NCBI GenBank assembly: GCA_018303425.1
Contig: JAGVYF010000001.1
Span: 3,539-67,538 of the forward strand
Source of the DNA: Candidatus Woesearchaeota archaeon
GTDB taxonomy: Archaea > Nanobdellota > Nanobdellia > Woesearchaeales > JAGVYF01
Direction: 5' to 3'
DNA: 64,000 nt
Shown: positions 1 through 64,000 of the stretch, piece after piece
How the letters are laid out: every line of letters starts with the position of its first letter
Position numbering within the stretch: position 1 is the stretch's first letter
Made by a program: the position numbers and the translations under genes
The notes under the pieces: generated by a model
What the model was told of the DNA's origin: nothing
The model's database searches: none
What the model saw: the letters and a program-made list of their open reading frames with translations, nothing else

Positions 1-967
1 TGAAGAAGTAATCACAAACCCTCTTAGAAAATTAAATGAAAATCTTGAATCTTTGCCATTTCCTGATACTGAATTATTTGATTATCAAAAATATATTAAT
101 GCCAATAGAGGACTTGCAACTTTTATTTCTACAAGGGGCTGTCCTTATCAATGTACTTATTGTATAAACAAAACTTTAATCGGGAAATATGCAGGCTTAG
201 GCAAATTTATTAGATACAAATCAATTGATTATTTATTTGAAGAGATTAAAGGAGTTATCAAGAAATACAATGTTAAAGAAATTGAATTCTATGATGACAC
301 TTTCACACTGGATATTAAAAGAGTAAGAGAATTTTGCGAACGATATCCTAAAGAAATTAAACTTCCTTTTTACTTAAACGTCAGAGTGAATTCAGTGACT
401 GAAGAGATGTTTAAACTACTAAAAAAAGCTGGATGTACAAGAGTAAACATAGGTGTAGAGGCAGGAGACAAATACATAAGAAACGAAATATTAAAACGCA
501 ATATGACCGATGAACAGATTATTCAAACATTCAAGTGGGCAAGAGTTGCAGGTCTTGAAACTTATGCATTCAACATGATTGGTCTTCCTTATGAAACTAA
601 AGAAAGTATACAAAAAACAATTGAATTAAACATGAAGATTCAACCAGACAGAGTTGGTGCATCAATATTCAATGCTTATAAAGGGACAGAACTTTATAAA
701 ATTTGTAAAGAGAACGGCTGGTTAAAAGAAGAAATAACTAAAGATTCATATTTCCAATCAAGTAATGTTAATCACCCTAACTTTACAATTAAAGAATTAA
801 AATTTATTCGTGACACATTTGGCGCGCAAGTATATAGAAAAGAAAGAAAGTTAAGAGCAACATTGGATATCATAGATAAAACTTTAAGTAAGTATCCCTT
901 TTTTTATCAGATAAGATCATTTTTATTTAGAATTAATGTTGTGAGAAGATTGGTGAAAAGCTTATGA
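1..967 (+). CDS. B12-binding radical SAM protein, C-terminal part (gene begins upstream of window)
   Basis: Reading frame open to window edge (no stop from nt 2). Radical SAM cluster TRGCPYQCTYC. 4-nt ATGA overlap with next gene. Confidence 0.75.
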   Translation, partial: EEVITNPLRKLNENLESLPFPDTELFDYQKYINANRGLATFISTRGCPYQCTYCINKTLIGKYAGLGKFIRYKSIDYLFEEIKGVIKKYNVKEIEFYDDTFTLDIKRVREFCERYPKEIKLPFYLNVRVNSVTEEMFKLLKKAGCTRVNIGVEAGDKYIRNEILKRNMTDEQIIQTFKWARVAGLETYAFNMIGLPYETKESIQKTIELNMKIQPDRVGASIFNAYKGTELYKICKENGWLKEEITKDSYFQSSNVNHPNFTIKELKFIRDTFGAQVYRKERKLRATLDIIDKTLSKYPFFYQIRSFLFRINVVRRLVKSL

Positions 968-1851
968 TTTCGATATTAATAACATCATACAAAGAATCGA
1001 GAACAATTGGGAAAGCAATTGAAGCATTTAACAACCAAAAAATTAAAGAAAATTATGAAATTCTTGTTGCTTCTCCGGATTTTGAAACCGGGACCGTTGT
1101 GATGAAATATGCTTCGATGTTTCCAAATATAAGATGGATTCAAGACAAAAGGAAGGGTAAACCCGCAGCAATTAATTTGCTTTTAAAAGAAGCAAAGGGA
1201 GATATTTTATTTTTAAGCGACGGAGACGTATATGTAAGTGATAATTCAGTAAATGATTTATTAGAACATTTTAAAGATCCAAAGGTTGGAATTGTTTCAG
1301 GCAGGCCGGTATCATTATCTCCTAAAAATACGATGCTGGGATATTGGTCGCATTTATTAACTAATGAAGCAGCACATGCTACTAGAATTGAAAGGACTCA
1401 GAAAGGTGAATTTATAGTTTGTTCAGGATATTTATTTGCAATAAGAAAAAAATTTCAATACATCCCAGAAGATTTGCTCAGTGAAGATGCAATAATGTCT
1501 CATTTGATGTGGCAAAAAGGATATAAAACAAATTATGAACCCAAAGCAGAGGTATATGTAAAATATCCTACAAACTTTAAAGATTGGATAATACAAAAAA
1601 AAAGAAGTGCTGGCGGATATCAACAAATAAGCAAATACTTTAAAAACCCCCCTATAATGAGAAGTTTTAGCAAAGAAATAATTAATGGTTGGTATAAACC
1701 CTTAAAATATGCAAGCAATACTAAAGAATTTATTTGGTCCTTAGCATTATATCCCGCAAGATTATATCTTTGGCTAAAAATATTCATGGATATAAATAAT
1801 AAACATTTTAATTTGCTGGACATATGGAAGCCTGTAGAGAGCACAAAATGA
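964..1851 (+). CDS. glycosyltransferase family 2
   Basis: N-terminal ISILITSYKE...IGKAIE...LSDGDVY. GT-A fold DxD-type pattern. 295 aa. Confidence 0.7.
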   Translation: MISILITSYKESRTIGKAIEAFNNQKIKENYEILVASPDFETGTVVMKYASMFPNIRWIQDKRKGKPAAINLLLKEAKGDILFLSDGDVYVSDNSVNDLLEHFKDPKVGIVSGRPVSLSPKNTMLGYWSHLLTNEAAHATRIERTQKGEFIVCSGYLFAIRKKFQYIPEDLLSEDAIMSHLMWQKGYKTNYEPKAEVYVKYPTNFKDWIIQKKRSAGGYQQISKYFKNPPIMRSFSKEIINGWYKPLKYASNTKEFIWSLALYPARLYLWLKIFMDINNKHFNLLDIWKPVESTK

Positions 1852-3389
1852 TTGATAAAATAAAAAAATGGATTAAGAACCCGTATAATGCAATACTCAT
1901 AGCCTTATTAATAATAACAATATTTTTTAGATTAAGATATTTATTTCAAGAGAGTATTTGGGTAGATGAAACGGCTTATTATTTATTAGCTAAATATATA
2001 AAAGAAACTTTTTCATTTGGGCCATTTAGTCCATTTACAGAATTAAGATTGACTTCTGATATTGTAATTGTGTTTTGGAGTTTCTTTTTTAATTTGTTTA
2101 CTGCGGGCAGAATGATGGCTTTGACATTTGCAGTATTAGGAATTATTTTTTCTTATCTGATAGGGAAAGAAATTAAAAATGAAATTTTAGGTTTACTTGC
2201 GGCAACTTTAGTTGCGTTTAATCCTTATTTATGGTTTCATTCAAGTAGAACATTAATTGATTCGCCATTAACCACGATGTTTATTATATGCGCTTATTTT
2301 TTAATAAAATTAGAAAATAAATTTTCACTTAAAAATTTAGTTTATTTAATAATTGCATTAGTTTTTACAATTCAAACCAAGTATGTAGGAGTATTATTTA
2401 TATTTATAATTTTAATTTATTATTTATTAAAATTTCTTCTTGTTATACAAAATAAAAAACAAACGCTAACAAATTTATTTAAATCTAAAATAAGTTTGCT
2501 GTATTTAATTTTTTTACTGCCATTATATGCTGTAAAAAAGATTATTTTTGAGGGAATTGGTTCATTGCAATATGATCCATTTTTTATAGAACAAATTCCA
2601 ATTATGCTGTCTGAACCTATAATGTGGTTAGCCGTATTTGGTTTAATCATATCATTATTTTACAAAAAAAAATCTTATTTAATTATTGCTTCATGGACGC
2701 TATTAATTTATGCGGCATTTTCATTACATCCCGCAAACCATGATCCCAGATATATTCTTCCGGGAATTCCAGGGATTATATTATTGGCTTTAATAGGATT
2801 ATTTGAAATTGGAGACCTGATTCAAAGATATACTAATTTTGATAAAAAAATCTTCCAAATGATTTTAACAATTTTATTAATATTTATAACAATCCCAATA
2901 CATTATGAAACTGCAAATTCCATGAATTTGAGATCGTTTTATGCATTTACGGGGTATGATGAAGCGGGAAAATGGATTCAAGATAATGTTGAAGATGGTT
3001 CAACAGTGTTTGTAATGTCAACATCCTGGGCAAATTTTTTTTCAAACAATCTTTATAACCGGATTAGTATTGATAACTCTGCTAAATTAAAGGTCCCGGA
3101 GGATCTGATTTCTGAATTAAATAATTATAAAGATAGGCCTTTTTATTTAATCATTGACAATTGGGAAGCAGGAGCACAACCAAAATGGTTAACACCTACA
3201 GAAGAAAATATTAACAATATTATAAGTATGGGATTTGAATTAAAAAATGTGATAACAAAAAAATACCCTCTCGATAATCAACAATTTACAGAGATATATA
3301 ACAAAATTGGGCTATTTACAATAAACATTGATGATAGAAATTTACAAGAAATACCCGCAATTTTCATTTTTAAAAAACTTAGGGGATAA
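1848..3389 (+). CDS. GT-C fold polytopic membrane glycosyltransferase (PMT/ArnT family 39/83-like)
   Basis: About 11 predicted TM helices. First-loop WVDETAYY (DE motif of PMT/ArnT-type enzymes). C-terminal soluble domain. ATG at 1848 preferred over ORF-track start. Confidence 0.55.
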   Translation: MIDKIKKWIKNPYNAILIALLIITIFFRLRYLFQESIWVDETAYYLLAKYIKETFSFGPFSPFTELRLTSDIVIVFWSFFFNLFTAGRMMALTFAVLGIIFSYLIGKEIKNEILGLLAATLVAFNPYLWFHSSRTLIDSPLTTMFIICAYFLIKLENKFSLKNLVYLIIALVFTIQTKYVGVLFIFIILIYYLLKFLLVIQNKKQTLTNLFKSKISLLYLIFLLPLYAVKKIIFEGIGSLQYDPFFIEQIPIMLSEPIMWLAVFGLIISLFYKKKSYLIIASWTLLIYAAFSLHPANHDPRYILPGIPGIILLALIGLFEIGDLIQRYTNFDKKIFQMILTILLIFITIPIHYETANSMNLRSFYAFTGYDEAGKWIQDNVEDGSTVFVMSTSWANFFSNNLYNRISIDNSAKLKVPEDLISELNNYKDRPFYLIIDNWEAGAQPKWLTPTEENINNIISMGFELKNVITKKYPLDNQQFTEIYNKIGLFTINIDDRNLQEIPAIFIFKKLRG

Positions 3390-3393
3390 ATCA

Positions 3394-4269
3394 ATGAAAG
3401 TTATTATTTCAATTCCGGCCTATAATGAAGAAAAAACTATTGATAAAGTAGTCCTAGAAATAAATGAAGTAATGTGTAGTACGAATTATAAATATGAAAT
3501 AATAGTTATTGATGATGGATCCAAAGATAAAACTGTTGAAATTGCAAAAAATGCGGGAGCAAAAGTTTATTCAAACAAAATTAATCTTGGGCTTGCAGAA
3601 ACTTTTAAGCATGAGATTCAACGGTGTAAAGAACATAAAGCAGATATAATTGTGCATACTGATGCAGATGGTCAGTATCCGGCAATATTCATTCCGCAAC
3701 TCATCAAAAAGATAGAAGAAGGTTATGATTTAGTTTTGGGAAGCCGGTTCGGCAGGGGGAAGTATAGCGGTTCTATGACTAAAAGTATGGGCAATATTGC
3801 ATTTGCTAAATTATTTTCCCGATTATTAAACGCTAAATTGACAGATACAACAACTGGATTTAGGGCATTTACAAATAGGGTTGCAGAACTGCCTTTGATT
3901 AATACTTTTACATATACCCAAGAACAGCTTATTCGGGCAGGCAAGGCAAAGATGAGGATTGGAGAAATCTCAATTAAAACAAGAAAAACTCGGCCTAGTC
4001 GATTATTTAGTGGACCTTTAAACTATGCGCTAAAAGCATGGATAAACATATTTCGAATATATAGAGATTTTGAACCGTTAAAATTTTTTGGTATTATAGG
4101 GTTAACTTTATTTACTCCGGGTTTTTTGATTGGGCTCTATTTTATTTTATTGCACTTTACAGTGGGTATAAGCGGCCATACGGGTTTATTATTTCTAATG
4201 TTAATACTTTTGTCAACCGGATTACAGATTATGTTATTTGGATTTTTGGCAGATATGTCTAGAAAATGA
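3394..4269 (+). CDS. polyprenyl-phosphate sugar synthase-type GT2 (DPM1/GtrB/ArnC-like)
   Basis: VIISIPAYNEE...DDGSKDKT...HTDADGQY plus two C-terminal TM helices. AGGGGA RBS 8 nt upstream of ATG 3394. Confidence 0.75.
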   Translation: MKVIISIPAYNEEKTIDKVVLEINEVMCSTNYKYEIIVIDDGSKDKTVEIAKNAGAKVYSNKINLGLAETFKHEIQRCKEHKADIIVHTDADGQYPAIFIPQLIKKIEEGYDLVLGSRFGRGKYSGSMTKSMGNIAFAKLFSRLLNAKLTDTTTGFRAFTNRVAELPLINTFTYTQEQLIRAGKAKMRIGEISIKTRKTRPSRLFSGPLNYALKAWINIFRIYRDFEPLKFFGIIGLTLFTPGFLIGLYFILLHFTVGISGHTGLLFLMLILLSTGLQIMLFGFLADMSRK

Positions 4270-5174
4270 AAATTAAAAAAACATTGCTTAAGATATTAGT
4301 CAGCTTATTATTTTTAGGGATTATTCTTTTAAAAATTGATGTCAATAAAACTATTAACACTTTAACATCTATTAAACCAGAGATAATTATTTTGTTTCCA
4401 CTAATTATAATTATAGGTTTTCTTTTAAATTCATTTAATATTTATATATTATTTAAAGGAATTAACCTCAGAATTAATTATATTTATGTGTTCAAGAGTT
4501 ATATTTCGGCGTGGCTTTTCGGGAAAGTATCAACTGGCAAAAGCGGAGAACTTTCAATATTATACTTTTTATCAAAAAAAGAAAAATATATTCCCTTTAA
4601 TAAATCAGCAGCAGTAATCTTTATTGATAAAATTATCAGTTTTTTAGTGCTTTTATTTATATCTTTTTTTGCAAGTTTAATCTTATTTCGTGAAAGGCTC
4701 TATCTAATTTTAATAATATATTCGGCAATATTTATAATTGTTATTGCTGTTTTATTTTCATATAAGGCAATCTCCAGAATTATAAATTTTTTTTTTAAAA
4801 GACAAAACTATTTAGCGGGATTTACTAAAAATATCAAATATCTATTAAAAAATAGTAAAAAAAATATTTTAGTTAATATAATATTCACGTTCATTAAACA
4901 TATTAATGTTTCTTTTGCAATTTTCATTATTTTTTGGGCATATGGGTTTCAAATTCCATTCATAATGGTTTTTTTAATATCCGGCATTGAAGGGATTATA
5001 AGCCAGGTACCAATTGCCTTCATGGGGCTGGGTGTGACAGAAGGGGCAGCCGTTATTTTATATAGTTTAATTAATACTCCTTTACAAATTACAATATCTG
5101 TATATATCTTCCTAAGAATTTATAGTTATTTTTTTGCTTTTGTATTATATTGTTTAAAACAAATTATATCTTAA
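4266..5174 (+). CDS. flippase-like / LPG-synthase-TM family membrane protein (GT2 partner)
   Basis: Eight hydrophobic segments. Start overlaps stop of the Pren-P GT2 (ATGA). This gene pair is a widely conserved arrangement. Confidence 0.45.
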   Translation: MKIKKTLLKILVSLLFLGIILLKIDVNKTINTLTSIKPEIIILFPLIIIIGFLLNSFNIYILFKGINLRINYIYVFKSYISAWLFGKVSTGKSGELSILYFLSKKEKYIPFNKSAAVIFIDKIISFLVLLFISFFASLILFRERLYLILIIYSAIFIIVIAVLFSYKAISRIINFFFKRQNYLAGFTKNIKYLLKNSKKNILVNIIFTFIKHINVSFAIFIIFWAYGFQIPFIMVFLISGIEGIISQVPIAFMGLGVTEGAAVILYSLINTPLQITISVYIFLRIYSYFFAFVLYCLKQIIS

Positions 5175-6580
5175 TTTCCGAGATAAGATAATCCTTTAAT
5201 TAAATATCTTTTAAACATATTAAAATCACGAATCTTAAAAAATTGCCTTAAAATATAATTTGGCCTGATATAAAATTCTTTGTATGCTTGTTTTTGAATT
5301 GTTTTTAAATATTCTTTCGTTAAACCATGCGGCAAATAAACCGGTTCATTGCTATGGCTTGACATATTTTCATAGGCATTTGGATCAAAAGTCCCATATT
5401 GGGCGCAGATATTATAAAATTCAGTATTTGATAACGGCATAACTAAACTAAATTGCACGCCATCAAGTTTTAAAGACTTTGCAAAATTAATTGTATCATT
5501 AATTGTTTCTTTTGTTTCAGTAGGATTTCCAATCATAAAGTAACCTTTAGTAAATATTCCCGATTTATTTACCTGATTAATAACTTCATTTACTTGTTTG
5601 AAATTAATTCCTTTTCTTAAAAAAGTTAAAATGTCTTTATTTCCGCTTTCTATTCCAAAACTAATGTACCAACAACCTGCTTTTTTTATTAAATTGATTA
5701 ACTCCATATTTTGATAAATCACATCTATTCTTCCATGGCAAGACCAAGTTAAATCAATGTCTTTTTCTAGAATCAGATTACAAAAAGTTTTGATTTTTTG
5801 TGGGTCTAATAAAAAAGTATCATCGACGAATTGAATTTCTTTTATACCATATTCTTTCTGTAAATGTTCTATTTCATTAATAATATATTCGGCAGAATGT
5901 CCCCTATATTTCCTTCCGAACACATGTTCGCAAAAAAGACAAGCGTATGGGCATCCCCTTGTTGTTATCATTGTTGTCATTGGCAATCTCATATATCGAA
6001 AACTAGATTTATATACCGAATTGGTTATGTCTAAAAGATGTCTTGCCGGGAAAGGGAGGTTATCTAATTCATCTAATAACGGCCTATCTTTATTTTCTAT
6101 AATCTTCCCTTCTTTTCTAAAAATAATTCCGGATATTTCGGCATATTTCCCTTCATTTTCCATCTCAAAAATTAATTCTATTATAGTATTTTCACTCTCT
6201 CCTTTTACAATAAAATCAATATTAGAGTTCATCTCCATTAGTTTTGTTTTAAGTAAGGATGCATGCGGTCCGCCTAGAATAATTTTAATATTTTTATTTG
6301 CTTCCTTAATGATATCAATACATTTTAAAATCTGTTTATGCATTAAAGTAATTGTAGTTATTCCCACCACTAGGGGATTTTCATTTTTTATATAATTTTC
6401 AAGTTCTTCTTCAAAAATATTTTGCGCTTGACCATCAAAAATAACTACGTTGTGATTTTTTTGTTCTAAAACTGCCGCAATATACATTAAACCGAGCGGG
6501 GGATAGGTCGCACTTTGTTCGTCCCATCTTAAATTTTTATTAAATAAAGGGGGGTTAATCAATAATATTTTCATAACCAA
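5171..6580 (-). CDS. B12-binding radical SAM enzyme
   Basis: N-terminal Rossmann-like B12-binding region (MKILLINPP...VVIFDGQ). TRGCPYACLFCEH CxxxCxxC. 469 aa. Confidence 0.8.
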   Translation of the reverse strand: MVMKILLINPPLFNKNLRWDEQSATYPPLGLMYIAAVLEQKNHNVVIFDGQAQNIFEEELENYIKNENPLVVGITTITLMHKQILKCIDIIKEANKNIKIILGGPHASLLKTKLMEMNSNIDFIVKGESENTIIELIFEMENEGKYAEISGIIFRKEGKIIENKDRPLLDELDNLPFPARHLLDITNSVYKSSFRYMRLPMTTMITTRGCPYACLFCEHVFGRKYRGHSAEYIINEIEHLQKEYGIKEIQFVDDTFLLDPQKIKTFCNLILEKDIDLTWSCHGRIDVIYQNMELINLIKKAGCWYISFGIESGNKDILTFLRKGINFKQVNEVINQVNKSGIFTKGYFMIGNPTETKETINDTINFAKSLKLDGVQFSLVMPLSNTEFYNICAQYGTFDPNAYENMSSHSNEPVYLPHGLTKEYLKTIQKQAYKEFYIRPNYILRQFFKIRDFNMFKRYLIKGLSYLGN

Positions 6581-6614
6581 AAATAATAAACTCTTACTTA
6601 TAAAGTTTTATATG

Positions 6615-7418
6615 TTATATAAAATATCTTAAGTTTACAGGGTTTGAACCATTTTTAACAATAAGATATGCATAAGAACTAGAAAAACCAAATCGCATAC
6701 ATAATTTTCTTAACTTATTAAAACCAAATCTATAAGAAGATGATAAAGTTAAATTACGGATCTGTATCACCTTAAACCCCTCTTTTTTAAAAAGATCAAT
6801 CCAATATTTTTGACCAAAATTAATAAATTCAGAAAAATGGTTATAATTTTCGCCGTGTATTGGCGGGAAAATTTTATTAACCCATAATTTATTTTTACTT
6901 TTAATATTGTCTCTAGTGCTATTTTCTTTTAATTTAGAAAATGCGACTTTTCGTCTTTCTTTATTTGATAACATATAGGCGATATACGGATAATATAAAA
7001 CAAAATTTAACAATTTCCAATAACGATTTGGCATAGTATGTATCATTATACCATCGGATTTTAAAACGTTATATAGCCCTTTGAGACATTTTTCTTTATT
7101 TTTAATATGTTCTAAAAGATTGGAAGAAAAAATAAAATCAAAAGAGTCTTTTTCAAAATTTAAATCTTCTGCGTCACAAATTATCAATTTTAAATTTTCT
7201 TGATCAGAGAGTTTTATATTCAACCTTTCTGCATTATATTCAGTGCATATTATAGAATGACAATATTTCAATAAAATTTTAGATTGAAATCCATCTCCTG
7301 CTCCGATTTCCAATGCATTTTTAAAAATATTAGAATCCGCTTTTTTAAAAATAATTTCTAAATCTTTTTTGCGGAGGTTATCTCGGGCACTTTTCCAATA
7401 TGTTATATAATCATACAT
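6615..7418 (-). CDS. class I SAM-dependent methyltransferase
   Basis: Motif I LEIGAGDGFQS. Acidic motif II. 267 aa. Confidence 0.7.
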   Translation of the reverse strand: MYDYITYWKSARDNLRKKDLEIIFKKADSNIFKNALEIGAGDGFQSKILLKYCHSIICTEYNAERLNIKLSDQENLKLIICDAEDLNFEKDSFDFIFSSNLLEHIKNKEKCLKGLYNVLKSDGIMIHTMPNRYWKLLNFVLYYPYIAYMLSNKERRKVAFSKLKENSTRDNIKSKNKLWVNKIFPPIHGENYNHFSEFINFGQKYWIDLFKKEGFKVIQIRNLTLSSSYRFGFNKLRKLCMRFGFSSSYAYLIVKNGSNPVNLRYFI

Positions 7419-7456
7419 AACATTAAAAAAAAAGAATAATATTTAAATATTTGGAT

Positions 7457-8641
7457 TTAAGGCAATTTAAATGATTCATAAATTTGGAGGTAAGATTTAG
7501 CCATTAAATTGGCATTAAAATTATTCTGAACGTGCCTTAATCCAGTTTTACCCATTCTTCTTGCAATCTTTGGATTAGAAAATAAATAAACAATTGCTTC
7601 AGCAATCTCTTTTGAACTTTTTGGTTTAACTAATATTCCAGTTTTAGGAGTAATTGTTTCAGGAATTCCTCCGACATCACTTCCGATTACAGGGGTTTGC
7701 GCAGCCATTGCTTCTAATTGCACCTGGCCTAAAGCTTCCATTACAGAAGGAATACAAAACACATTAGCTTTTCTATATATTTCACTAATTTTGTCTGGAT
7801 GTATGTAATCATAAAATTGAACATTTTTTCTTAAACATTTGCTTAATATAAATTTTTTAACTTTTGCTTTAAAAAAAAGGTTAGATTTACCAATAAATAT
7901 AAATTTAGCATCCGGAAATTTGTTTACCACATAAGGCATAGCGTTTACCAAATACCATACGCCTTTTCGTTCCATATTTTTACCTACATAGAGTACTGCA
8001 TGATTCAAATATTTAGAATCAGGGATCTTTAAATTAAAATCTTTGATTTTTATTCCTTTATGTATTACTTTAATCTTGGATTTAGAAATGTTGCAGGTTT
8101 TAGATATGATTTTTGCAGTATGATAACTATTTGCAATAATTAAATTTGCTTTTTTTAAAAAATATTTGTCTAAAATTTTAACTAATTGATAATGAGTGTA
8201 TCTTAATAAAATATCAGTAGAAATATAGGGAAATTTAAAAATATTCCATGACGATTCTAACGCATATGTATCATTCACTGAAACAATTTTGGGAATTTTA
8301 ATTCTGGAGTTTAAAAAAAAACTATCAAATTTATCCATCACATGCAAAATATCAAAATTAGATAAATCGGTCTTTTTAAAAAAAGATCTTAATTTCCAGG
8401 ATAGTAAAAGCCTAATATCCATTGGTAAAAATTTCTCAATAAATTTAGATTTAAAAATGTTTAAACGGTAAATCTCAAGATTGCCTTTTTTTTCATATTT
8501 TGAACCACCCATCATCAGCAAAGTAATAACTGTTACATCATGTCCCCTAGAAACCAGATACTCTACTACGTGTGTTGCAGTTCTACCTGGACCAGAACTA
8601 ATATAAGGGGGGTACTCGTGAGTCACAATGCAAATTTTCAT
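7457..8641 (-). CDS. glycosyltransferase family 4
   Basis: MKICIVTHEYPP start. GT-B C-terminal EALGQVQLEAMAAQTPVIGSDVGGIPE. ORF-track N-terminal extension rejected. TTTATAAATA TATA box about 25 nt upstream of ATG 8641. Confidence 0.75.
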   Translation of the reverse strand: MKICIVTHEYPPYISSGPGRTATHVVEYLVSRGHDVTVITLLMMGGSKYEKKGNLEIYRLNIFKSKFIEKFLPMDIRLLLSWKLRSFFKKTDLSNFDILHVMDKFDSFFLNSRIKIPKIVSVNDTYALESSWNIFKFPYISTDILLRYTHYQLVKILDKYFLKKANLIIANSYHTAKIISKTCNISKSKIKVIHKGIKIKDFNLKIPDSKYLNHAVLYVGKNMERKGVWYLVNAMPYVVNKFPDAKFIFIGKSNLFFKAKVKKFILSKCLRKNVQFYDYIHPDKISEIYRKANVFCIPSVMEALGQVQLEAMAAQTPVIGSDVGGIPETITPKTGILVKPKSSKEIAEAIVYLFSNPKIARRMGKTGLRHVQNNFNANLMAKSYLQIYESFKLP

Positions 8642-8695
8642 AAGGGTATAAAATCTGCAAATATTTATAAACCTAACCTTTTTATCAAATACAAA

Positions 8696-9373
8696 TTGGA
8701 AAAAACAGAAAAATACAGTTTTAAAAAGTATAATAATGTTAATCGTTTTATTAGTTATTATTATCAATTATTGATAGTTATTAATCTTAAACCTAAAAAA
8801 GTTTTAGAGATTGGCGTCGGTCATGGATTTTTCACAAATAATCTTAGATATATGGGATATGACATAACTACATGTGATATTGACAAAGATCTTAGACCAG
8901 ACATAGTTTCAGATATCACAAAATTAAATCTTCCCGATAACTCGTACGATACTGTTGTTGCTTTTGAAGTTTTAGAACATTTACCTTTCAAACTTTTTGA
9001 AAAATCTTTAATTGAAATGAAACGAGTTTCAAAAAAATATGTAGTTTTATCAATCCCTCACCCTACTCTTTATTTGGGATTATTTGCGGGTTTTCAAAAA
9101 CCGTTGATTAAATTAAACTTTCGCATTCCGACGCCTTTTTTAAGAAGAAAATTTAAAAAATTAATTAAATTTAGAAAAGGTAAAGGAATTATTGACAAAA
9201 TCAAAAATATATTTTTAAAACTTTTTTACTCAGAAGAACATTATTGGGAAATGGGGATAAAAAATTATCCAAGCAATAAAATTATTAAAAAGATAGAAAA
9301 ACATTTTAAGATAGTTAAAAGTTTTCAACCCAAATATAGTGTCTATCATCACTTTTTTGTATTAGAAAAATAA
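8696..9373 (+). CDS. class I SAM-dependent methyltransferase (start uncertain)
   Basis: Motif I VLEIGVGHGFF, then DIDKDL. The long ORF overlaps GT4 antisense. In-frame TTG at 8696 sits about 25 nt downstream of ATATTTATAAAC TATA. No in-frame ATG before motif I. Confidence 0.55.
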   Translation: MEKTEKYSFKKYNNVNRFISYYYQLLIVINLKPKKVLEIGVGHGFFTNNLRYMGYDITTCDIDKDLRPDIVSDITKLNLPDNSYDTVVAFEVLEHLPFKLFEKSLIEMKRVSKKYVVLSIPHPTLYLGLFAGFQKPLIKLNFRIPTPFLRRKFKKLIKFRKGKGIIDKIKNIFLKLFYSEEHYWEMGIKNYPSNKIIKKIEKHFKIVKSFQPKYSVYHHFFVLEK

Positions 9374-9396
9374 TATTCCACTCATGAAAAAATAAA

Positions 9397-10830
9397 TTAT
9401 TTCTTATAAAAAACAAATCTCGATAACAACGAATTAAATCCCCTAACCAATCTTCTCACATCTGCAACACTTCTCATGCTTTTTAAATTTTGAATAATTA
9501 CAGGGATAGAAAAATAATATTGTTTATACATTTTTTTCTGTAAACCAACTAACTCATCTTTTGTTAATGATTTAGTTCTTAATATTGGACCATGGCATCC
9601 GTCAAAATCTTCCCATGAGTTATATTCGAGTAATCCTGCATTTTTTACTTGTTCAAATAATTGAGTGCCTGGAAAAGGCGCTGCAATTGTAAATTGCACA
9701 TAATCTGCGTGAAGTTTTATTGCAAAATCAATTGTCTCTTTAATCGTAGATTTATTCTCATTAGGCAATCCAATAACAAAGCTCCCTGTTGCCCTAATTC
9801 CTGCTTTTTGAGTTAATCTAACTGCTTTTAAGACTTGATCTTTTGTAATTGCTTTGTTAGAATCATTTAAAATATCCTGAGAACCTGATTCAAACCCATA
9901 AAATATTTCTTGGCATCCCGCATTTTTCATCAATTTTAATATTTCATAATCAACAGTATTAACTCTCCCCATACATAACCAGGGCAAATTTAGTTTACGA
10001 TTCATTAATTCATTGCAAAAAACTATTATCCACTGTTTTTTAATGATAAAGGTATCATCATCAAAATAAATTTCATCTACTCCATAATTTTTAACTAAAT
10101 GTTCGATTTCATTAATAACATTTTTTGGATTTCTTTGTCTATGTTTGTGTCCGTACAATGTTTCAGGCCATAAACAAAATGTGCAATGATAAGGACATCC
10201 CCTGCTTGAGATTACTAACCCAGTTCTTTTACCGCCAAAAAATGCTTGTTGATAATTTTCAATTTTAAACTGCTTTCTATCGGGATAAGGTAATTCATCA
10301 ACATTTTCAACATGGGTTATTGGATTTATAGCTATACCGCTCATTGAACGATACACGAGCCCACTAACTTCCTTGAATGATTTTTTGCCTTCAATTGCTT
10401 TGCATAAATCTTTTATAGAAAGGTCAAATTCACCTTTTAATATAAAATCTATAAATGAAAAGTCCTGTATTATATCCGCTGCATAATATGTTACATGTGA
10501 ACCGCATAAAACGACTTTACAGCCAACTTCCCGCTTAATTCTTTTAGCAGTTTCAATGTCATGCAAAATTGAAGGAGTGGATGTTTCTAAGAGAATAAGA
10601 CTGGGCTGCTCTCTTTTCACCCTTTTAACAAATTTAGGGATACCTTCTTCCAAATCAACAGCGTCTAATCCTATAACTTCATAACCTTCCTTTTCCAATA
10701 TAGATACTGCATAAGCTAAGTAGATAGGAAATGTAAGCACTTTATCTCCTCTTCTATGCGGCCAACGTATGTTACTTCTCGTACCATAACCCTCTCCGGG
10801 CCATGGCGGATTTGCTATAATAACTTTCAT
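9397..10830 (-). CDS. B12-binding radical SAM enzyme
   Basis: MKVIIANPP... B12-binding-like N-terminus. SRGCPYHCTFCLW. 477 aa. Confidence 0.8.
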   Translation of the reverse strand: MKVIIANPPWPGEGYGTRSNIRWPHRRGDKVLTFPIYLAYAVSILEKEGYEVIGLDAVDLEEGIPKFVKRVKREQPSLILLETSTPSILHDIETAKRIKREVGCKVVLCGSHVTYYAADIIQDFSFIDFILKGEFDLSIKDLCKAIEGKKSFKEVSGLVYRSMSGIAINPITHVENVDELPYPDRKQFKIENYQQAFFGGKRTGLVISSRGCPYHCTFCLWPETLYGHKHRQRNPKNVINEIEHLVKNYGVDEIYFDDDTFIIKKQWIIVFCNELMNRKLNLPWLCMGRVNTVDYEILKLMKNAGCQEIFYGFESGSQDILNDSNKAITKDQVLKAVRLTQKAGIRATGSFVIGLPNENKSTIKETIDFAIKLHADYVQFTIAAPFPGTQLFEQVKNAGLLEYNSWEDFDGCHGPILRTKSLTKDELVGLQKKMYKQYYFSIPVIIQNLKSMRSVADVRRLVRGFNSLLSRFVFYKK

Positions 10831-10916
10831 TTTAAAACTAATCTTAAAACATTATATATAAATATTTTGTAATTACAAACATAAATTTATATAAAGAGGT
10901 AAAAAACAAAATAAGT

Positions 10917-12032
10917 ATGTACCAAAATCAATTTTCAATGTTTGAAAGAATAGGACATACCATACTTGGAAATCTACCTTTTAGAAACATAATAATTGAG
11001 AATCTGAACAAATTTAGAATTAAACAAATTAAAAAATTAAAAACTCCAATTAATGTTGTATTTTATGTTACAGATGGCTGTAATTTAAGATGCAAGCATT
11101 GTTTTTACTGGAAAAATTTGAAAAATAAAAATGATGAACTTAAAATAGATAAAATTAAAAAAATTGCTAAAAGCTTCAAACACCCATTACATATGTTATC
11201 TTTAACAGGCGGAGAACCTTTTATGAGGCAAGATATTGTTGAAATTTGTAATCTTTTTTACAAATATAATAATACAAAAAGAATTAACATTGCAACAAAC
11301 GGAATACTTACAGGAAAAATAGTTGAAGCTACAAAAATAATATTAAGAAATAATCCCACTAAACGTTTTACGATATTTATATCTTTAGATGGTTTACAAA
11401 GTACTCATGATTCGATTAGAAATTATAACGGCTCATTCGAGAAAGCAATTAAAACTATTAAAGAACTTAAAAAGATTAAAAATAAAAATTTATCTATTTT
11501 TGTTGCAACTACTATTACAGAACAAAATTTTGAAGAATTACCCGAATTAATTCAATTTGTTAAAGCATTAAAAGTTATCCACAAGTTTAATTTATTGAGA
11601 AACAATTCTACTGTGCACAATATTGACCCATCATTACTTCATGATTTTGACCCACAACACGCCAAACTTCCAAAAAATAAAGATCTTGAGAAAGTTTTTC
11701 AAATAATAAAAAATAACGGAAAAAGTATTTCAAACAAAGTTGAAACTTTAAAAATTAAATATTCTATAGATCTACTTAAAAATTTTCACAAAATAAAATG
11801 TTTAGCTACTTTTACAGACATGGTCCTTTTTCCAAAAGGAGATATCTCTGTTTGTGAACCTACTAACTCTTTTGGGAATTTAAAAGATTGGGATTACAAC
11901 GTTTACAAAGCATGGGATTCTAAACATGCTAATAAGAGAAAGTCCAAACTTAAATCATGCTCATGTATTCAATCATGTAACTTGCTTAACTCCATGAAGT
12001 ATGACACAAAAACTCTTAAAAAAATTCTCTAA
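10917..12032 (+). CDS. radical SAM protein with C-terminal Cys-rich (SPASM/twitch-like) extension
   Basis: VTDGCNLRCKHCFY. C-terminal cysteines ...KCLATF...SVCEP...CSCIQSC. Confidence 0.65.
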   Translation: MYQNQFSMFERIGHTILGNLPFRNIIIENLNKFRIKQIKKLKTPINVVFYVTDGCNLRCKHCFYWKNLKNKNDELKIDKIKKIAKSFKHPLHMLSLTGGEPFMRQDIVEICNLFYKYNNTKRINIATNGILTGKIVEATKIILRNNPTKRFTIFISLDGLQSTHDSIRNYNGSFEKAIKTIKELKKIKNKNLSIFVATTITEQNFEELPELIQFVKALKVIHKFNLLRNNSTVHNIDPSLLHDFDPQHAKLPKNKDLEKVFQIIKNNGKSISNKVETLKIKYSIDLLKNFHKIKCLATFTDMVLFPKGDISVCEPTNSFGNLKDWDYNVYKAWDSKHANKRKSKLKSCSCIQSCNLLNSMKYDTKTLKKIL

Positions 12033-13176
12033 CACATAGATTCACTATCTTATCGGCAAGTAAATTATCATCAAACTTTTTTGAATCAACAAAACCATTC
12101 TGTTTAATTTTCTCCCGCAAATCTGAATCTTTGTATAAAGTATAAATTTTATCAGCTAAACTTTGAGAATCACCTACTTCATAATACAAGCAATTAAATT
12201 TATCCTCAGTAACTTCACGCATTGAACTTAAATTTGGTGCGATAATTGGCAGGTTACATGCCCAATACTCAAATGTTCTTAAAGTAATCCTAATCCATCC
12301 TGAGAGGCGATTTGGGAGTATAACGAGGCCTACATCAGCATTTGAGATATATTTTCTAACTTCATCCTGAGACACCCACCCAGTATATTTAAAATATTGA
12401 TCCAAATTATTTTCTTGAGCCTTTCTTTTTAGGCTAGGTAAAATTTTCCCATCACCTACAATCCAGAATTCAAAATTAGGGATAGAATTTTTCAGTTTTT
12501 CAATACATGGTATAATTATTTCCAAACCATCTTGAGGATCCATACCTCCTTGTAAAACAGCTACAAATTTATCATCATTCCTGTTTTTATCAGGATAGAA
12601 GGTTTTAAGATTAACACCATCATAAACAATATCAATTTCCCTATTGTAACGCTTTTCCAAATAATTCTTTATAAATAGCGTATTTGAAATAACTTTATCG
12701 GCTTTTTTTATTGTCCATGCTTCAAATTTGCCTACCAAAGCAAAAAATAATTTTTTCAATCTACCTTGTACGCTATCCTTACCAAACTCAGCAATAAAAT
12801 CAGTAGGATCAAACACTACAGGTGTTCCAGTTAGCTTACCTGCAACTATTGAGGGAAAACCACAAACTGCATTATGAACAAAAATCAAATCAGTTTTATA
12901 TTTTTTAATCAACTTTAATATCTTAAGAAACAATATTGGATTGTAAAATGCATATTTAATAATTTTTTTAAAATCATGACGACTAATATTGTACATTGAA
13001 ATAAATTTAATTCCAGTTTTATCAAATGCTTCTTTTTCACTTATCCCTAAAGGACAAAATACTATAGGGTTATAACCTAATCTTTTAAATGCTCTTGCAA
13101 CAGCATAAAGTCTAGGTGCACCCCCCCCCTTATTTGGCAGGACCATGTCGTTAATAACTAAAAGTATATTTTTCAT
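12016..13176 (-). CDS. glycosyltransferase family 4
   Basis: MKNILLVINDMVLPNKGGGAPRL N-terminus. GT-B architecture. 386 aa. Confidence 0.65.
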   Translation of the reverse strand: MKNILLVINDMVLPNKGGGAPRLYAVARAFKRLGYNPIVFCPLGISEKEAFDKTGIKFISMYNISRHDFKKIIKYAFYNPILFLKILKLIKKYKTDLIFVHNAVCGFPSIVAGKLTGTPVVFDPTDFIAEFGKDSVQGRLKKLFFALVGKFEAWTIKKADKVISNTLFIKNYLEKRYNREIDIVYDGVNLKTFYPDKNRNDDKFVAVLQGGMDPQDGLEIIIPCIEKLKNSIPNFEFWIVGDGKILPSLKRKAQENNLDQYFKYTGWVSQDEVRKYISNADVGLVILPNRLSGWIRITLRTFEYWACNLPIIAPNLSSMREVTEDKFNCLYYEVGDSQSLADKIYTLYKDSDLREKIKQNGFVDSKKFDDNLLADKIVNLCVREFF

Positions 13177-13232
13177 TAACCAACATAATACTATACTAAT
13201 TTTAAAGATTTATATTCTAAATCACAATCAAA

Positions 13233-14648
13233 TTAACTTTCGTGTTCATAAATTACAAGATTATTTTCGCTATATATTTTAGTCAGATTTTTTTGAGTAA
13301 TAAAATCTAAAAATCTAGCTTCAATACCTTTTATTTCATTAATGCTAAACTCTTTTTTTAAATTAGAAATAAGCTCTTCATTATGATAATAAACTACATA
13401 ATATTCTTCATTGATATTTAATTCATTAAACATTTTATAACTTACTACACTATAATTTTCACCAAAATAATTGTTTAAATATTGAGAATCTCCAAAAATA
13501 ATAATTAAACTTTTATCGGGTATGACCTCATAAATAATTTTCATAATTTCAAATTTGGAATTTGTATATTCTGACTGTTTGTACATAATGAATGGAGCAG
13601 ATATAATTAATAAGATTAACATAAATGGCACAATTCGTTTAAAATATTTGTTTAAAAACAATGAATACGGAATCAACATTAATGGTATAATCGGGAAAAA
13701 ATACCTATGTCCAATTATAAAATTAACTAACCAATTATATCTAATTATGTCTGATTTTCCAAGAACCAATATAAATAATAGGATTGATAAAACAATTTCA
13801 TTTTTTCGTTTATACTTGATAAAAAATGGAACATATAACATTAATGGGTAAATCAATGACATTACAAGAATAGGTTTCCAATAAATCAGTAATTGTGATA
13901 AAGAAAAATATAAAAAGGTTTCAGATATATTTGAATTTAAACTTTGCCTGGCTGTAAAAAAAGACCCATATGACAGGTAATTAAAAAAGATTATTAAGAT
14001 AAATGAAGGAAATACTCCCGAAAAATACTGAAATATTTTTTTAAATTTTTCACTGCTAAAGGAAGATTTTATCCACTTTAGAATTAGGAGAATGCCCACA
14101 CTAACAACAATTAAAGCATTTGTGGTCCTAATTAAACAGCTAATTCCTAAAAAAAAGCCACTCCAAAAATATTTAATTTTATCCTTTTTTAACAACATAT
14201 AGAATCCCAATAATGTAAAAGTAATAGTTGGTATTTCGCTCATAATGGTCCTTGAATAAAATAAAAGCCCCGGATAAAAAAGATAAAACAAAGAATAGAT
14301 TTTAGGAATATTATATTCGTTAAATATTTTAATTAATATATAAAGATTTAATAGGTGAAACAATAAACCGGCTAAAAAAATAAATTGCCATCCTATTGAT
14401 GCAAAAGGTACCAGTATTGCCGAATTTCCTAAAGGAAATCCCGGGACATAAGCTTGTCTCAAATTAGAATATGCTTGATCATAACTCTGATAAAGATTAT
14501 CAATTATTATTTTACCCCCTGATAAGTGATATGCAGTCATTAAATAAGAGCCTTCATCGGCAATTGAAAAAAAATTTGGATACATGACTACAAATGAAAT
14601 TAAATATAGAAATATACCTATCCAAAATAAGTTATTATTATTTAACAT
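13233..14648 (-). CDS. GT-C fold polytopic membrane glycosyltransferase (family 39/83-like)
   Basis: About 11 TM segments. First loop ...SIADEGSYLMTAYHL (DE motif). C-terminal soluble domain. Confidence 0.5.
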   Translation of the reverse strand: MLNNNNLFWIGIFLYLISFVVMYPNFFSIADEGSYLMTAYHLSGGKIIIDNLYQSYDQAYSNLRQAYVPGFPLGNSAILVPFASIGWQFIFLAGLLFHLLNLYILIKIFNEYNIPKIYSLFYLFYPGLLFYSRTIMSEIPTITFTLLGFYMLLKKDKIKYFWSGFFLGISCLIRTTNALIVVSVGILLILKWIKSSFSSEKFKKIFQYFSGVFPSFILIIFFNYLSYGSFFTARQSLNSNISETFLYFSLSQLLIYWKPILVMSLIYPLMLYVPFFIKYKRKNEIVLSILLFILVLGKSDIIRYNWLVNFIIGHRYFFPIIPLMLIPYSLFLNKYFKRIVPFMLILLIISAPFIMYKQSEYTNSKFEIMKIIYEVIPDKSLIIIFGDSQYLNNYFGENYSVVSYKMFNELNINEEYYVVYYHNEELISNLKKEFSINEIKGIEARFLDFITQKNLTKIYSENNLVIYEHES

Positions 14649-14772
14649 ATAACTCTGAAAAAACTATGTATGTTTAAATATAATATGGGATATATAACGT
14701 ATATTTCAAGGTATACATATATTTAAAAGTAAAATAATTTAAGAACAAATATTTAAAATATAGGGTGAAATT

Positions 14773-15885
14773 ATGACATTTATACCAGTTGCAAGTGCAT
14801 ATATTACAGAAGAAGATGCTAAAGCAGTTTATGATGTTGTTAAATCAACATGGTTAAGCCAAGGTAAAAAAGTTTTAGAATTTGAAGAACAATTTAAAAA
14901 ATATGTTAATGCAAAACATGCAATAGCAGTAAATAATGGCACATCTGCAATACACTTGATTCTTGCAGGATTAGGCATAAAGCAAGGAGATGAAGTAATT
15001 TTGCCTTCTATGACGTTTATCTCAACTGCTAATGCGGTTTTATATCAAAATGCAACACCAATTCTTGCAGAATGCGATCCTAAAACATATAATATTACGC
15101 CCCAAGAAATAGAACGAAGAATAACTGATAAAACTAAAGCAGTAATTGCTGTAGACATGAATGGCATGCCTGTTGATTATGATGAAATTCAAAAAGTTTG
15201 TGACAAACATTCAGTATATTTTATTGCGGACAGTGCTGAAAGTTTAGGCGCAACTTATAAATATCGTAAAATTGGAGAAATAGCGCCAGTACATATGTTT
15301 AGTTTTTTCCCTAATAAAAATGTTACAACTGGTGAAGGGGGCATGATTACTACCGATGACGATGTCTTAGCTGAAAAAATTAGAATGCTGCGTAATCAAG
15401 GACAAAATGGGAGATATAATCATGTTATGTTAGGTTACAATTACCGAATGACTGAAATGCAGGCTGCGCTAGGAATAGTCCAATTAAAAAGATTAGATTG
15501 GATTATCGCCGAAAAAAATAAAATTACAAATGTCTATAATTTAAGATTTAAAAATAATCCGCACATCAATCCCCCATTTATCCCGAATTATGTAACACAA
15601 CATTCATGGTACATGTATGCAATTTCTATAAATGGCACACTTGAAGAAAGAGACAATCTTGTTAAAAAATTGAATGAAGCAGGTATAGGAACAAGATTAA
15701 GCTTCCCGCCAATACATTCTCAACCATTATTTTGTGAACGGTTCGGTTATAACGTTAATTCATTGCCTGTAACGCAGGCAGCATGGACAAAATTAATTGA
15801 TATACCAGTGTGGGTTGGAATGAAAGACGAAGATCAAGAAAAAATAATAACTACGCTTGAAAAATTCTGTTCAGTTAAGTTTTAA
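14773..15885 (+). CDS. DegT/DnrJ/EryC1/StrS-family PLP-dependent sugar aminotransferase
   Basis: ITEEDAKAVYDVVKSTWLSQGKKVLEFEE...NNGTSAIHL. Lys-containing FFPNKNVTTGEGG. 370 aa. Confidence 0.8.
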   Translation: MTFIPVASAYITEEDAKAVYDVVKSTWLSQGKKVLEFEEQFKKYVNAKHAIAVNNGTSAIHLILAGLGIKQGDEVILPSMTFISTANAVLYQNATPILAECDPKTYNITPQEIERRITDKTKAVIAVDMNGMPVDYDEIQKVCDKHSVYFIADSAESLGATYKYRKIGEIAPVHMFSFFPNKNVTTGEGGMITTDDDVLAEKIRMLRNQGQNGRYNHVMLGYNYRMTEMQAALGIVQLKRLDWIIAEKNKITNVYNLRFKNNPHINPPFIPNYVTQHSWYMYAISINGTLEERDNLVKKLNEAGIGTRLSFPPIHSQPLFCERFGYNVNSLPVTQAAWTKLIDIPVWVGMKDEDQEKIITTLEKFCSVKF

Positions 15886-17552
15886 ACCCAAGCAGGAGAA
15901 TCTGATACATAATTTGGTGCACCCACATAATCTGTTAATTTATTAAATGTCCTAGTGTAAAAAGCATCATATTTTGAGATGTCCACATTTTTAAAATTTC
16001 TTGATGTTTTGGTTACATTTTTAGAAAAGACTAAAAAAGTTTTATTATTTTGATATAAAAGTTTATAAGACAAAATAAAACTATTTTTCTCTGCTTTCTG
16101 AATATAATCATTATCATATGGACCAAGGATAATGTAATCAACTTCATTTAAATGTTTTTCAAAAAAATTATTCATGTTTGCGGGTTCAAATACGTTATAA
16201 ATTTGGCGATGTAAATAATATTTTCCATTTATCGGCCCAATACGCGTGGACTCATATTTGGACATGATTTTAGCTTCAGGGGCAGTGTTAGTCCTTACCC
16301 AAAATCCTACTGCTTTAATGCCGCAATCATAAAGATATGCCCCATTTGTAATAAAATTAGTATCATATTCAGGTATTCCATAAATTTTAGGAAATAAATG
16401 TAGAATAGTAACAATAAATAAAATAACTAGAATTATATTTTTAAAATAAGGTTTAAATTTAAGTTTAAAAAGCATTATAAAACTAAACATTATTAAGAAT
16501 ACAATTGAAGTAAAAATATAGACTTTAACATTAACAGTCGACGGGTCTAGAAAAAATGCAAAGGGTAATGAATAAATTAATCCCGCAAAAAGTAAAATTG
16601 ACTCTTTTTTCAATGTAAATAAATGTTTAATTCCGATAGTTACCATTAATAATATAAAAATAAAAAGCACCGGGTTGATAACTCCTAAAAAAGAGTCTGC
16701 CAAACTTAGCAGATGGAAATCAAAATATTTTGGTTTTGCAAATATATGCCCAATCATACCTATATTCGCGCCAACGTCAGAAGTACTGATAAATTTACCC
16801 ATAAAATAAATTAATATTTGAAATATTCCTGCAGTAATTGGCAATAATAACGTTTGCCAATTTAAGATTTTTTTAAGTAGGGCGGTGAATTTTTGGAATG
16901 AATTAAACATATCGTTATTAGACGCTAAAATAGTAAATGCCATTACAAGTATAAATTGCGGGAAAAAATTATCCGTTAATATGAATATTGCAGACAATAC
17001 TGAATTTCTAAATGCATATTTGGTGTTATTAGTTTGAAAATATTTAATACAATAATAAATTGCCCCTAATTGAATAGGTAATGAAAACATCATAATATTT
17101 GCTAGACTTCTAGACCATGCTACATGAATCGGTAAAATAGCAAAAAATGCAGTTATCATTAAAGATTCCTTTTTTTTCAAAAAAAGCAATAAAAAGCGGT
17201 ATATTACAATAAGAGATAATAACCCAATTAAAATAACCGGCAACCTCCATGAAAGTTCAGTAATTGGAATACCGATAATTGTATAAATTCCTAAAATAAA
17301 TATCCAGAAAATGGGATATATTATGCTATACAAAAGCGCAAATACTCTCAATGGATTTCCCATTCCATAATTATCAAATTTAAATAAAGAATTTAAACCT
17401 TCAATTGGGAAAGAATCAATTGAAAATTGTTGAAACATTGCTTTATCATTACCGCAAAATGGATTCTCTGCGCCAATAAATCTGATAATAAAAGCTATTA
17501 TTAATATAATTATTAGAAGAATTGAATACTTATTTAATTTATTAGCATGCAT
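15882..17552 (-). CDS. polytopic membrane protein, putative GT-C-like glycosyltransferase
   Basis: At least 12 hydrophobic helices then an about 150-aa C-terminal soluble domain. No DE or WWDYG motif seen, so family assignment is tentative. Confidence 0.4.
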   Translation of the reverse strand: MHANKLNKYSILLIIILIIAFIIRFIGAENPFCGNDKAMFQQFSIDSFPIEGLNSLFKFDNYGMGNPLRVFALLYSIIYPIFWIFILGIYTIIGIPITELSWRLPVILIGLLSLIVIYRFLLLFLKKKESLMITAFFAILPIHVAWSRSLANIMMFSLPIQLGAIYYCIKYFQTNNTKYAFRNSVLSAIFILTDNFFPQFILVMAFTILASNNDMFNSFQKFTALLKKILNWQTLLLPITAGIFQILIYFMGKFISTSDVGANIGMIGHIFAKPKYFDFHLLSLADSFLGVINPVLFIFILLMVTIGIKHLFTLKKESILLFAGLIYSLPFAFFLDPSTVNVKVYIFTSIVFLIMFSFIMLFKLKFKPYFKNIILVILFIVTILHLFPKIYGIPEYDTNFITNGAYLYDCGIKAVGFWVRTNTAPEAKIMSKYESTRIGPINGKYYLHRQIYNVFEPANMNNFFEKHLNEVDYIILGPYDNDYIQKAEKNSFILSYKLLYQNNKTFLVFSKNVTKTSRNFKNVDISKYDAFYTRTFNKLTDYVGAPNYVSDSPAWV

Positions 17553-17575
17553 AAATGAAACAGGAAAAACTTCCC

Positions 17576-18271
17576 TTATAATGATTTCGCTTGTTTACAT
17601 ACTATATACTGAGTCATCCCTAAATTTCTTAATATTGGAATTTTATAAAAAAAAGAATTAAAAAAGTTTGAAAATAAGGGTATTTTAACCGGTAATAAAA
17701 ATCTATATCCTGAAGTTAATACATGGAAATTATTTTTATATAAAACATATTTCAATTTTTTAATGGAAGTTAAATTATGGGGCCCTTCTGAATCTTTTAA
17801 ACCTAATAACTCAAAAATCTTAAATGGGGTTTCCCAAAATGGGTTAGAAAAACTCATAATAATGATTGTGTTTTGATTAGATAAACGAGCTAATGAATGT
17901 ATAGCTGAATGAATGTCTGCTAAATGTTCAATTACATCAATCAACACAATATAATCAAAATCTAATTTTGAATTAAATTTTAATAAATCGCCAACATAGA
18001 ATTTTAAATTGTTTCCGTCATAATTAAGATTTGCGATTTCAATCATTTTTTTACTGATATCTAAACCAATACCTCTTTTTACCAATAACGAATTTAAAAA
18101 TTCCCCTGTTCCACAACCTATTTCAAGAACATTTTTTTCAGAAACATTATTCATGAAAGATTTTATTAATTTATGAATTCCCGAAAGATAATAGTTTTTT
18201 ATCCTTTTCTTTCCATAATTCCGGGCCAATATATCGAAATGATAACTAATTGCTTCATTTGTAAAATTCAT
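17576..18271 (-). CDS. class I SAM-dependent methyltransferase
   Basis: Motif I VLEIGCGTGEF. 231 aa. Confidence 0.7.
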   Translation of the reverse strand: MNFTNEAISYHFDILARNYGKKRIKNYYLSGIHKLIKSFMNNVSEKNVLEIGCGTGEFLNSLLVKRGIGLDISKKMIEIANLNYDGNNLKFYVGDLLKFNSKLDFDYIVLIDVIEHLADIHSAIHSLARLSNQNTIIIMSFSNPFWETPFKIFELLGLKDSEGPHNLTSIKKLKYVLYKNNFHVLTSGYRFLLPVKIPLFSNFFNSFFYKIPILRNLGMTQYIVCKQAKSL

Positions 18272-18324
18272 TAGGGTTCTAAATTACGAAAATCTTTATA
18301 TAGCTTTCCATTTAAAACAATAAT

Positions 18325-19752
18325 ATGGCTGAAGAAAGATGTGATGCAGTATTAGTCATCCCCAATCCATATACTGCTGAAGGGATTAATGATACAACAC
18401 ATGAACAACTTTTGGGTATACTTTACATAGGCACATTACTTCAGAAAAATGGATTTAAATGCAAGATTATTGATGCAAAAGTATTAGGTTTATCCAATTC
18501 TGAGATTATTCAACAAATATATGATTTCAAACCTAAACTTATTGGAATAACTTTAGTATCTGTTTCTTATAAAGCAACCAAAGATTTATGTGAAAAAATT
18601 AGAAATTTAGAATTTAGTCCCCGTGTGATTTTAGGGGGACCGCATCCAACTTCATTACCAAAAGAGACATTGGCTGAATTTAACGTTGATGCAGTTGTAA
18701 TCGGCGAAGGTGAACAAACATTTTTAGAAATTGTTAATAACTTGAAAAACAATTTACCTTTATTTCAAAATGTTGCTGGTGTTGCATACAAAGAAAACGG
18801 AGAATTGAAATTTAATTCATCAAGACCCATCAACGCAAACATTGATGAATTACCATTTCCGGACCATAGCATGCTGCCTGATCCTTATTTATATAAACGC
18901 AGAACTAACCAATCTCCTGCAGTTCCAATTTTAACTAGCAGAGGCTGTCCATATTTATGCACATTTTGCAGCCGAGACGTATACAAAAATAAAGTTTTAT
19001 TCAGGACTCCCAAGAATGTAGTTAATGAGATAGATTATTTAGTTGAAACTTTTAAATTTAAACAGATTGATATAATAGATGACAATTTTCTTGTTAATAA
19101 AAATCGTGCAAAAGAAATTTTACAAATGATAATTGAACGTCCTTATAAAATCGCGATAAATCTCCAAAGCGGCGTAAGAGTTGATGCAATTGATGAAGAG
19201 TTACTCATATTTATGAAAAAAGCAGGGGTTTATCGTGTTGCATTAGGGGTAGAATCCGGAGATGAAAGAGTGTTGAAAAATTCTAAAAAAGGCATTAAAT
19301 TAGATGAAGTGAGAAAAGCTGTTAAACTTGTTAAACAGGCAAAGTTAAGAGCAGATTGTTTTTTCATGATAGGTTTACCCGGTGACAATGCCGAAAGCAT
19401 GCAAAGAACAATTGATTTTGCAAAAGAGCTCAAACCAAATACGGCTAATTTTTCAATGACAATACCATTTCCAGGCACTGAACTTTATAGAGAAGCAAAG
19501 GAACATGGACAACTTTTTATTGACACAAGATATGGTCTTGATTCAGGTTATAACGCTGCAAATGTTGCGTATTTGTTAGAAGGAATGGACAAGCAAGAAA
19601 TTTTAAAATATTATAAGAAAGCATACAGAGATTTTTATTTACGGCCTATACAAATATTTAGGATGCTATTGGATGTTAAATCAATAGAAGAATTCAAATG
19701 GTTGATTAAAACTGGCACTTCGGTATTTAAAAGCATATTATTAAAAAACTAA
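18325..19752 (+). CDS. B12-binding radical SAM enzyme
   Basis: N-terminal B12-binding-like region. SRGCPYLCTFCS. 475 aa. Confidence 0.8.
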   Translation: MAEERCDAVLVIPNPYTAEGINDTTHEQLLGILYIGTLLQKNGFKCKIIDAKVLGLSNSEIIQQIYDFKPKLIGITLVSVSYKATKDLCEKIRNLEFSPRVILGGPHPTSLPKETLAEFNVDAVVIGEGEQTFLEIVNNLKNNLPLFQNVAGVAYKENGELKFNSSRPINANIDELPFPDHSMLPDPYLYKRRTNQSPAVPILTSRGCPYLCTFCSRDVYKNKVLFRTPKNVVNEIDYLVETFKFKQIDIIDDNFLVNKNRAKEILQMIIERPYKIAINLQSGVRVDAIDEELLIFMKKAGVYRVALGVESGDERVLKNSKKGIKLDEVRKAVKLVKQAKLRADCFFMIGLPGDNAESMQRTIDFAKELKPNTANFSMTIPFPGTELYREAKEHGQLFIDTRYGLDSGYNAANVAYLLEGMDKQEILKYYKKAYRDFYLRPIQIFRMLLDVKSIEEFKWLIKTGTSVFKSILLKN

Positions 19753-19785
19753 ACTTTTATAAATTCGATTTTAATTATAATCACA

Positions 19786-20598
19786 ATGACATTCTTTGAA
19801 AAAATTGAAAAAAATCCTGTACACATTGCACCGGAAGATATTAAGGTAAGTGTGGTAATTCCAACTTTAAATGAAGGGGGTTGTGTTGGAGGGATAATCC
19901 AAAGAGTGCAAAAACTTATGCCTGGATTTGTAAATGAGATTATAGTAGTTGATGGCGGGTCTATTGATAATACTGAAAACGTAGTAAGAGAGCTTGGAGT
20001 TAAATTTCTTAGACAACCCGGAAAAGGTTTAGGAGATGCATATAGACATGGGGCAAACAATATTGATGGAAATGTTATGGTTATACTAGATGCAGACGGT
20101 TCACACGTTCCAGAACATATACCCCGGCTAACTGAAAAAATTAAGGAGGGTTATGATTTGGTTATAGCATCAAGATTGAAAGGAGGTTTGAGAAGTGAAG
20201 ACATGAAGCGGTTCAGTTTCCGCACATTTGCAAATTATTTAGTCGGATTTTCATGCAGACATATCTTTGGCACACCTGTTTCAGACCCTTGGATGGGATT
20301 CAGAGCCATTAAAAAAGAAGTTTTCCAAAGTTTGGGCACGACGTCATTAGGGCAAGAAGTTGACATAGAAATGCTTATTAGGACTGTTAAAAGAGGACAC
20401 AAAGTTACTGATATTGAAACTTATGAACCAAAAAGAATCTATGGCGAAAGCAAATTTAATGTAATTTTTGAAGGAACCAGACTAAGTATTTTGTTTACAA
20501 GAGAATTTCTTCATTTGAGTGTAGTGGACAAAGCTTCATGGTTACTTAGCAATTTATACAATCTGCAGGACAAAGTATTTAACCTTCATAAAAAATAA
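19786..20598 (+). CDS. glycosyltransferase family 2 (polyprenyl-phosphate sugar synthase-like, soluble)
   Basis: VSVVIPTLNEGG...VVDGGSIDNT...ILDADGSH. Confidence 0.7.
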   Translation: MTFFEKIEKNPVHIAPEDIKVSVVIPTLNEGGCVGGIIQRVQKLMPGFVNEIIVVDGGSIDNTENVVRELGVKFLRQPGKGLGDAYRHGANNIDGNVMVILDADGSHVPEHIPRLTEKIKEGYDLVIASRLKGGLRSEDMKRFSFRTFANYLVGFSCRHIFGTPVSDPWMGFRAIKKEVFQSLGTTSLGQEVDIEMLIRTVKRGHKVTDIETYEPKRIYGESKFNVIFEGTRLSILFTREFLHLSVVDKASWLLSNLYNLQDKVFNLHKK

Positions 20599-20599
20599 T

Positions 20600-21685
20600 T
20601 TAATAATTTTTTCTAAATGAGAATTTAATTAAATTTGTAATTGGAAAAATGAATCTCGGTTCCATAACACATAATTGCATTGCTTTTTTGCATTCCCTAC
20701 ATTTTTTTAATCTTTTCTGTTCACATTTATATGATTTAGACTTTAATACTGATTTAATATTATTATTGCCAATAACCGAATAATTTTGCCAATTTGAACC
20801 ATATAAGCACGGAGAAACCTTCCCGTTCTCAAAAAACTCGCAGAAGAAATACTGTAATTCACAATCTTGCATGAAAATTCCCTCTTTATTTTTACCTAAA
20901 AAATAATCCGGCACGGCTTTGAGATATTTAGGATTATTTAATATTGTTTTTTTCGTTAAGATAAACTTAATAAATTTCTTAACTTCAATAATATTTTGAT
21001 TAATTTCTTTGTTTATTTCACTCTTTGTCTCTTGGCCTTTGAATTCAGGATGCGCGCATATTGCCTGAAATTTCTGTTCGACATCCAATTCATCAGCAAG
21101 CTTAACCAGTTGATATAATTCATTAGTGTTTGTCGGAGTTATAATTGAATTAATAGAAACTCTAACATTGGGGGCATATTTCTTCAAAAGCTTAACCGCT
21201 TCAATTGCCCTGTCATAAGAACCTTTCACACCCGTAGTTTTATCATAGGTTTCTTTTATCCCATTAACACTTATGGATATGGCATCAATTCCAGTTTTTG
21301 ATAATTGCACTGCTTTTTCTTTTGTCATCAAAAAACCATTACTAACCATATGAACAAATGGAATTTTTTTTTTACAATAAGATATTCTTTCCATTATATC
21401 CTGCATTAACAAAGGTTCGCCTCCAGTAAAATTAATATAACATGTACCCATCTTACTTAAATCAGAAATTATTTGTTTAAATTTAGTTAGGGAAATTTCA
21501 TTATTTTTTAGGGGATTCCTCCAAAAATTGCACCATTCGCACCTAAAATTACATCTATGGGTAACATAAAACTGCGCAATCATCGGAAAAGATTTTCCAA
21601 ATAAATAATAATTGATATGCCACTTAAATGCATTATAAAATAATGGAAATATATTAGTCAATTTAAAATTAATTGAAGATGCCAT
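20600..21685 (-). CDS. radical SAM / SPASM-domain protein
   Basis: VTHRCNFRCEWCNFW. C-terminal 7-Cys pattern DC..FC..PC....KC..KKCRECKK..LC. Confidence 0.7.
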   Translation of the reverse strand: MASSINFKLTNIFPLFYNAFKWHINYYLFGKSFPMIAQFYVTHRCNFRCEWCNFWRNPLKNNEISLTKFKQIISDLSKMGTCYINFTGGEPLLMQDIMERISYCKKKIPFVHMVSNGFLMTKEKAVQLSKTGIDAISISVNGIKETYDKTTGVKGSYDRAIEAVKLLKKYAPNVRVSINSIITPTNTNELYQLVKLADELDVEQKFQAICAHPEFKGQETKSEINKEINQNIIEVKKFIKFILTKKTILNNPKYLKAVPDYFLGKNKEGIFMQDCELQYFFCEFFENGKVSPCLYGSNWQNYSVIGNNNIKSVLKSKSYKCEQKRLKKCRECKKAMQLCVMEPRFIFPITNLIKFSFRKNY

Positions 21686-21689
21686 TTTA

Positions 21690-22682
21690 TTAGATTACTT
21701 TATTTGATTTTTCAAAATCTTGCATATACCAGTTATAAATCTCTTTTAACCCTTCTTCCAGTGATACTTGCGGTTTAAACCCGGTTAATTGGTATAATAA
21801 AGTTGTATCAGGACAACGTCTTTGAACAGAACCTTGCGGCGCAGGAGATATTTCAAGAACTGGATTTACACCCGCAACTTTAAATAATTTTTTAGCCATG
21901 TCTAACATCGTTGTTTCTTCTTGGCTGTTTCCTATATGGATTACTCTAAAATTGGTATTTCTACTTTCCATAACCATTCTTGTTGCTTTTACACCATCAC
22001 TTATATGACAAAATGCTCTTGTCTCTGAACCCCCTATTATTTTAAAAGGAGTTTCTTTATTTAATATTCTTAAAATGAATTCAGGCATAACATGGTCATA
22101 ACCCATCCTGCTCCCATAAATATTATGATAACGAACAATACTCATATCAAAGTTATATTGGCGGGCATAATTAATAAATAATAATTCACTTAAAATTTTA
22201 CTTCCGGCATATGACCAGCGGGGATTAAATACGTCTTCTATACATAGCGGCACATTTTCAGGGGTAGGAATTGGAATCCCAAATTGAGTCATAGTGCCCG
22301 CATAATTTTCACAAGAGGAAGTTAATAAAATTTTGTTGCATTTTGTTGTTATAAACCAATCTAAAATATTAAAAGAAGATAATGCATTAGCCTTTAATAC
22401 CTGAACCGGAATCTTATAAAAATTTTTTGTCCCATTAATGGCTGCCAGATGATAAACCTGGTTATAATCTGTATCGAGTTTAGATAATTCAGATGGATTA
22501 GTCAAATCACATTTAATAAATGAAACATTATCTTTCTCTAATAATTGTTTTAAATCTTCATCTTCTTTACTTCTTGCAAAATTATCACAAAGCGTAACTT
22601 TATTATCCTTATTTTCCGCCAAGTGTTTACTTAGCGCAAACCCTATAAATCCTGCTCCTCCAGTAACTAATATTTTTGCCAT
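21690..22682 (-). CDS. NAD-dependent nucleotide-sugar epimerase/dehydratase (SDR family)
   Basis: MAKILVTGGAGFIGFAL glycine-rich NAD motif. YxxxK-type SDR. 330 aa. Confidence 0.8.
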   Translation of the reverse strand: MAKILVTGGAGFIGFALSKHLAENKDNKVTLCDNFARSKEDEDLKQLLEKDNVSFIKCDLTNPSELSKLDTDYNQVYHLAAINGTKNFYKIPVQVLKANALSSFNILDWFITTKCNKILLTSSCENYAGTMTQFGIPIPTPENVPLCIEDVFNPRWSYAGSKILSELLFINYARQYNFDMSIVRYHNIYGSRMGYDHVMPEFILRILNKETPFKIIGGSETRAFCHISDGVKATRMVMESRNTNFRVIHIGNSQEETTMLDMAKKLFKVAGVNPVLEISPAPQGSVQRRCPDTTLLYQLTGFKPQVSLEEGLKEIYNWYMQDFEKSNKVI

Positions 22683-22690
22683 TTATATCC

Positions 22691-24013
22691 TCAAATATTT
22701 TGATCTGCTCTGCCAATCCTATAGTATTTAATCCCGCTCCTTGCTTCTATTTGCTGATAATCATGCACATTTCCCCAGCAATCCACTATTAATTGGCCAT
22801 TTTTAAGCTTATCATTCAAAATAACATGCATTAGTCTTGGGTGATTTGTCAAGAATAACACAACATCACAATCAGTAATATTATGATCAATATATTTGTT
22901 AATTTCTAAACCTTGAAATTCTTTTACCAATGGGTCATAACAAACATATTTAACATTTTTACCCATGGAATTTATAGAGTTCATTATTTTTAATGCAGGT
23001 GAACCTCTTAAATCGTCTGTTTCTGGAAAACCTTTGAATGCTAAACCAACTAACGCGATTTTATAACTTTCCTTGTTATTTTTTTCTATGTACTCTTTGA
23101 CAAAATCTGCAACTCTTAATGTAGAAAAATGGCTTTGTGAAATACAACCATCCACCATCGGGGTTTTTACTCCTAATTTTTCTGCAGAATACTTAAATAA
23201 GTATGGGTCTTTTGATAAGCAAGGGCCATCTGCTCCAAGACCGGGTTTAAAAATATGAGTTCGGGAATATGAATTATTTACTGCGTTTACTACATTATCT
23301 GCATCAATACCTATTTTTTCACATAACTGTCCGATTTCATTTGCAAAACCAATATTGATTGCCCTATACATATTATCTATAAGTTTACACATCTCTGCAA
23401 CTGCGGGAGAAGAGACAATTGTTGTTTTACCCCCTAATTTCTTGATTATAGCTTCTGCCTGTCTGCTACTTTCTTCATTTATACCTCCAATAATTTTAGG
23501 CAAAGAATAAAGTTCATGCAATACTTGTCCCTCAATAGTTCGCTCTGGACAAAAAACTAAATAAAAATCTTTTCCAGCTTTTAACCCTGATAATTCTTCT
23601 AGTTTGGGTTTAATTAAATGTTCAGTAGTACCTAAGACTAAAGTTGATTTAAATATTATAACTTGGCCTGTTCTTAAATTTTGTCCTATTTCTTGCACAA
23701 CAGCATTAATTGCGGTATAATTTGGGAGATTATTCTCATCTACGGGAGTACCCACGGTTACAAAAATTCCATCTGCCCGTTTCAGCGCATCTGAAGAGTT
23801 AGTAGTGTATTCAATTTTATCTTTACATTCTTCTAAAGTCCCTGCTAACCCGGGTTCATAAAAAGGCAGTTTCATCTTTTTTAAATTTTCAATTTTGTTT
23901 TTATCAATATCTACACCTATGATATTAAATCCAACGTTTGCTAAAGTTGCGCTTAAAGGTAACCCTATATATCCCAATCCTAAAACTGCTAATATTTTAT
24001 GTTGATATGACAT
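22691..24013 (-). CDS. UDP-N-acetyl-hexosamine 6-dehydrogenase (WecC/WbpA/Cap5O-like nucleotide sugar dehydrogenase)
   Basis: KILAVLGLGYIGLPLSATLA...IGVDID N-terminus typical of the UDP-ManNAc/GlcNAc dehydrogenase subfamily. 440 aa. Confidence 0.75.
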   Translation of the reverse strand: MSYQHKILAVLGLGYIGLPLSATLANVGFNIIGVDIDKNKIENLKKMKLPFYEPGLAGTLEECKDKIEYTTNSSDALKRADGIFVTVGTPVDENNLPNYTAINAVVQEIGQNLRTGQVIIFKSTLVLGTTEHLIKPKLEELSGLKAGKDFYLVFCPERTIEGQVLHELYSLPKIIGGINEESSRQAEAIIKKLGGKTTIVSSPAVAEMCKLIDNMYRAINIGFANEIGQLCEKIGIDADNVVNAVNNSYSRTHIFKPGLGADGPCLSKDPYLFKYSAEKLGVKTPMVDGCISQSHFSTLRVADFVKEYIEKNNKESYKIALVGLAFKGFPETDDLRGSPALKIMNSINSMGKNVKYVCYDPLVKEFQGLEINKYIDHNITDCDVVLFLTNHPRLMHVILNDKLKNGQLIVDCWGNVHDYQQIEARSGIKYYRIGRADQNI

Positions 24014-24157
24014 AATACAACCCTTTTCGTGATACTTTCACAGCTTATTTAAATATTATTATCCTATAGTAATGAATTAATAATAAATAAATCTTATAGT
24101 GGCGAATCAGTAATAAATAAAGTTAATCTTATAAAGTAAGTTTAATAACTTTAATTC

Positions 24158-25582
24158 ATGTCAGTCGCCAGAAGAATAGCCAAAAATACCTTTTCATTGA
24201 CAGTGGGTGAATTAGTTAGTAAAGCTTTGCTTTTCTTTTTAACTGTGTTAATTGCGAGATATTTAGGCAGTGCTGGATTGGGCAATTATTCGTTCGCAAT
24301 ATCATTCACAGTTTTGTTTTATATGTTAGCTGACATGGGATTAAATAAATTAGCATTAAGAGATTTACCACGAGACAAAACTAAGCTTGGTCAATACTTT
24401 TACAATATCCTAACAATTAAATTTTTCTTATCAATCATCACATTCGTTGCAATAGTGCTTAGTATAAACTTAACCAACCAGCCATATGAAATCAAACTAA
24501 TTGTATATCTCGCAGGTATTTATATGATAATTAGTGAGTCTATAGCAACATTATTCAGGAATGTTTTCGTTTCATTTGAACAGGTAGAATATGAAGCGCT
24601 TGTCACCATAATTGAAAAAATCTTAATTTTTGCACTTGGTTACATATCACTAATCAAGTCCCAAAGTTTATTTTGGCTATTTGTAATGTTTTTAATCGCA
24701 GGAATCATAAAAGCAATAATCGGTTTCATTATTATTATTTACAAGTTTAAACCTAAGTTCTCAATTAATTTTAAAGCCTTTTTACCTTTGATTAAAAATG
24801 CATTTCCATTTAGTTTAACTTATTTATTAGCAACAGTTTACATTAAAGTTGATATTACAATGTTAACTCTCATGAGAAATAGTACTGAAGTTGGCTGGTA
24901 CACTGCAGCTGCTAACTTAATATTTGCTCTTGTTATAATTCCTGCTGTATTTATGAGAGCAGTATTTCCTAATATGACAAGATATTATAAAACTGATAAA
25001 ACGGCATTTATAAGAAGCTGTAGATTGTCATTAAAATATCTAATAATAGTAGGCATGCCTATTTGCATTGGCGGCATAATAACCTCAAAACAGTTAATCA
25101 AATTAATATACGGAGAAGGATTTTCAGAATCAACAATTGCTTTCCAAATTTTACTTGTATTTTTATTTTTATATTTCATTAAATGGGCTTTAAACATTGC
25201 ATTATATGCTGCAGATTTAGAGAAAAAAGTAGTGTGGTCATATTTAGTAGGACTTTTAGTTAATGTTGGACTTAATTTTATTTTAATCCCCATTTGGAGT
25301 TATATAGGGGCAGGAATTACAACAATTATTACTGAGATGATTGTAGTTACTGTAATCTATCACTACTTCATTACAAGAATCAGCAGATTAGTTATCCAAG
25401 ACTATTTAATTAAACCATTAATAAGCGTAGCTATTATGGGATTTGTTATATACTTCCTAGATGAAGCCCCAATTTTGTTAACAATTCTGATAGGAGGAAT
25501 TGTTTATACAATTTCAATTTTATTTTTAAAAACATTAGACAATGAAGATAAAAGATTAATCAGGCAAGTATTAAAAGTTTAA
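24158..25582 (+). CDS. Wzx-type oligosaccharide flippase (MOP superfamily)
   Basis: About 12-14 TM helices. N-terminal IAKNTFSLTVGELVSKALLFFLTVLIARYLG typical of polysaccharide biosynthesis/Wzx proteins. Confidence 0.7.
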   Translation: MSVARRIAKNTFSLTVGELVSKALLFFLTVLIARYLGSAGLGNYSFAISFTVLFYMLADMGLNKLALRDLPRDKTKLGQYFYNILTIKFFLSIITFVAIVLSINLTNQPYEIKLIVYLAGIYMIISESIATLFRNVFVSFEQVEYEALVTIIEKILIFALGYISLIKSQSLFWLFVMFLIAGIIKAIIGFIIIIYKFKPKFSINFKAFLPLIKNAFPFSLTYLLATVYIKVDITMLTLMRNSTEVGWYTAAANLIFALVIIPAVFMRAVFPNMTRYYKTDKTAFIRSCRLSLKYLIIVGMPICIGGIITSKQLIKLIYGEGFSESTIAFQILLVFLFLYFIKWALNIALYAADLEKKVVWSYLVGLLVNVGLNFILIPIWSYIGAGITTIITEMIVVTVIYHYFITRISRLVIQDYLIKPLISVAIMGFVIYFLDEAPILLTILIGGIVYTISILFLKTLDNEDKRLIRQVLKV

Positions 25583-28312
25583 AAAAGATAAAATTTGTGA
25601 AACTGCATCTTCTATCTCGATATTGGTTGTATTTATAATTAGGTTGGCATTTTGCGGTGCCTCATAAGGGTTAGACTCGCTAAAACCAATTAAATTTGTA
25701 ATCTCGCCATTCTTTGCTTTCTCATATAAACCTTTAACATCTCTTTTGGCGCATTCTTCTAAAGGGGTGCTAATAAATAATTCTATAAAATTTTCACCAA
25801 TTAAGTTTCTTGCCATTTCCCTATTCTCTTTGTAAGGGGAGATAATCGGCACAAGAATAAAATCAAATTTTGACTCTTTTTGTTTACATAATTCTGCAAT
25901 TAATTTATTATTCATATAGATGTCTTCTCTTGAAAATCCTAAACTTTTATGCAATGTATTTCGTATAACGTCCCCATCAATAATTTCGGTTTTTTTCCTT
26001 TCAGATTCCAATTTCTTTTTTAACTCTAAAGCAATGGTAGTTTTACCTGAACCGCTCAAACCTGTAAACCAAATAACTTTTGCATTCCTTTTAAATGAAA
26101 CGAAAACTTCTTTATCTTCTTTAATAGCTTCAAGTAACATATTGGATATTTCAGGCCTCATAAACCATGAGGGGGGTTGAACATAATTTATTAACATATT
26201 TCTTGCTTGAGTTCCACTAATCTGAAGCTTATCTTCTTCAGTAAATTGCATTTCTTTTTCATGAATATGTGAATCTAATGATTTTGAATAAAACACTTTG
26301 TCATATATTATTGGCTGAATGCCCAGATCTGGAAATTTATCAAATATTTCATGAGATGCACGCGGGTGATAAAAATCTTTTACGCCCGTATGATCTCTCC
26401 CTACTATAAAATGACTACATCCAAAATTTTTTCTGCAAATTGCAGTGAATATTGCTTCTCTCGGACCGGCATACCTCGAAAATGTAGAAAATGTTCCAAA
26501 TACAACTTTACCTTTAGGATAAATATTTGCCATTAGTTCATAACTTTTGATTATGAATTCTGAATTAAAATCCCCTTCTTTCTTTTGACCAATAATTGGA
26601 TGAATAAATAAACCATCGGCATGTACTTTATACATCGCATCCATTTGCAAAAATTCGTGGCTTCTATGGATAGCATTCCTTGTATGAAAACCTACAATCT
26701 TACTCCAACCTTTTTCCTCAAATATTTTTCTTGCTTGAGAAGGAGTTAGTTCATATTCTTTAAATTTAGAAGGTTTTCTTTTAATTAGGGTAATTTTGCC
26801 TCCTACTAAATATTCATCCATTTTATTTAGCATAATTACTCCTGGATGTTCTATCGAAGTAGTTCCAAACCACTTAACTGCAATTTCATTTTTATTATAA
26901 GTATAAATCTCTTCAACATCAAACAATGCCACAACTTCATCTTCAAACATTAACCCCACTTGTTGACCCTGCAAAAGTTCATTCGCAGTTTGAGAATTAA
27001 TATCAAACAAAATAGGTATGGTCCAAACGACCCCTGTTGAAAGTCTCATATTATTTAAAACAGAATCGAGCTCTTTTTGAGTCATGAATCCTTCTATGGG
27101 ACTAAAAGCACCAATTGCAATTTGTTCTGCGTCCATATATTTATTTTCGTCAATTTTAATTTTGTATAAGCTATCAATATAATTTTGAGATAAAGCTTTC
27201 TTTAACATACGATTTACTAATCTGCCTCCGTGCGCTTTAACCAAGTTTCCTGCAATGGTCTCACTAGAAATATAATTTAATTCCTCCAATCTTTTTAAAA
27301 CCGAATCGCCATTATCAATATCAATATTCGTTACTAATTCAGAATGCTCAACTAACTTAGCCAGCATTTTAACACATTCAAGAGGATATTTTCCTACTGC
27401 CGTTTCACCTGCCAGAACTAAACCTTTGGCACCATCCAAAATAGTGTTAATAACATCATTAGCTTCAGCCCTTGTTGGAGTTCTTTTTTCACTCATTGAT
27501 TCTAGAAGGTTAGTTGCAACAAAAACCGGAATTTTAAAATTTGAAGCAGTTTTAATAATAATTTTTTGAGTTAAGGGAATACGTTCAATAGAGATTTCTT
27601 TTGATAAATCTCCTCTATCGATTAAAATAAAATCCGAAAGTTCAATAATTTCATTTAAATTCGCCAAAGCTTTTTTACTTTCCACTTTAGAGATTATTTT
27701 GACTTTATTTCCTAAAACCTTTTTAACTTCTTTAACATCATCACTTGAATTCATAAAAGAAGCAGCAACATACTTAATTCCGTTTTCGATAGAATATCTT
27801 AATATTTCTTTATCTTGTTCAGAAAGCGAGGGCAATTCTCTTTTAACACCATACCTATCAGTTACTACGACACTTTTATTTCTACCCATTACCCCCCCAT
27901 TAACAACTTTTGCTCTAACTTTATCACCGATTATTTCTATTACTGAAAGAAGCAATGCATCAAAATCAATTGAAATCATATCTCCTGGCTCAAGTTGTTT
28001 TACCATTTCACTGGGCCAAAGATTAATCTCTTTATTGTTGCCTCTGATATTACAACCTGTAATTAATACATAATCACCCTCTTCAAAAGCAGCAACAGAT
28101 TTTTCTAAATCCCCTGTTCTAACCTGGGCACCCGCAGTATCAATAATCAATGGAACACCAACTTGTTCGCACAATGGAATTGCTTTTTTGACATAATCTA
28201 ATCCAACATGAGAAGTATTAATTCTTGCAAAAGTCATTCCGCTAGCTTTCATCTCCTGCAATATTTCAACAGTATCACAACTGGGGCCGAGTGTACAAAC
28301 AATGTCAACCAT
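25571..28312 (-). CDS. trifunctional fusion: pyruvate-kinase-like domain + sulfate adenylyltransferase (ATP sulfurylase) + adenylylsulfate kinase
   Basis: N-terminal DIVCTLGP...ARINTSHV...DTAGAQVRTG...IISKVESK...IDRGDLSKEI...TPTRAEANDV...AGETAVGKYP (PK barrel motifs). Middle GFHTRNAIHRSHE...GRDHTGV (ATP sulfurylase). C-terminal VIWFTGLSGSGKTT (CysC P-loop). Confidence 0.8.
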   Translation of the reverse strand: MVDIVCTLGPSCDTVEILQEMKASGMTFARINTSHVGLDYVKKAIPLCEQVGVPLIIDTAGAQVRTGDLEKSVAAFEEGDYVLITGCNIRGNNKEINLWPSEMVKQLEPGDMISIDFDALLLSVIEIIGDKVRAKVVNGGVMGRNKSVVVTDRYGVKRELPSLSEQDKEILRYSIENGIKYVAASFMNSSDDVKEVKKVLGNKVKIISKVESKKALANLNEIIELSDFILIDRGDLSKEISIERIPLTQKIIIKTASNFKIPVFVATNLLESMSEKRTPTRAEANDVINTILDGAKGLVLAGETAVGKYPLECVKMLAKLVEHSELVTNIDIDNGDSVLKRLEELNYISSETIAGNLVKAHGGRLVNRMLKKALSQNYIDSLYKIKIDENKYMDAEQIAIGAFSPIEGFMTQKELDSVLNNMRLSTGVVWTIPILFDINSQTANELLQGQQVGLMFEDEVVALFDVEEIYTYNKNEIAVKWFGTTSIEHPGVIMLNKMDEYLVGGKITLIKRKPSKFKEYELTPSQARKIFEEKGWSKIVGFHTRNAIHRSHEFLQMDAMYKVHADGLFIHPIIGQKKEGDFNSEFIIKSYELMANIYPKGKVVFGTFSTFSRYAGPREAIFTAICRKNFGCSHFIVGRDHTGVKDFYHPRASHEIFDKFPDLGIQPIIYDKVFYSKSLDSHIHEKEMQFTEEDKLQISGTQARNMLINYVQPPSWFMRPEISNMLLEAIKEDKEVFVSFKRNAKVIWFTGLSGSGKTTIALELKKKLESERKKTEIIDGDVIRNTLHKSLGFSREDIYMNNKLIAELCKQKESKFDFILVPIISPYKENREMARNLIGENFIELFISTPLEECAKRDVKGLYEKAKNGEITNLIGFSESNPYEAPQNANLIINTTNIEIEDAVSQILSFLNF

Positions 28313-29708
28313 TATTAATTATCCTTCCCCGAAAATCTTCAGATTTATTTATCCCAAATATTGATAAAATTGTCGGGGTTACATCGTATATGCTAATTTG
28401 GCCAATATCGCCCAAATTAGGAGTCGCTGGTCCTGCCATTACAAAAGTTCCCAATGGGGCATGTCCTGCATCATCACTTCCTGTTGTAGTCGCCCATGAA
28501 TATAACCCTTCATTACCAACATCATTATTAACACCGCATTTGAGATTATCAAAATATATCATAATATCCGGTGATTCTTCTGCAAACTCACCATGATATA
28601 TTTCCTGGGGCAAGTAAATTTTATTGTCCATTTTATTCCCATTATCATCCTTGATTAGTTTTAATTTGTCTGAAATTTCTTTCTGCAACAAATCATATTC
28701 TTCAAGTGTAACTATTCCTTCTGGCTCACGGCCTTCTAAATTGAAATATAATCTTGCAAAATATGCCCCCACTGAAAATACTCTAGTTTTTGACCAATCG
28801 ATATTAGACATTTTTAGTTTGACTGGTTCAGTTAATTTTTGTTTTAAAACTAAATAGCCTTCTTTTATTAACCAGTCATTCATATTAAACCTGCAATTCA
28901 TTTTATCCATCCCGTGGTCAGAAGAAACAATTATATTTACATCATCCGGCAATATTTCTAAAATCTTACCAAGTTGCGTATCTATATATTTAAAATAATC
29001 AATTAAAACCGTTTTGTATTTTGTATCTCCTTTATAATACCGGTGACTTTTATCTATATAACTCCAAAAATAATGTTCCAACCTATCTGAACCAATTAAA
29101 ACACAGGTAATAAAATTCCATTGCTTATTTTTTATAGCATCAAAAACTAAATCAAAATTTTGCTTAGTCATCTTATAAACTTTTTCAATCAATTCATCTT
29201 TTCCTTCAGTTTTATAAGAAGCCAGACCTACATTAACATCAAACATATAATTCGGAATTTTTTGCTTAATTTCTTCAAGGTAAGATATGGGGTAAATACT
29301 TTTTTCATCTAAATCCGGAGCTAAAAAACCAGATACCAGATGACAATTAGGAAATTGTTTTTCAATGGGATATATTAAAGGCACATTTAATACAATGCTT
29401 TTTAAGTTATTTTTTGATAAAATTTCCCATATCATTTCTGTTCTTACATCTTTTGAGCTCACAAGTCTTGAAGCAGAATATGCAAAACCATCCCTAATTG
29501 TATAACTATAAACACCATGTTGACTTGGGTCCTTCCCTGAAAAAAGACTAGTCCAAGCAACGCAAGTTGAGGGGGGCACTGTAGTCTCAATTTTTGCGTA
29601 TAAACCCCTTTGCATTAATTTTTTAAGATTAGGCAAATCTTTTAGCCACTCACCAAAAACATATTGCGGCGGGGCTCCATCAATCCCTAAAAGAAATAAT
29701 TTAGTCAT
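28305..29708 (-). CDS. alkaline-phosphatase-superfamily protein (type I phosphodiesterase/nucleotide pyrophosphatase family)
   Basis: LLGIDGAPPQY...TTVPPSTCVAWTSLFSGKDPSQHGV (Thr-nucleophile NPP-like motif). DHG region. No TM helix. Confidence 0.6.
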   Translation of the reverse strand: MTKLFLLGIDGAPPQYVFGEWLKDLPNLKKLMQRGLYAKIETTVPPSTCVAWTSLFSGKDPSQHGVYSYTIRDGFAYSASRLVSSKDVRTEMIWEILSKNNLKSIVLNVPLIYPIEKQFPNCHLVSGFLAPDLDEKSIYPISYLEEIKQKIPNYMFDVNVGLASYKTEGKDELIEKVYKMTKQNFDLVFDAIKNKQWNFITCVLIGSDRLEHYFWSYIDKSHRYYKGDTKYKTVLIDYFKYIDTQLGKILEILPDDVNIIVSSDHGMDKMNCRFNMNDWLIKEGYLVLKQKLTEPVKLKMSNIDWSKTRVFSVGAYFARLYFNLEGREPEGIVTLEEYDLLQKEISDKLKLIKDDNGNKMDNKIYLPQEIYHGEFAEESPDIMIYFDNLKCGVNNDVGNEGLYSWATTTGSDDAGHAPLGTFVMAGPATPNLGDIGQISIYDVTPTILSIFGINKSEDFRGRIINNG

Positions 29709-29711
29709 TTT

Positions 29712-29963
29712 TTAATCCAAATAGCCCAAACTTCTTAATCTCTCTTTAACTTTTTTTTCGTCTTCTTCTGAAAATGCTTCCTTCATTTCAGTTTTTTTTT
29801 CAACGGATTCGGCATTAGAAAGAACTTGTCTTAAAACATAAGTAACATAACTTGAAACTGAATTAAAGCCTGTTCCTTCCATCCTTTTTTTAATTTTATC
29901 TGCTAATACTTTTGGTACTGAGATAGTAGTTATATTTGATTCACTCATAATAATCCCCCCCAT
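29712..29963 (-). CDS. ribbon-helix-helix (CopG-like) DNA-binding protein
   Basis: TISVPKVLADKIKKRM...SVSSYVTYVLRQVL fits a beta-strand/helix/helix RHH pattern. 83 aa. Tandem repeats in its upstream region. Confidence 0.5.
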   Translation of the reverse strand: MGGIIMSESNITTISVPKVLADKIKKRMEGTGFNSVSSYVTYVLRQVLSNAESVEKKTEMKEAFSEEDEKKVKERLRSLGYLD

Positions 29964-29972
29964 ACTAATTAC

Positions 29973-30006
29973 ATTTAATTGTATTTAATTGATTTATATG
30001 ATTTAT
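29973..30006. promoter_or_regulatory. tandem 10-bp-phased repeats ATTTAATTG x2 and GATTTAT x2 in divergent RHH/AlkP intergenic region
   Basis: ATTTAATTG at 29973-81 and 29983-91. GATTTAT at 29991-97 and 30000-06. Located 10-45 nt upstream of the RHH start on the minus strand. Confidence 0.4.
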
Positions 30007-30067
30007 TATTCTGCAAAATCTATTATCTTGTCCTATAATCTTTAAAAAAGCTTTAGAGAATAGGGGT

Positions 30068-31615
30068 ATGATGAAAAAAAGACTAGCAGTATTTGGGATG
30101 GATGGATCTCGTTTGGATGTAGTAAAAAAATGGGTAGACATTGGGTATCTTCCAACAATTAAAAAAATTATTGAAAAGGGAGTGTCTGGAGAAATAAAAA
30201 GTTTACTGCCCGGACCGCATTCATTTTCGGCATGGACCTCCTTTGCAACAGGCACCAATCCGGGCAAACATGGTTTGTGTTACCCTGTTGTGCCTGATTT
30301 TAAAAACCAAAAGTTGCAATTCATTAACTCCACACATATAAAAAACAAAAAAATTTGGAACTATTTGTCAGAGGATGGTAAAGTTGTTGGAATAATGGAT
30401 TTACCTATTCTCTATCCCGTAGAACCTTTAAACGGTATAATGGTTTCATCATGGGGTACGCCTGCACTTGAAAGTGAATATACTTATCCCGGTGATATTA
30501 AACATATAATGGACAATTTTGAAGCCGGAACAATTGCAAACTGCTATGAAAGATCAAATCAGGCTTTGAATAATTTATATCGGGCCACCAATCAAAAATT
30601 TAACTCAATTAAATGGTTTTTTAATAATTATGATTGGGATTTTTTTGCTAATGATTTTATTGAACCGGAACTATTGCATCATCTTTATTCACCTTATCTA
30701 GATATAACACATGAACAGTATAATCCCAATTATGAAACTATTATTCGGGATTACTATATAAAAATGGATAAATTCTTCGCAGAAATTCTTCAAATGTATC
30801 CCGAATTAAATATAATCATAATGTCAGATCACGGACATTGCGCAAATAAGGAATATGTTTATGTAAATAATATCTTAGCAAAATATGATTTTTTTTATAA
30901 AAGTAAAATCAATGTTTCTCAAAAAAATAAAGTTTATCATGGCATAATTAAACAGTTAACAAATTTATATCTCCAAATTCCCATTTCAGTCAAAAAAGAA
31001 TTTAATAAATTAATTCCTAAATTTTTCGCGGATAAAGTAAAACACAAAAAAACATTAGACATTAATTGGGATAAAAGTATTGCATTTTGCTTACAATTAG
31101 GAATGGTATATATAAATCGGTCATATGGTGATATTCAAAATGGAAAAATAAGTGTAGAAGATACGACGCATAAAGTTTTTGAAGCATTAAAAAATGATGA
31201 AATTATGAAAACAAAAGTAAGAGGGCTCTATTTAAAAAAAGACCTGTTTAATGGGCAAAATCAAGATACGTTGCCGGATATAGTTATTGATTTTTATGAT
31301 GATTACAAGATTAATACAGGAACGCCGGAAAATATTTTTAGTGAAAAGATTAAAAGTAATCAACCAACAAGCCACACAATGGATGCTATGTTTTTAGCTT
31401 ATGGTCCAGAATTTAAAGAAGGCTTAAAAATTAAAGGCCGGAGTATAATGGACATAATGCCCACAATTATGCATTTTTTTAATTTACACATTCCTAAAGA
31501 AGTAGACGGGGTAATTATGAAAGAGATTTTTAAAAAATTTGAAGACAATAAAATAAAAGTCAAAGGGAGAGAAGAGTTAATACTGAATCAAGCAATAAAA
31601 GGAGTTAGGATATGA
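30068..31615 (+). CDS. alkaline-phosphatase-superfamily protein (type I phosphodiesterase/nucleotide pyrophosphatase family)
   Basis: LAVFGMDGSRLD...LLPGPHSFSAWTSFATGTNPGKHGL. MSDHGH metal motif. Paralogous to 28305..29708. Confidence 0.6.
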   Translation: MMKKRLAVFGMDGSRLDVVKKWVDIGYLPTIKKIIEKGVSGEIKSLLPGPHSFSAWTSFATGTNPGKHGLCYPVVPDFKNQKLQFINSTHIKNKKIWNYLSEDGKVVGIMDLPILYPVEPLNGIMVSSWGTPALESEYTYPGDIKHIMDNFEAGTIANCYERSNQALNNLYRATNQKFNSIKWFFNNYDWDFFANDFIEPELLHHLYSPYLDITHEQYNPNYETIIRDYYIKMDKFFAEILQMYPELNIIIMSDHGHCANKEYVYVNNILAKYDFFYKSKINVSQKNKVYHGIIKQLTNLYLQIPISVKKEFNKLIPKFFADKVKHKKTLDINWDKSIAFCLQLGMVYINRSYGDIQNGKISVEDTTHKVFEALKNDEIMKTKVRGLYLKKDLFNGQNQDTLPDIVIDFYDDYKINTGTPENIFSEKIKSNQPTSHTMDAMFLAYGPEFKEGLKIKGRSIMDIMPTIMHFFNLHIPKEVDGVIMKEIFKKFEDNKIKVKGREELILNQAIKGVRI

Positions 31616-32337
31616 CTTATTTAAAAAAAGAAATTAAATATCTTAAACAAATTTTAACACGAGAAGAAATAAAATACTATAATTTCCACAAAAAGAGATA
31701 TTTAGACATATTACAATCCATTCATATTAATAAAAATGTTAAAATATTGGATTTGGGGTGCAGTAATGGGCATTTATTACTTATATTAAAAAAATTAGGA
31801 GCTGATGTGTGCGGGGTTGATTATACGGATAAGTGGAAAGAAAGATTCAAAAAATATGGAATTATGTTTAAAAAATGCAATATAGAGTCAGATCCCCTCC
31901 CGTATTTAGACGATACTTTTGATTATGTAATGATGAATGAGGTTATTGAACATCTGGTAAAAGAGATAAATTTACCAATTAAAGAATGTAAAAGGATATT
32001 AAAAAAAAATGGAAAATTGATTATATCTACGCCCAATGCATGTGAATTAGGCAAAAGGTTATTATTCTTATTGGGCAAGAATATTTATTGGGATATAAAT
32101 ACATTTTATGAGAGGGGAATTTATGAAAGGCATAATAGAGAATTCAGCATGGATGAATTAAAATTTATACTTAAAATAAATGGATTTTCAAAATTTAAAA
32201 GCAAATATCTTTCTTCATGGGAAGGGTTGAGACAAATTGAGAAAAATAATCCTTTAGCAACAATTATTTCAATGATTCAAAAAATATTTCCTAAATTTAG
32301 ATCAAATCTTCTTATAATTGCGAATAAGTCAAATTAA
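31612..32337 (+). CDS. class I SAM-dependent methyltransferase
   Basis: Motif I ILDLGCSNGH. 4-nt overlap with the upstream AlkP-family gene. Confidence 0.7.
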   Translation: MTYLKKEIKYLKQILTREEIKYYNFHKKRYLDILQSIHINKNVKILDLGCSNGHLLLILKKLGADVCGVDYTDKWKERFKKYGIMFKKCNIESDPLPYLDDTFDYVMMNEVIEHLVKEINLPIKECKRILKKNGKLIISTPNACELGKRLLFLLGKNIYWDINTFYERGIYERHNREFSMDELKFILKINGFSKFKSKYLSSWEGLRQIEKNNPLATIISMIQKIFPKFRSNLLIIANKSN

Positions 32338-33816
32338 TTTTTCATATTCCCTTAATATTAAAACTAAAACCTTTCTTAAAAAAACCTTTGGTTGAGTTAA
32401 ATAAGTTTTCCAATTGCTCTTGAAATTCCGAATCATATATTTATATGGCATTGGCTTTTTGATTAAATTAAAATTATAATCTATGTAGTAATAATTTTTA
32501 CAATGTATTTTTTTAGGTTTAAACTGGTTTGTTAATGGAACTATTAAAATATCTGAAAAATCAGGTTTATCTGATAATTTAATCTCCGCCGCAGGGAATA
32601 GTAATTTAAATCCATTTAATACTACTGAATTAAACAAATTATTAGAACTTCTCAAAATAGATAAATGTTTAAATTTATTTTTTAAAAAAATAAATTTCAA
32701 TTTTTCAGCCATAAATTCTGCATGAAAATTAAGTAAATCCTCTTCCTGATTAAAAAATTCATTTTTAAATTTAAAAATTAAGTTTTTATATATAATATTT
32801 GAAATTTGGTTAATTTTTTCATATGGATCTTTAACCATGTCGTAAAATTCAAAATTATTGTGTCCATTAGATTGTATGACCAATTTGTATTTTCCATTGT
32901 GCAGCGCCGTTTTTTTATTTTTTTGAAAATAATTCCTCGTATCAACACGGAAAAATCTTTTTGGGGACTTTACATTTTTCAAAGGCAATGGTTTTGAAAA
33001 ATAAGGACACCCAAATGATGCATTAATCTCTAGATGATTTAATAAAGTGGGCGCAATGTCTAAAGTTGATACTGGAGTTGTAACTTTTAATCCTTTTTCG
33101 CACCCCGGATAAATTAGTATTAACGGCACTTTAATATTATCATTTGTTATAAATAAATCATGACCTTCTAAAGTTTTTTGTAGCCTTGTCCGGTTATTTT
33201 GCTTATCTTTTGAAGGCCAACCATGATCCGCCCATACAATTACAATTGAATTGTCCATATAACCCCTATTTTTTAAAAAATCAAACATCTTTTTTGCATC
33301 CGCTAAAGAATCATCACCTTTAATTGGAGTAAAAGAATATTGAAGATAAAGTAAAAAAGGATTACTTAATTTATTTTTAGCTAAAAGAGATTTAGTTAAT
33401 CTATTGATTTCTTTGCTATTCCACATGTACTTATAATCTTTAACATTTTTAGGAAAATATTTTTTTTTAATTGGAAACATCATCTTTTTCAAATTTTTCC
33501 TGACCGGCAGATAGAACAAACTTGAATAAATCTTATATTTGCTAGACTTTAATAACTGAAAAAAGGGTTTAAATTTGGAATAATCAATTTGTAAATCTTC
33601 AAAAGATCTGGCAAAATACGAGGAAGGATAACCCACCATTACACTACTGATTGATAATACCGTGCTGGGAAAAGCGGTATAAGCATTAGTATATTCTATA
33701 CCTTCCTTAGCCCATTCATCCAAATAATCCGGCCTATCTTTATAGTCCCCATATTCTTTTGTAGGTCTAATTCCATCCAGATGGAACCATATAATATTTT
33801 TATATTTCTTTTTCAT
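32329..33816 (-). CDS. sulfatase-like hydrolase/transferase (AlkP superfamily, PF00884-like)
   Basis: NIIWFHLDGIR N-terminus. WADHGWP metal-binding motif. No canonical C/S-x-P-x-R formylglycine motif seen (TAFPSTV instead), so possibly a Thr-nucleophile transferase. Confidence 0.5.
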   Translation of the reverse strand: MKKKYKNIIWFHLDGIRPTKEYGDYKDRPDYLDEWAKEGIEYTNAYTAFPSTVLSISSVMVGYPSSYFARSFEDLQIDYSKFKPFFQLLKSSKYKIYSSLFYLPVRKNLKKMMFPIKKKYFPKNVKDYKYMWNSKEINRLTKSLLAKNKLSNPFLLYLQYSFTPIKGDDSLADAKKMFDFLKNRGYMDNSIVIVWADHGWPSKDKQNNRTRLQKTLEGHDLFITNDNIKVPLILIYPGCEKGLKVTTPVSTLDIAPTLLNHLEINASFGCPYFSKPLPLKNVKSPKRFFRVDTRNYFQKNKKTALHNGKYKLVIQSNGHNNFEFYDMVKDPYEKINQISNIIYKNLIFKFKNEFFNQEEDLLNFHAEFMAEKLKFIFLKNKFKHLSILRSSNNLFNSVVLNGFKLLFPAAEIKLSDKPDFSDILIVPLTNQFKPKKIHCKNYYYIDYNFNLIKKPMPYKYMIRNFKSNWKTYLTQPKVFLRKVLVLILREYEKLI

Positions 33817-34948
33817 TATAAATCCTTAATATGCTTTCGACATAAGCTCCGATATTCAATTCTCTTCTAACTTTTAATGGTTTACGCCTCTTAAAAATTT
33901 CTTTAGTCAATTCATTTTCGTCAAAAAAATTGCACACATTTTCTTTACCGGCAGTTTCAATAATACCCCCTTTATTATTTGCTATTAAGGGTTTCTTCAT
34001 TGCCATTGCTTCTAATTGAACTCTACCCTGAGCTTCCAACCAAATAGACGGAAATGCAACTATATCGCATTCTGCATATTTTTTCATAACTTCTTCCTGA
34101 GATAGTTTACCGAAAAAGATAACTGAATCCCGAATATTTAATTTTTCACTCAATTTTTTTAAGTAGTTTTCATAACTACCTGTACCCACAATCCAAAGCT
34201 TTGCATTTTTTTTCTTTTGTAAAATTTTAGGCATTATCTTAATTAATAACTGAAATCCTTTATAGGGTTCTAATCTGCCAGGTCCTGCAAGAATAATAAA
34301 GCCTTTATTTTTGAGTTTAGGTTTTGGCTTCCAGTCAGGCATTGGATTATGTACAACTTCAATGTTAGTTCTTATTCTTGAATTATAAAGAACTTCTTTA
34401 ACAAAATTTGTTAATGCAATTATTTTATCCGTAGAATTTAAAGCATTCCTTAAAACTTTTGCTCTCCCTTTAATAAACGGATAAATTAAATATGCTAAAC
34501 TTGGATAACCAAATTGGTAATTTGCTTCTCTTTTCAAACAATTTAAATAACGTGTATTCAAACAGTTATGATAAAGCTTTCCCTGATTTTGGCATATAGG
34601 CAAATTACAAACAAATCTTAAATCTCTAACTGTGGCAATAACTTTCAATTTTAATTTTTTTGCAGCAAGAACCGTTGCGGGAAGTATCATTAAATCCTGG
34701 ACATGCACAATATCAAACCCTTTTCCGCACAGTTGATTGTAAATATATCTGCTGATATAAACATCTAATAGATTAGTGTTTAATAAAAACGCTCTTAAAT
34801 ATGTAGGTATGCTCTGTAAAAGGGAGTTTAGAGTTATTACTTTAACTTGATTTTTAGTCTTGTTTAAACCTTCAACAAGCAAATTAGTACTTACTTCTGC
34901 ACCGCCGATATTCTCTCCGAAGTATGTTGAAACAATAGCAATTTTCAT
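33800..34948 (-). CDS. glycosyltransferase family 4
   Basis: MKIAIVSTYFGENIGGAE. C-terminal GT-B EAQGRVQLEAMAMKKPLIANNKGGIIE. Start at 34948 fits leaderless spacing to the TTTATAAATA box. Confidence 0.7.
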   Translation of the reverse strand: MKIAIVSTYFGENIGGAEVSTNLLVEGLNKTKNQVKVITLNSLLQSIPTYLRAFLLNTNLLDVYISRYIYNQLCGKGFDIVHVQDLMILPATVLAAKKLKLKVIATVRDLRFVCNLPICQNQGKLYHNCLNTRYLNCLKREANYQFGYPSLAYLIYPFIKGRAKVLRNALNSTDKIIALTNFVKEVLYNSRIRTNIEVVHNPMPDWKPKPKLKNKGFIILAGPGRLEPYKGFQLLIKIMPKILQKKKNAKLWIVGTGSYENYLKKLSEKLNIRDSVIFFGKLSQEEVMKKYAECDIVAFPSIWLEAQGRVQLEAMAMKKPLIANNKGGIIETAGKENVCNFFDENELTKEIFKRRKPLKVRRELNIGAYVESILRIYNEKEI

Positions 34949-34966
34949 TATGCAGAGAATCTCCAT

Positions 34967-34984
34967 TATCTTTATAAATATAGC
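34967..34984. promoter_or_regulatory. shared AT-rich TATA-box region for divergent leaderless GT4 genes
   Basis: TTTATAAATA lies about 25 nt from ATG 34948 (minus strand) and about 27 nt from ATG 35003 (plus strand). Confidence 0.4.
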
Positions 34985-35002
34985 GTCAATCCATGCAATA
35001 AG

Positions 35003-36106
35003 ATGAAAATTCTAGAAACACCGGCATATTTTCTGCCGCACATTGGGGGTATTGAATCAGTCGTATATAGTTTAAGTAAGGAGTGGATTAAACTTAAGCA
35101 TAAAGTTAAAATTATTACATCATCAATAGGTTCAGATAAAACCAAAGAAATTATGGAAGATATAAAAGTAGGAAGAATCAAATCATTTACATTTATTCAG
35201 GACGCAATTGCACCTCTTTTACCATTTTCATTGCATTCCGCAGATATTGCCCATATTCATCATCCGCATCCTTATTGGATGTTTGTATGCGCATCATACT
35301 TCAGAATTAAAAAAGTCCCTTATGTTGTGCACATGCACGGCAAAGAGATTGTTTACACCGGTTGGAAAAAATGGATTGCTATATTTTATAATTACTTTTT
35401 TCTTGATTTTATTCTTAGAAGATCTGAAAAAATTATTAGCCATACAATCAAAGTAATACCGCAATCTCAATATCTTCGGAAATATAAAAATAAAATTGTC
35501 TGCATACCTCATGGAACTGATTTAATGCATTTTAAAAAAATTAAAAGAAGCAATTTCATATTTAGTGTAGGAATTCGTGATTATAAAAGGCTCGATATTT
35601 TAATTAGATCTATGCCGTTAATTCTTAAAAAGGTAAAAACTCGGCTTGTAATAGCGGGGAAAGGGAAAGAAAAGGATAAACTTGAAAAGCTTATTGAAAA
35701 ATTAGGTTTACAGGAAGAAGTAATATTTTTAGGTTATATAACTGAAGGACAGAAATATGGATTATATCAAAAAGCGGGAGTGTTTATTCTTCCTTCACCC
35801 ACAATAATGGAAAGTTTTGGCACTGTTGCATTTGAAGCATTATCAATGAAATGTCCAACAATTGTAACTTCTGGCGCAGGAATTTCAGAGATATTTGAAA
35901 AAGAAAAAATCGGAATTATTGTGCAGCCATACAAAATTACTGAACTTGCAGAACAAATTGTTAAATTACTTAAAAATAAAAAACTCGCAAATGAAATCGG
36001 AGAAAAAGGTTACAAGGTTATAGAAAAAAAATATCAATGGAAACATATTGCTAAAAAATATATTGAAATTTTTGAAGAGGTAATTAAAAATGCACGCGCC
36101 AATTAG
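35003..36106 (+). CDS. glycosyltransferase family 4
   Basis: MKILETPAYFLPHIGGIE...ESFGTVAFEALSMKCPTIVTSGAGISE. Confidence 0.7.
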   Translation: MKILETPAYFLPHIGGIESVVYSLSKEWIKLKHKVKIITSSIGSDKTKEIMEDIKVGRIKSFTFIQDAIAPLLPFSLHSADIAHIHHPHPYWMFVCASYFRIKKVPYVVHMHGKEIVYTGWKKWIAIFYNYFFLDFILRRSEKIISHTIKVIPQSQYLRKYKNKIVCIPHGTDLMHFKKIKRSNFIFSVGIRDYKRLDILIRSMPLILKKVKTRLVIAGKGKEKDKLEKLIEKLGLQEEVIFLGYITEGQKYGLYQKAGVFILPSPTIMESFGTVAFEALSMKCPTIVTSGAGISEIFEKEKIGIIVQPYKITELAEQIVKLLKNKKLANEIGEKGYKVIEKKYQWKHIAKKYIEIFEEVIKNARAN

Positions 36107-36554
36107 GAGATATCATCAAAATATTTTGAAAGTTTTAAGAAACAAACTGTTGCATTTGATTGCAAGAAATACAATAAGTAATAGATTAAGGATATTTTTA
36201 TTTAGATTATCGGGAGCAAAAATCGCAAAGAGTTCATTTATAGGGATAGAAACATTTCTTGATGATCAATTTCCGCAATATATTAAAATTGGGAAAGGAT
36301 GTGTGCTCTCATTCAGAGTAAACTTAGTTGTGCATGATATGTCAGGTTACTTGAAACCGATAACATTTAAAAGAAACAGTTATGCCGGTTGCGCATCTAC
36401 AATTTTACCGGGCGTAATTGTCGGAGAAAACTCGTTTATTGCGGCAGGTTCAGTAGTAACAAAAGATGTGCCACCGAATACAATAGTTGCAGGCGTGCCT
36501 GCTAGAGTGATTAAACAAACTGAACCGAGGCATAATGTTAAAGTATTTAAATAA
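36090..36554 (+). CDS. hexapeptide-repeat (LbH) sugar acetyltransferase
   Basis: [38 protein letters not shown] hexapeptide repeats. 154 aa. Confidence 0.7.
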
Positions 36555-37665
36555 GACTAAAATGTTAATCCCTCATCAAAAATTGAATATACGGACAAAA
36601 GATATTCTCAAGGGCAGTGTTAACTATCTTAACAATTCAAAACTCAATCTATCATCTTTAAAAAAGTATGTGCATCATAAACATTTACATTGGGCGGGCT
36701 CAGCAAGATTTGCAATAACCCAAACACTACAAAGTATATCGCCCAAGGGAGGGTTAAGAGTTGGGTTACCTGCATTTACGTGCAAGGTTATAGCTGATTC
36801 AATTAAAAATGCCAACTGTAGTCCTGCATTTTATGATTCAAGTATAATCTCCGGTTACAAGCATATCAAAGAAATAATCTCTGATATTGATGCGCTTTTA
36901 TTGCCCCATAATATGGGCTTTGTTTCAGAGCTTGATAAAATACAAAAATTATGCCGAAAGAATAATGTTGAATTTATTGAAGATTGCGCGCAGGCATTAG
37001 GAGCAACATATAACAATCAGTTAGCTGGAAGTTTTGCTGATAGGTCTGTGTATAGCTTTAACATGAGCAAAGGTTTTTTTTTAGGGGGACTTATCGCCAG
37101 TAATTACAAACTAATAAATATAAGTTCTCATGGCAGGTTGAACGGGAAATGCTATCCTATTAAAGAAATAGCGAAAGCAACAGCGCAAGGAATAATTAGT
37201 GGACCTTTTTTTAATAAAAATATTTTTTCAGTGACAAATAAATTTCTTAAAACGGAATTACATAAAAAACATTTGGCTTTACCCTATAAAATGCCAAAAT
37301 ATGCGCAATATATAATTGCAGAACAATTAAAGAGCTATCATGAAATCTTAAAATTACGTAAGCGGAATGCCGAAATTTGTATGAGCGAGCTTGAAGGAAT
37401 TGCTGACTTTGTTAAACCTTTAAAAAATTCTTCCCCCTCATGGTTATACTTTGTACTGCTTGATAAAAATAGAGCCAAATTAAGAAAAGCATTGTTAAAA
37501 GAAAATGTAGATATAGTACCTTCATACACGTTTTATGATTTAACAAGAAAGTCTGAAATTGCAACAATGACTTCTGAGAGACAAGCTATATTTTCTTTGC
37601 ATAGGCCGACTTCAGAAATAGAATATATTGTGAAAAAAATTAAAAAGGTGAAGAGATGGATTTAA
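36535..37665 (+). CDS. divergent DegT/EryC1-like PLP-dependent enzyme (aminotransferase/dehydratase fold)
   Basis: [37 protein letters not shown] resembles the DxAxAxG...SFxxxK region of DegT family. N-terminal half is divergent. Confidence 0.45.
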
Positions 37666-38714
37666 TCGAACTTCAAACAGATGATCCGCATTGGGCCGAA
37701 TTTTTAGAAGGACATGAACACCAAGTCTTTCATAGACCTGAATATAAACAATTTATCGAAGAGACATTTCAGAATACAAAAGCGCATTATTTTGCAATCG
37801 CTGATAAAAAGATTAAAATAATTTTCCCTCTATTCTATGTAGATCAGCCATGGTTAAGAAAAATATTCTTCTCACCTTTTTTTGACATCTTCAAACCAAA
37901 ACTAACATCTGCAGCATTTCATGACTTCGGTGGACCGATTGGAGAATTAAAACCTGAATACATGATTAAATTATTTAACCATATTAAAGAAACATATTCT
38001 ATTGATAATGTAGAAATAAAAGATAATAATCCTCTTTTCAATAAATTAGTTAAAAGAAAAGATTACCGCAAATTTGTAATCTCACTAGAGAATAAAGAAC
38101 AAGTTTGGAGAAATATTCAAAAGTCTAAAAGAAAAGCTGTTAAAAAAGCACAAAGGGAAGGAATCACTACACGAGAAGTTCAAAAAAAAGAAATAAACAA
38201 ACTTTACAAAACATACTTGGAAAATATGCGGGCATTTGGCGAACTCCCATATCCAAAAAGATACTTCATTAATTTTTATGAAAACTTTATTGAGAAAGGA
38301 CTAGGTAAATGTTTTGGTGCATATTACGGAAACAAACTAGTCTCAGTTTTATTAGGATATACAGTTAAGGACAATGTACACATAGTTATAGCAGTCTCTG
38401 AAAAAAAGTACCTCGAGCTTAGGCCAAACGATGCAGTGCACTGGCAATTCATTGAATGGGCTTGCGACAATGGTTACAAATATTTTGATTTCGGTAGAAC
38501 TCGCCCCGAATCAGGACAATATGACTATAAACGTAAATGGGGTGGGAAAATAGAAGAATTAACAACAAATTATTTACCTATCAAAACAAAGAATATACCT
38601 ACTATTGATCCAACTAACCCTAAATATCAACTATTTATTAAAATAGAACAACATCTGCCTCTTTGGTTTACTAAATACATTAGTTCATGGTTCAGAGAAG
38701 GGTTAGGTATGTAA
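37656..38714 (+). CDS. FemAB-like GNAT acyltransferase (Acetyltransf_6-type)
   Basis: About 350 aa. C-terminal ...[21 protein letters not shown] typical of BioF2/FemAB-like GNATs found in polysaccharide clusters. Confidence 0.5.
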
Positions 38715-38715
38715 C

Positions 38716-39453
38716 TTAAATAATCCACTTCTTAATAAACTCATCACAACTAATCCAGTTTGCATTAGAATTCTCAACCATTGAAGTAAACATTTTCCAT
38801 GCTTTCTTACCTTGATTACGTGAATAAAGCTTTTTTACAAGCCAATTTATCTGATTATGAGGCCGCTTGGATAAAAACTCACAAGGATGCAGATAAAACA
38901 TGTATGGTAATTTAAATAATTTAGATGCCGGATAAAATAATCTATAATAAGGCAACCCAGATGATAAAAACTTACCTACAAAATTTGACATAGGCAACTC
39001 AATGATCCCATTTCTCCAATGGGGCTTAATGTTAACTAAAAGATTATTATAACGCCCCGGAAAAAATGAGCTAATAGAAGAATCATACTTATACCCATTT
39101 TCTTTGAGTGATTTATATAAAGTGTTTGGATACATAAAATAAGGCGCGCGAAATCCTTTACATTTAATTCCTAACTTCTCAATAGCTAACTTAGACTTTC
39201 GTAACTGATAATCTAAACTATTTTCATTAATGTATGAATGATCATAACCATGAGACGCAACCTCATGAGACTTAGAAATTTTCTTAACTAGTTTAGGATA
39301 CTTCTCAGCAATTTCACCAATAACAAAAAATGTTGCAGTTATATTGTTTTCCGAGAAATAATCTAACAATTTTGGAACTATAACTTTCAAACTTTTATCT
39401 TCTTTACTTTCAAAATCATACTCTAAATCAATTGTCAGAATTTTATCTATCAT
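38716..39453 (-). CDS. polysaccharide deacetylase (NodB homology domain)
   Basis: TFFVIGEIAEKYPKLVKKI...HEVASHGYDHS (NodB motifs 1 and 2). Confidence 0.75.
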   Translation of the reverse strand: MIDKILTIDLEYDFESKEDKSLKVIVPKLLDYFSENNITATFFVIGEIAEKYPKLVKKISKSHEVASHGYDHSYINENSLDYQLRKSKLAIEKLGIKCKGFRAPYFMYPNTLYKSLKENGYKYDSSISSFFPGRYNNLLVNIKPHWRNGIIELPMSNFVGKFLSSGLPYYRLFYPASKLFKLPYMFYLHPCEFLSKRPHNQINWLVKKLYSRNQGKKAWKMFTSMVENSNANWISCDEFIKKWII

Positions 39454-39779
39454 TTTAATTGTTTCAATGCAACAGATTTAACTATTTTTTTAAGTTTACA
39501 TTGCTGGACTCTTAATAATTTAAACAAATAAAAAACAATTGCAATCATAAACATAAATCCCGCGATTGTAAATAATTCAACTGCGCTTCTAACACTAAAA
39601 GCCTGAACAAAAATGTCGAGAGTTCTTGGGAATACAACTCCCAGTAAAAAGAATAGCCAAACGGGGATCCAAATTAATAGATCCGCAAATTGTATTTCTT
39701 TCCTGCGATAAAATAATAAAGTTACATATATCATCACAAGCCCAAAAATTATTCCCAAACTCTGCAGCCATATTAGCAT
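39450..39779 (-). CDS. DUF2304-like small membrane protein (GT2 partner)
   Basis: 109 aa with 3 TM helices. Overlaps and follows a GT2 gene, the arrangement typical of GT2 plus DUF2304 pairs. Confidence 0.45.
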   Translation of the reverse strand: MLIWLQSLGIIFGLVMIYVTLLFYRRKEIQFADLLIWIPVWLFFLLGVVFPRTLDIFVQAFSVRSAVELFTIAGFMFMIAIVFYLFKLLRVQQCKLKKIVKSVALKQLK

Positions 39780-39784
39780 TTAAT

Positions 39785-40444
39785 TCACCCAAAAATTCTC
39801 CAATAAACCATCATGGAAAATATTTTTATTCCGTCAAAAACAGTAGTTCCCTTAACTTTATTTAAATATATTGTTTCAATTGGAATTTGACCAACTTTAA
39901 GTTTATGTTTTCTTGCTTTAGCCAGCATTTCAGTTTCAACTGAATAACCTTCTGAATTCCATTTAATTTTATTATAAATCTCGGTTTTAATCGCTCTTAA
40001 TCCATTTGAAAAATCTGCGATATTTGAATTATAAAGGAAATTAAAGCTTGAACGTAAAAACTTGTTTCCAAATCTCAATATAAATGGCATACTCTTATTA
40101 AATTTACGGACACCTGTAACCAATTGGTAATTTCCTTGATTAATTTTGTTTAATAAAGGGACAATATCTTTAGGGTCATGCTGTAAATCTGCGTCTATAA
40201 ATACAACAATGGTTGCGCCTTTTTTCAGTGCAGCTTCAAAACCTGTTGACATTGCCAATCCTTTGCCCATGTTAACGATATGTTTTAGCCTAAAATCGGC
40301 AGTTGAAGAATTTTTAAAAGTTTCATCAATACTGCCATCGTCAACAACAATTACTTCATCAACATATTTTTTTGTTTCCTTTATCACTTCTTTAATATGA
40401 AGTTCTTCATTATATGCAGGTATTACTGCAATTATTTTTTTCAT
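39785..40444 (-). CDS. glycosyltransferase family 2 (Pren-P sugar synthase-like, soluble)
   Basis: KIIAVIPAYNEE...VVDDGSIDET...FIDADLQHDP. Confidence 0.7.
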   Translation of the reverse strand: MKKIIAVIPAYNEELHIKEVIKETKKYVDEVIVVDDGSIDETFKNSSTADFRLKHIVNMGKGLAMSTGFEAALKKGATIVVFIDADLQHDPKDIVPLLNKINQGNYQLVTGVRKFNKSMPFILRFGNKFLRSSFNFLYNSNIADFSNGLRAIKTEIYNKIKWNSEGYSVETEMLAKARKHKLKVGQIPIETIYLNKVKGTTVFDGIKIFSMMVYWRIFG

Positions 40445-40446
40445 GT

Positions 40447-41463
40447 TTAAAAAATTCCGATTTTATAAGTAACACTATAAATTACAATCGCTGATAAACC
40501 AATTTCAAACAAAAATAAAACCCTGACTAGATCCTTTTCAAATATTTCAATGTTTAGTTTATTAAATGTGTAAATAATCAAATGTTCCAAAGCATATATT
40601 TTTTTATAAGGTTGTAATAATGAACCATTAGGCAAAAGTTTTGCAAAACTTTCTTTTTGCATCAGTCCTCTTAATTTTAAAGGAAATTGAATAAAATAGG
40701 GAATAAATAAAAATAATGCAATTTTTTCCATGTTACCTGCAATTGCAACACTTGCAATTAATGCGCCCACTGAATAGGTTAAAGTATCACCTGGAAAAAT
40801 TCTTGCGGGGTGACGATTAAACAAATAAAGCGCAATTAAACTCGAAAACATACAAAGCGCAACCACTGCAACCCATCCGGTTCTTGTAAACCACGCAATG
40901 TAACCCATTGTAAATAAAATTATTGCGCCCATTCCTGTTTCTAATCCGTTATAGCCTGCTAACATATTAAAGCCATTAGATGCGCCCACAATGCCTATAG
41001 GGATAAATAAAAAAGGGTATATATATGTTAAATCTACAATACCTAACAAAGGCAGGGAAACTTTTGAATATCCGGCATTAACAACAACCATAGGTAACGC
41101 TGCAAAAAACGTAAGCAGTGGTTTTTGCCATTGCCTTAATCCTATTTTCCAACCTAATATATCATCTATAATACCAATTATAGAAATTGTTAAAATTGTT
41201 GATAATAATGCCAATATCTGCAAATTTGTTTGGGGTGCATCAAGATAATAAGTATTAATTGCTATAAATAATAATACGCCCGCCATAAATCCAATTAAAA
41301 CTGGAACTCCTCCCATTTCAGCAACATTTTTAGGATTTAGTTTGTGCATATCAATTCCAACTAAACCTGCTTTTCTTGCTCTCCTAATCCATCCAGGGGT
41401 AACTAATAAAGTAATCAAGAAACTTACAACAAAACATAAGATTAAAAAAGATTGGACCATCAA
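40447..41463 (-). CDS. polyprenyl-phosphate N-acetylhexosamine-1-phosphate transferase (MraY/WecA/AglH family)
   Basis: About 10 TM helices. VGIDMHKLNPKNVAEMGGV matches the D-x-H/NK...PE.GG motif of the GPT family. Confidence 0.7.
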   Translation of the reverse strand: MMVQSFLILCFVVSFLITLLVTPGWIRRARKAGLVGIDMHKLNPKNVAEMGGVPVLIGFMAGVLLFIAINTYYLDAPQTNLQILALLSTILTISIIGIIDDILGWKIGLRQWQKPLLTFFAALPMVVVNAGYSKVSLPLLGIVDLTYIYPFLFIPIGIVGASNGFNMLAGYNGLETGMGAIILFTMGYIAWFTRTGWVAVVALCMFSSLIALYLFNRHPARIFPGDTLTYSVGALIASVAIAGNMEKIALFLFIPYFIQFPLKLRGLMQKESFAKLLPNGSLLQPYKKIYALEHLIIYTFNKLNIEIFEKDLVRVLFLFEIGLSAIVIYSVTYKIGIF

Positions 41464-41534
41464 ATATAGATTTATAATTGACTTTATAAATATTATAGAG
41501 TCCGAAAAACAATGTTTATCGAATATGTTCTATT

Positions 41535-42887
41535 TTATTGGATTACGCCAATACCATACCATTTAATACCTATTTGTTTGAGAGATTCCTTATACTTGTC
41601 ATAAAGATTTCTAAAATCAAAAATAACTGGTTCTGTTAATGGTTCCAATATACATTTTAATGTATCAAAATCAGAAATTCTATAATCTGACCATTCTGTA
41701 AGTATAATAAACCCGTCGCATTTGTTTAATACTTCGTATTTATTCTCATAATAACTGATTTTATCACCGAAAATTGATTTAGCATTTTCCATTGCTTCGG
41801 GGTCATGAACTTTTATCTTTGCGCCTGCATTCAATAGTTTATTTATGACTGTAATTGATGATGAATCCCTCATGTCATCAGTATTAGCTTTGAAAGCCAA
41901 ACCCCATATACCTAAAGTTTTACCTGCAACATTTCCCCTGTAATGATTAAATATTTTTTGTGCACACCATTCTTTTTGTTCTTCATTAGACTTAATCGTT
42001 CGTTCAATCTGGAGCATAGGAGAATTAAATTCTCTACCAGTTACTGCTAAAGCTTTTGTGTCTTTAGGAAAACAACTCCCGCCGTATCCAGGTCCGGGAT
42101 ACATAAATTTTGGACTTATCCTTGAATCAGTGCCCATGCCATGAGTTACTTCCCTAATATCTGCGCCAACTGCTTCAGCAAGTCTTGCAAGTTCATTTAC
42201 AAAAGCAATTTTATTTGCGAGAAACGCATTTGCCCCATACTTTATCAATTCAGCGCTCTCAATTTTCTTTGTTATAATAATTGGATTACCATTTCGCGTC
42301 ATAGGTTCATATAACTGCTGCATAATTTCTGCAGCTTTATTTCCTTCTGCGCCTATAACAACTCGGTCTGGATAAAGGAAATCTTTTACAGATGAACCTT
42401 CTCTTAAAAATTCAGGATTAGAAACAACATCGAATTCAATATTTATGCTTCTTTTTTGCAATTGTTGTTCTATGATTGCTTGAACTTTTTTACCAGTACC
42501 GACCGGCACAGTACTTTTATCTACGATTATTGAATATTCACAAATATATTTTCCAATTATTTCAGCAACTTTAAAAACATATTTTAAATCTGCTGAATCA
42601 TTGATTTCATTTGTCGGAGTGCCCACGCAAATAAAATGTATCTTTGAATTTTTAATTGCATATTCACTATCTTGTGTAAATTCAATCATTCCATTGGCAA
42701 GGGTTTCATCTAACATTTCTTTTAAACCCGGTTCATAAATTGGAGGTACCCCTTGTTTTAATTTTTCAATGCGAATTGGATCAATATCAACACATATTAC
42801 TTTATTGTTATGTTTAGCAAAACAAACACCTGCGATCAAGCCAACATAACCTGTCCCAAATATAGAAATTTTTGCCATAATAATCAC
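41535..42887 (-). CDS. UDP-glucose 6-dehydrogenase
   Basis: MAKISIFGTGYVGLIAGVCFA...VICVDID. Catalytic GGSCFPKD. 450 aa. Confidence 0.85.
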   Translation of the reverse strand: MIIMAKISIFGTGYVGLIAGVCFAKHNNKVICVDIDPIRIEKLKQGVPPIYEPGLKEMLDETLANGMIEFTQDSEYAIKNSKIHFICVGTPTNEINDSADLKYVFKVAEIIGKYICEYSIIVDKSTVPVGTGKKVQAIIEQQLQKRSINIEFDVVSNPEFLREGSSVKDFLYPDRVVIGAEGNKAAEIMQQLYEPMTRNGNPIIITKKIESAELIKYGANAFLANKIAFVNELARLAEAVGADIREVTHGMGTDSRISPKFMYPGPGYGGSCFPKDTKALAVTGREFNSPMLQIERTIKSNEEQKEWCAQKIFNHYRGNVAGKTLGIWGLAFKANTDDMRDSSSITVINKLLNAGAKIKVHDPEAMENAKSIFGDKISYYENKYEVLNKCDGFIILTEWSDYRISDFDTLKCILEPLTEPVIFDFRNLYDKYKESLKQIGIKWYGIGVIQ

Positions 42888-42975
42888 ATTAGTATAATAA
42901 AAATTTTAATTTGAAAATGACTTTAAAAATATTTATAGTCTTGAATATATTTTAAAAATATTAATTAAAAAAAGA

Positions 42976-43090
42976 GTGGACAGCTTTCCGGGCTTCCCGT
43001 ACATGAGTACAGTACAACCAAGAACGGAGGCATGCTTAACTTCCGTGTTCGAAATGGGAACGGGTGAACCAGGCCCCTATGACCGTCCAA
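42976..43090 (-). rRNA. 5S ribosomal RNA (orphan copy, not linked to 16S/23S in this window)
   Basis: Minus-strand sequence GGACGGUCAUAGGGGCCUGGUUCACCCGUUCCCAUUUCGAACACGGAAGUUAAGC...GGGAAGCCCGGAAAGCUGUCC. Universal loop-C motif. Helix I pairing of ends GGACGG/CUGUCC. GC-rich island in an AT-rich region. Confidence 0.85.
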
Positions 43091-43316
43091 AATTAAGGTT
43101 TTATTGGCCGTTTATAAATGTTTCTATAATTAGGCGCTGTCCAGAGTCGTTTCATTGTTAATTAGTATCTTCAGATTTAAACATCGGAATTCCTGTTCTA
43201 TTCTCCCGAATACTTGGAGGGATTGATTTTTAGTGCAACGATGCCAAAGACAAAAAATCAAAGTTCAGAAGTTTTGGATTAGCAATATTAATAAAATAGG
43301 GTGAATTAATAAGAAT

Positions 43317-44126
43317 ATGAAAGTTACTATTATGACCTATAATGTTGAAAGAGGATTTCATACCAGAGATCATAATATTGAGAAAAAAAGATTAATGGCT
43401 GCTCAACAAGCCGTTCAAAAAGTGAATCCAGACATTCTTGCAATTACCGAAGCTTGTTATGGTGCAGAAAACTCACAAGGTATCTTAATGGATTATCAAA
43501 AATTATTTGATTTTCCTTACGGTAAATATGGAGGGTATCCTACTTTTGGACCTAGAAAAGGAGATGAAGGAGGAAATTGCATTTTGTCAAAATATCCCCT
43601 GGATGCAGAAAACGTAAAACTTTTGTTTAAAGGTGCAATTCGTGCCAGAATTGGGCTTGAAGGTATTGTTTTGACAATTGATGTTGTGCATCCATCTTAC
43701 TCTGTTGATGATTATGAAAAAATAAAAACTCTGAATCCTTTAATTTCAAATAGGCCATCTCATTACATTCTTACAGGAGATTTTAACACAGTCCATCCGG
43801 ATGATAAATATAATTGGGATTTGTTAACTGAAGAATTAACGAGTTTTAATCCGAAAAAGGCAAATCAAGTTATTGCAAATTGGAAACAAGCTGGTTTTAT
43901 CTCCTGGCTGCAAAAAATAGGTTTAGATGATTCATTTCCAAAAAGCAGAAGAGAATCCACTGTACCAACAAATTATGCTTACGGCGAAACCAGAACGGGG
44001 GTGAGGATGGATTTCTTTTTTCATTCTCAAGATATTGAAGCAATCGATTCTTATGTTCTAAAAGACAGCAATACTGAAATCGCTTCAGATCATTATCCTA
44101 TTGTTGGCATATTTAAAACAAAATAA
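43317..44126 (+). CDS. endonuclease/exonuclease/phosphatase (EEP) family protein
   Basis: MTYNVERG...DILAITEA N-terminus and C-terminal SDHYPIV, typical of EEP fold. Confidence 0.6.
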   Translation: MKVTIMTYNVERGFHTRDHNIEKKRLMAAQQAVQKVNPDILAITEACYGAENSQGILMDYQKLFDFPYGKYGGYPTFGPRKGDEGGNCILSKYPLDAENVKLLFKGAIRARIGLEGIVLTIDVVHPSYSVDDYEKIKTLNPLISNRPSHYILTGDFNTVHPDDKYNWDLLTEELTSFNPKKANQVIANWKQAGFISWLQKIGLDDSFPKSRRESTVPTNYAYGETRTGVRMDFFFHSQDIEAIDSYVLKDSNTEIASDHYPIVGIFKTK

Positions 44127-44303
44127 GCCAAGATTTCTGAATTGAGTTTACCATAGTGCAGTTAGCGTTAGCGAACGGAACAGAGATTGGAAACTGCATT
44201 TGGGTGAAGTGAAGCTTTCTCAATTGAAACTAACATCGGATTCTGTTAGGCGTCCCGAGCGTTAGAGAGAGCCTGCAAGGCGTGGCAAAATCTAAAAGAT
44301 TTT

Positions 44304-45048
44304 GAGTTCAGAATTCGGCGGTGGCGGGACGGCGCACTATTTGTTAGGGTTATAATCTGATTCGTATCCTGGATTTGTTTTTGGTCTATATTTGTTTGGA
44401 TATTGAATATCAGTTTTGACCGCGTGTGAAACTTTTTTGAAAAATTTGAACACCTCATAAGGATTCTCAATATGGCTAATAGTGTAGGGTTTTTGTACTG
44501 CCCCACTTCTTGTATAAGTAAAACTACCAGCGGTTGAAATAAGTATGTTACCGGATTTCCTACCAAAAAGGATATCCAAAAATCCAACATTCACTTCAGC
44601 ATTTGTTATCTGGTCAAAATCAACCATTTCAAAATCTCTGCCAATCAACCCTTTTTGAAGAAGAACTCTTTTGTTTGTAATTGTATAATAGGTATGTTTG
44701 TAAACCAAAGCTTTGTATATTGGAACTCCAAAAACAAATCCTACACCAATCTAAAAATGTGGGAGAAGAATAAAGAAATAATTTCCACTAGCTATTCCCT
44801 GAAGTACGAAAAAACCACCTATGGCCAGAAAGAATATTCCGAATATCGCACCTGCAAATCCACCTATAAAAAATGGCCCGAATTTTGGTTTTCCTTCCCA
44901 GAAAACTTTTTCATTTTGGTCTAATACTTTATCTAATTCTCTCATATTACTTAGTTTAATTATAACATATTTATAAATCAATCGTTTTTGTGCGCCGTCC
45001 GTTTGGGGTGGGTGGTCGAGGGACTGCCGAATTCTGAATTACGCCTAA
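44304..45048. repeat. imperfect 34-50 nt inverted repeats (GAGTTCAGAATTCGGC..GGACGGCGCAC / GTGCGCCGTCC..GCCGAATTCTGAAT) bracketing the bPH pseudogene
   Basis: 44304-44337 is the reverse complement of 44990-45039 apart from a 25-nt insert in the right copy. Additional pairing TTAGGCGT (44245-52) with ACGCCTAA (45040-48). The flanks are about 50% GC against about 28% background. Confidence 0.6.
44337..44981 (-). pseudogene. bacterial-PH-domain (bPH_2/YdbS-like) membrane protein interrupted by in-frame TAG
   Basis: ORFs 44751..44981 (EKVFWEGKPKF plus TM1) and 44337..44708 (YTITNKRVLLQKG...GNILISTAG PH domain) are in the SAME frame. A single amber codon at 44751-44753 inside predicted TM2 separates them. 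Confidence 0.55.
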
Positions 45049-45147
45049 CATCGCGATCGCTGTTAAACTCTCCCGATAGGGAAGCAAAAAATCGGCGTAT
45101 CAAGGTGCGAAGCACCATTAGTTAAAAGAGTTAAGAGGTCGGTGAGC

Positions 45148-45545
45148 TTATTTCTTCTTACGGAATAAGATATATGCTAAAAGGACTATGATTATAACAA
45201 TAGCAATTCCGAAAGCAATTAATAGCGTTCGGTTGTTTTGTGTGGATTCAACTGGTTTTTGTGATTTTTCTATTGTGTATGAATCAAATTTTTTGGCGAA
45301 CAATGGTTTTGAAACTTCTCCTTCAATTTTTAATCCTGTTTTAAAAACATCATCTTCATTTGCGACTTATTTTGGGAGAGATATTTTTTGTTGTAAGCCA
45401 ATAGCATAAGCTTCTTCACAAGAACTATAGTCATATTCTCTCTGCTTCACTAAGGTAACTTCTTCAATATCGATTGTTAACAAATATTCATCAGGATGAC
45501 AGATTTGTTGTATTGTGTTTTGTCATACATTATTATCGCCAGTAT
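45148..45545 (-). pseudogene. degenerate remnant of a C-terminally TM-anchored (…LLAYILFRKKK) protein with in-frame TAA and TGA
   Basis: Minus-strand translation gives ...EYLLTIDIEEVTLVKQREYDYSSCEEAYAIGLQQKISLPK*VANEDDVFKTGLKIEGEVSKPLFAKKFDSYTIEKSQKPVESTQNNRTLLIAFGIAIVIIIVLLAYILFRKKK*. A single reading frame is broken by internal stops. Confidence 0.3.
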
Positions 45546-45664
45546 ACATATTTATTACTTTCTGGACAGCGCCTATAATTACGGCTTGATTACATTGATT
45601 CTTTTACACTAGTGTCGGATTTAGACTAAATCGGGAAAACATAATCAGAAATAATTAAACGACT

Positions 45665-46477
45665 TTAAATTTTTTTATTTGTTTCAATAAAGTTCTGCAT
45701 TGTTTTAACAAATTGATTAGCTTCTTTATAAAAATCATCATACTGTTTACCTGATAATTTAATAATTTCTCTATTGGATATTTTTTTAGCAAGAATATAA
45801 AACTTATTCATCGTTGTAGCATATTCTTTAGAGATTAATTTTGGTTTTACCATTTTTTCGATCATCATGTCATCAACATGCTTGGGGCTAGGGGGTACTT
45901 CTCCAAGGGACATTAAAGCTGCATGGGCTGCATCAATCACTGCCCAATACAGGTCCATTACACCCTGCAATATATGCCATTTTGAATTTTGTAAAGTTCT
46001 TGGCGCTCTTGAGAAATATGTCCACACACTTTCAGGCGTAGGTCTAATCCTTCCTCTAATTAGTAATGCTTGCAATGGATCAAAAAAGCCCGAATCCAAT
46101 AAAGCATATCCATCCCTTAAAATATTTATCCCTATCGGATCAGAATTTCGAATATAATCCCAAAAAGAAGTTATTTTTAAAGTGGTTACATGAAGTCTTT
46201 CAGAAGTTTCAGCGATCAATTGTTCCATAATTATTCTATATGTTTCAACAAGTTCGGGACTCAACTCTAAAGAGATGTCATCTATTATGATCAAAATATC
46301 AATATCTCCTCCCGGCATAACTTCCTTTCTTGCTGCGCTTCCAAAAATTATCAAAGATTTAATAAAATTACCAAACTCCGTGTAAGCTTTTTTCGAAAAA
46401 TTATAAGCAATTTGAAGCTCTTCAGAACTATATCTATGGACATTTGGGTTATCTACTTCTTTTAATGCAAACTTCAT
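45665..46477 (-). CDS. nucleotidyltransferase-domain protein (Pol-beta superfamily NTase with C-terminal helical, HEPN-like region)
   Basis: FGSAARKEVMPGGDIDILIIID (GS...D.D NTase signature). 270 aa. Confidence 0.6.
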   Translation of the reverse strand: MKFALKEVDNPNVHRYSSEELQIAYNFSKKAYTEFGNFIKSLIIFGSAARKEVMPGGDIDILIIIDDISLELSPELVETYRIIMEQLIAETSERLHVTTLKITSFWDYIRNSDPIGINILRDGYALLDSGFFDPLQALLIRGRIRPTPESVWTYFSRAPRTLQNSKWHILQGVMDLYWAVIDAAHAALMSLGEVPPSPKHVDDMMIEKMVKPKLISKEYATTMNKFYILAKKISNREIIKLSGKQYDDFYKEANQFVKTMQNFIETNKKI

Positions 46478-46611
46478 TCATTGTTTTAAAGAAGTAAAAC
46501 TTTATTAAACTTTTGATTTATTGGACAATTGTAAGATTTGGAAATTATTTATACTTATTGAACAATAGTAACATTGGGAAAATATATAATCTTAATATTA
46601 ATATTATATAT

Positions 46612-46839
46612 ATGACTATGTTTATTGCAAATTTAAGTAGTGGAAAAGGTACTTTGGGACATGTGGGCAGACTTATGAAAGAGGAAGATTGGGATAAAGT
46701 AGTATTAGTAACTAATCCGTTTGGTAAAGAAAATTTTAAATCTGACAAGCCTTTTGAGATGATAGTTATAGATGAAAGAAAACCAATTAAAGAATTCACT
46801 GAAGATATAATTAAGAATTTAAAAGATACAATTAATTAA
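46612..46839 (+). CDS. hypothetical protein (possibly continues in +1 frame to about 46969)
   Basis: MTMFIANLSSGKGTLGHV... Immediately after the stop, the +1 frame encodes EVALSLIPGTGKEHMALLSAVMQLSVAFRMVALTKSGIHQV, which reads like coding sequence. Confidence 0.3.
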   Translation: MTMFIANLSSGKGTLGHVGRLMKEEDWDKVVLVTNPFGKENFKSDKPFEMIVIDERKPIKEFTEDIIKNLKDTIN

Positions 46840-47045
46840 TAGTGAAGTTGCTTTAAGTTTAATACCCGGCACAGGTAAAGAACACATGGCTCTTTTATCT
46901 GCAGTTATGCAATTAAGTGTTGCATTTAGAATGGTTGCGCTTACTAAATCCGGAATTCACCAAGTTTAATTATAACATTTAAATATAAAGCAAAAATAGA
47001 AAGCTTTATAAACTGACCATTATACCGAAGAATCAGTGATATCTT

Positions 47046-47240
47046 ATGGGAAGAATAAAAAATAAATTAATTAAAAGAACTGCAAAAGAATTATTACAGA
47101 AGTATGGAGTAAATTTTAAGAAAACTTTTGAAGAAAATAAACAAATTATTCCTAAATATGCTAAGATTAATTCAAAAAAATTAAGAAATGTCATTGTAGG
47201 GTATATTACTCATTTAAAGAAGACAAGAGAAGATTATTAA
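47046..47240 (+). CDS. rps17e: 30S ribosomal protein S17e
   Basis: MGRIKNKLIKRTAKELLQKY...IIPKYAKINSKKLRNVIVGYITHLKK matches the eS17 N-terminal domain (MGRVRTKTVKK...PSKKLRNKIAGYVTHL). Confidence 0.85.
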   Translation: MGRIKNKLIKRTAKELLQKYGVNFKKTFEENKQIIPKYAKINSKKLRNVIVGYITHLKKTREDY

Positions 47241-47328
47241 TAAGGTATTAATAAGAAGAGTTGATTGATATGATAGATAAAAAAACTGATCAAAAAGATA
47301 ACTCTATCTTTATAGGGGTAAGCCACTT

Positions 47329-47526
47329 ATGAATCATGCAGCAGATGTTGTAATGCATTTTACAGCGAAAGGTGCAGATGAAGTTTTTTTTAAAGCTTGG
47401 GGTAAGTTTATCAATAGGGTTGTTGGTGTTTTTGAAGTTGGCGCGAAAAGAGTTCTTAAGAACAGACTTACCACAAAAAATATTGATATTAATTCAGAAG
47501 AATTTATTAATTTATATGGTAAATAA
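47329..47526 (+). CDS. hypothetical small protein
   Basis: 65-aa ORF with no recognisable motif. The antisense ORF is equally long, so the strand call is weak. Confidence 0.2.
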   Translation: MNHAADVVMHFTAKGADEVFFKAWGKFINRVVGVFEVGAKRVLKNRLTTKNIDINSEEFINLYGK

Positions 47527-47622
47527 GTGTGTGTATTAAGCATAGAACATTTGCTTTGCAGAAAGTAAATATTATTATTAATAATTATTATTTATATACT
47601 TATTAAGTATTGAAACGTTTAT

Positions 47623-47824
47623 GGGCCCATAGCATAGCCTGGATATGCTGTATGCAACAGAAAGTGCGGCCGGCTTCGGACTAGCTTTTTAGAAAACGTT
47701 TGGGAAAATAAGTGTTTTTTGTTATATTCCAAAGCACACTAAAAAAAAGCAAGGAAGCTACCGGCATACCGGGGTTCGAATAAATTAAGCAAATTGCTTT
47801 ATATCGGAAATCCTCGTGGGCTCA
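47623..47824 (+). tRNA. tRNA with three introns (tentatively tRNA-Arg, anticodon UCG); mature length 73 nt
   Basis: Exon 47623-47649 (GGGCCCA acceptor, U8, D-arm GCAU/AGCCUGGAU/AUGC) | intron 47650-47668. Exon 47669-47679 (GCCGG CUUCGG: U33, anticodon UCG, G37) | intron 47680-47759. Exon 47760-47780 (A38, CCGGC, var AUAC, CGGGG, UUCGAA) | intron 47781-47810. Exon 47811-47824 (U60, CCUCG, UGGGCUC, A73). All seven acceptor pairs, G53-C61 and the T-loop UUCGAAU are satisfied. Confidence 0.6.
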
Positions 47825-47867
47825 TATTTTAATTTTGATATAAGGGACTAATATGCCGGTTATTTAT

Positions 47868-48266
47868 TTAATGTCTAATTTCTACCCACTTAACTTTTTT
47901 ATCTTCAACCAGATTTTTAATTTCACGCTGTTTTATATTTAATCCTGCACTACCTGTCTTAATTTCAATAAATGAGATATTATCCGAACCGAATACAATG
48001 CCATCTATTGGTTGACCTATAAATTTAAAATCATTTTTCGAAAATGGAAAATCTTTAGCAAATGGAACAAATTGCTCCCATGTTTGTCCATGTTTAACAT
48101 TCTCAGAACGTTTCACTTTAAGCAGTTGATCATATTTATTCAATAGGGTTTTGTATCTATGATAAAAAACCAAATAAGAAATAATTAAACTAAATACTAT
48201 TATAATAAATACAATTAAACTAAATATGAATATAATGTTTTTATTTAATATAACATCTGCAGGCAT
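47868..48266 (-). CDS. membrane-anchored PD-(D/E)xK nuclease-fold protein (NERD-like)
   Basis: N-terminal TM helix then ...QPIDGIVFGSDNISFIEIKTGSAGLN (D...E-x-K arrangement). 132 aa. Confidence 0.4.
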   Translation of the reverse strand: MPADVILNKNIIFIFSLIVFIIIVFSLIISYLVFYHRYKTLLNKYDQLLKVKRSENVKHGQTWEQFVPFAKDFPFSKNDFKFIGQPIDGIVFGSDNISFIEIKTGSAGLNIKQREIKNLVEDKKVKWVEIRH

Positions 48267-48576
48267 ACCTGAATTAATTTAAATAAGTATATAAATTGTG
48301 TTGACCAGGCGTAATGTTTTATCATTACTTTGTTTTTTTAATATTATTTTTTCTCATTTTTTATAAATTTTCAAAATAAAGTATACACATTTTAATTTTG
48401 TTATGAACATCATATTCGGTGTTTCATAAGGCTTTTATGAAGAAAAAAGCAGAAAACTCAGTCCTTTAGGGCTGAGATGAATGCACTGCTTTTTTTGCAG
48501 CCTAAAAATCGAACTTAAGAGAAAGTTAAATGTCAAACCTCGACCTTTAGGTCGTAGGTATTGGTTTTCGTTCGAT

Positions 48577-48615
48577 TTTTATGATATCATAAGTAGTTAT
48601 TATGATATCATTGGT
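48577..48615. promoter_or_regulatory. two copies of palindrome TATGATATCAT spaced 21 bp apart, about 270-300 bp upstream of surface-protein gene
   Basis: TATGATATCAT at 48580-48590 and 48601-48611. Each is a perfect 10/11-nt palindrome. Phasing is two helical turns. Confidence 0.4.
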
Positions 48616-48883
48616 TAATTAATTTTTTTAAATTATATGGAGTTTTTATTCCAGCGGACATTTAGTTGAATAATTGGATTATAACACTTCTAATACAACA
48701 ATATTTATATATAGAACCCAAACTATATGTTCTGCGCGAATATGGTACCACTGTATAATAAGAACATTTCCGCAAACCTTATAAATGAAACGGCTTTTTA
48801 TAGGTTTAGATTGGTGGTAATAGAGTATCTAAATTGGTGATAGCTGATTAAAATCATAATAAACATTTTTGGAGGGAAATACC

Positions 48884-50167
48884 ATGAAAAGTATCGTTAA
48901 AGGATTCAGTGCACTGGTTCTACTTTTAGTGCTTATGATTAGTATGGCCGTTCCAGCTTTAGCTTGGACTGCTGAACCTAATGTAGCTATAAAAGCGAAC
49001 GATGATTTCTGGTTAACACCTGGTTCATCTGATATTGATGTTGAACGCGGTGAAACACTAGACTTTGAATTTTACATAGAAAGTGCAGAAGATTTAGAAA
49101 ACGTTGAATTAACTGTAAAGTTAGTTTACGAATACGGCGATGAAACAACTATGGACTCAACAGGTCTATTTGATTTAACCGCTGACAGAGAAAGAAAGAA
49201 AACAGCTTCATTAACTATCCCTAATGATTATAAGGAAGGGGATGCAAGATTGTTTGTAGTATTACAAGATGAAGAAAACATTTCAACTAATACCTTTGAT
49301 GTACATGTATCTGGGGCAAGACACGATTTAACATTAGAACGTGTTTTAATGACACCAAATAATGTAGTTAAAGCTGGTTCATACCTTACTGTTAAAGCAA
49401 GAGTAGAAAACCTTGGTTCAAGAGAGGAATCTGATATCTTATTTAGCGCTGAAGTTGAAGGCTTAGAAGGAGCTTACGATTCAGAACTATTAGATGATGA
49501 GTTCCAAGCAAATGATGCTGAAAATACTCAAGAACTTTACTTAGCAATTCCACTTTGTGCTAAAGCTGGTGAATACAAAGTAAAGACCGCTCTATCATAC
49601 AACAAGAATGATGAAGTTGTAGAATACAACACAATTAGAGTTGTTGAAAGTGAAAGCTCAGTGTGCGCAGTTAAAACCGATGTAACACCAAACGCTGTAA
49701 CACAAGTAGTTGTACCTGAAGCTGTTCAAACAGTTAAAGCTGGTGAATCATTAGTGCTTCCAGTAACTATCACAAACGCAGGCAGTGAAGCTAAAAATTA
49801 TGTAGTTTCATTAACAGCCGGTGATTTAGGAAGTGTAAGATTTGTTCCTAGCAATACAGTAACTGTAGCTGGCGGATCAACTGAAACAGTATATGTTTAT
49901 GTTGATACAAACGCTAATGTAGCTGGTCAAAAAGTATTAGGCTTAACCGTTAAAGCAGGCAACGAATATGTTAAAGAATCTACTTTAACTGTTAATGTTG
50001 AAGGCGAAAAAAGTGTTAACTTTAACAAATTTGGTCTAAGAAAGGCACTTGAAATTGGTCTTGTAGTTTTAATCGTTTTAATCGTTTTAGTTGGTCTAAT
50101 CGTAGGTTTTAACAAGTTAAAAGATGATGATGACGACTTTGAAGAAGAAGACAAAAGTTACTACTAG
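48884..50167 (+). CDS. secreted surface (S-layer-like) protein with CARDB/Ig-like repeats and C-terminal TM anchor plus acidic tail
   Basis: GGAGGG RBS 8 nt before ATG 48884. Signal peptide MKSIVKGFSALVLLLVLMISMAVPALA. Repeated ...T(V/I)xNxGS(E/R)E... beta-rich segments. C-terminal LEIGLVVLIVLIVLVGLIVGF then DDDDDFEEED. Confidence 0.65.
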   Translation: MKSIVKGFSALVLLLVLMISMAVPALAWTAEPNVAIKANDDFWLTPGSSDIDVERGETLDFEFYIESAEDLENVELTVKLVYEYGDETTMDSTGLFDLTADRERKKTASLTIPNDYKEGDARLFVVLQDEENISTNTFDVHVSGARHDLTLERVLMTPNNVVKAGSYLTVKARVENLGSREESDILFSAEVEGLEGAYDSELLDDEFQANDAENTQELYLAIPLCAKAGEYKVKTALSYNKNDEVVEYNTIRVVESESSVCAVKTDVTPNAVTQVVVPEAVQTVKAGESLVLPVTITNAGSEAKNYVVSLTAGDLGSVRFVPSNTVTVAGGSTETVYVYVDTNANVAGQKVLGLTVKAGNEYVKESTLTVNVEGEKSVNFNKFGLRKALEIGLVVLIVLIVLVGLIVGFNKLKDDDDDFEEEDKSYY

Positions 50168-50226
50168 GTAAATTTCATAATTTTTTTATTTTTTTTATTT
50201 TTATTTGATTAAATTTTGCGGAGTTT

Positions 50227-51903
50227 ATGTGGCGAATGAAACTATTAAAATTAACATTAACTTTAATCCTGGCGTTAGCGCTGATTAGTTCTGTATATGC
50301 TTATTCAAGTGATGATTTACAATTTATATCTCCCCGGTACGTTAATTCATTACCATGCAGAGAAATTAAATTTCAATTTCAAATTATGAATTCCGAAAAT
50401 ATAATTAATCAATACCATTTATCGGTTCCTAAGTATGAAAAATATGTGGATTTTAGTGAAAATGATTTAGTAATAGCGCCTGGAAAATCTAAAAGAGTCG
50501 TTGCATATGCAATTTTGCCATGTTCATTATCAGGGGAGGTTAATTTAGATTTATATGTTGAAATTAAAGATAGAGAAGGTGCTATTAAAGTTCCGTTAAA
50601 AATAGATATTAAATCTGATTATTCAAGGGAAGTATCGATTGCTCCAGTAACTGTATGCAAAGGAAAATTTGGAAAAGGTTCAGTTCACGTGTATAATCCA
50701 ACAGCAACACCTAATTTAATCCTCTTATCCGCAGATTTACCTCATTGGATTGAATTGCAGGGCAATAAGGTCGTATTACCTGAAAATGCCCAAGCTGATT
50801 TTAATTTTACAGTATATCCTGATTCGGAAGTTGGTGAATATTTAATCGGATTTAGTATTAAAGATTTTAGCGGTACAGAAGAAATCCCGTTCACTGTGAA
50901 TATTAAAGATTGTGAGAATGATTTTAAATTACTTAATACTAAATTGTTGGTTGTATCGGGTCTTGAAGAAGAATTTTATGTTCCTTTTTCAGGTTTAAGA
51001 GAGTCAATGTCATTAGCATTACAAGCACCTGAATGGATTACAATGGAAAGAAACATATCTGGTAATTATTTAACATTAAAAGTCAAGGCTTTAGATGTCG
51101 AAGCAGGAGATTATGATGTAATTGTGCTTGCGCAGAATGGTGAAACAGTTACTCAGAAATTAAAAGTATCTGTAACTCAAAATGCGGTTGTTAAATTTTT
51201 AAGAAGTTATATTTATTTAATCTTAATATTGTTATCTGCAATTGTTTTATTGATTTATGCCGGTTCTAAATATAATATTTCAAAATACAATATATTAAAC
51301 CGTTTAAAACCATTGTTTAATGGTTTGAAAGTAAAGAAAATAAAAAATACCGGGTTAGAAAAGTTAACTGAAAAAATTCAGATTGGTGCTAAATTTCCTA
51401 AATTCAACCCGGTTATCAGTTTTGAAAATTTTGATTTTGCTAATTTTGAGTTTAAGGATAAAGTCAAAATATTGAAAGAGTTTAAAGTTGATTTTGAGCC
51501 TATGTCAAAAGTTTGGTTATGGGTTTTATTGGGGTTTGCACTATTGTCTGTCATTGTTTATGCAATTTGGAATTATTTTTCACAGGTTTGGAGTTTGGGG
51601 TTAGGAAAAATTAATTTTTTAATTTTGTCCGGACAAGAATTAGTGAATTTTTGGATTAAAAAAAGCGGGTTTTTGTTGTTTGTAAAGAAATGGCTGGTTT
51701 ATTTTGCATTACAGGCATTTGCATATTGGCAATATATTTTTGGCGCTTTAATTGTAATTGTTATAGTAATTGGCTTTGACAAATTAAAATCAAAAGGGTA
51801 TGTTAAAAAAGTTTATGATTATTTTTTTGAAGAGCCAGATTCTGATGTTGAAGAGAAAGTTTATGAGATACATGAGAAAAAAAGTTCTGTTAAAAAAAAT
51901 TAA
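50227..51903 (+). CDS. signal-peptide-bearing surface/membrane protein with C-terminal multi-TM region
   Basis: MWRMKLLKLTLTLILALALISSVYA signal peptide. Beta-rich extracellular part. Then 3-4 TM helices and an acidic C-terminus. Confidence 0.55.
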   Translation: MWRMKLLKLTLTLILALALISSVYAYSSDDLQFISPRYVNSLPCREIKFQFQIMNSENIINQYHLSVPKYEKYVDFSENDLVIAPGKSKRVVAYAILPCSLSGEVNLDLYVEIKDREGAIKVPLKIDIKSDYSREVSIAPVTVCKGKFGKGSVHVYNPTATPNLILLSADLPHWIELQGNKVVLPENAQADFNFTVYPDSEVGEYLIGFSIKDFSGTEEIPFTVNIKDCENDFKLLNTKLLVVSGLEEEFYVPFSGLRESMSLALQAPEWITMERNISGNYLTLKVKALDVEAGDYDVIVLAQNGETVTQKLKVSVTQNAVVKFLRSYIYLILILLSAIVLLIYAGSKYNISKYNILNRLKPLFNGLKVKKIKNTGLEKLTEKIQIGAKFPKFNPVISFENFDFANFEFKDKVKILKEFKVDFEPMSKVWLWVLLGFALLSVIVYAIWNYFSQVWSLGLGKINFLILSGQELVNFWIKKSGFLLFVKKWLVYFALQAFAYWQYIFGALIVIVIVIGFDKLKSKGYVKKVYDYFFEEPDSDVEEKVYEIHEKKSSVKKN

Positions 51904-52033
51904 AAATAATGCCAATCTAAACTAAACATCGCCAGCCATCGCTCCGTTCTGAGTTTTCAGATTCATTTTTCTCATTGTTAAATAATTAAATGTAAACTCT
52001 TTATAAAATACACCGGTGGAAAATGAGATTTTA

Positions 52034-52708
52034 TCATTTATACATATTAGGTTTTAATATTGCAATATGTCCTAAGTCCCTGTATCTTGAATTAAAATCA
52101 AGGCCATAACCAACAACAAACTTATCCGGTATTATGAACCCCGTGAATTGAGATTCTATTGGTTTAATCCTTCTTGAAGGTTTGTCGAGCAAACAGCAAA
52201 TCTTGATTTCAAGCGGATTAAACGTTTTTAACATTTCAACTATTTCTGATAATGTGCGGCCTGTATCTATAATATCATCAACAAGTAAAATTCTCTTGTC
52301 TTTTAACCGTTCTAATTCCTGCTGGTTGTACCCTCTTATTGATAATTTGCCTGTTGATTCTGTGCTTTCATAGCTTGAAGTTTTGCCTAAAATTTGGGGA
52401 AACCAAATTTTATCAAATTCTCCAGATACCAGGGCAGTATAAAAATACATTGCTCCGCCTAGCAATGGGAAACCTACAACTTCAAGGTCTTTTTCACCAT
52501 TTTTTAGAAATTGTGTGTAATAGTCAGAGATTTCATTTCTTAGCGCTTTTAACCGGCTTTTAATTTCGCCGCCAGAAATTAGGATACCTTCTAATTCGTC
52601 TTTATATTTACCTTTTATTTCTAAAGATCTAACTGGGATTAATTCTCTAGTTTGATAATCTATTGGGAAGCTTTCTTCTCTTTTCATAAAATCACTTTTT
52701 ATTTGCAA
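52034..52708 (-). CDS. hpt: hypoxanthine/guanine phosphoribosyltransferase
   Basis: PRPP-binding motif KRILLVDDIIDTGRTLSEI. ...LISGGEIKSRLKALRNEIS N-terminal region typical of HPRT. Start may be the downstream Met (52687). Confidence 0.75.
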   Translation of the reverse strand: MQIKSDFMKREESFPIDYQTRELIPVRSLEIKGKYKDELEGILISGGEIKSRLKALRNEISDYYTQFLKNGEKDLEVVGFPLLGGAMYFYTALVSGEFDKIWFPQILGKTSSYESTESTGKLSIRGYNQQELERLKDKRILLVDDIIDTGRTLSEIVEMLKTFNPLEIKICCLLDKPSRRIKPIESQFTGFIIPDKFVVGYGLDFNSRYRDLGHIAILKPNMYK

Positions 52709-52902
52709 TATTTTAAATCATTGAGCTTTTATTTTTAAATTAACATTATTTTACAGAGGTATAACTTTTATTATACCCCAGACCGGTCTGTTTTAGGTGT
52801 TGTTTGCACATTGCACGAAACGGCCGTAATGCTCTTCACAAAGCTTGGTTTTTGTAAAGTATTATTCTTTTTTTAAAATCAGGGGTTTTTAGTTAAAAAG
52901 GT

Positions 52903-54558
52903 TTATTGTAATAAAGAAAATAGGTCAGTTAAGTTTAGCTCGAAACCGGCAGCAGGAGTAAGAAGTTCCCAATTACTAAGAACTTGCGGGGAGAATTCCC
53001 CTATGTGTCCAATGTTTTTGCCTTTATACGAGATTTTTGCAATTCTCCCTTCAATAAATGAACTGTGTTCAATTTCATGCATTTCATAGTTTTCTGCGCC
53101 AAGGTTTTTCATTAGGCTGTCAAAGATTTGTTTACTTTCTGTAAAATCGGCGTTATTATGCGCAGTAATTACTGCAATTTTTTCATAATCTTTTGCTTCG
53201 GTTTTATCATTGATGCTGACCAGCCCGTGTTCGAATATTTTTTGTGGGTATTCGTTATGCTTGTTTTTTGATAAAGTTTCAAGCAATATAGGGGATAACC
53301 AGTTTCTTACCACTGAAAATGATTCAGACATATACTCTTTTATCTCTAACAGTGAAAAAGGTTCAATGTTCATTTTAGTAAATAATGTATTTTTATTTGA
53401 TAGCATTGCATTTAGGACCTCTTGATATCCGAAACCAATGAGTATTTCCCTGGCGCTGTCGCAAAAATTTATCAGTGGGGAAGTTTCCCCTATCGTGTTA
53501 CTTTTAAGTTTTTGCACAGGAATATTCTTATAACCGTAGGTAATTCCGATGTCTTCAATAATGTCTACCATGTGCAATAAATCTTGCCTATAAATTGGGG
53601 CGGTTACAGTTCCATTGTGATAACCATATCTTGCTTTTTCAAGTAATTTTTGCAGTTCGTTTTCTTTTAATTCCAAACCTAATAAATGTTTAACATCATC
53701 AGGTTTAATTTTAAATTTTTCATTGAATTTGTATGGGCATTTTACAGTCCTATCAGTATATTCGATGCTTGTTTCATAAATTTCAAAACCTCTATCATAA
53801 AATGCTTGGGCCATAATGTTTATCGCGAGATTTACTGAATTAAAATCTGTACCGGTTGCTTCTATGAACAGATTAGAATCACCTACCTCAACTTTTCCAG
53901 AATAGTTTGAATTAATAATTGGAGGGAAACTTAATATTTCATGTTCATTATCAACTAATATCGGGTATTCTTTAAAATCTTTTAATAAGGGTGAATATTT
54001 TTGGCCTGCAGGGTGCATTTCGAGGATCTCACCCGGGGTCATTTTTCTATTAAAATTTAATGGTTCAAATTCCATGTCTTCAGGGCCAGTAGTCTTATAA
54101 AATAGGGGGAATTTAATTTTCTCAAGCGAATATATGCCTATTGCAACTTTTTGCCTTTTTCTTCCATATGATTCACAAAATTTTTCCTGCAATTGGATAA
54201 TTTGTTTAAGTAAATAATCCGAAATACCTTTTCCTTTAACAGCAATTGCCCCAATGTAAGGTCTAACCTGCTTAACTGAATTATTTACTCCAATTTTCAT
54301 GCCTGATTTTTTAATTTCGAGTATTGGTAAACCTTTTTCTTTTCCTATAATTCCCTTTATAAGTCTAGCTAATCCTTCAACTGACCACAGGTATGGGAGG
54401 TTTGTGTCATCATAGTTTACATGCACTTCATCTGAATCTTTATCATAATCTTTTAATTCGCCTTTTCCATATTCTACTAATTCATCCAGCTCGGAGATTG
54501 TGAGCTCTTTTCCGACTAAGCTGTTCAAGTCCTGCAATGAAAATTTTATTGTTGGCAT
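52903..54558 (-). CDS. pheT: phenylalanine--tRNA ligase beta subunit (archaeal type)
   Basis: 551 aa with B3/B4 and B5 domains. Immediately downstream of and overlapping pheS. Archaeal-length beta subunit. Confidence 0.85.
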   Translation of the reverse strand: MPTIKFSLQDLNSLVGKELTISELDELVEYGKGELKDYDKDSDEVHVNYDDTNLPYLWSVEGLARLIKGIIGKEKGLPILEIKKSGMKIGVNNSVKQVRPYIGAIAVKGKGISDYLLKQIIQLQEKFCESYGRKRQKVAIGIYSLEKIKFPLFYKTTGPEDMEFEPLNFNRKMTPGEILEMHPAGQKYSPLLKDFKEYPILVDNEHEILSFPPIINSNYSGKVEVGDSNLFIEATGTDFNSVNLAINIMAQAFYDRGFEIYETSIEYTDRTVKCPYKFNEKFKIKPDDVKHLLGLELKENELQKLLEKARYGYHNGTVTAPIYRQDLLHMVDIIEDIGITYGYKNIPVQKLKSNTIGETSPLINFCDSAREILIGFGYQEVLNAMLSNKNTLFTKMNIEPFSLLEIKEYMSESFSVVRNWLSPILLETLSKNKHNEYPQKIFEHGLVSINDKTEAKDYEKIAVITAHNNADFTESKQIFDSLMKNLGAENYEMHEIEHSSFIEGRIAKISYKGKNIGHIGEFSPQVLSNWELLTPAAGFELNLTDLFSLLQ

Positions 54559-56078
54559 TTTTTGTTCCTCAGCAGATTTAAATCTTGTGTATATAATTCT
54601 CTGATATCGTCAATTTTCATGTTGAACATTCCCACTCTGTCAATACCAATACCCCACGCAATTACAGGTACATCTATGCCTAATGGGCGTATTACTTCAG
54701 GTCTAAAGATTCCTGAACCCCCTAATTCAATCCATCCCATTTCGGGGTGTTTTGCAAATAACTCTGCGCTGGGTTCAGTAAATGGAAAGTATGCAGGTTT
54801 AATTTTAATTTGTTCAGTTTGCGCAAATTCTTCAGCAAACATTTTTAATAATCCTTTCAAACTTTGGAAATTTAAGCCTTCATCAGCTACAATCCCTTCT
54901 GTTTGGTAAAAATCAGGTAAATGGGTAGCATCAATTACATCGTACCTGAAACATTTTGCAATTGCAAAATATTTACCCGGAACTTTGAAATCTTTTGAAG
55001 CCAGCATTCTTGCAGATGCTGCCGTACCTTGTGTTCTTAACAGTGTTCTTTTTGTTCTTTCTGCATCAAATTTGTACTGCCAACCTTTTGAGCTTGTATT
55101 GAAACCGTCTTCATGCGCAGATTTAACATTTTTAATGAGTTGCGTGTCAATCTGTTGTATTGCCGGTTCTTTTATATAGTAAGCTTCGTGAATATCTCTG
55201 GCGCTATGAAATTGCGGCATAAAGAGGGCGTCCATATCCCAAAAATCTGATTCCACAATAGGCCCAAACATTTCAGTGAAGCCCATTGCAAGGAATTTTT
55301 GTCTTACATTATCAAGGAATCTGCGGTAATGTTGTCTTTTTCCAGGATAAATTTTAGGTACATTCAATGATATGTCATATCTTCTGAATTTTTTATTTTT
55401 CCATTCATCAGTTTTTAGCATATTTGGTGTAAGCTTATCAAGAAAATTATCTGTTAATTTTATATATTGCAGTTCATGACCTAACTGCGTAAGTTCAACA
55501 ACTCTATCTTTGATAAGATTAATTTTAATAATTTCTTTTCTTTGAGATAAAGCATGCATTAAGACTCTGTCTTCGTGTTTAATAATTTCTTGATTTTCTT
55601 TTCCTTCAACTCCAATAAAATTTAAGAATTTGTGTTCCGGAAATATTTTTGGTTCTGTTGTTGTTGCGCTTAGTAAAATCTTATCTTTGCCTTGTTTGTT
55701 TAAATTTATCAGGCTTTGTTTTTTTAATGTGCCAATTGCAATTTGGATTTCTTGAGATGATAGACCTGTATATTCTTGGAGTTTATGCATTTCAACTTCT
55801 TTGCCTGCTTTTTGCAATGTTTCAAGCAGTTGTTGTTCAGGCAATCCTTTTAGGGCGTATTCTTTTCCGTTTTTATCAAGTTCTATGCGTTTTTTAAGGT
55901 CTTCATGCATTATAATTAATCCTTTGTTTTGGAGCCATTGTAATGCTCTCATAGCGCCAGCTTCCGGTAATTCTGATTTTTTTACTAATTCGGAAAGTCG
56001 GTTACATATTTTTAGCAACGGAAATATTTTTCTTTCTAATGGGTGCAAAGATTCTGCTAATTTTCTTATATCATCCAT
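54546..56078 (-). CDS. pheS: phenylalanine--tRNA ligase alpha subunit (archaeal type)
   Basis: Class II motifs ...FRYDVIDATHLPDFYQTEG...GSGIFRPEV...AWGIGIDR. 510 aa with N-terminal DNA-binding-like extension typical of archaeal and eukaryotic PheS. Confidence 0.85.
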   Translation of the reverse strand: MDDIRKLAESLHPLERKIFPLLKICNRLSELVKKSELPEAGAMRALQWLQNKGLIIMHEDLKKRIELDKNGKEYALKGLPEQQLLETLQKAGKEVEMHKLQEYTGLSSQEIQIAIGTLKKQSLINLNKQGKDKILLSATTTEPKIFPEHKFLNFIGVEGKENQEIIKHEDRVLMHALSQRKEIIKINLIKDRVVELTQLGHELQYIKLTDNFLDKLTPNMLKTDEWKNKKFRRYDISLNVPKIYPGKRQHYRRFLDNVRQKFLAMGFTEMFGPIVESDFWDMDALFMPQFHSARDIHEAYYIKEPAIQQIDTQLIKNVKSAHEDGFNTSSKGWQYKFDAERTKRTLLRTQGTAASARMLASKDFKVPGKYFAIAKCFRYDVIDATHLPDFYQTEGIVADEGLNFQSLKGLLKMFAEEFAQTEQIKIKPAYFPFTEPSAELFAKHPEMGWIELGGSGIFRPEVIRPLGIDVPVIAWGIGIDRVGMFNMKIDDIRELYTQDLNLLRNKKCQQ

Positions 56079-56171
56079 AGGTTAAGTGATTCTTTATATA
56101 TTTATAAGGGTTATGGTTAGGGGGTTTTGTTTAGCACAACATTTAAATAAAACATAAACTTTTTAATTTCT

Positions 56172-56372
56172 ATGGCAATCATACCGGCAGCTGCATCAGA
56201 GCGTATTCTTAAAAAAGCAGGAGCTAGAAGAGTGTCTGATGAAGCAAAAAAGGCATTTTCTGAAGTACTTGAACAGTTAGCAGAAGAAATCTCAAAAAAA
56301 GCAGTTGACATTGCAAATAATTGTGGAAGGAAGACAATTAATGGTACAGATATTAAGATGGTGAAAGTTTAG
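56172..56372 (+). CDS. archaeal histone (HMf family)
   Basis: MAIIPAAASERILKKAGARRVSDEAKKAFSEVLEQLAEEISKKAVDIANNCGRKTINGTDIKMV matches the histone fold of HMfA/B (…AGRKTI…). Confidence 0.85.
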   Translation: MAIIPAAASERILKKAGARRVSDEAKKAFSEVLEQLAEEISKKAVDIANNCGRKTINGTDIKMVKV

Positions 56373-56632
56373 TGAAGATTACGATTGATACTAAAGAAGA
56401 TTCTCCTGATGAAATTAGAAAAATAATACATTTACTTTCTAATCTTGCAAATCTTAATTCAACACAGAAAGATCTTTTTGGAGCTGGTGGACATTCATCC
56501 AATTTACAAGATTCGCAATCTGCGCAGGTGGGTTTTATGAAGATGTTTGAAGATATGCCTGTTAGTAAAGAAGATAAAAAGGATGAGGATCCCTGGTCAG
56601 ATAAAAATAATCCTGGGTTAATCACTTATTAG
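56372..56632 (+). CDS. hypothetical acidic protein
   Basis: GTG start overlapping histone stop. No recognisable domain. Confidence 0.3.
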   Translation: MKITIDTKEDSPDEIRKIIHLLSNLANLNSTQKDLFGAGGHSSNLQDSQSAQVGFMKMFEDMPVSKEDKKDEDPWSDKNNPGLITY

Positions 56633-56673
56633 TCAGTAATTTATATAAACCACTGCTTTTATTTAAATATATA

Positions 56674-57087
56674 ATGAAATACAAATATATAGAAGGAGAA
56701 ATAACTTCTGATGTCATGTTTGAAGCTTATGGAAAAACACCTCAAGAGGTATTTGAAAATGCCGCTGAAGCAATGTTTGAGACTATTTGTATTAAAATTA
56801 AAGTAAAACCGAAGAGATCTGTTAAAGTTCATGTTGAAGGTAAAAATTTAAAAGATTTATTTTATAATTGGTTGCAGGAATTAATTGGTCTGATTGATAT
56901 TGAAGAAATGTTTTTTTCCAAGTTTAATATTACTAAAATTTCTGAAACTTCACTAGACGCAGAAATTTATGGTGAAGATATAACTCCCAATAAAGGAGAA
57001 ACGGTTGTTAAGGCTGTTACATACTTCGGGTTTGATTTAAGGAAGGAGAAAGGTAAGTATATTGGAACTGCTACACTGGATATTTAG
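56674..57087 (+). CDS. archease (RtcB tRNA-ligase cofactor)
   Basis: YKYIEGEITSDVMFEAYGKTPQEVFENAAEAMFE matches the archease N-terminal signature (…HTADIKFRAYG.TLEELFENAA.AM…). 137 aa. Confidence 0.8.
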   Translation: MKYKYIEGEITSDVMFEAYGKTPQEVFENAAEAMFETICIKIKVKPKRSVKVHVEGKNLKDLFYNWLQELIGLIDIEEMFFSKFNITKISETSLDAEIYGEDITPNKGETVVKAVTYFGFDLRKEKGKYIGTATLDI

Positions 57088-57140
57088 TATAATTATTTTT
57101 TAAGGTTTAAAAATAAGAAAAAGAACGGCTAATGCCGTTT

Positions 57141-57809
57141 TTAATTAATAGTTGTTATGGTTGTAATTGCTTTTAAAAGTTTATCAGAACCTTGGTCAAG
57201 TAATTGCAATGTTATTGTTTTTGCTAAAGATAAATCATCAAAACTGCCATCAGACAAAACTATAACTCCTTTAATTGTTTCTCCAGCAGCAATTGAAAAA
57301 ATTGATTCTTTTTCGCCTTTAACTAACTTTTTAACATCTTCGCCGTCACTTTCATCATAAGCAAACACTCTGACTAATGGATAAAAATCGGTTTTTTCAT
57401 TTACTATTTCGTATTCAACTGATACAATTTTACCCCAATTATCACTTTTTTTAACAGTATTTACTTTTAGAATTTTAAAATCTATTAAACCTGATAAAAT
57501 TTTAGGTTTTTCTTTAACTATTGGTTCTTCAACCTTTTCAACTACCGGTTTTTCAATTACAGGTTCACTTACTGTTTTAACTGGTTCATTTACATTTACT
57601 ACTGCCCCGGCAGTTTCACTGCTTCCAAACCAGTTAGCAGTCACTAAATCGGCGTTACAGGATACAGAGCTCGATATTGGCTGATAAAAAGCAACTATTC
57701 CAAGAGCAATAGTGACAAAAACCCACATTAACCTTTCAAGGTGTTGCGGTTTTGGTATTTTAATAACTAAAAATTGCGGTTTTGGTGTTTGTTGTGCATC
57801 TCCTTCCAT
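57141..57809 (-). CDS. membrane-anchored hypothetical protein with Pro/Glu/Lys/Val-rich linker
   Basis: One N-terminal TM helix. PVxEKPVVEKVEEP repeats. C-terminal beta-rich domain. Confidence 0.4.
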   Translation of the reverse strand: MEGDAQQTPKPQFLVIKIPKPQHLERLMWVFVTIALGIVAFYQPISSSVSCNADLVTANWFGSSETAGAVVNVNEPVKTVSEPVIEKPVVEKVEEPIVKEKPKILSGLIDFKILKVNTVKKSDNWGKIVSVEYEIVNEKTDFYPLVRVFAYDESDGEDVKKLVKGEKESIFSIAAGETIKGVIVLSDGSFDDLSLAKTITLQLLDQGSDKLLKAITTITTIN

Positions 57810-57970
57810 TTTGATCTTTCCTCATTATATTTTTAAAATTAAATGATACTATTAATTTATCTTAAAATTATAGATTTACTAATATTTATACTTTTCGTTG
57901 CATTAATAAATAAAAATTATCTTCTAGACTATCGTAACATTTAAATAGAATTAAACTTAATATATTTATC

Positions 57971-58723
57971 GTGATAGAACAAATTGATGAAGGAACAGGG
58001 GGAGCCAGCAGATTGAAAATAACATCTTTATTAATATTATGTGCAACAATATTTATTCTTGTAATGTTTGCATTTTTTGGCACTAGTGGCGGGTTATTTA
58101 GTTATACTGGTTCAGTTACTGGTACGACTGCTAATTCAGATCTTTCATTAGAAAAAGAAGAGATTGTTGTTCAAGACCCCCTAATTTCGGGATTAAGTGA
58201 AGAGGGTAAATACAAATTGATTCTTAATATAATTAAATTAAAAAATTTAGATAAAAAAGTTACAAAATTACAATTTGCAGAAAGAGTTTCAAATATTGCG
58301 GGTTATATTGATACTTTAAAAAATACAAACGTGCAAAATGTGTGGCTTTCAATTCATTCATGTTTAGAAGAGGGTTGCAATGAAAAGTATTATGAATTGC
58401 TCGAATCAGTTTTAGATAATGCATTTGCGTATGCAGAAAAGGATATAGGATTTATTGAAAAAATATTTTCTAATGAGCCACCCCATGTTTTTATGCCTGA
58501 ATTATTAAATAATATTGTTGGATTACAAAAAGCTGTTGAAATTGGGGATGTTGTTGAAACATCAAAAAGCATGACTGCTGTTAATTCTTTAATGTCAAAG
58601 GTTGATTCTACAGAAATTAATGATTTATGGAATGAGCTAGTAAATTGTGATTTAAAATGCCCTATTTATGACGAGTTAATTCTAAAATTGACCGAATTTA
58701 AGATAAATTCTTTGGATGTATAA
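57971..58723 (+). CDS. membrane-anchored hypothetical protein
   Basis: N-terminal TM (ITSLLILCATIFILVMFAFFG) followed by a helical soluble domain. Confidence 0.4.
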   Translation: MIEQIDEGTGGASRLKITSLLILCATIFILVMFAFFGTSGGLFSYTGSVTGTTANSDLSLEKEEIVVQDPLISGLSEEGKYKLILNIIKLKNLDKKVTKLQFAERVSNIAGYIDTLKNTNVQNVWLSIHSCLEEGCNEKYYELLESVLDNAFAYAEKDIGFIEKIFSNEPPHVFMPELLNNIVGLQKAVEIGDVVETSKSMTAVNSLMSKVDSTEINDLWNELVNCDLKCPIYDELILKLTEFKINSLDV

Positions 58724-58725
58724 TT

Positions 58726-59073
58726 CTAAATATTAATTAAGTGCAATAAATTGGCGCTTCCGCAATAAAAAAAGAAATTATTAATTGGCTTGTCAAGATA
58801 TTTTTTAATTTTTCTTAATTGTTGTCTTGCTTTGTATATCCGGTAAGAACATTTAACTTCGAATACATCAATTTTTCCATTTTTTTCTGCAACGATGTCT
58901 ATTTCCCCGATGACTCTTTTGTTGTTAGATAAAAATATGTGTGTTGATATAGAATCATAGTTAGGCCTAATTAAAGAAACAAGTTCTTTAACATATCTGT
59001 CATGCTTGATTAATTTTGCTTTAATCACCTTTCTTATGCAATGTTTTACGCATATATAAATTTTTATTAGCAC
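58726..59073 (-). CDS. PD-(D/E)xK nuclease-fold protein (Hjc/YraN-like)
   Basis: GEIDIVAEKNGKIDVFEVKCS contains the D...E-V-K core of restriction-endonuclease-like fold. 115 aa. Confidence 0.35.
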   Translation of the reverse strand: MLIKIYICVKHCIRKVIKAKLIKHDRYVKELVSLIRPNYDSISTHIFLSNNKRVIGEIDIVAEKNGKIDVFEVKCSYRIYKARQQLRKIKKYLDKPINNFFFYCGSANLLHLINI

Positions 59074-59103
59074 TATTAAATGAACCTAACATATATGATA
59101 CAC

Positions 59104-60582
59104 TTATGCTATTTTATTCCCTAATTTAATTTGTAAAATAAAATACATTGGCGTTACTAAAACTAATAAAGATAAACTTAAAACTAAAAATAATAATCTT
59201 AATCCAAATGCCTGAGCAAAATATGCGCCCAGCGGCACAAAAAATAAATATGGCAATGTTAATATTAACGAAAAAGTATTATAATATTTAGTCCTATTTT
59301 CGCTTTCTAAAGCATGGGTAATAAGCAATCCAATTGCAAGTCCGGTTATTGAGGCGCCAATAATGCCTATTATAGTAGCCATTGAAATCGCTAATAAATT
59401 AGGACTTAGGTAGTATGTCAATGGTTGTGTTGCTACCATTAAAGTGCCAAATGTTAATAACGGGAGGTTTCCATATTTTTTAGACAATAATCTAGCTATA
59501 GTTGTTGACATCAATGAAGAAAAAATTGAAATTATGAATATCATCGCAATATTAATAAAACCGCCGAATGCCATGTATTTAAAAATCTTATAAATGTATA
59601 AACCGTAATATATATTTCCTATTGTCTGCACTAGTCCGGTTGTTATGCTTGCGATTAAAGCGATCAATACAATTTTATTTTTGATTAGAAATGGAATATT
59701 AATAAAAACTTCTTTTAGGTAGTCTTTAACTATTTGTCCAATTGAAGTTTTAATCTCAAATCTTTCAGGTTTAATCAATACTTTCATAAATTGTGACGAA
59801 ATAGTAAAACAAATTGCAGCCAGACTTAACAATAAAACATAACCGGGTACTTTAAATATATCTCCAAATTTAAACAAGTTTTCGGATATAGGGTAATTGT
59901 CCAGGATGTAACTCCCGATTAATAATGAAATTCCAATAATGATTACGCCGTATTGTGGGAATTTGCCCAGCCGGGGTTTTTCTTTAATGTCTTTTAAAAA
60001 AGTGTTTGAATATGTTTGACCAAGATAAGCAGTCAAGATGCCAATTCCAACCAATAAAAAACCAATAGTGTATATCGAATTCCAAAATATTGCAAAGGCA
60101 ACAGATAAATAACTTAATCCCAACAAAATGCCTGCTAGATTAATTTCCCATGGTTTAAAATTTCTAACTTTTAAATATTCTTGGACTAATAAACCCATAA
60201 ATATGCTAAACAAGTCCTTTAAACCGTTCATTATGCCAATTATAAAATATGATGCGCCAATCTGTGATAAAATCACGTTAATAAATTGTTGGTTAACTAA
60301 ACCAGAACCTAGTTTTTCAAAAATTTCTTTGCCTAAATGTTTTTGATAATTGGTCTGTTCAATGTCACGTTTTTTTAGTTTTTCTAAAATCTTTGTTTCT
60401 TCGGCGCTTTTTGTGAATAAGATATTTTTTATTGTAGGAATATTATTTTCTTTTATTTTTTTTTCTTTTTTAGAAATAACATTTTCTACTTTAGAAGGTA
60501 ACATTTTTTCTGTATTAAAAGTCGGTTTTATTTCTTTTTTCTTAATCTGATTTCCAATTCCTATTTCAATGATACTCATCAA
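59104..60582 (-). CDS. polytopic membrane transporter-like protein (MFS-like) with about 80-aa Lys-rich cytoplasmic N-terminus
   Basis: About 12 hydrophobic helices after a KKEKKIKEN-rich leader. Confidence 0.35.
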   Translation of the reverse strand: MMSIIEIGIGNQIKKKEIKPTFNTEKMLPSKVENVISKKEKKIKENNIPTIKNILFTKSAEETKILEKLKKRDIEQTNYQKHLGKEIFEKLGSGLVNQQFINVILSQIGASYFIIGIMNGLKDLFSIFMGLLVQEYLKVRNFKPWEINLAGILLGLSYLSVAFAIFWNSIYTIGFLLVGIGILTAYLGQTYSNTFLKDIKEKPRLGKFPQYGVIIIGISLLIGSYILDNYPISENLFKFGDIFKVPGYVLLLSLAAICFTISSQFMKVLIKPERFEIKTSIGQIVKDYLKEVFINIPFLIKNKIVLIALIASITTGLVQTIGNIYYGLYIYKIFKYMAFGGFINIAMIFIISIFSSLMSTTIARLLSKKYGNLPLLTFGTLMVATQPLTYYLSPNLLAISMATIIGIIGASITGLAIGLLITHALESENRTKYYNTFSLILTLPYLFFVPLGAYFAQAFGLRLLFLVLSLSLLVLVTPMYFILQIKLGNKIA

Positions 60583-60808
60583 AGATAAATATTAAAAAGA
60601 ATGTATTTAAATCTTATGGAAATAAAATCTCCTGTTAAACAGAGCATTAGGTACCCTGTTTGTGAAGAAATAAAAAACTTTAAAATTTTTAATTTGATAA
60701 TTATATTGATTTTTAAAATAATTTGTTAAAATAGTTAAGTTTTATGAGATTAATTTTATTAAAATTGATTCAAAACATTTATAAAGTATATATATTATAA
60801 AATATAAG

Positions 60809-62095
60809 GTGGTAGATATGGGAATATTATCCCGATTATGGTCTAGACTAGTTATACTTTTTATTGGTAAACCTCCCGGGAAAATAATAAAAAAATGGGA
60901 ATTTAAAGCAGGGGGAGCTATTCTTAATTCTGCAACTATTTCGGATATTGATAATGACGGCCACATGGAAATAATTATTGGCACAAGCAAGGGTAAAATA
61001 TTTGTTTTATCAGCGAAAGGAAAAGTTAAGTGGGAAGGTTCTTTAAAAAAAGAAATTAGCGGAGTGAATTTAATGTTTTTAGATGAAAAAACGGTTAACA
61101 GTATAATTGCGTCACCAGTAATTCTCAAATCGAAAGGTAAGATAATTATTGTGGCTTGCAGCGCTTCCGGCATAGTTAAGGCATTTCATGGCGATGGAAG
61201 GTCATTTTGGGAGTTTAAAATCCAAGGAATTATTTTTGGAACGCCCCTGTGCGCAGATGTCAATAACGATGGAGAGAAAGAAATAATTTTTGGCACAAGC
61301 GATCATTATTTGTATGCAATTACAAATTGCGGCAAACTTTTATGGAAATATTGCGCAAAATCTCCTATTACTTCATCACCCGGATTTTATGAGGACAAAC
61401 CCAAGTTAATTTTATTTGGTACAGATAATGGTTTTCTTAAAGCAGTTAGTATAAATGGAAAGTTTAGGTGGAAATTCAAGACCAAAGGGAAAATTACTGC
61501 CAGACCAGTTATATCTGATATTTTTAATGATAAACATAAACGAATTATCGTGGGTTCAACTGATAAATCTTTATATGTTTTAAACAAGTTAGGCAAATTA
61601 GACTGGGAATATAAAACTCATGGGGAAATTTTTTCCCATGTAACTATTGGAGATGTTGATAAAGATAAAGATAAAGAAATATTTTTCGGGGCGGGTGATG
61701 ATAAGATTTATGCATTAGCCCCAAATAGTCAAAAGATTTGGAGTTATGAAACGGATTTTTGGGTAGTAACTTCTCCAATAATAACAGACATTAATGGCGA
61801 CGGGACAAATGAAATTGTAGTGGGATCATATGATAAATCCGTTTACGTTCTTGAGGGTAAAGGAACATTTGCGCTTAATTATATGCCTGGGTTATCAATA
61901 ATTGCCAGCCTGCCTGGGCATTTTACCCCATTTATCACTTCACAACCCGGCGAATTAGTTGGCAAGAGATTATGGAAAATCCGGTTAGGCAGTATGGTAA
62001 CTGGTTTAAATGTTATTGGTTCAAAGAATTTGCCAACTCAAGTAATTGTGAGCACTAAAGGAGGCAAACTTTATTGTTTAGGACATGAAAAATAA
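60809..62095 (+). CDS. beta-propeller repeat protein (FG-GAP/PQQ-like repeats)
   Basis: At least six repeats of (I/V)xDIDNDG..EIIxGTxDxxxY(A/V)L, e.g. SDIDNDGHMEIIIGT, ADVNNDGEKEIIFGT, TDINGDGTNEIVVGS. AGGTGG RBS. Confidence 0.6.
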   Translation: MVDMGILSRLWSRLVILFIGKPPGKIIKKWEFKAGGAILNSATISDIDNDGHMEIIIGTSKGKIFVLSAKGKVKWEGSLKKEISGVNLMFLDEKTVNSIIASPVILKSKGKIIIVACSASGIVKAFHGDGRSFWEFKIQGIIFGTPLCADVNNDGEKEIIFGTSDHYLYAITNCGKLLWKYCAKSPITSSPGFYEDKPKLILFGTDNGFLKAVSINGKFRWKFKTKGKITARPVISDIFNDKHKRIIVGSTDKSLYVLNKLGKLDWEYKTHGEIFSHVTIGDVDKDKDKEIFFGAGDDKIYALAPNSQKIWSYETDFWVVTSPIITDINGDGTNEIVVGSYDKSVYVLEGKGTFALNYMPGLSIIASLPGHFTPFITSQPGELVGKRLWKIRLGSMVTGLNVIGSKNLPTQVIVSTKGGKLYCLGHEK

Positions 62096-62954
62096 ACAAA
62101 AAAACATAATCGGAGCTTTGATTTTGTTATTGATTATTGGAGTTGTAAGCGCAGAGGATGTTGCAGAAACTGCAATTTGTATTCCAGATTGGACCTGCAC
62201 TGCCTGGTCATTATGTATAACGGATTATCAAAATAGAACTTGTACTGATACAAAATTTTGCGGGAATGAACCAGAATACTTTAAATCTAAACCTGCTGAA
62301 TTTAAAGAATGTGATGTTTCAACAGAAACATCGGATATAGTCCCGGATAGAGAAATAATTAGGTTTGGTATCAATACTTGCAGTGAAATATGGAAATGCG
62401 CCCCATGGTCTGTATGTACAGGAGGTAAGCAAACTCGAAAATGTTTTGACGAAAATGCTTGTGAAACTGAATTAAAAAAACCAATTATTGAACAATCTTG
62501 CGCAGGGGCATTAACCGTAGCTGAACAATCAACTCCACCCATACCTGAAAATCCAGATTCAACGTTAATGTATATTTACATATTAGGCAGTTTGATTATT
62601 ATAGGGGGGTTAGGGTTTGCAGGATATGTCTACTTAAATAAAAGAACAATATCTGTTTTAATACCTAAAACTGATTCTGTTTTAGATAATTATATAACTA
62701 AAATGAAAATTGCGGGGTTTACATCTGCGCAAATAAAAAATGAGCTTATTAAATCCGGTTACGATCCTGGAACAATAAATAAATATTTTCCGATGCATAA
62801 TCCCGAACTTAAAAAATTTACATTACAAATGTTAAGTGAAGGATATAATCCATTGCAAATCGGGGATCATTTGATTGTTTATGGGTATAGTCCGGAACAA
62901 ATCAAGGAGCATTTTGAACATATAAATATGGGTGAGATCAATGAAAATAATTGA
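62085..62954 (+). CDS. Cys-rich repeat membrane protein with cytoplasmic GY-repeat tail
   Basis: Signal peptide. Two about 35-aa modules CxPxWxCxxWSxCxxxxQxRxCxDxxxCxxE. One TM. Then three repeats ...(A)GF/GY.P.QI...LI..GY.P..I...F. Confidence 0.45.
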   Translation: MKNKQKNIIGALILLLIIGVVSAEDVAETAICIPDWTCTAWSLCITDYQNRTCTDTKFCGNEPEYFKSKPAEFKECDVSTETSDIVPDREIIRFGINTCSEIWKCAPWSVCTGGKQTRKCFDENACETELKKPIIEQSCAGALTVAEQSTPPIPENPDSTLMYIYILGSLIIIGGLGFAGYVYLNKRTISVLIPKTDSVLDNYITKMKIAGFTSAQIKNELIKSGYDPGTINKYFPMHNPELKKFTLQMLSEGYNPLQIGDHLIVYGYSPEQIKEHFEHINMGEINENN

Positions 62955-63735
62955 AAAAAAGAGTGATATTAGGCGCATCCCTTTACATATTGAAGGGTTT
63001 GATGAACAATTGGGCGGGGGCGTACCTGAAGGCCACGTTTGTTTAATGGCCGGTAAATCCGGTACAATGAAATCATCTGTTTCATTTAATTGTCTTTATC
63101 ATGAAGTAGCAGGAGGTAAAAATGCTCTATACTTATCGCTTGAACAATCTTCTGCATCTTTACTGAATCATATGATAGGCATGGATTTTGATTTATCAGA
63201 GATAAATGTTGTAATTTTGTCTGATATAGGCAAACTTGAAAAATGCATTGAAGCTGTAAATTCAACTAAAGGCAGTTTAATTCTTACGGATGTTGCAGCC
63301 ATAAGAAAACAAATGGGGGATATTAAGAGCATAGGGCCGCAGGCGGATTGGTTAAACGCAATCAAGAACATTGTAACTAAATTATCGAATGGCAATGCAT
63401 GCAACCTTTTTGTTCTTGATTCGCTATCTGCAATGTATGCTTTATCATCCATTAAAAATCCCAGAGCGGAACTTTTTTATGTGTTTGAATTTTTAAGAGA
63501 CCTTGGCTTAACTTCATTTCTTATAACTGAAATGTTTGGTGAACAGTTTGGAGAATTTGGGGTTGAGGATTACCTTTCAGATGGCATCATAAAGTTCGCA
63601 ATGGTACGGGACGGAAGAAAAGTTAGAAGAGAAGTAAACGTTGTAAAAATGAGGGCATCTGATACAAATAATGACGTGTTTATACTTGACTATAAAAATA
63701 AGACATTTAGAGCTTTAACAAAGTTACCTTATTAA
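62932..63735 (+). CDS. KaiC-like (RecA-superfamily) ATPase
   Basis: IEGFDEQLGGGVPEGHVCLMAGKSGTMKS (Walker A). KaiC/RadA-paralog architecture. 267 aa. Overlaps upstream gene. Confidence 0.65.
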   Translation: MRSMKIIEKKSDIRRIPLHIEGFDEQLGGGVPEGHVCLMAGKSGTMKSSVSFNCLYHEVAGGKNALYLSLEQSSASLLNHMIGMDFDLSEINVVILSDIGKLEKCIEAVNSTKGSLILTDVAAIRKQMGDIKSIGPQADWLNAIKNIVTKLSNGNACNLFVLDSLSAMYALSSIKNPRAELFYVFEFLRDLGLTSFLITEMFGEQFGEFGVEDYLSDGIIKFAMVRDGRKVRREVNVVKMRASDTNNDVFILDYKNKTFRALTKLPY

Positions 63736-63736
63736 G

Positions 63737-64000
63737 ATGAGAAGGCAAGATTTAAGAAAATTTGATATACATTTAATGATTTCAATACTTGGAACGTTCT
63801 GCGCCGCGTCTTTTTTTTTTATCTTGTTTTGGTCATTTAATTTTTTTATAATTAAAATAAAAGATTTAACTTTTTATCTTTGGGTGTCATACGGCGTCTT
63901 TTTTTTAATTGCTTTAATTGTGTATCTTACCACTAAACGACCTACAATCATATGGACCAAATCTGTTGAAGGTTCATTATCAACAAAATGCAAATATAAC
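63737..64000 (+). CDS. membrane protein, N-terminal part (runs off window)
   Basis: ATG 63737 two nt after KaiC-like stop. Hydrophobic segments. No stop before window end. Confidence 0.3.
   Translation, partial: MRRQDLRKFDIHLMISILGTFCAASFFFILFWSFNFFIIKIKDLTFYLWVSYGVFFLIALIVYLTTKRPTIIWTKSVEGSLSTKCKYN

Follow-up and report, generated by a model that had tools for sequence, protein, structure and literature searches.

Reading of extrahelical attC bases is commonly attributed to the IntI-specific insertion of integron integrases. Sites of the pdif type are simple 28-bp duplexes that lie in alternating orientation and are served by the host XerC/XerD, and the pdif modules of Acinetobacter plasmids are flanked by inverted arms. 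IS200/IS605 elements insert by a fixed pentanucleotide and form head-to-tail arrays. Integrons have already been described in archaea (Ghaly et al. 2022, PMC9668308), and our literature search found canonical archaeal and phage integrons only. How the tiny CPR and DPANN genomes acquire accessory genes is poorly understood. Here, we analyse a 64-kb stretch of DNA, the whole of which we call the window, and propose that its positions 44244-45050 are probably a cassette mobilised by site-specific recombination of an integron-like kind. The window itself holds a decayed example only, yet it pointed us to a multi-copy family of sites, here called E, to which the flanks of its bPH gene belong.

The bPH locus and its boundaries

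The features of the locus, including three reduced copies of E (mini-sites E0, E1 and E2), are as follows.

43173-43207, plus strand: mini-site E0, AGAUUUAAACAU-CGGAAUUCC-UGUUCUAUUCUCCC, an E core with the three-way junction deleted
43317-44126, plus strand: gene of the endonuclease/exonuclease/phosphatase (EEP) family, the cargo between E0 and E1 (Pfam PF03372, 3.2e-19)
44127-44154, plus strand: putative arm remnant and AAC box of an older site, GAUUUCUGAAUUGAGUUUACCAU
44155-44223, plus strand: degenerated E interior, with hairpin GUGCAGUU...AACUGCA and then UUUGGG (from sequence and minimum free energy fold)
44225-44257, plus strand: mini-site E1, UGAAACUAACAU-CGGAUUC-UGUUAGGCGUCCCG
44244-44253, plus strand: start box (R') of the bPH cassette, UGUUAGGCGU, inside E1
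44254-44305, plus strand: conserved middle module, CCCGAGCG..GAGAGCCUGCAAGGCGUGG and hairpin CAAAAUC-UAAAA-GAUUUUG
44304-44337, plus strand: left arm, with helix strand GAGUUCAGAAUUCGGCGGU, a G-run and GGACGGCGCAC abutting the bPH stop codon
44337-44945, minus strand: bPH_2 (YdbS/YdbT-like) membrane protein gene, 202 codons (Pfam PF03703, translation)
44946-44989, minus strand: putative archaeal promoter of the bPH cassette itself, with BRE/TATA TTTATAAAT at 44970-44978
44990-45039, plus strand: right arm, with GUGCGCCGUCC, a G-run (45005-45015) and helix strand ACUGCCGAAUUCUGAAU
45040-45074, plus strand: mini-site E2, UACGCCUAACAU-CGCGAUCGC-UGUUAAACUCUCCC
45041-45050, plus strand: end box (R'') of the bPH cassette, ACGCCUAACA, inside E2
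45075-45147, plus strand: short GC-rich hairpins 3' of E2, UCCC-GAUA-GGGA and GGUGC-GAA-GCACC
45148-45560, minus strand: next cargo, a small ORF with a C-terminal membrane anchor and in-frame stop codons (three-frame translation)

The initial annotation had described two segments of about 50% GC around an AT-rich insert, with inverted repeats at both junctions that would let the ends form a long helix, and our measurements bear out each of these points. In 100-nt windows, GC content is 0.42-0.54 over 44150-44349 and 0.42-0.52 over 44950-45149, compared with 0.25-0.41 in the insert between them and about 0.3 in the adjoining genes. The repeats are exact in every case: GGACGGCGCAC (44327-44337) is complementary to GTGCGCCGTCC (44990-45000) at 11/11 positions, TGTTAGGCGT (44244-44253) is complementary to ACGCCTAACA (45041-45050) at 10/10 across the bPH gene, and a 14-17-nt helix pairs TTCAGAATTCGGC(GGT) with (ACT)GCCGAATTCTGAA, making complementary stretches of 10, 17 and 11 nt in all. 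The two-arm duplex has an energy of -57.6 kcal/mol, compared with -40.5 +/- 4.5 in dinucleotide shuffles, none of 300 of which reached the observed value.

As had been noted, the bPH reading frame is continuous save for a single TAG; this codon, at 44751-44753, stands in place of a conserved Trp and is the sole defect of the gene. Five homologues have Trp at the position (PHFW), so the change is TGG to TAG. The neighbouring EEP gene is present on six metagenome contigs, and the two of these aligned across the locus (L001 and L006) are base-for-base identical to the window; the stop codon is therefore not a read error. Recoding of TAG across the genome was ruled out, the window being full of long intact ORFs and the TAG standing for Trp. 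No relatives of the EEP gene were found in GTDB species genomes, so comparison of orthologous loci through this neighbour was dropped. Intact bPH homologues number more than 380 (200-212 aa, 59-92% identity); orthologues with arms occur in at least six unrelated contexts, and close orthologues that have no arms are packed like ordinary genes. A bPH gene within an RNA was ruled out as a conserved arrangement, as homologues of 78-83% identity and CPR homologues are ordinarily packed. The BRE/TATA element TTTATAAAT lies about 24 nt ahead of the bPH ATG and, by established archaeal promoter geometry, probably serves as the promoter of this gene, whose mRNA would therefore be leaderless; CGATTAATTTATAAAT is kept upstream of several bPH orthologues, with arms or without.

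Together, E0, E1 and E2 (at 43.18, 44.23 and 45.05 kb) delimit the EEP-gene and bPH cassettes, E0 being the left boundary of the former. All three share an extended motif, AACATCG..CTGTT-N6-YCCCGA, lack the three-way junction and have P1 reduced to its outer base pairs. With model R1, E2 is the best match of the region (16.9 bits, E-value 0.0043), E1 scores 16.8 bits (E-value 0.083 over the whole window, 0.0048 locally), and E0 is the third-best match with filters off (11 bits, E-value 0.17, plus strand), its alignment having 0 nt in place of 65 model positions. These sites, scoring 11-17 bits only, form one cluster in the 64-kb window, which contains neither a full E copy nor a recombinase gene.

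Between the EEP gene and E1, the segment 44155-44223 resembles P2 and AAUUUGG of full E copies, though R1 did not detect it. Just before it, GAGUUUACCA pairs with UGUUAAACUC at 45061-45070 (9/10 complementary), and the remnant at 44127-44154 belongs with 45029-45051 to a direct-repeat family, D1; the sequence running up to 45051 reads ...ACGCCTAACAT. These matches suggest that the cassette, on arrival, split a resident site of which the remnant is the left half; unoccupied, that site would read GAGTTTA[AC]CAT-CGCGATCGC-TGTTAAACTC. Similarity between the window and a relative, L031, covers exactly 44243-45050 and nothing beyond, making the cassette itself the unit of homology. The middle motif recurs in L074, unit B of L019, L070, L076 and L079, and a related module lies 3' of UGUU-N6 in several examined cassettes; after E2, the hairpins at 45075-45147 hold its place and are not conserved in relatives. 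The left arm covaries in L018, L019 and L040 (AAAUUUAAAUCUC/GAGAUUUAAAUUU and GACGGCGCGCG/CGCGCGCCGUC).

The E site family and its pairing rule

On the G-rich strand, E takes the form N6-AAC-AU, a three-way junction (P1, P2, P3) and UGUU-N6. In an alignment of 15 sequences, 94% of the cells pair, compared with 72% in shuffles, and 19 of the 28 pairs show double changes; none of 500 shuffles reached the observed values, and slid registers pair at no more than 48%. AAC and UGUU are invariant in all 15 sequences, while P1-P3 covary. G.U pairs are common and A.C pairs almost absent, with one invariant G.U in P2 (13/15), and from these counts E folds on one strand. A folded body between AAC and GUU boxes is the topology of an attC site. 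Model R2, made from 10 canonical attC sites (aadA7 and nine archaeal attC), gave no match at E-value <= 10 on 161 kb holding E copies, and canonical attC was rejected on this result, which comes from a small model run with default filters and without a positive control.

Across the loci examined, 38 model matches were obtained at E-value <= 0.01, all on one strand within each contig. Genes of 0.5-4 kb lie between them in either orientation, while the orientation of E stays constant. Such arrays occur in Pacearchaeota, Woesearchaeota, Nanoarchaeota, Parcubacteria and IMG/VR contigs. Their cargo is of a type usual in integron cassettes, with three GNAT acetyltransferases, a SAM methyltransferase and an APH-family kinase alongside regulators and unknowns.

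The boxes of these sites follow a cassette-type pairing rule. Comparing UGUU+N8 of one E with N8+AACA of the next, a mean of 5.56 of 8 positions form Watson-Crick pairs, and 14 of 18 such box pairs have at least six paired positions when G.U is counted. Boxes within a single E pair at 2.79 of 8 positions (3/29), and boxes from different contigs at 2.99 of 8. Pairing across the gene to the next E, rather than with a site's own partner, is a hallmark of integron cassettes.

Arms of the integrase-proximal cassettes are 16-30 nt long. Integrons offer no counterpart to the G-runs, to the middle module or to arms that extend 10-70 nt beyond the boxes, and reading the units as cassettes leaves these features unexplained. 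In one MAG, L078 and L019 have a common arm through AACAT, after which their sequences part, and an identical E interior was found behind two different arms. Breakpoints thus appear to fall at AACAU, though on metagenome contigs they could partly reflect assembly breaks at repeats. Such swaps of arm and interior within one MAG, and the cassette-limited homology of L031, are consistent with recombination at E, which would proceed by excision of circles and attI/attC insertion; neither a circular cassette nor an empty site nor any activity was seen.

The adjacent tyrosine recombinase

In L018, L070, L079, L080 and L081, E arrays lie upstream of, and on the same strand as, a gene for a tyrosine recombinase of 263-271 aa. 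The array ends in L018, L079, L080 and L081 at a conserved junction, ..N6AAC|TCGTTTCTATACGAA.., followed by about 165 nt to the recombinase start codon; a different inverted repeat takes the place of this junction in L070, and the array of L085 ends in ..GGGTATAAC|TATTATATAT.. The region beside the recombinase gene probably acts as attI. Short recombinases 31-39% identical to these are found in 12 IMG/VR loci that each have at least 1 kb of sequence upstream of the recombinase gene, and 10 of the 12 carry E-like sites upstream on the same strand; no independent E-like match was found downstream or on the opposite strand of the same loci. IMG/VR loci with distant recombinases, chosen as a negative control, carried E-like arrays too.

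The best PDB match of the recombinase is the integron integrase IntI4/VchIntIA (2a3v, 8.8e-48), ahead of XerA. Residues 3-194 of the query align with 4-200 of 2a3v and residues 194-270 with 241-317, so the IntI-specific insertion (IntI4/VchIntIA residues ~200-240) is absent. The protein passes the NCBIfam archaeal XerA model NF040815 with 245 bits (cut-off 220), but its 227 bits with the integron-integrase model TIGR02249 fall short of the cut-off of 265. Because of these model results and the missing insertion, it could be of Xer type and act on double-stranded sites. Across hosts of both domains the recombinase is 75-95% identical. A known plasmid or phage element was rejected, the closest relatives of the recombinase in PLSDB and INPHARED being no more than 41% identical.

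A proposed integron-like cassette, its rivals and its relatives

The reading that we regard as likely is that of a cassette running from start box UGUUAGGCGU through the middle module and arm, the bPH gene with its promoter and the complementary arm to end box ACGCCUAACA. On the analogy of integrons, the folded G-rich strand would be bound by a short tyrosine recombinase of IntI-like type, and strand exchange would take place at AAC or just 3' of it. Cassettes may excise as circles, their own arms and boxes pairing into one long hairpin with a three-way-junction cap; reinsertion would be into another E or into the attI-like site on the recombinase side. The array in the window is a decaying relic, as there is no integrase in the 64 kb and two cargo genes contain stop codons; decay is the probable direction of change. 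The initial annotation's alternative of a discrete, non-autonomous mobile module with long inverted repeats holds insofar as the unit is bounded and was formerly mobile, but the unit does not have the appearance of a transposase-type MITE. Within the window, the locus has no Rfam match and the repeat has no further copy, which that annotation would have counted against its own reading; copies in other genomes overturn the intent of this.

It is unlikely that the same cassettes are instead Xer/dif-like modules, in which a XerA-type enzyme would act on double-stranded sites whose central region lies between the inverted arms NNNNNNAACAU and UGUUNNNNNN, the modules would move like Acinetobacter pdif modules and the three-way junction would be accessory or regulatory. 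Several features of the system do recall pdif and XerA-dif: genes lie between inverted arms that are putatively recombinase-binding, as in pdif modules; the recombinase belongs to the Xer clan, has no IntI insertion and passes the archaeal XerA model; and window mini-sites, e.g. GCCTAACAT-CGCGATCG-CTGTTAAAC, resemble simple core sites of ~28-30 bp. However, the E interior covaries strongly and has its strand-specific, invariant G.U pair, and a folded single strand is therefore favoured. E sites are also co-oriented rather than alternating, the recombinase gene is dedicated and highly mobile and has an attI-like region beside it, and the best solved relative is IntI4, with XerA behind.

We consider it very improbable that the unit is a non-autonomous transposon of MITE or foldback type carrying a passenger gene, with transposase supplied in trans and the G-runs near GACGGCGC repeats as target-site duplications. 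Long terminal inverted repeats around a gene, a multi-copy family and units with no transposition gene of their own would all suit such elements, as would G-runs (GGGTGGGGG) that are direct on both sides in L018, L019 and L040. But cargo varies between copies, and each cassette has ends of its own that covary, with no single conserved TIR. The unit of homology stops at UGUU/AACA and not at the G-runs, which in the window lie between boxes and gene rather than forming a clean duplication; no target-site duplication was seen outside the ends, which tells against the MITE/IS-derived origin first offered for the locus. Structured E interiors always set the units apart, and in the arrays examined no transposase gene was noticed, a tyrosine recombinase being consistently adjacent.

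Still less credence attaches to the flanks as a structured ncRNA gene or family on the plus strand, its hairpin tip interrupted by an inserted or intron-like bPH segment, as the initial annotation had also suggested. Spliced together, the flanks fold well on the plus strand (-136 kcal/mol, compared with -110 on the minus strand), and covariation and G.U pairs on the G-rich strand suit RNA equally with single-stranded DNA. Rfam 15 covariance models nevertheless matched only 5S rRNA in the window at gathering score, nothing meaningful on 44100-45170 at E-value <= 10 and nothing on eight related loci at E-value <= 1. No bulge-helix-bulge motif was visible by eye at either junction, so an archaeal intron of this type was rejected. 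E keeps a fixed orientation while flanking genes face either way, each site pairs with a neighbouring site, the genes between them being different, E is accompanied by a recombinase and an attI-like junction, and the supposed insert contains the putative promoter of bPH itself.

Least probable of all are REP/BIME/REPIN or IS200/IS605-derived repeats, acting as terminators or mRNA stabilisers or as single-stranded DNA moved by an HUH enzyme (RAYT/TnpA) and inserted 3' of AACAU: E is an extragenic, strand-biased, multi-copy hairpin beside a fixed short target, and head-to-tail arrays with insertion at a fixed pentanucleotide recall IS200/IS605, but no HUH gene was seen in any locus, E bounds different genes and clusters by a tyrosine recombinase (once in the 64-kb window) rather than being dispersed, and cassette-type pairing from box to next box across a gene is foreign to those families.

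Other candidates were also set aside. SRP RNA and RNase P RNA were rejected because Rfam found neither in the window or the eight related loci and the suggestive strings are not conserved in relatives; the absence of RNase P agrees with the initial annotation, while the resemblance to SRP helix 8 reduces to a real string (UCCC-GAUA-GGGA-AGCA, 45071-45086) with neither conservation in relatives nor Rfam support. Strings resembling E. coli M1 RNA were seen by eye (CCAUAG-GCAG, AACAGAGA, GGGUGAA and ACAGAA..CGGC). A P4-like pairing proved to be a 17-bp continuous helix. A viral origin of the arm sequence was dropped, with no exact IMG/VR match, as was an archaeal replication origin (ORB and G-string), the G-runs being direct and not inverted when set against ORB architecture.

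Beyond the window, we judge the chances to be evenly balanced that E and its short IntI-like recombinase constitute a widespread, previously undescribed integron-like gene-capture platform of CPR, DPANN and phage-like elements, in which a three-way-junction analogue of attC would be combined with long arms particular to each cassette and an integrase that lacks the IntI insertion. The identity of the recombinase across hosts of both domains would make this an active cross-domain route of gene transfer. If this is true, a cassette platform that combines a distinct type of site with a near-identical cross-domain recombinase would offer a concrete mechanism of gene exchange, one overlooked by current integron finders, and for integron evolution it would pair an IntI-like enzyme lacking the insertion with a folded site of another kind. 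Annotators should not presume that GC-rich, RNA-like islands in AT-rich DPANN and CPR genomes are ncRNA genes.

Among known systems, E arrays can finally be set against integrons. Both are co-oriented arrays of mostly single-gene cassettes beside a tyrosine recombinase and an attI-like junction; both conserve AAC...GTT triplets around a folded, sequence-variable body of which one strand folds better; and in both the start box of a cassette is complementary to its own far-end box and not across the same site. GNAT, methyltransferase and kinase genes are plentiful in the cargo, as are unknowns, and the best solved relative of the E-array recombinase is VchIntIA. Unlike integron integrases, however, this recombinase has only 263-271 aa and no IntI-specific insertion, and E escapes the small canonical attC model and has as its body a three-way junction in which AAGUU/AAUUUGG is conserved and one G.U pair is fixed. 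The box complementarity of E cassettes stretches into arms of 10-70 nt, a conserved middle module and G-runs are added, the genes often have their own promoter and lie in either orientation, and in IMG/VR arrays the ORFs run toward the recombinase gene.

Gene content and conservation around the bPH cassette

The window most likely carries the relic of a cassette array from an integron-like system, with sites and a recombinase that differ from the canonical ones. Its host genome is that of an AT-rich archaeon; the window includes a gene for ribosomal protein S17e (47046-47240), and its sequence is also found in several groundwater metagenomes. As described in the initial annotation, GC-rich flanks surround an AT-rich insert, with a GC content (100-nt windows) of 0.42-0.54 over 44150-44349 and 0.42-0.52 over 44950-45149 vs 0.25-0.41 inside the insert. 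The annotated inverted repeats were all recovered, at 11/11 (44327-44337 with 44990-45000) and 10/10 positions (44244-44253 with 45041-45050). A 14-17-nt helix lies between them, and the complementary arms around the bPH gene pair more strongly than in all 300 dinucleotide shuffles.

Genes at and near the cassette
42975-43090, minus strand: stand-alone 5S rRNA gene (Rfam, 64.9 bits)
44337-44945, minus strand: bPH_2 gene, the amber-interrupted gene first reported, whose sole defect is indeed a TAG at 44751-44753, a Trp position in homologues
45148-45560, minus strand: small ORF, predicted to be membrane-anchored at its C terminus, directly after mini-site E2, with in-frame stops (..QQKISLPK*VANEDD..)

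A BRE/TATA element about 24 nt ahead of the bPH ATG, conserved in orthologues, is predicted to provide the gene with its own leaderless-type promoter. Intact homologues number in the hundreds in Pacearchaeota, Woesearchaeota, Nanoarchaeota, and Patescibacteria. Some close relatives (78-83% identity), as well as CPR genomes, have the gene closely packed among ordinary neighbors. Window-type flanking architecture surrounds it in comparison loci L018, L019, L040, L031, and L030 and persists as remnants in L020, L025, and L029; the flanking helices of these relatives have changed in sequence with complementarity kept (e.g., AAAUUUAAAUCUC/GAGAUUUAAAUUU vs UUCAGAAUUCGGC/GCCGAAUUCUGAA in the window). 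DPANN and Patescibacteria versions of the protein share 60-65% identity (P0051, P0075, P0113; L082, L084) and in CPR the gene sits in housekeeping surroundings, marking bPH_2 as a strikingly conserved small membrane protein common to both ultra-small groups.

A structured noncoding RNA gene interrupted by the insert, as initially proposed, is unsupported: Rfam searches returned the 5S rRNA alone in the window, with nothing credible in 44100-45170 or in eight related loci. The suggested weak likeness to SRP RNA helix 8 also lacks an Rfam match, and resemblances to SRP and RNase P RNA are strings without conservation in relatives.

A repeated structured site and its cassettes

Searching GTDB genomes with a 20-nt arm string turned up further copies in Pacearchaeota VGKS01 and VGKT01, Woesearchaeota JAFCDX01, and Nanoarchaeota JAUYHR01, with several copies within one MAG adjoining unrelated genes. 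On its G-rich strand, this attC-like site, E, consists of N6-AAC-A/G-U, a helix P1, a hairpin P2 (base invariably AAGUU/AAUUU, including a G.U pair), GG and a hairpin P3, the P1 return strand, and UGUU-N6. Across a 15-copy alignment, 94% of cells are paired vs 72% in shuffles, with double changes at 19 of 28 pairs; none of 500 shuffles matched these values, and slid registers gave at most 48%. A covariance model of E (R1) identified 38 copies in the comparison loci, always on a single strand per contig.

Within arrays, about 10 bases beginning with the UGUU of one E can pair, across the intervening gene, with the stretch that ends in AACA at the following E. Such pairing averages 5.56/8 (at least 6 paired positions, including G.U, in 14/18), compared with 2.79/8 when the UGUU bases are set against the AACA box of their own E and 2.99/8 for boxes of other contigs. 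The segments between copies span 0.5-4 kb and usually hold a single gene in either orientation, with cargo including three GNAT acetyltransferases, a SAM methyltransferase, an APH-family kinase, an AsnC-type regulator, a radical-SAM protein, and unknowns. In one MAG (VGKS01), an identical 77-nt arm runs into two different E interiors, the switch falling exactly after AACAT, and one interior lies behind two different arms (L078 1-97 vs L019 reverse complement 1033-1113 and 3508-3627). Either cassettes are reshuffled within the population or the assembly branches at repeats. A geneless array copy with a GACGGC/GCCGUC helix and GGGAA loop (L074, reverse complement ~5990-6020) may represent an "empty" cassette or have arisen by deletion.

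Re-scanning 42900-46600 with R1, filters off, gave its three best matches, all on the plus strand, at 45040-45074, 44225-44257, and 43173-43207 (mini-sites E2, E1, and E0). In 3/3, the entire E interior is replaced by 0 nt and AACAU-CG..CG-UGUU remains; their common AACATCG..CTGTT-N6-YCCCGA occurs nowhere else in the window. They bound the bPH cassette and one carrying an endonuclease/exonuclease/phosphatase gene. Locus L031 has an intact 209-codon bPH gene and a full E. Its similarity to the window coincides exactly with 44243-45050 (76% over 834 nt) and does not extend to any other part, which makes the cassette the unit of common descent. The general nature of the element, a mobile module that is non-autonomous and has long inverted ends, was guessed correctly in the initial annotation. 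Complementarity between GAGUUUACCAU (44144-44154) and UGUUAAACUC (45061-45070) suggests that the bPH cassette would have entered a resident site, splitting it.

Since bPH and the 45148-45560 ORF are both stop-interrupted, two neighboring cassette genes are pseudogenes. These stops, the internal deletion of all three sites, and the lack of a recombinase gene within the 64-kb window argue that the array is decaying, with hairpin interiors plausibly lost via replication slippage. Mini-site E0 lies ~85 nt from the 5S rRNA gene, and tRNA genes lie beside arrays in L018 (2644-2715), L030, L079, and L080; E arrays may prefer stable-RNA gene neighborhoods.

The associated recombinase

L018 encodes a 270-aa tyrosine recombinase just past its bPH cassette, and L070 a 46%-identical homologue in the same position and orientation. 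By NCBIfam, the protein is over threshold for the archaeal XerA model and narrowly under it for the integron-integrase model; the nearest solved structure is the integron integrase VchIntIA (IntI4), to which it aligns as two pieces, skipping the IntI-specific insertion (residues ~201-240). On these sequence comparisons, its class is ambiguous between XerA and integron integrase. The 120 best homologues listed (P0121-P0240), at 74-100% identity, belong to Patescibacteria and to many metagenome contigs, including bacterial contigs of 41-44% GC with quite different gene content. A large serine recombinase gene follows the short IntI-like one in L080 and L081, and together these observations suggest a composite element spreading recently.

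The near-homologue loci examined, L079 (Parcubacteria), L080, and L081, share ~165 nt of conserved sequence upstream of the recombinase gene, a junction (between ..AAC and TCGTTTCTATACGAA..) to variable DNA, and E copies farther upstream on the recombinase strand. Arms of 16-30 nt around the proximal cassette are complementary in L079 and L081; L080 boxes pair only in part. A separate GC-rich hairpin module (GGCGAGCGGGCAAAAATTGGAGGGG...TTTTTGCCCGC...) recurs in more than one host, between tRNA genes and the recombinase region (L018 reverse complement ~1-420, L080 3860-3958, L079 6816-7250).

Eighteen IMG/VR loci with short recombinases of only 31-40% identity were intended as a negative control. 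E-like sites were present in 10 of the 12 that extend 1 kb or more upstream of the gene, all on its upstream side and on the recombinase strand, in compact arrays of 57-101-aa ORFs that keep the cassette rule perfectly. In L085 (1-1460) and L091 (1000-1840), such a site follows each ORF with a period of ~400 nt, and the arrays, directed toward the recombinase gene, terminate between ..GGGTATAAC and TATTATATAT...

Comparison with integrons

A model built from a small set of canonical attC sites (R2; data S10 of Ghaly et al. 2022 plus aadA7) detected no E in E-bearing loci. The insertion that defines IntI is absent from the E-associated recombinase, and integrons offer no counterpart to the three-way junction, long arms, "middle" module, and G-runs of the E system. 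Our literature search, partial in coverage, met no description of this E/short-recombinase system, and a prior description is possible. By analogy, its recombination chemistry, folded-strand substrate, and circular intermediates may be those of integrons. An integron cassette begins with bases derived from its own attC core site, and the pairing across the gene in E arrays is this known signature. Integrons are matched in logic and topology, with AAC/GTT boxes around a folded body and the cassette rule, and also in the attI-like junction, one-strand folding bias, and cargo type.

Follow-up and report, generated by a model that had tools for sequence, protein, structure and literature searches.

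A probable functional tRNA-Arg(UCG) gene of Candidatus Woesearchaeota with three BHB introns at tRNA positions 20a/21, 37/38, and 59/60

On the forward strand of the window, by which we mean the whole 64-kb stretch of DNA analyzed here, a tRNA-Arg(UCG) gene of 202 nt lies at 47623..47824; it opens with GGGCCCAUAGCAUAGCCUGGAU, closes with UCCUCGUGGGCUCA, does not encode CCA, and consists of four exons and three introns. Its two ends form the acceptor stem, since GGGCCCA (47623-47629) pairs with UGGGCUC-A (47817-47824) over seven positions, one of them G-U, which bears out a pairing across about 200 nt that had been claimed in an earlier note on this DNA. About 25 nt upstream of tRNA position 1 is a TATA-box-like element, TTTATATA (47591..47598, +), a putative archaeal promoter, and the same box occurs at a similar distance upstream of an intronless ortholog (L001, described below). 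The gene is followed by a T-rich trailer read from the sequence, UAUUUUAAUUUU (47825..47836, +), which is likely a transcription stop. The downstream neighbor (47868-48266, -) encodes a Holliday-junction-resolvase-like (Hjc-like) protein. The host is a DPANN archaeon (Candidatus Woesearchaeota) and not one of the Thermoproteales-type groups.

All parts of the gene are read on the + strand. Exon 1 (47623..47644) covers tRNA positions 1-20a, with the acceptor 5' strand, U8, A9, the D-stem 5' strand GCAU, and the D-loop AGCCUGGAU, and is identical to the corresponding part of L001. Intron 1 (47645..47662) is 18 nt long, AUGCUGUAUGCAACAGAA, and interrupts the D-loop at 20a/21 with a relaxed bulge-helix-bulge (BHB) motif. 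Exon 2 (47663..47679; positions 21-37) supplies A21, the D-stem 3' strand GUGC, G26, the anticodon stem 5' strand GCCGG, C32, U33, the anticodon U34 C35 G36, and G37, and is followed by the 80-nt intron 2 (47680..47759), which has a strict hBHBh' motif at the canonical 37/38 position. Exon 3 (47760..47780; positions 38-59) contains A38, the anticodon stem 3' strand, a 4-nt variable loop AUAC, the T-stem 5' strand CGGGG, and the T-loop UUCGAA, and is likewise identical to L001. The 30-nt intron 3 (47781..47810) lies in the T-loop at 59/60, again with a strict hBHBh' motif, and exon 4 (47811..47824; positions 60-73) closes the gene with U60, the T-stem 3' strand CCUCG, the acceptor 3' strand UGGGCUC, and the discriminator A73. 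Joined, the exons give a tRNA-Arg(UCG) of 74 nt, GGGCCCAUAGCAUAGCCUGGAUAGUGCGGCCGGCUUCGGACCGGCAUACCGGGGUUCGAAUCCUCGUGGGCUCA, instead of the 73 nt counted earlier, with A21, a GCAU/GUGC D-stem, and G26; its G+C content is 63%, against 30% for the window. Having BHB introns at 20a/21, 37/38, and 59/60 in one colinear gene, it is a multiple-intron tRNA gene, a class defined by at least two. Group I introns, which are self-splicing ribozyme folds typically of more than 200 nt, were considered and rejected: the inserts measure 18, 80, and 30 nt, and no Rfam intron family matched at E <= 10 in the gene or E <= 5 in the window.

Several other features of the window deserve mention. Positions 1-42000 hold about 40 kb of mostly glycosyltransferases, sugar-modifying enzymes, methyltransferases, and seven radical-SAM proteins, three of the seven with a B12-binding domain, and the region looks like a large cell-surface glycan island. 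In a 913-aa ORF at 25571-28312 (-), a pyruvate-kinase barrel domain is fused to PUA_2, ATP-sulfurylase, and APS kinase; next to it are phosphodiesterase and sulfatase-family genes and a large cluster of glycosyltransferases, a setting that suggests that PAPS is supplied for sulfated glycans. The sole Rfam match across the 64-kb window is a 5S rRNA gene (42975-43090, -; 64.9 bits), which is solitary and unlinked to 16S or 23S. Within 44244-45050 there are three nested, perfect, GC-rich long-range complementary blocks in this 30% G+C genome (44244-53 with 45041-50, 44309-19 with 45026-36, and 44327-37 with 44990-45000), flanking about 650 nt that carry a bPH_2-domain ORF (44337-44708, -) and a 76-aa membrane ORF (44751-44981, -). 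Rfam matched no family on the GC-rich arms (44130-44345 and 44985-45200), and the similarity of a near-identical strain contig (L246) to the window ends at window position 45046, at the outer block. Either an RNA structure resembling a processing stem or the termini of an inserted or variable cassette could account for the segment. In the syntenic contig L001, the interval from the UDP-glucose dehydrogenase gene to the nucleotidyltransferase gene lacks the 5S rRNA gene, the Exo_endo_phos gene, and the GC-rich structure.

ARAGORN, run with and without its intron options, reported no tRNA in the window or in the unspliced gene, and Rfam at gathering and E-value thresholds (E <= 10 for the gene; E <= 5 for the window) gave no tRNA match. 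The earlier note had proposed a single tRNA gene with introns at 26/27, 37/38, and 59/60, and its basic observation is real, because removal of the three segments that it named leaves a 73-nt sequence that ARAGORN calls tRNA-Arg(tcg). Two of those introns had been placed to the base; the remaining one was misplaced, so that of the two non-canonical positions 59/60 stands, whereas 26/27 is replaced by 20a/21.

At each proposed junction, all registers shifted by -3 to +3 were scored for BHB geometry. This was defined as a central helix H of 4 bp flanked by 3-nt bulges, each cut behind its second nucleotide, and by the outer helices h and h', with the same rule for both strands of the motif. At the 37/38 junctions (47679|47680 and 47759|47760), a unique register gave H 4/4, two 3-nt bulges, and a 5-bp h. 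Here CUUC at 47674-47677 (positions 32-35) pairs with GAAG at 47754-47757, leaving the bulges GG|A (47678-47680) and CU|A (47758-47760), as first described; h is the 5-bp anticodon stem, and h' extends for about 9 bp with one A.A mismatch. The 59/60 junctions (47780|47781 and 47810|47811) also have a unique register with H 4/4, two 3-nt bulges, and a 5-bp h: UUCG at 47775-47778 (positions 54-57) pairs with CGGA at 47805-47808, including one G-U, both bulges read AA|U (47779-47781 and 47809-47811), the 5-bp T-stem serves as h, and the h' hairpin includes AAGC/GCUU. Folding of the junctions thus returns strict hBHBh' motifs (H 4/4, h 5/5, h' present, one register) at 37/38 and 59/60 and none at 26/27. 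Folding the 202 nt without constraints gave an MFE structure (-58.1 kcal/mol, z = -2.2) that contains both strict motifs.

The position of intron 1 was settled by comparison with a relative. Homologs of the Hjc-like protein led to syntenic contigs, among them L001, in which the neighbor proteins are 60-87% identical to those of the window and the order eS17e, Alba, tRNA, Hjc-like gene is kept. L001 carries an intronless tRNA-Arg(UCG), GGGCCCATAGCATAGCCTGGATAGTGCAGCCGGCTTCGGACCGGCATACCGGGGTTCGAATCCTCGTGGGCTCA, at the syntenic position between the Hjc-like gene and Alba-eS17e, and the corrected spliced product of the window gene is identical to it at 73 of 74 positions, the sole difference being position 26 (G, versus A in L001). 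The D-stem 3' strand of L001 is GTGC, not ATGC, and in a MAFFT alignment of the window with L001 the first gap falls between GGAT and AGTGC. From this alignment and the GTGC D-stem it follows that intron 1 comprises 47645-47662, between U20a and A21. By sequence alone, 20a/21 and 21/22 are equivalent, because the A|A at the cut can slide; the 5' cleavage site at the end of exon 1 is set by BHB geometry.

In the motif of intron 1, C47639-G47660, U47640-A47659, and G47641-C47658 are paired in the central helix, G47642.A47657 is mismatched, and the bulges are 47643-47645 (AU|A) and 47661-47663 (AA|A). The h' helix pairs UGC (47646-47648) with GCA (47654-47656), and h has 2 bp only (G47637-U47665 and C47638-G47664). 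With H 3/4 and a 2-bp h this falls short of a strict hBHBh' motif, but it has both bulges, with 3 bp each in H and h', at a site conserved in relatives, as in a relaxed BHB. We regard intron 1 as a relaxed substrate because of the G.A mismatch beside the 5' bulge and because its 2-bp h competes with the D-stem. When specified pairs were evaluated, the three BHBs could coexist with the acceptor stem. In the region of intron 1 the MFE fold favors an extended GCAU/AUGC helix over the D-loop BHB; with the other two BHBs fixed, the D-loop model reaches -41.8 kcal/mol versus -38.8 kcal/mol for an intron at 26/27 and is thus about 3 kcal/mol more stable. A 19/20 intron, at a site used in five orthologs, was rejected for the window gene by inspection, as it would alter the mature D-loop and offers no central helix.

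Scans of genomes and metagenomes with a pattern ending in the D-stem of the earlier note (…GGNNATGC) found no loci, because that pattern encoded the erroneous 26/27 D-stem. A relaxed pattern that stopped at GGAYA matched 120 loci in genomes and 119 in metagenomes; the titles of most genome loci matched are those of Candidatus Woesearchaeota or Nanoarchaeota, and the eS17e-Alba-tRNA-Arg synteny is conserved in many of the fetched loci. Each locus was spliced-aligned to the L001 tRNA and its BHBs were scored, and 156 unique well-aligned orthologs were kept. Since the spliced aligner over-splits divergent 3' ends, candidates at reference positions 61-71, which had no BHB support, were excluded. 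Among the 156, BHB-supported introns were found at 19/20 in 5 unique orthologs, at 20a/21 in 30, at 53/54 in 3, and at 59/60 in 11, while 11 of 12 candidates at 35/36 and 41 of 43 at 37/38 were BHB-supported. Orthologs at this locus carry zero to three introns, at recurring sites. The combination of 20a/21, 37/38, and 59/60 passed the BHB filter in the window gene and in L229; L015 has candidate introns at the same three positions, with H just 2/4 at 37/38 and a 59/60 motif that, owing to a slip in the alignment, was recovered by inspection only. The more distant syntenic relative L003 has a 40-nt D-loop intron at the same site as the window gene, with a perfect CUGG/CCAG helix and no other introns.

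The motifs are maintained across these orthologs. For each ortholog the junction was taken as the best-pairing register among those yielding the same mature sequence, so that the following figures lean slightly upward: at 59/60, 98% of cells are paired versus 35-71% with the partner slid, and for the D-loop motif (n=30) 94% are paired in register versus 18-40% slid. Position 57 covaries with the opposing intron base at 59/60 (G-C in 6, A-U in 5). Changes in the D-loop motif are one-sided only, because its exon side is invariant.

The ortholog set contained further observations that stand apart from the window gene. The candidate introns at 35/36 lie inside the anticodon, between C35 and G36 (e.g., L012, L050, L082, L118, and L241). 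The central helix is 4/4 in all 12 candidates (GGCU with RGCY), and in 11 of them the outer helix also reaches 2 bp or more. Another 41 orthologs are interrupted at a different site, the canonical 37/38. In L003 (JGI 3300063128 contig Ga0598294_0000250, 5370-5960), the surroundings of the tRNA-Arg(UCG) gene include an extra copy of the first 13 nt of the tRNA together with the same upstream 20 nt. There, the unit GGTGACC + ATCCTCACAGGCTCA + TTTTT is also repeated in tandem in three additional copies, of which one is degenerate (ACCATCACAGGCTCA). The 15-nt repeated unit corresponds to A59 plus the 3' piece beginning at the 59/60 intron site, and these extra pieces may have been left behind by repeated integration or recombination at the tRNA, or they may represent spare 3' exons. 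Another contig, L002 (ENA ERZ28563591 scaffold_271622, 1544-1629), carries a 99% identical Hjc-like gene, diverges inside the 3' end of that gene, and does not extend into the tRNA side; a strain variant and a short chimeric contig are the two possible explanations.

The exact 202-nt gene is present in 6 of 6 independent assemblies, from different samples, that reach the locus; across about 13 kb, their identity to the window is 99.9-100%. The recurrence in six independent assemblies means that the gene is not an assembly artefact. The PheRS alpha encoded in the window (54546-56078, -) shows 100% identity to an NCBI protein that carries the label Candidatus Woesearchaeota archaeon, and contigs encoding it likewise come from several samples. 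Our reading is that the locus is a functional tRNA-Arg(UCG) gene with three BHB introns, of 18 nt at 20a/21, 80 nt at 37/38, and 30 nt at 59/60, whose splicing we infer from the sequence, and to this reading we assign a probability of about 0.88.

A gene in decay is an alternative. If the gene were non-functional, one or more inserts, especially that in the D-loop, would be retained and another gene would supply tRNA-Arg(UCG); the imperfect central helix and short h of intron 1 speak for this. However, the exons are conserved while the introns are unconstrained in sequence, G26 in place of A26 being the one exon difference from the intronless ortholog; none of the three BHB geometries has been lost, the promoter-like box persists, and the gene is fixed and identical across six samples. 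The imperfection itself is shared within the group, because L032 has the same ACAG variant of the D-loop motif and 3/4 central helices occur in about a third of the orthologs' D-loop introns, so the relaxed motif is tolerated across the clade. We therefore consider decay quite unlikely.

The placement of the first intron in the earlier note (19 nt, 47650-47668, at 26/27) differs from ours in that it gives a GCAU/AUGC D-stem, U26, and a 73-nt tRNA, with the mature D-arm GGAUAGUGCG and the product …GGAUAUGCUGCCGG…. This product is accepted by ARAGORN, and GCAU/AUGC makes four Watson-Crick pairs that form a helix in the MFE fold of the precursor. Yet at 26/27, 25/26, and 27/28 no BHB could be formed in any register: h and h' are poor, and H never exceeds 3/4, including two wobbles. 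In the 107 orthologs whose D region has no intron, the D-stem 3' strand reads GTGC 100 times, GTGT 4 times, TTGC 3 times, and ATGC never, and position 26 is G in 100 of 137 orthologs; these two counts rule out 26/27 for practical purposes. The same model gives U21, where every intronless ortholog has A21, and it needs several D-arm differences from the intronless L001 tRNA, not one. The AUGC is already explained as a bulge A followed by the h' stem UGC, and A-UGC recurs in the homologous D-loop introns of L012, L030, and L003. This was the source of the slip: the intron's own 5' A-UGC was read as the D-stem 3' strand, and the true strand GUGC with G26 (47664-47668, just before GCCGG) was put inside the intron. 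An intron at 26/27 is accordingly highly improbable.

Chance resemblance or an assembly chimera, to which the failure of standard tRNA finders to report anything at the locus might point, has a negligible probability in view of the 73/74 identity to a syntenic intronless tRNA-Arg(UCG), which excludes chance, the exact recurrence in six assemblies, an exon product of 63% G+C inside a 30% G+C window, and the use of the same three intron sites in other orthologs, e.g., L229.

For the functional, three-intron gene, processing can be outlined as follows. Transcription from a TATA-type promoter would yield a precursor made up of a leader, the roughly 202 nt of the gene, and a trailer, in which every exon-intron boundary pair is predicted to fold into a BHB motif, all three being foldable at once. 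EndA would cut after the second nucleotide of each 3-nt bulge (47644|47645, 47662|47663, 47679|47680, 47759|47760, 47780|47781, and 47810|47811), and RtcB with archease would ligate the four exons. Because CCA is not encoded, it must be added post-transcriptionally, presumably after ligation. Across its junctions, the 74-nt product would read …CCUGGAU|AGUGCGGCCGGCUUCGG|ACCGG…UUCGAA|UCCUCG…. The gene for archease, the RtcB ligase cofactor, is indeed found where it had been annotated (56674..57087, +; Pfam PF01951, E = 1.4e-34), 8.9 kb downstream, as context and not as part of the tRNA gene. Neither EndA (tRNA_int_endo family) nor RtcB was found among 56 ORFs scanned in the 64-kb window.

Split, tri-split, and permuted tRNA genes occur in Nanoarchaeum equitans, Caldivirga maquilingensis, and Thermofilum pendens, and the window gene would share with them the BHB-dependent joining of tRNA pieces. 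It differs in that its four exons are colinear on one strand within 202 nt; because of this, neither trans-splicing nor permutation is involved, and a split or permuted gene was rejected.

Although rare, tRNA genes carrying as many as three introns have been described in archaea, chiefly in Thermoproteales (PMC4033280, PMC8450103), and multiple-intron genes of Pyrobaculum, Thermofilum, and Caldivirga are described in the work of Sugahara et al. 2007/2008, at least as these two papers cite it (PMC4033280, PMC8450103). The window gene resembles them in that one colinear gene is interrupted by several BHB introns, some at the canonical position and others not, and in that standard finders miss it; the reported maximum there, three introns, is also the number found here. 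Their hosts, however, are hyperthermophilic crenarchaea, whereas the present host is an AT-rich DPANN Woesearchaeota. The Thermoproteales enzyme is (alpha-beta)2 with the L1/CSL loop; by analogy the host enzyme would differ, the DPANN literature suggesting alpha4 with an L3 loop. Intron transposition has been described in Thermoproteales, whereas a search for intron sequence relatives in all fetched loci and the window returned only chance-level short matches. We saw no evidence of Thermoproteales-style transposition, because the window introns have no detectable sequence relatives, and form no sequence families, among the fetched loci.

Each of the two non-canonical positions has a counterpart in a gene described before. 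The pre-tRNA-Glu(UUC) of M. kandleri has a D-loop 20b/21 HBh' intron in addition to a canonical intron, and the former is cut in vitro by the broad-specificity (alpha-beta)2 EndA of A. pernix (PMC5829648). As in the window gene, a relaxed BHB just before A21 is found together with a 37/38 intron, but the window gene adds the 59/60 intron, and its D-loop motif formally has both 3-nt bulges and one H mismatch where that of M. kandleri is HBh'. ARMAN-2 (Ca. Micrarchaeum) pre-tRNA-Cys(GCA), also from a DPANN lineage, has a T-loop intron at 59/60 with a relaxed hBH motif, and this organism has an epsilon2 endonuclease, a type reported only in the Micrarchaeum lineage (PMC3239211, PMC5829648). In contrast to the ARMAN-2 motif, the 59/60 motif of the window gene is a strict hBHBh' stacked on the T-stem.

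Alpha4 EndAs with an L3 loop have been reported in several DPANN lineages, where they are associated with increased tRNA gene disruption, in an analysis that included a Woesearchaeota genome and in which incomplete DPANN tRNA sets point to undetected disrupted genes (PMC5829648). By analogy with that work, it is plausible that the host needs a relaxed-specificity endonuclease (PMC5829648). The window gene fits the known picture of DPANN tRNA disruption and represents no new kind of mechanism.

The ortholog survey leads us to a broader proposal, which we put forward tentatively and rate at less than even odds. It holds that the tRNA-Arg(UCG) locus of Woesearchaeota and Nanoarchaeota undergoes rapid turnover in the presence and absence of BHB introns at recurring sites, together with corollaries on the alpha4/L3 enzyme and on an intron hotspot. 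The sites in question are 19/20, 20a/21, 35/36 (inside the anticodon), 37/38, 53/54, and 59/60, and the difference in intron number is zero, one, or three between relatives whose neighbor proteins are 60-87% identical. Should the clade's EndA be alpha4 with only the L3 loop, the locus would be natural evidence of a homotetramer handling relaxed D-loop motifs, and the clade would be a second, independent hotspot of tRNA intron gain beside Thermoproteales.

The gene has three introns, the reported maximum for any archaeal tRNA gene, here in DPANN rather than in Thermoproteales. With genes missed in this way, a Woesearchaeota MAG would seem to have no tRNA that reads CGN arginine codons, and the list of incomplete DPANN tRNA sets already noted would lengthen (PMC5829648). 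The 156 unique orthologs amount to a clean natural experiment in how introns are gained and lost at fixed sites of one gene, and they also indicate the extent of BHB relaxation that the endonuclease of this clade tolerates.
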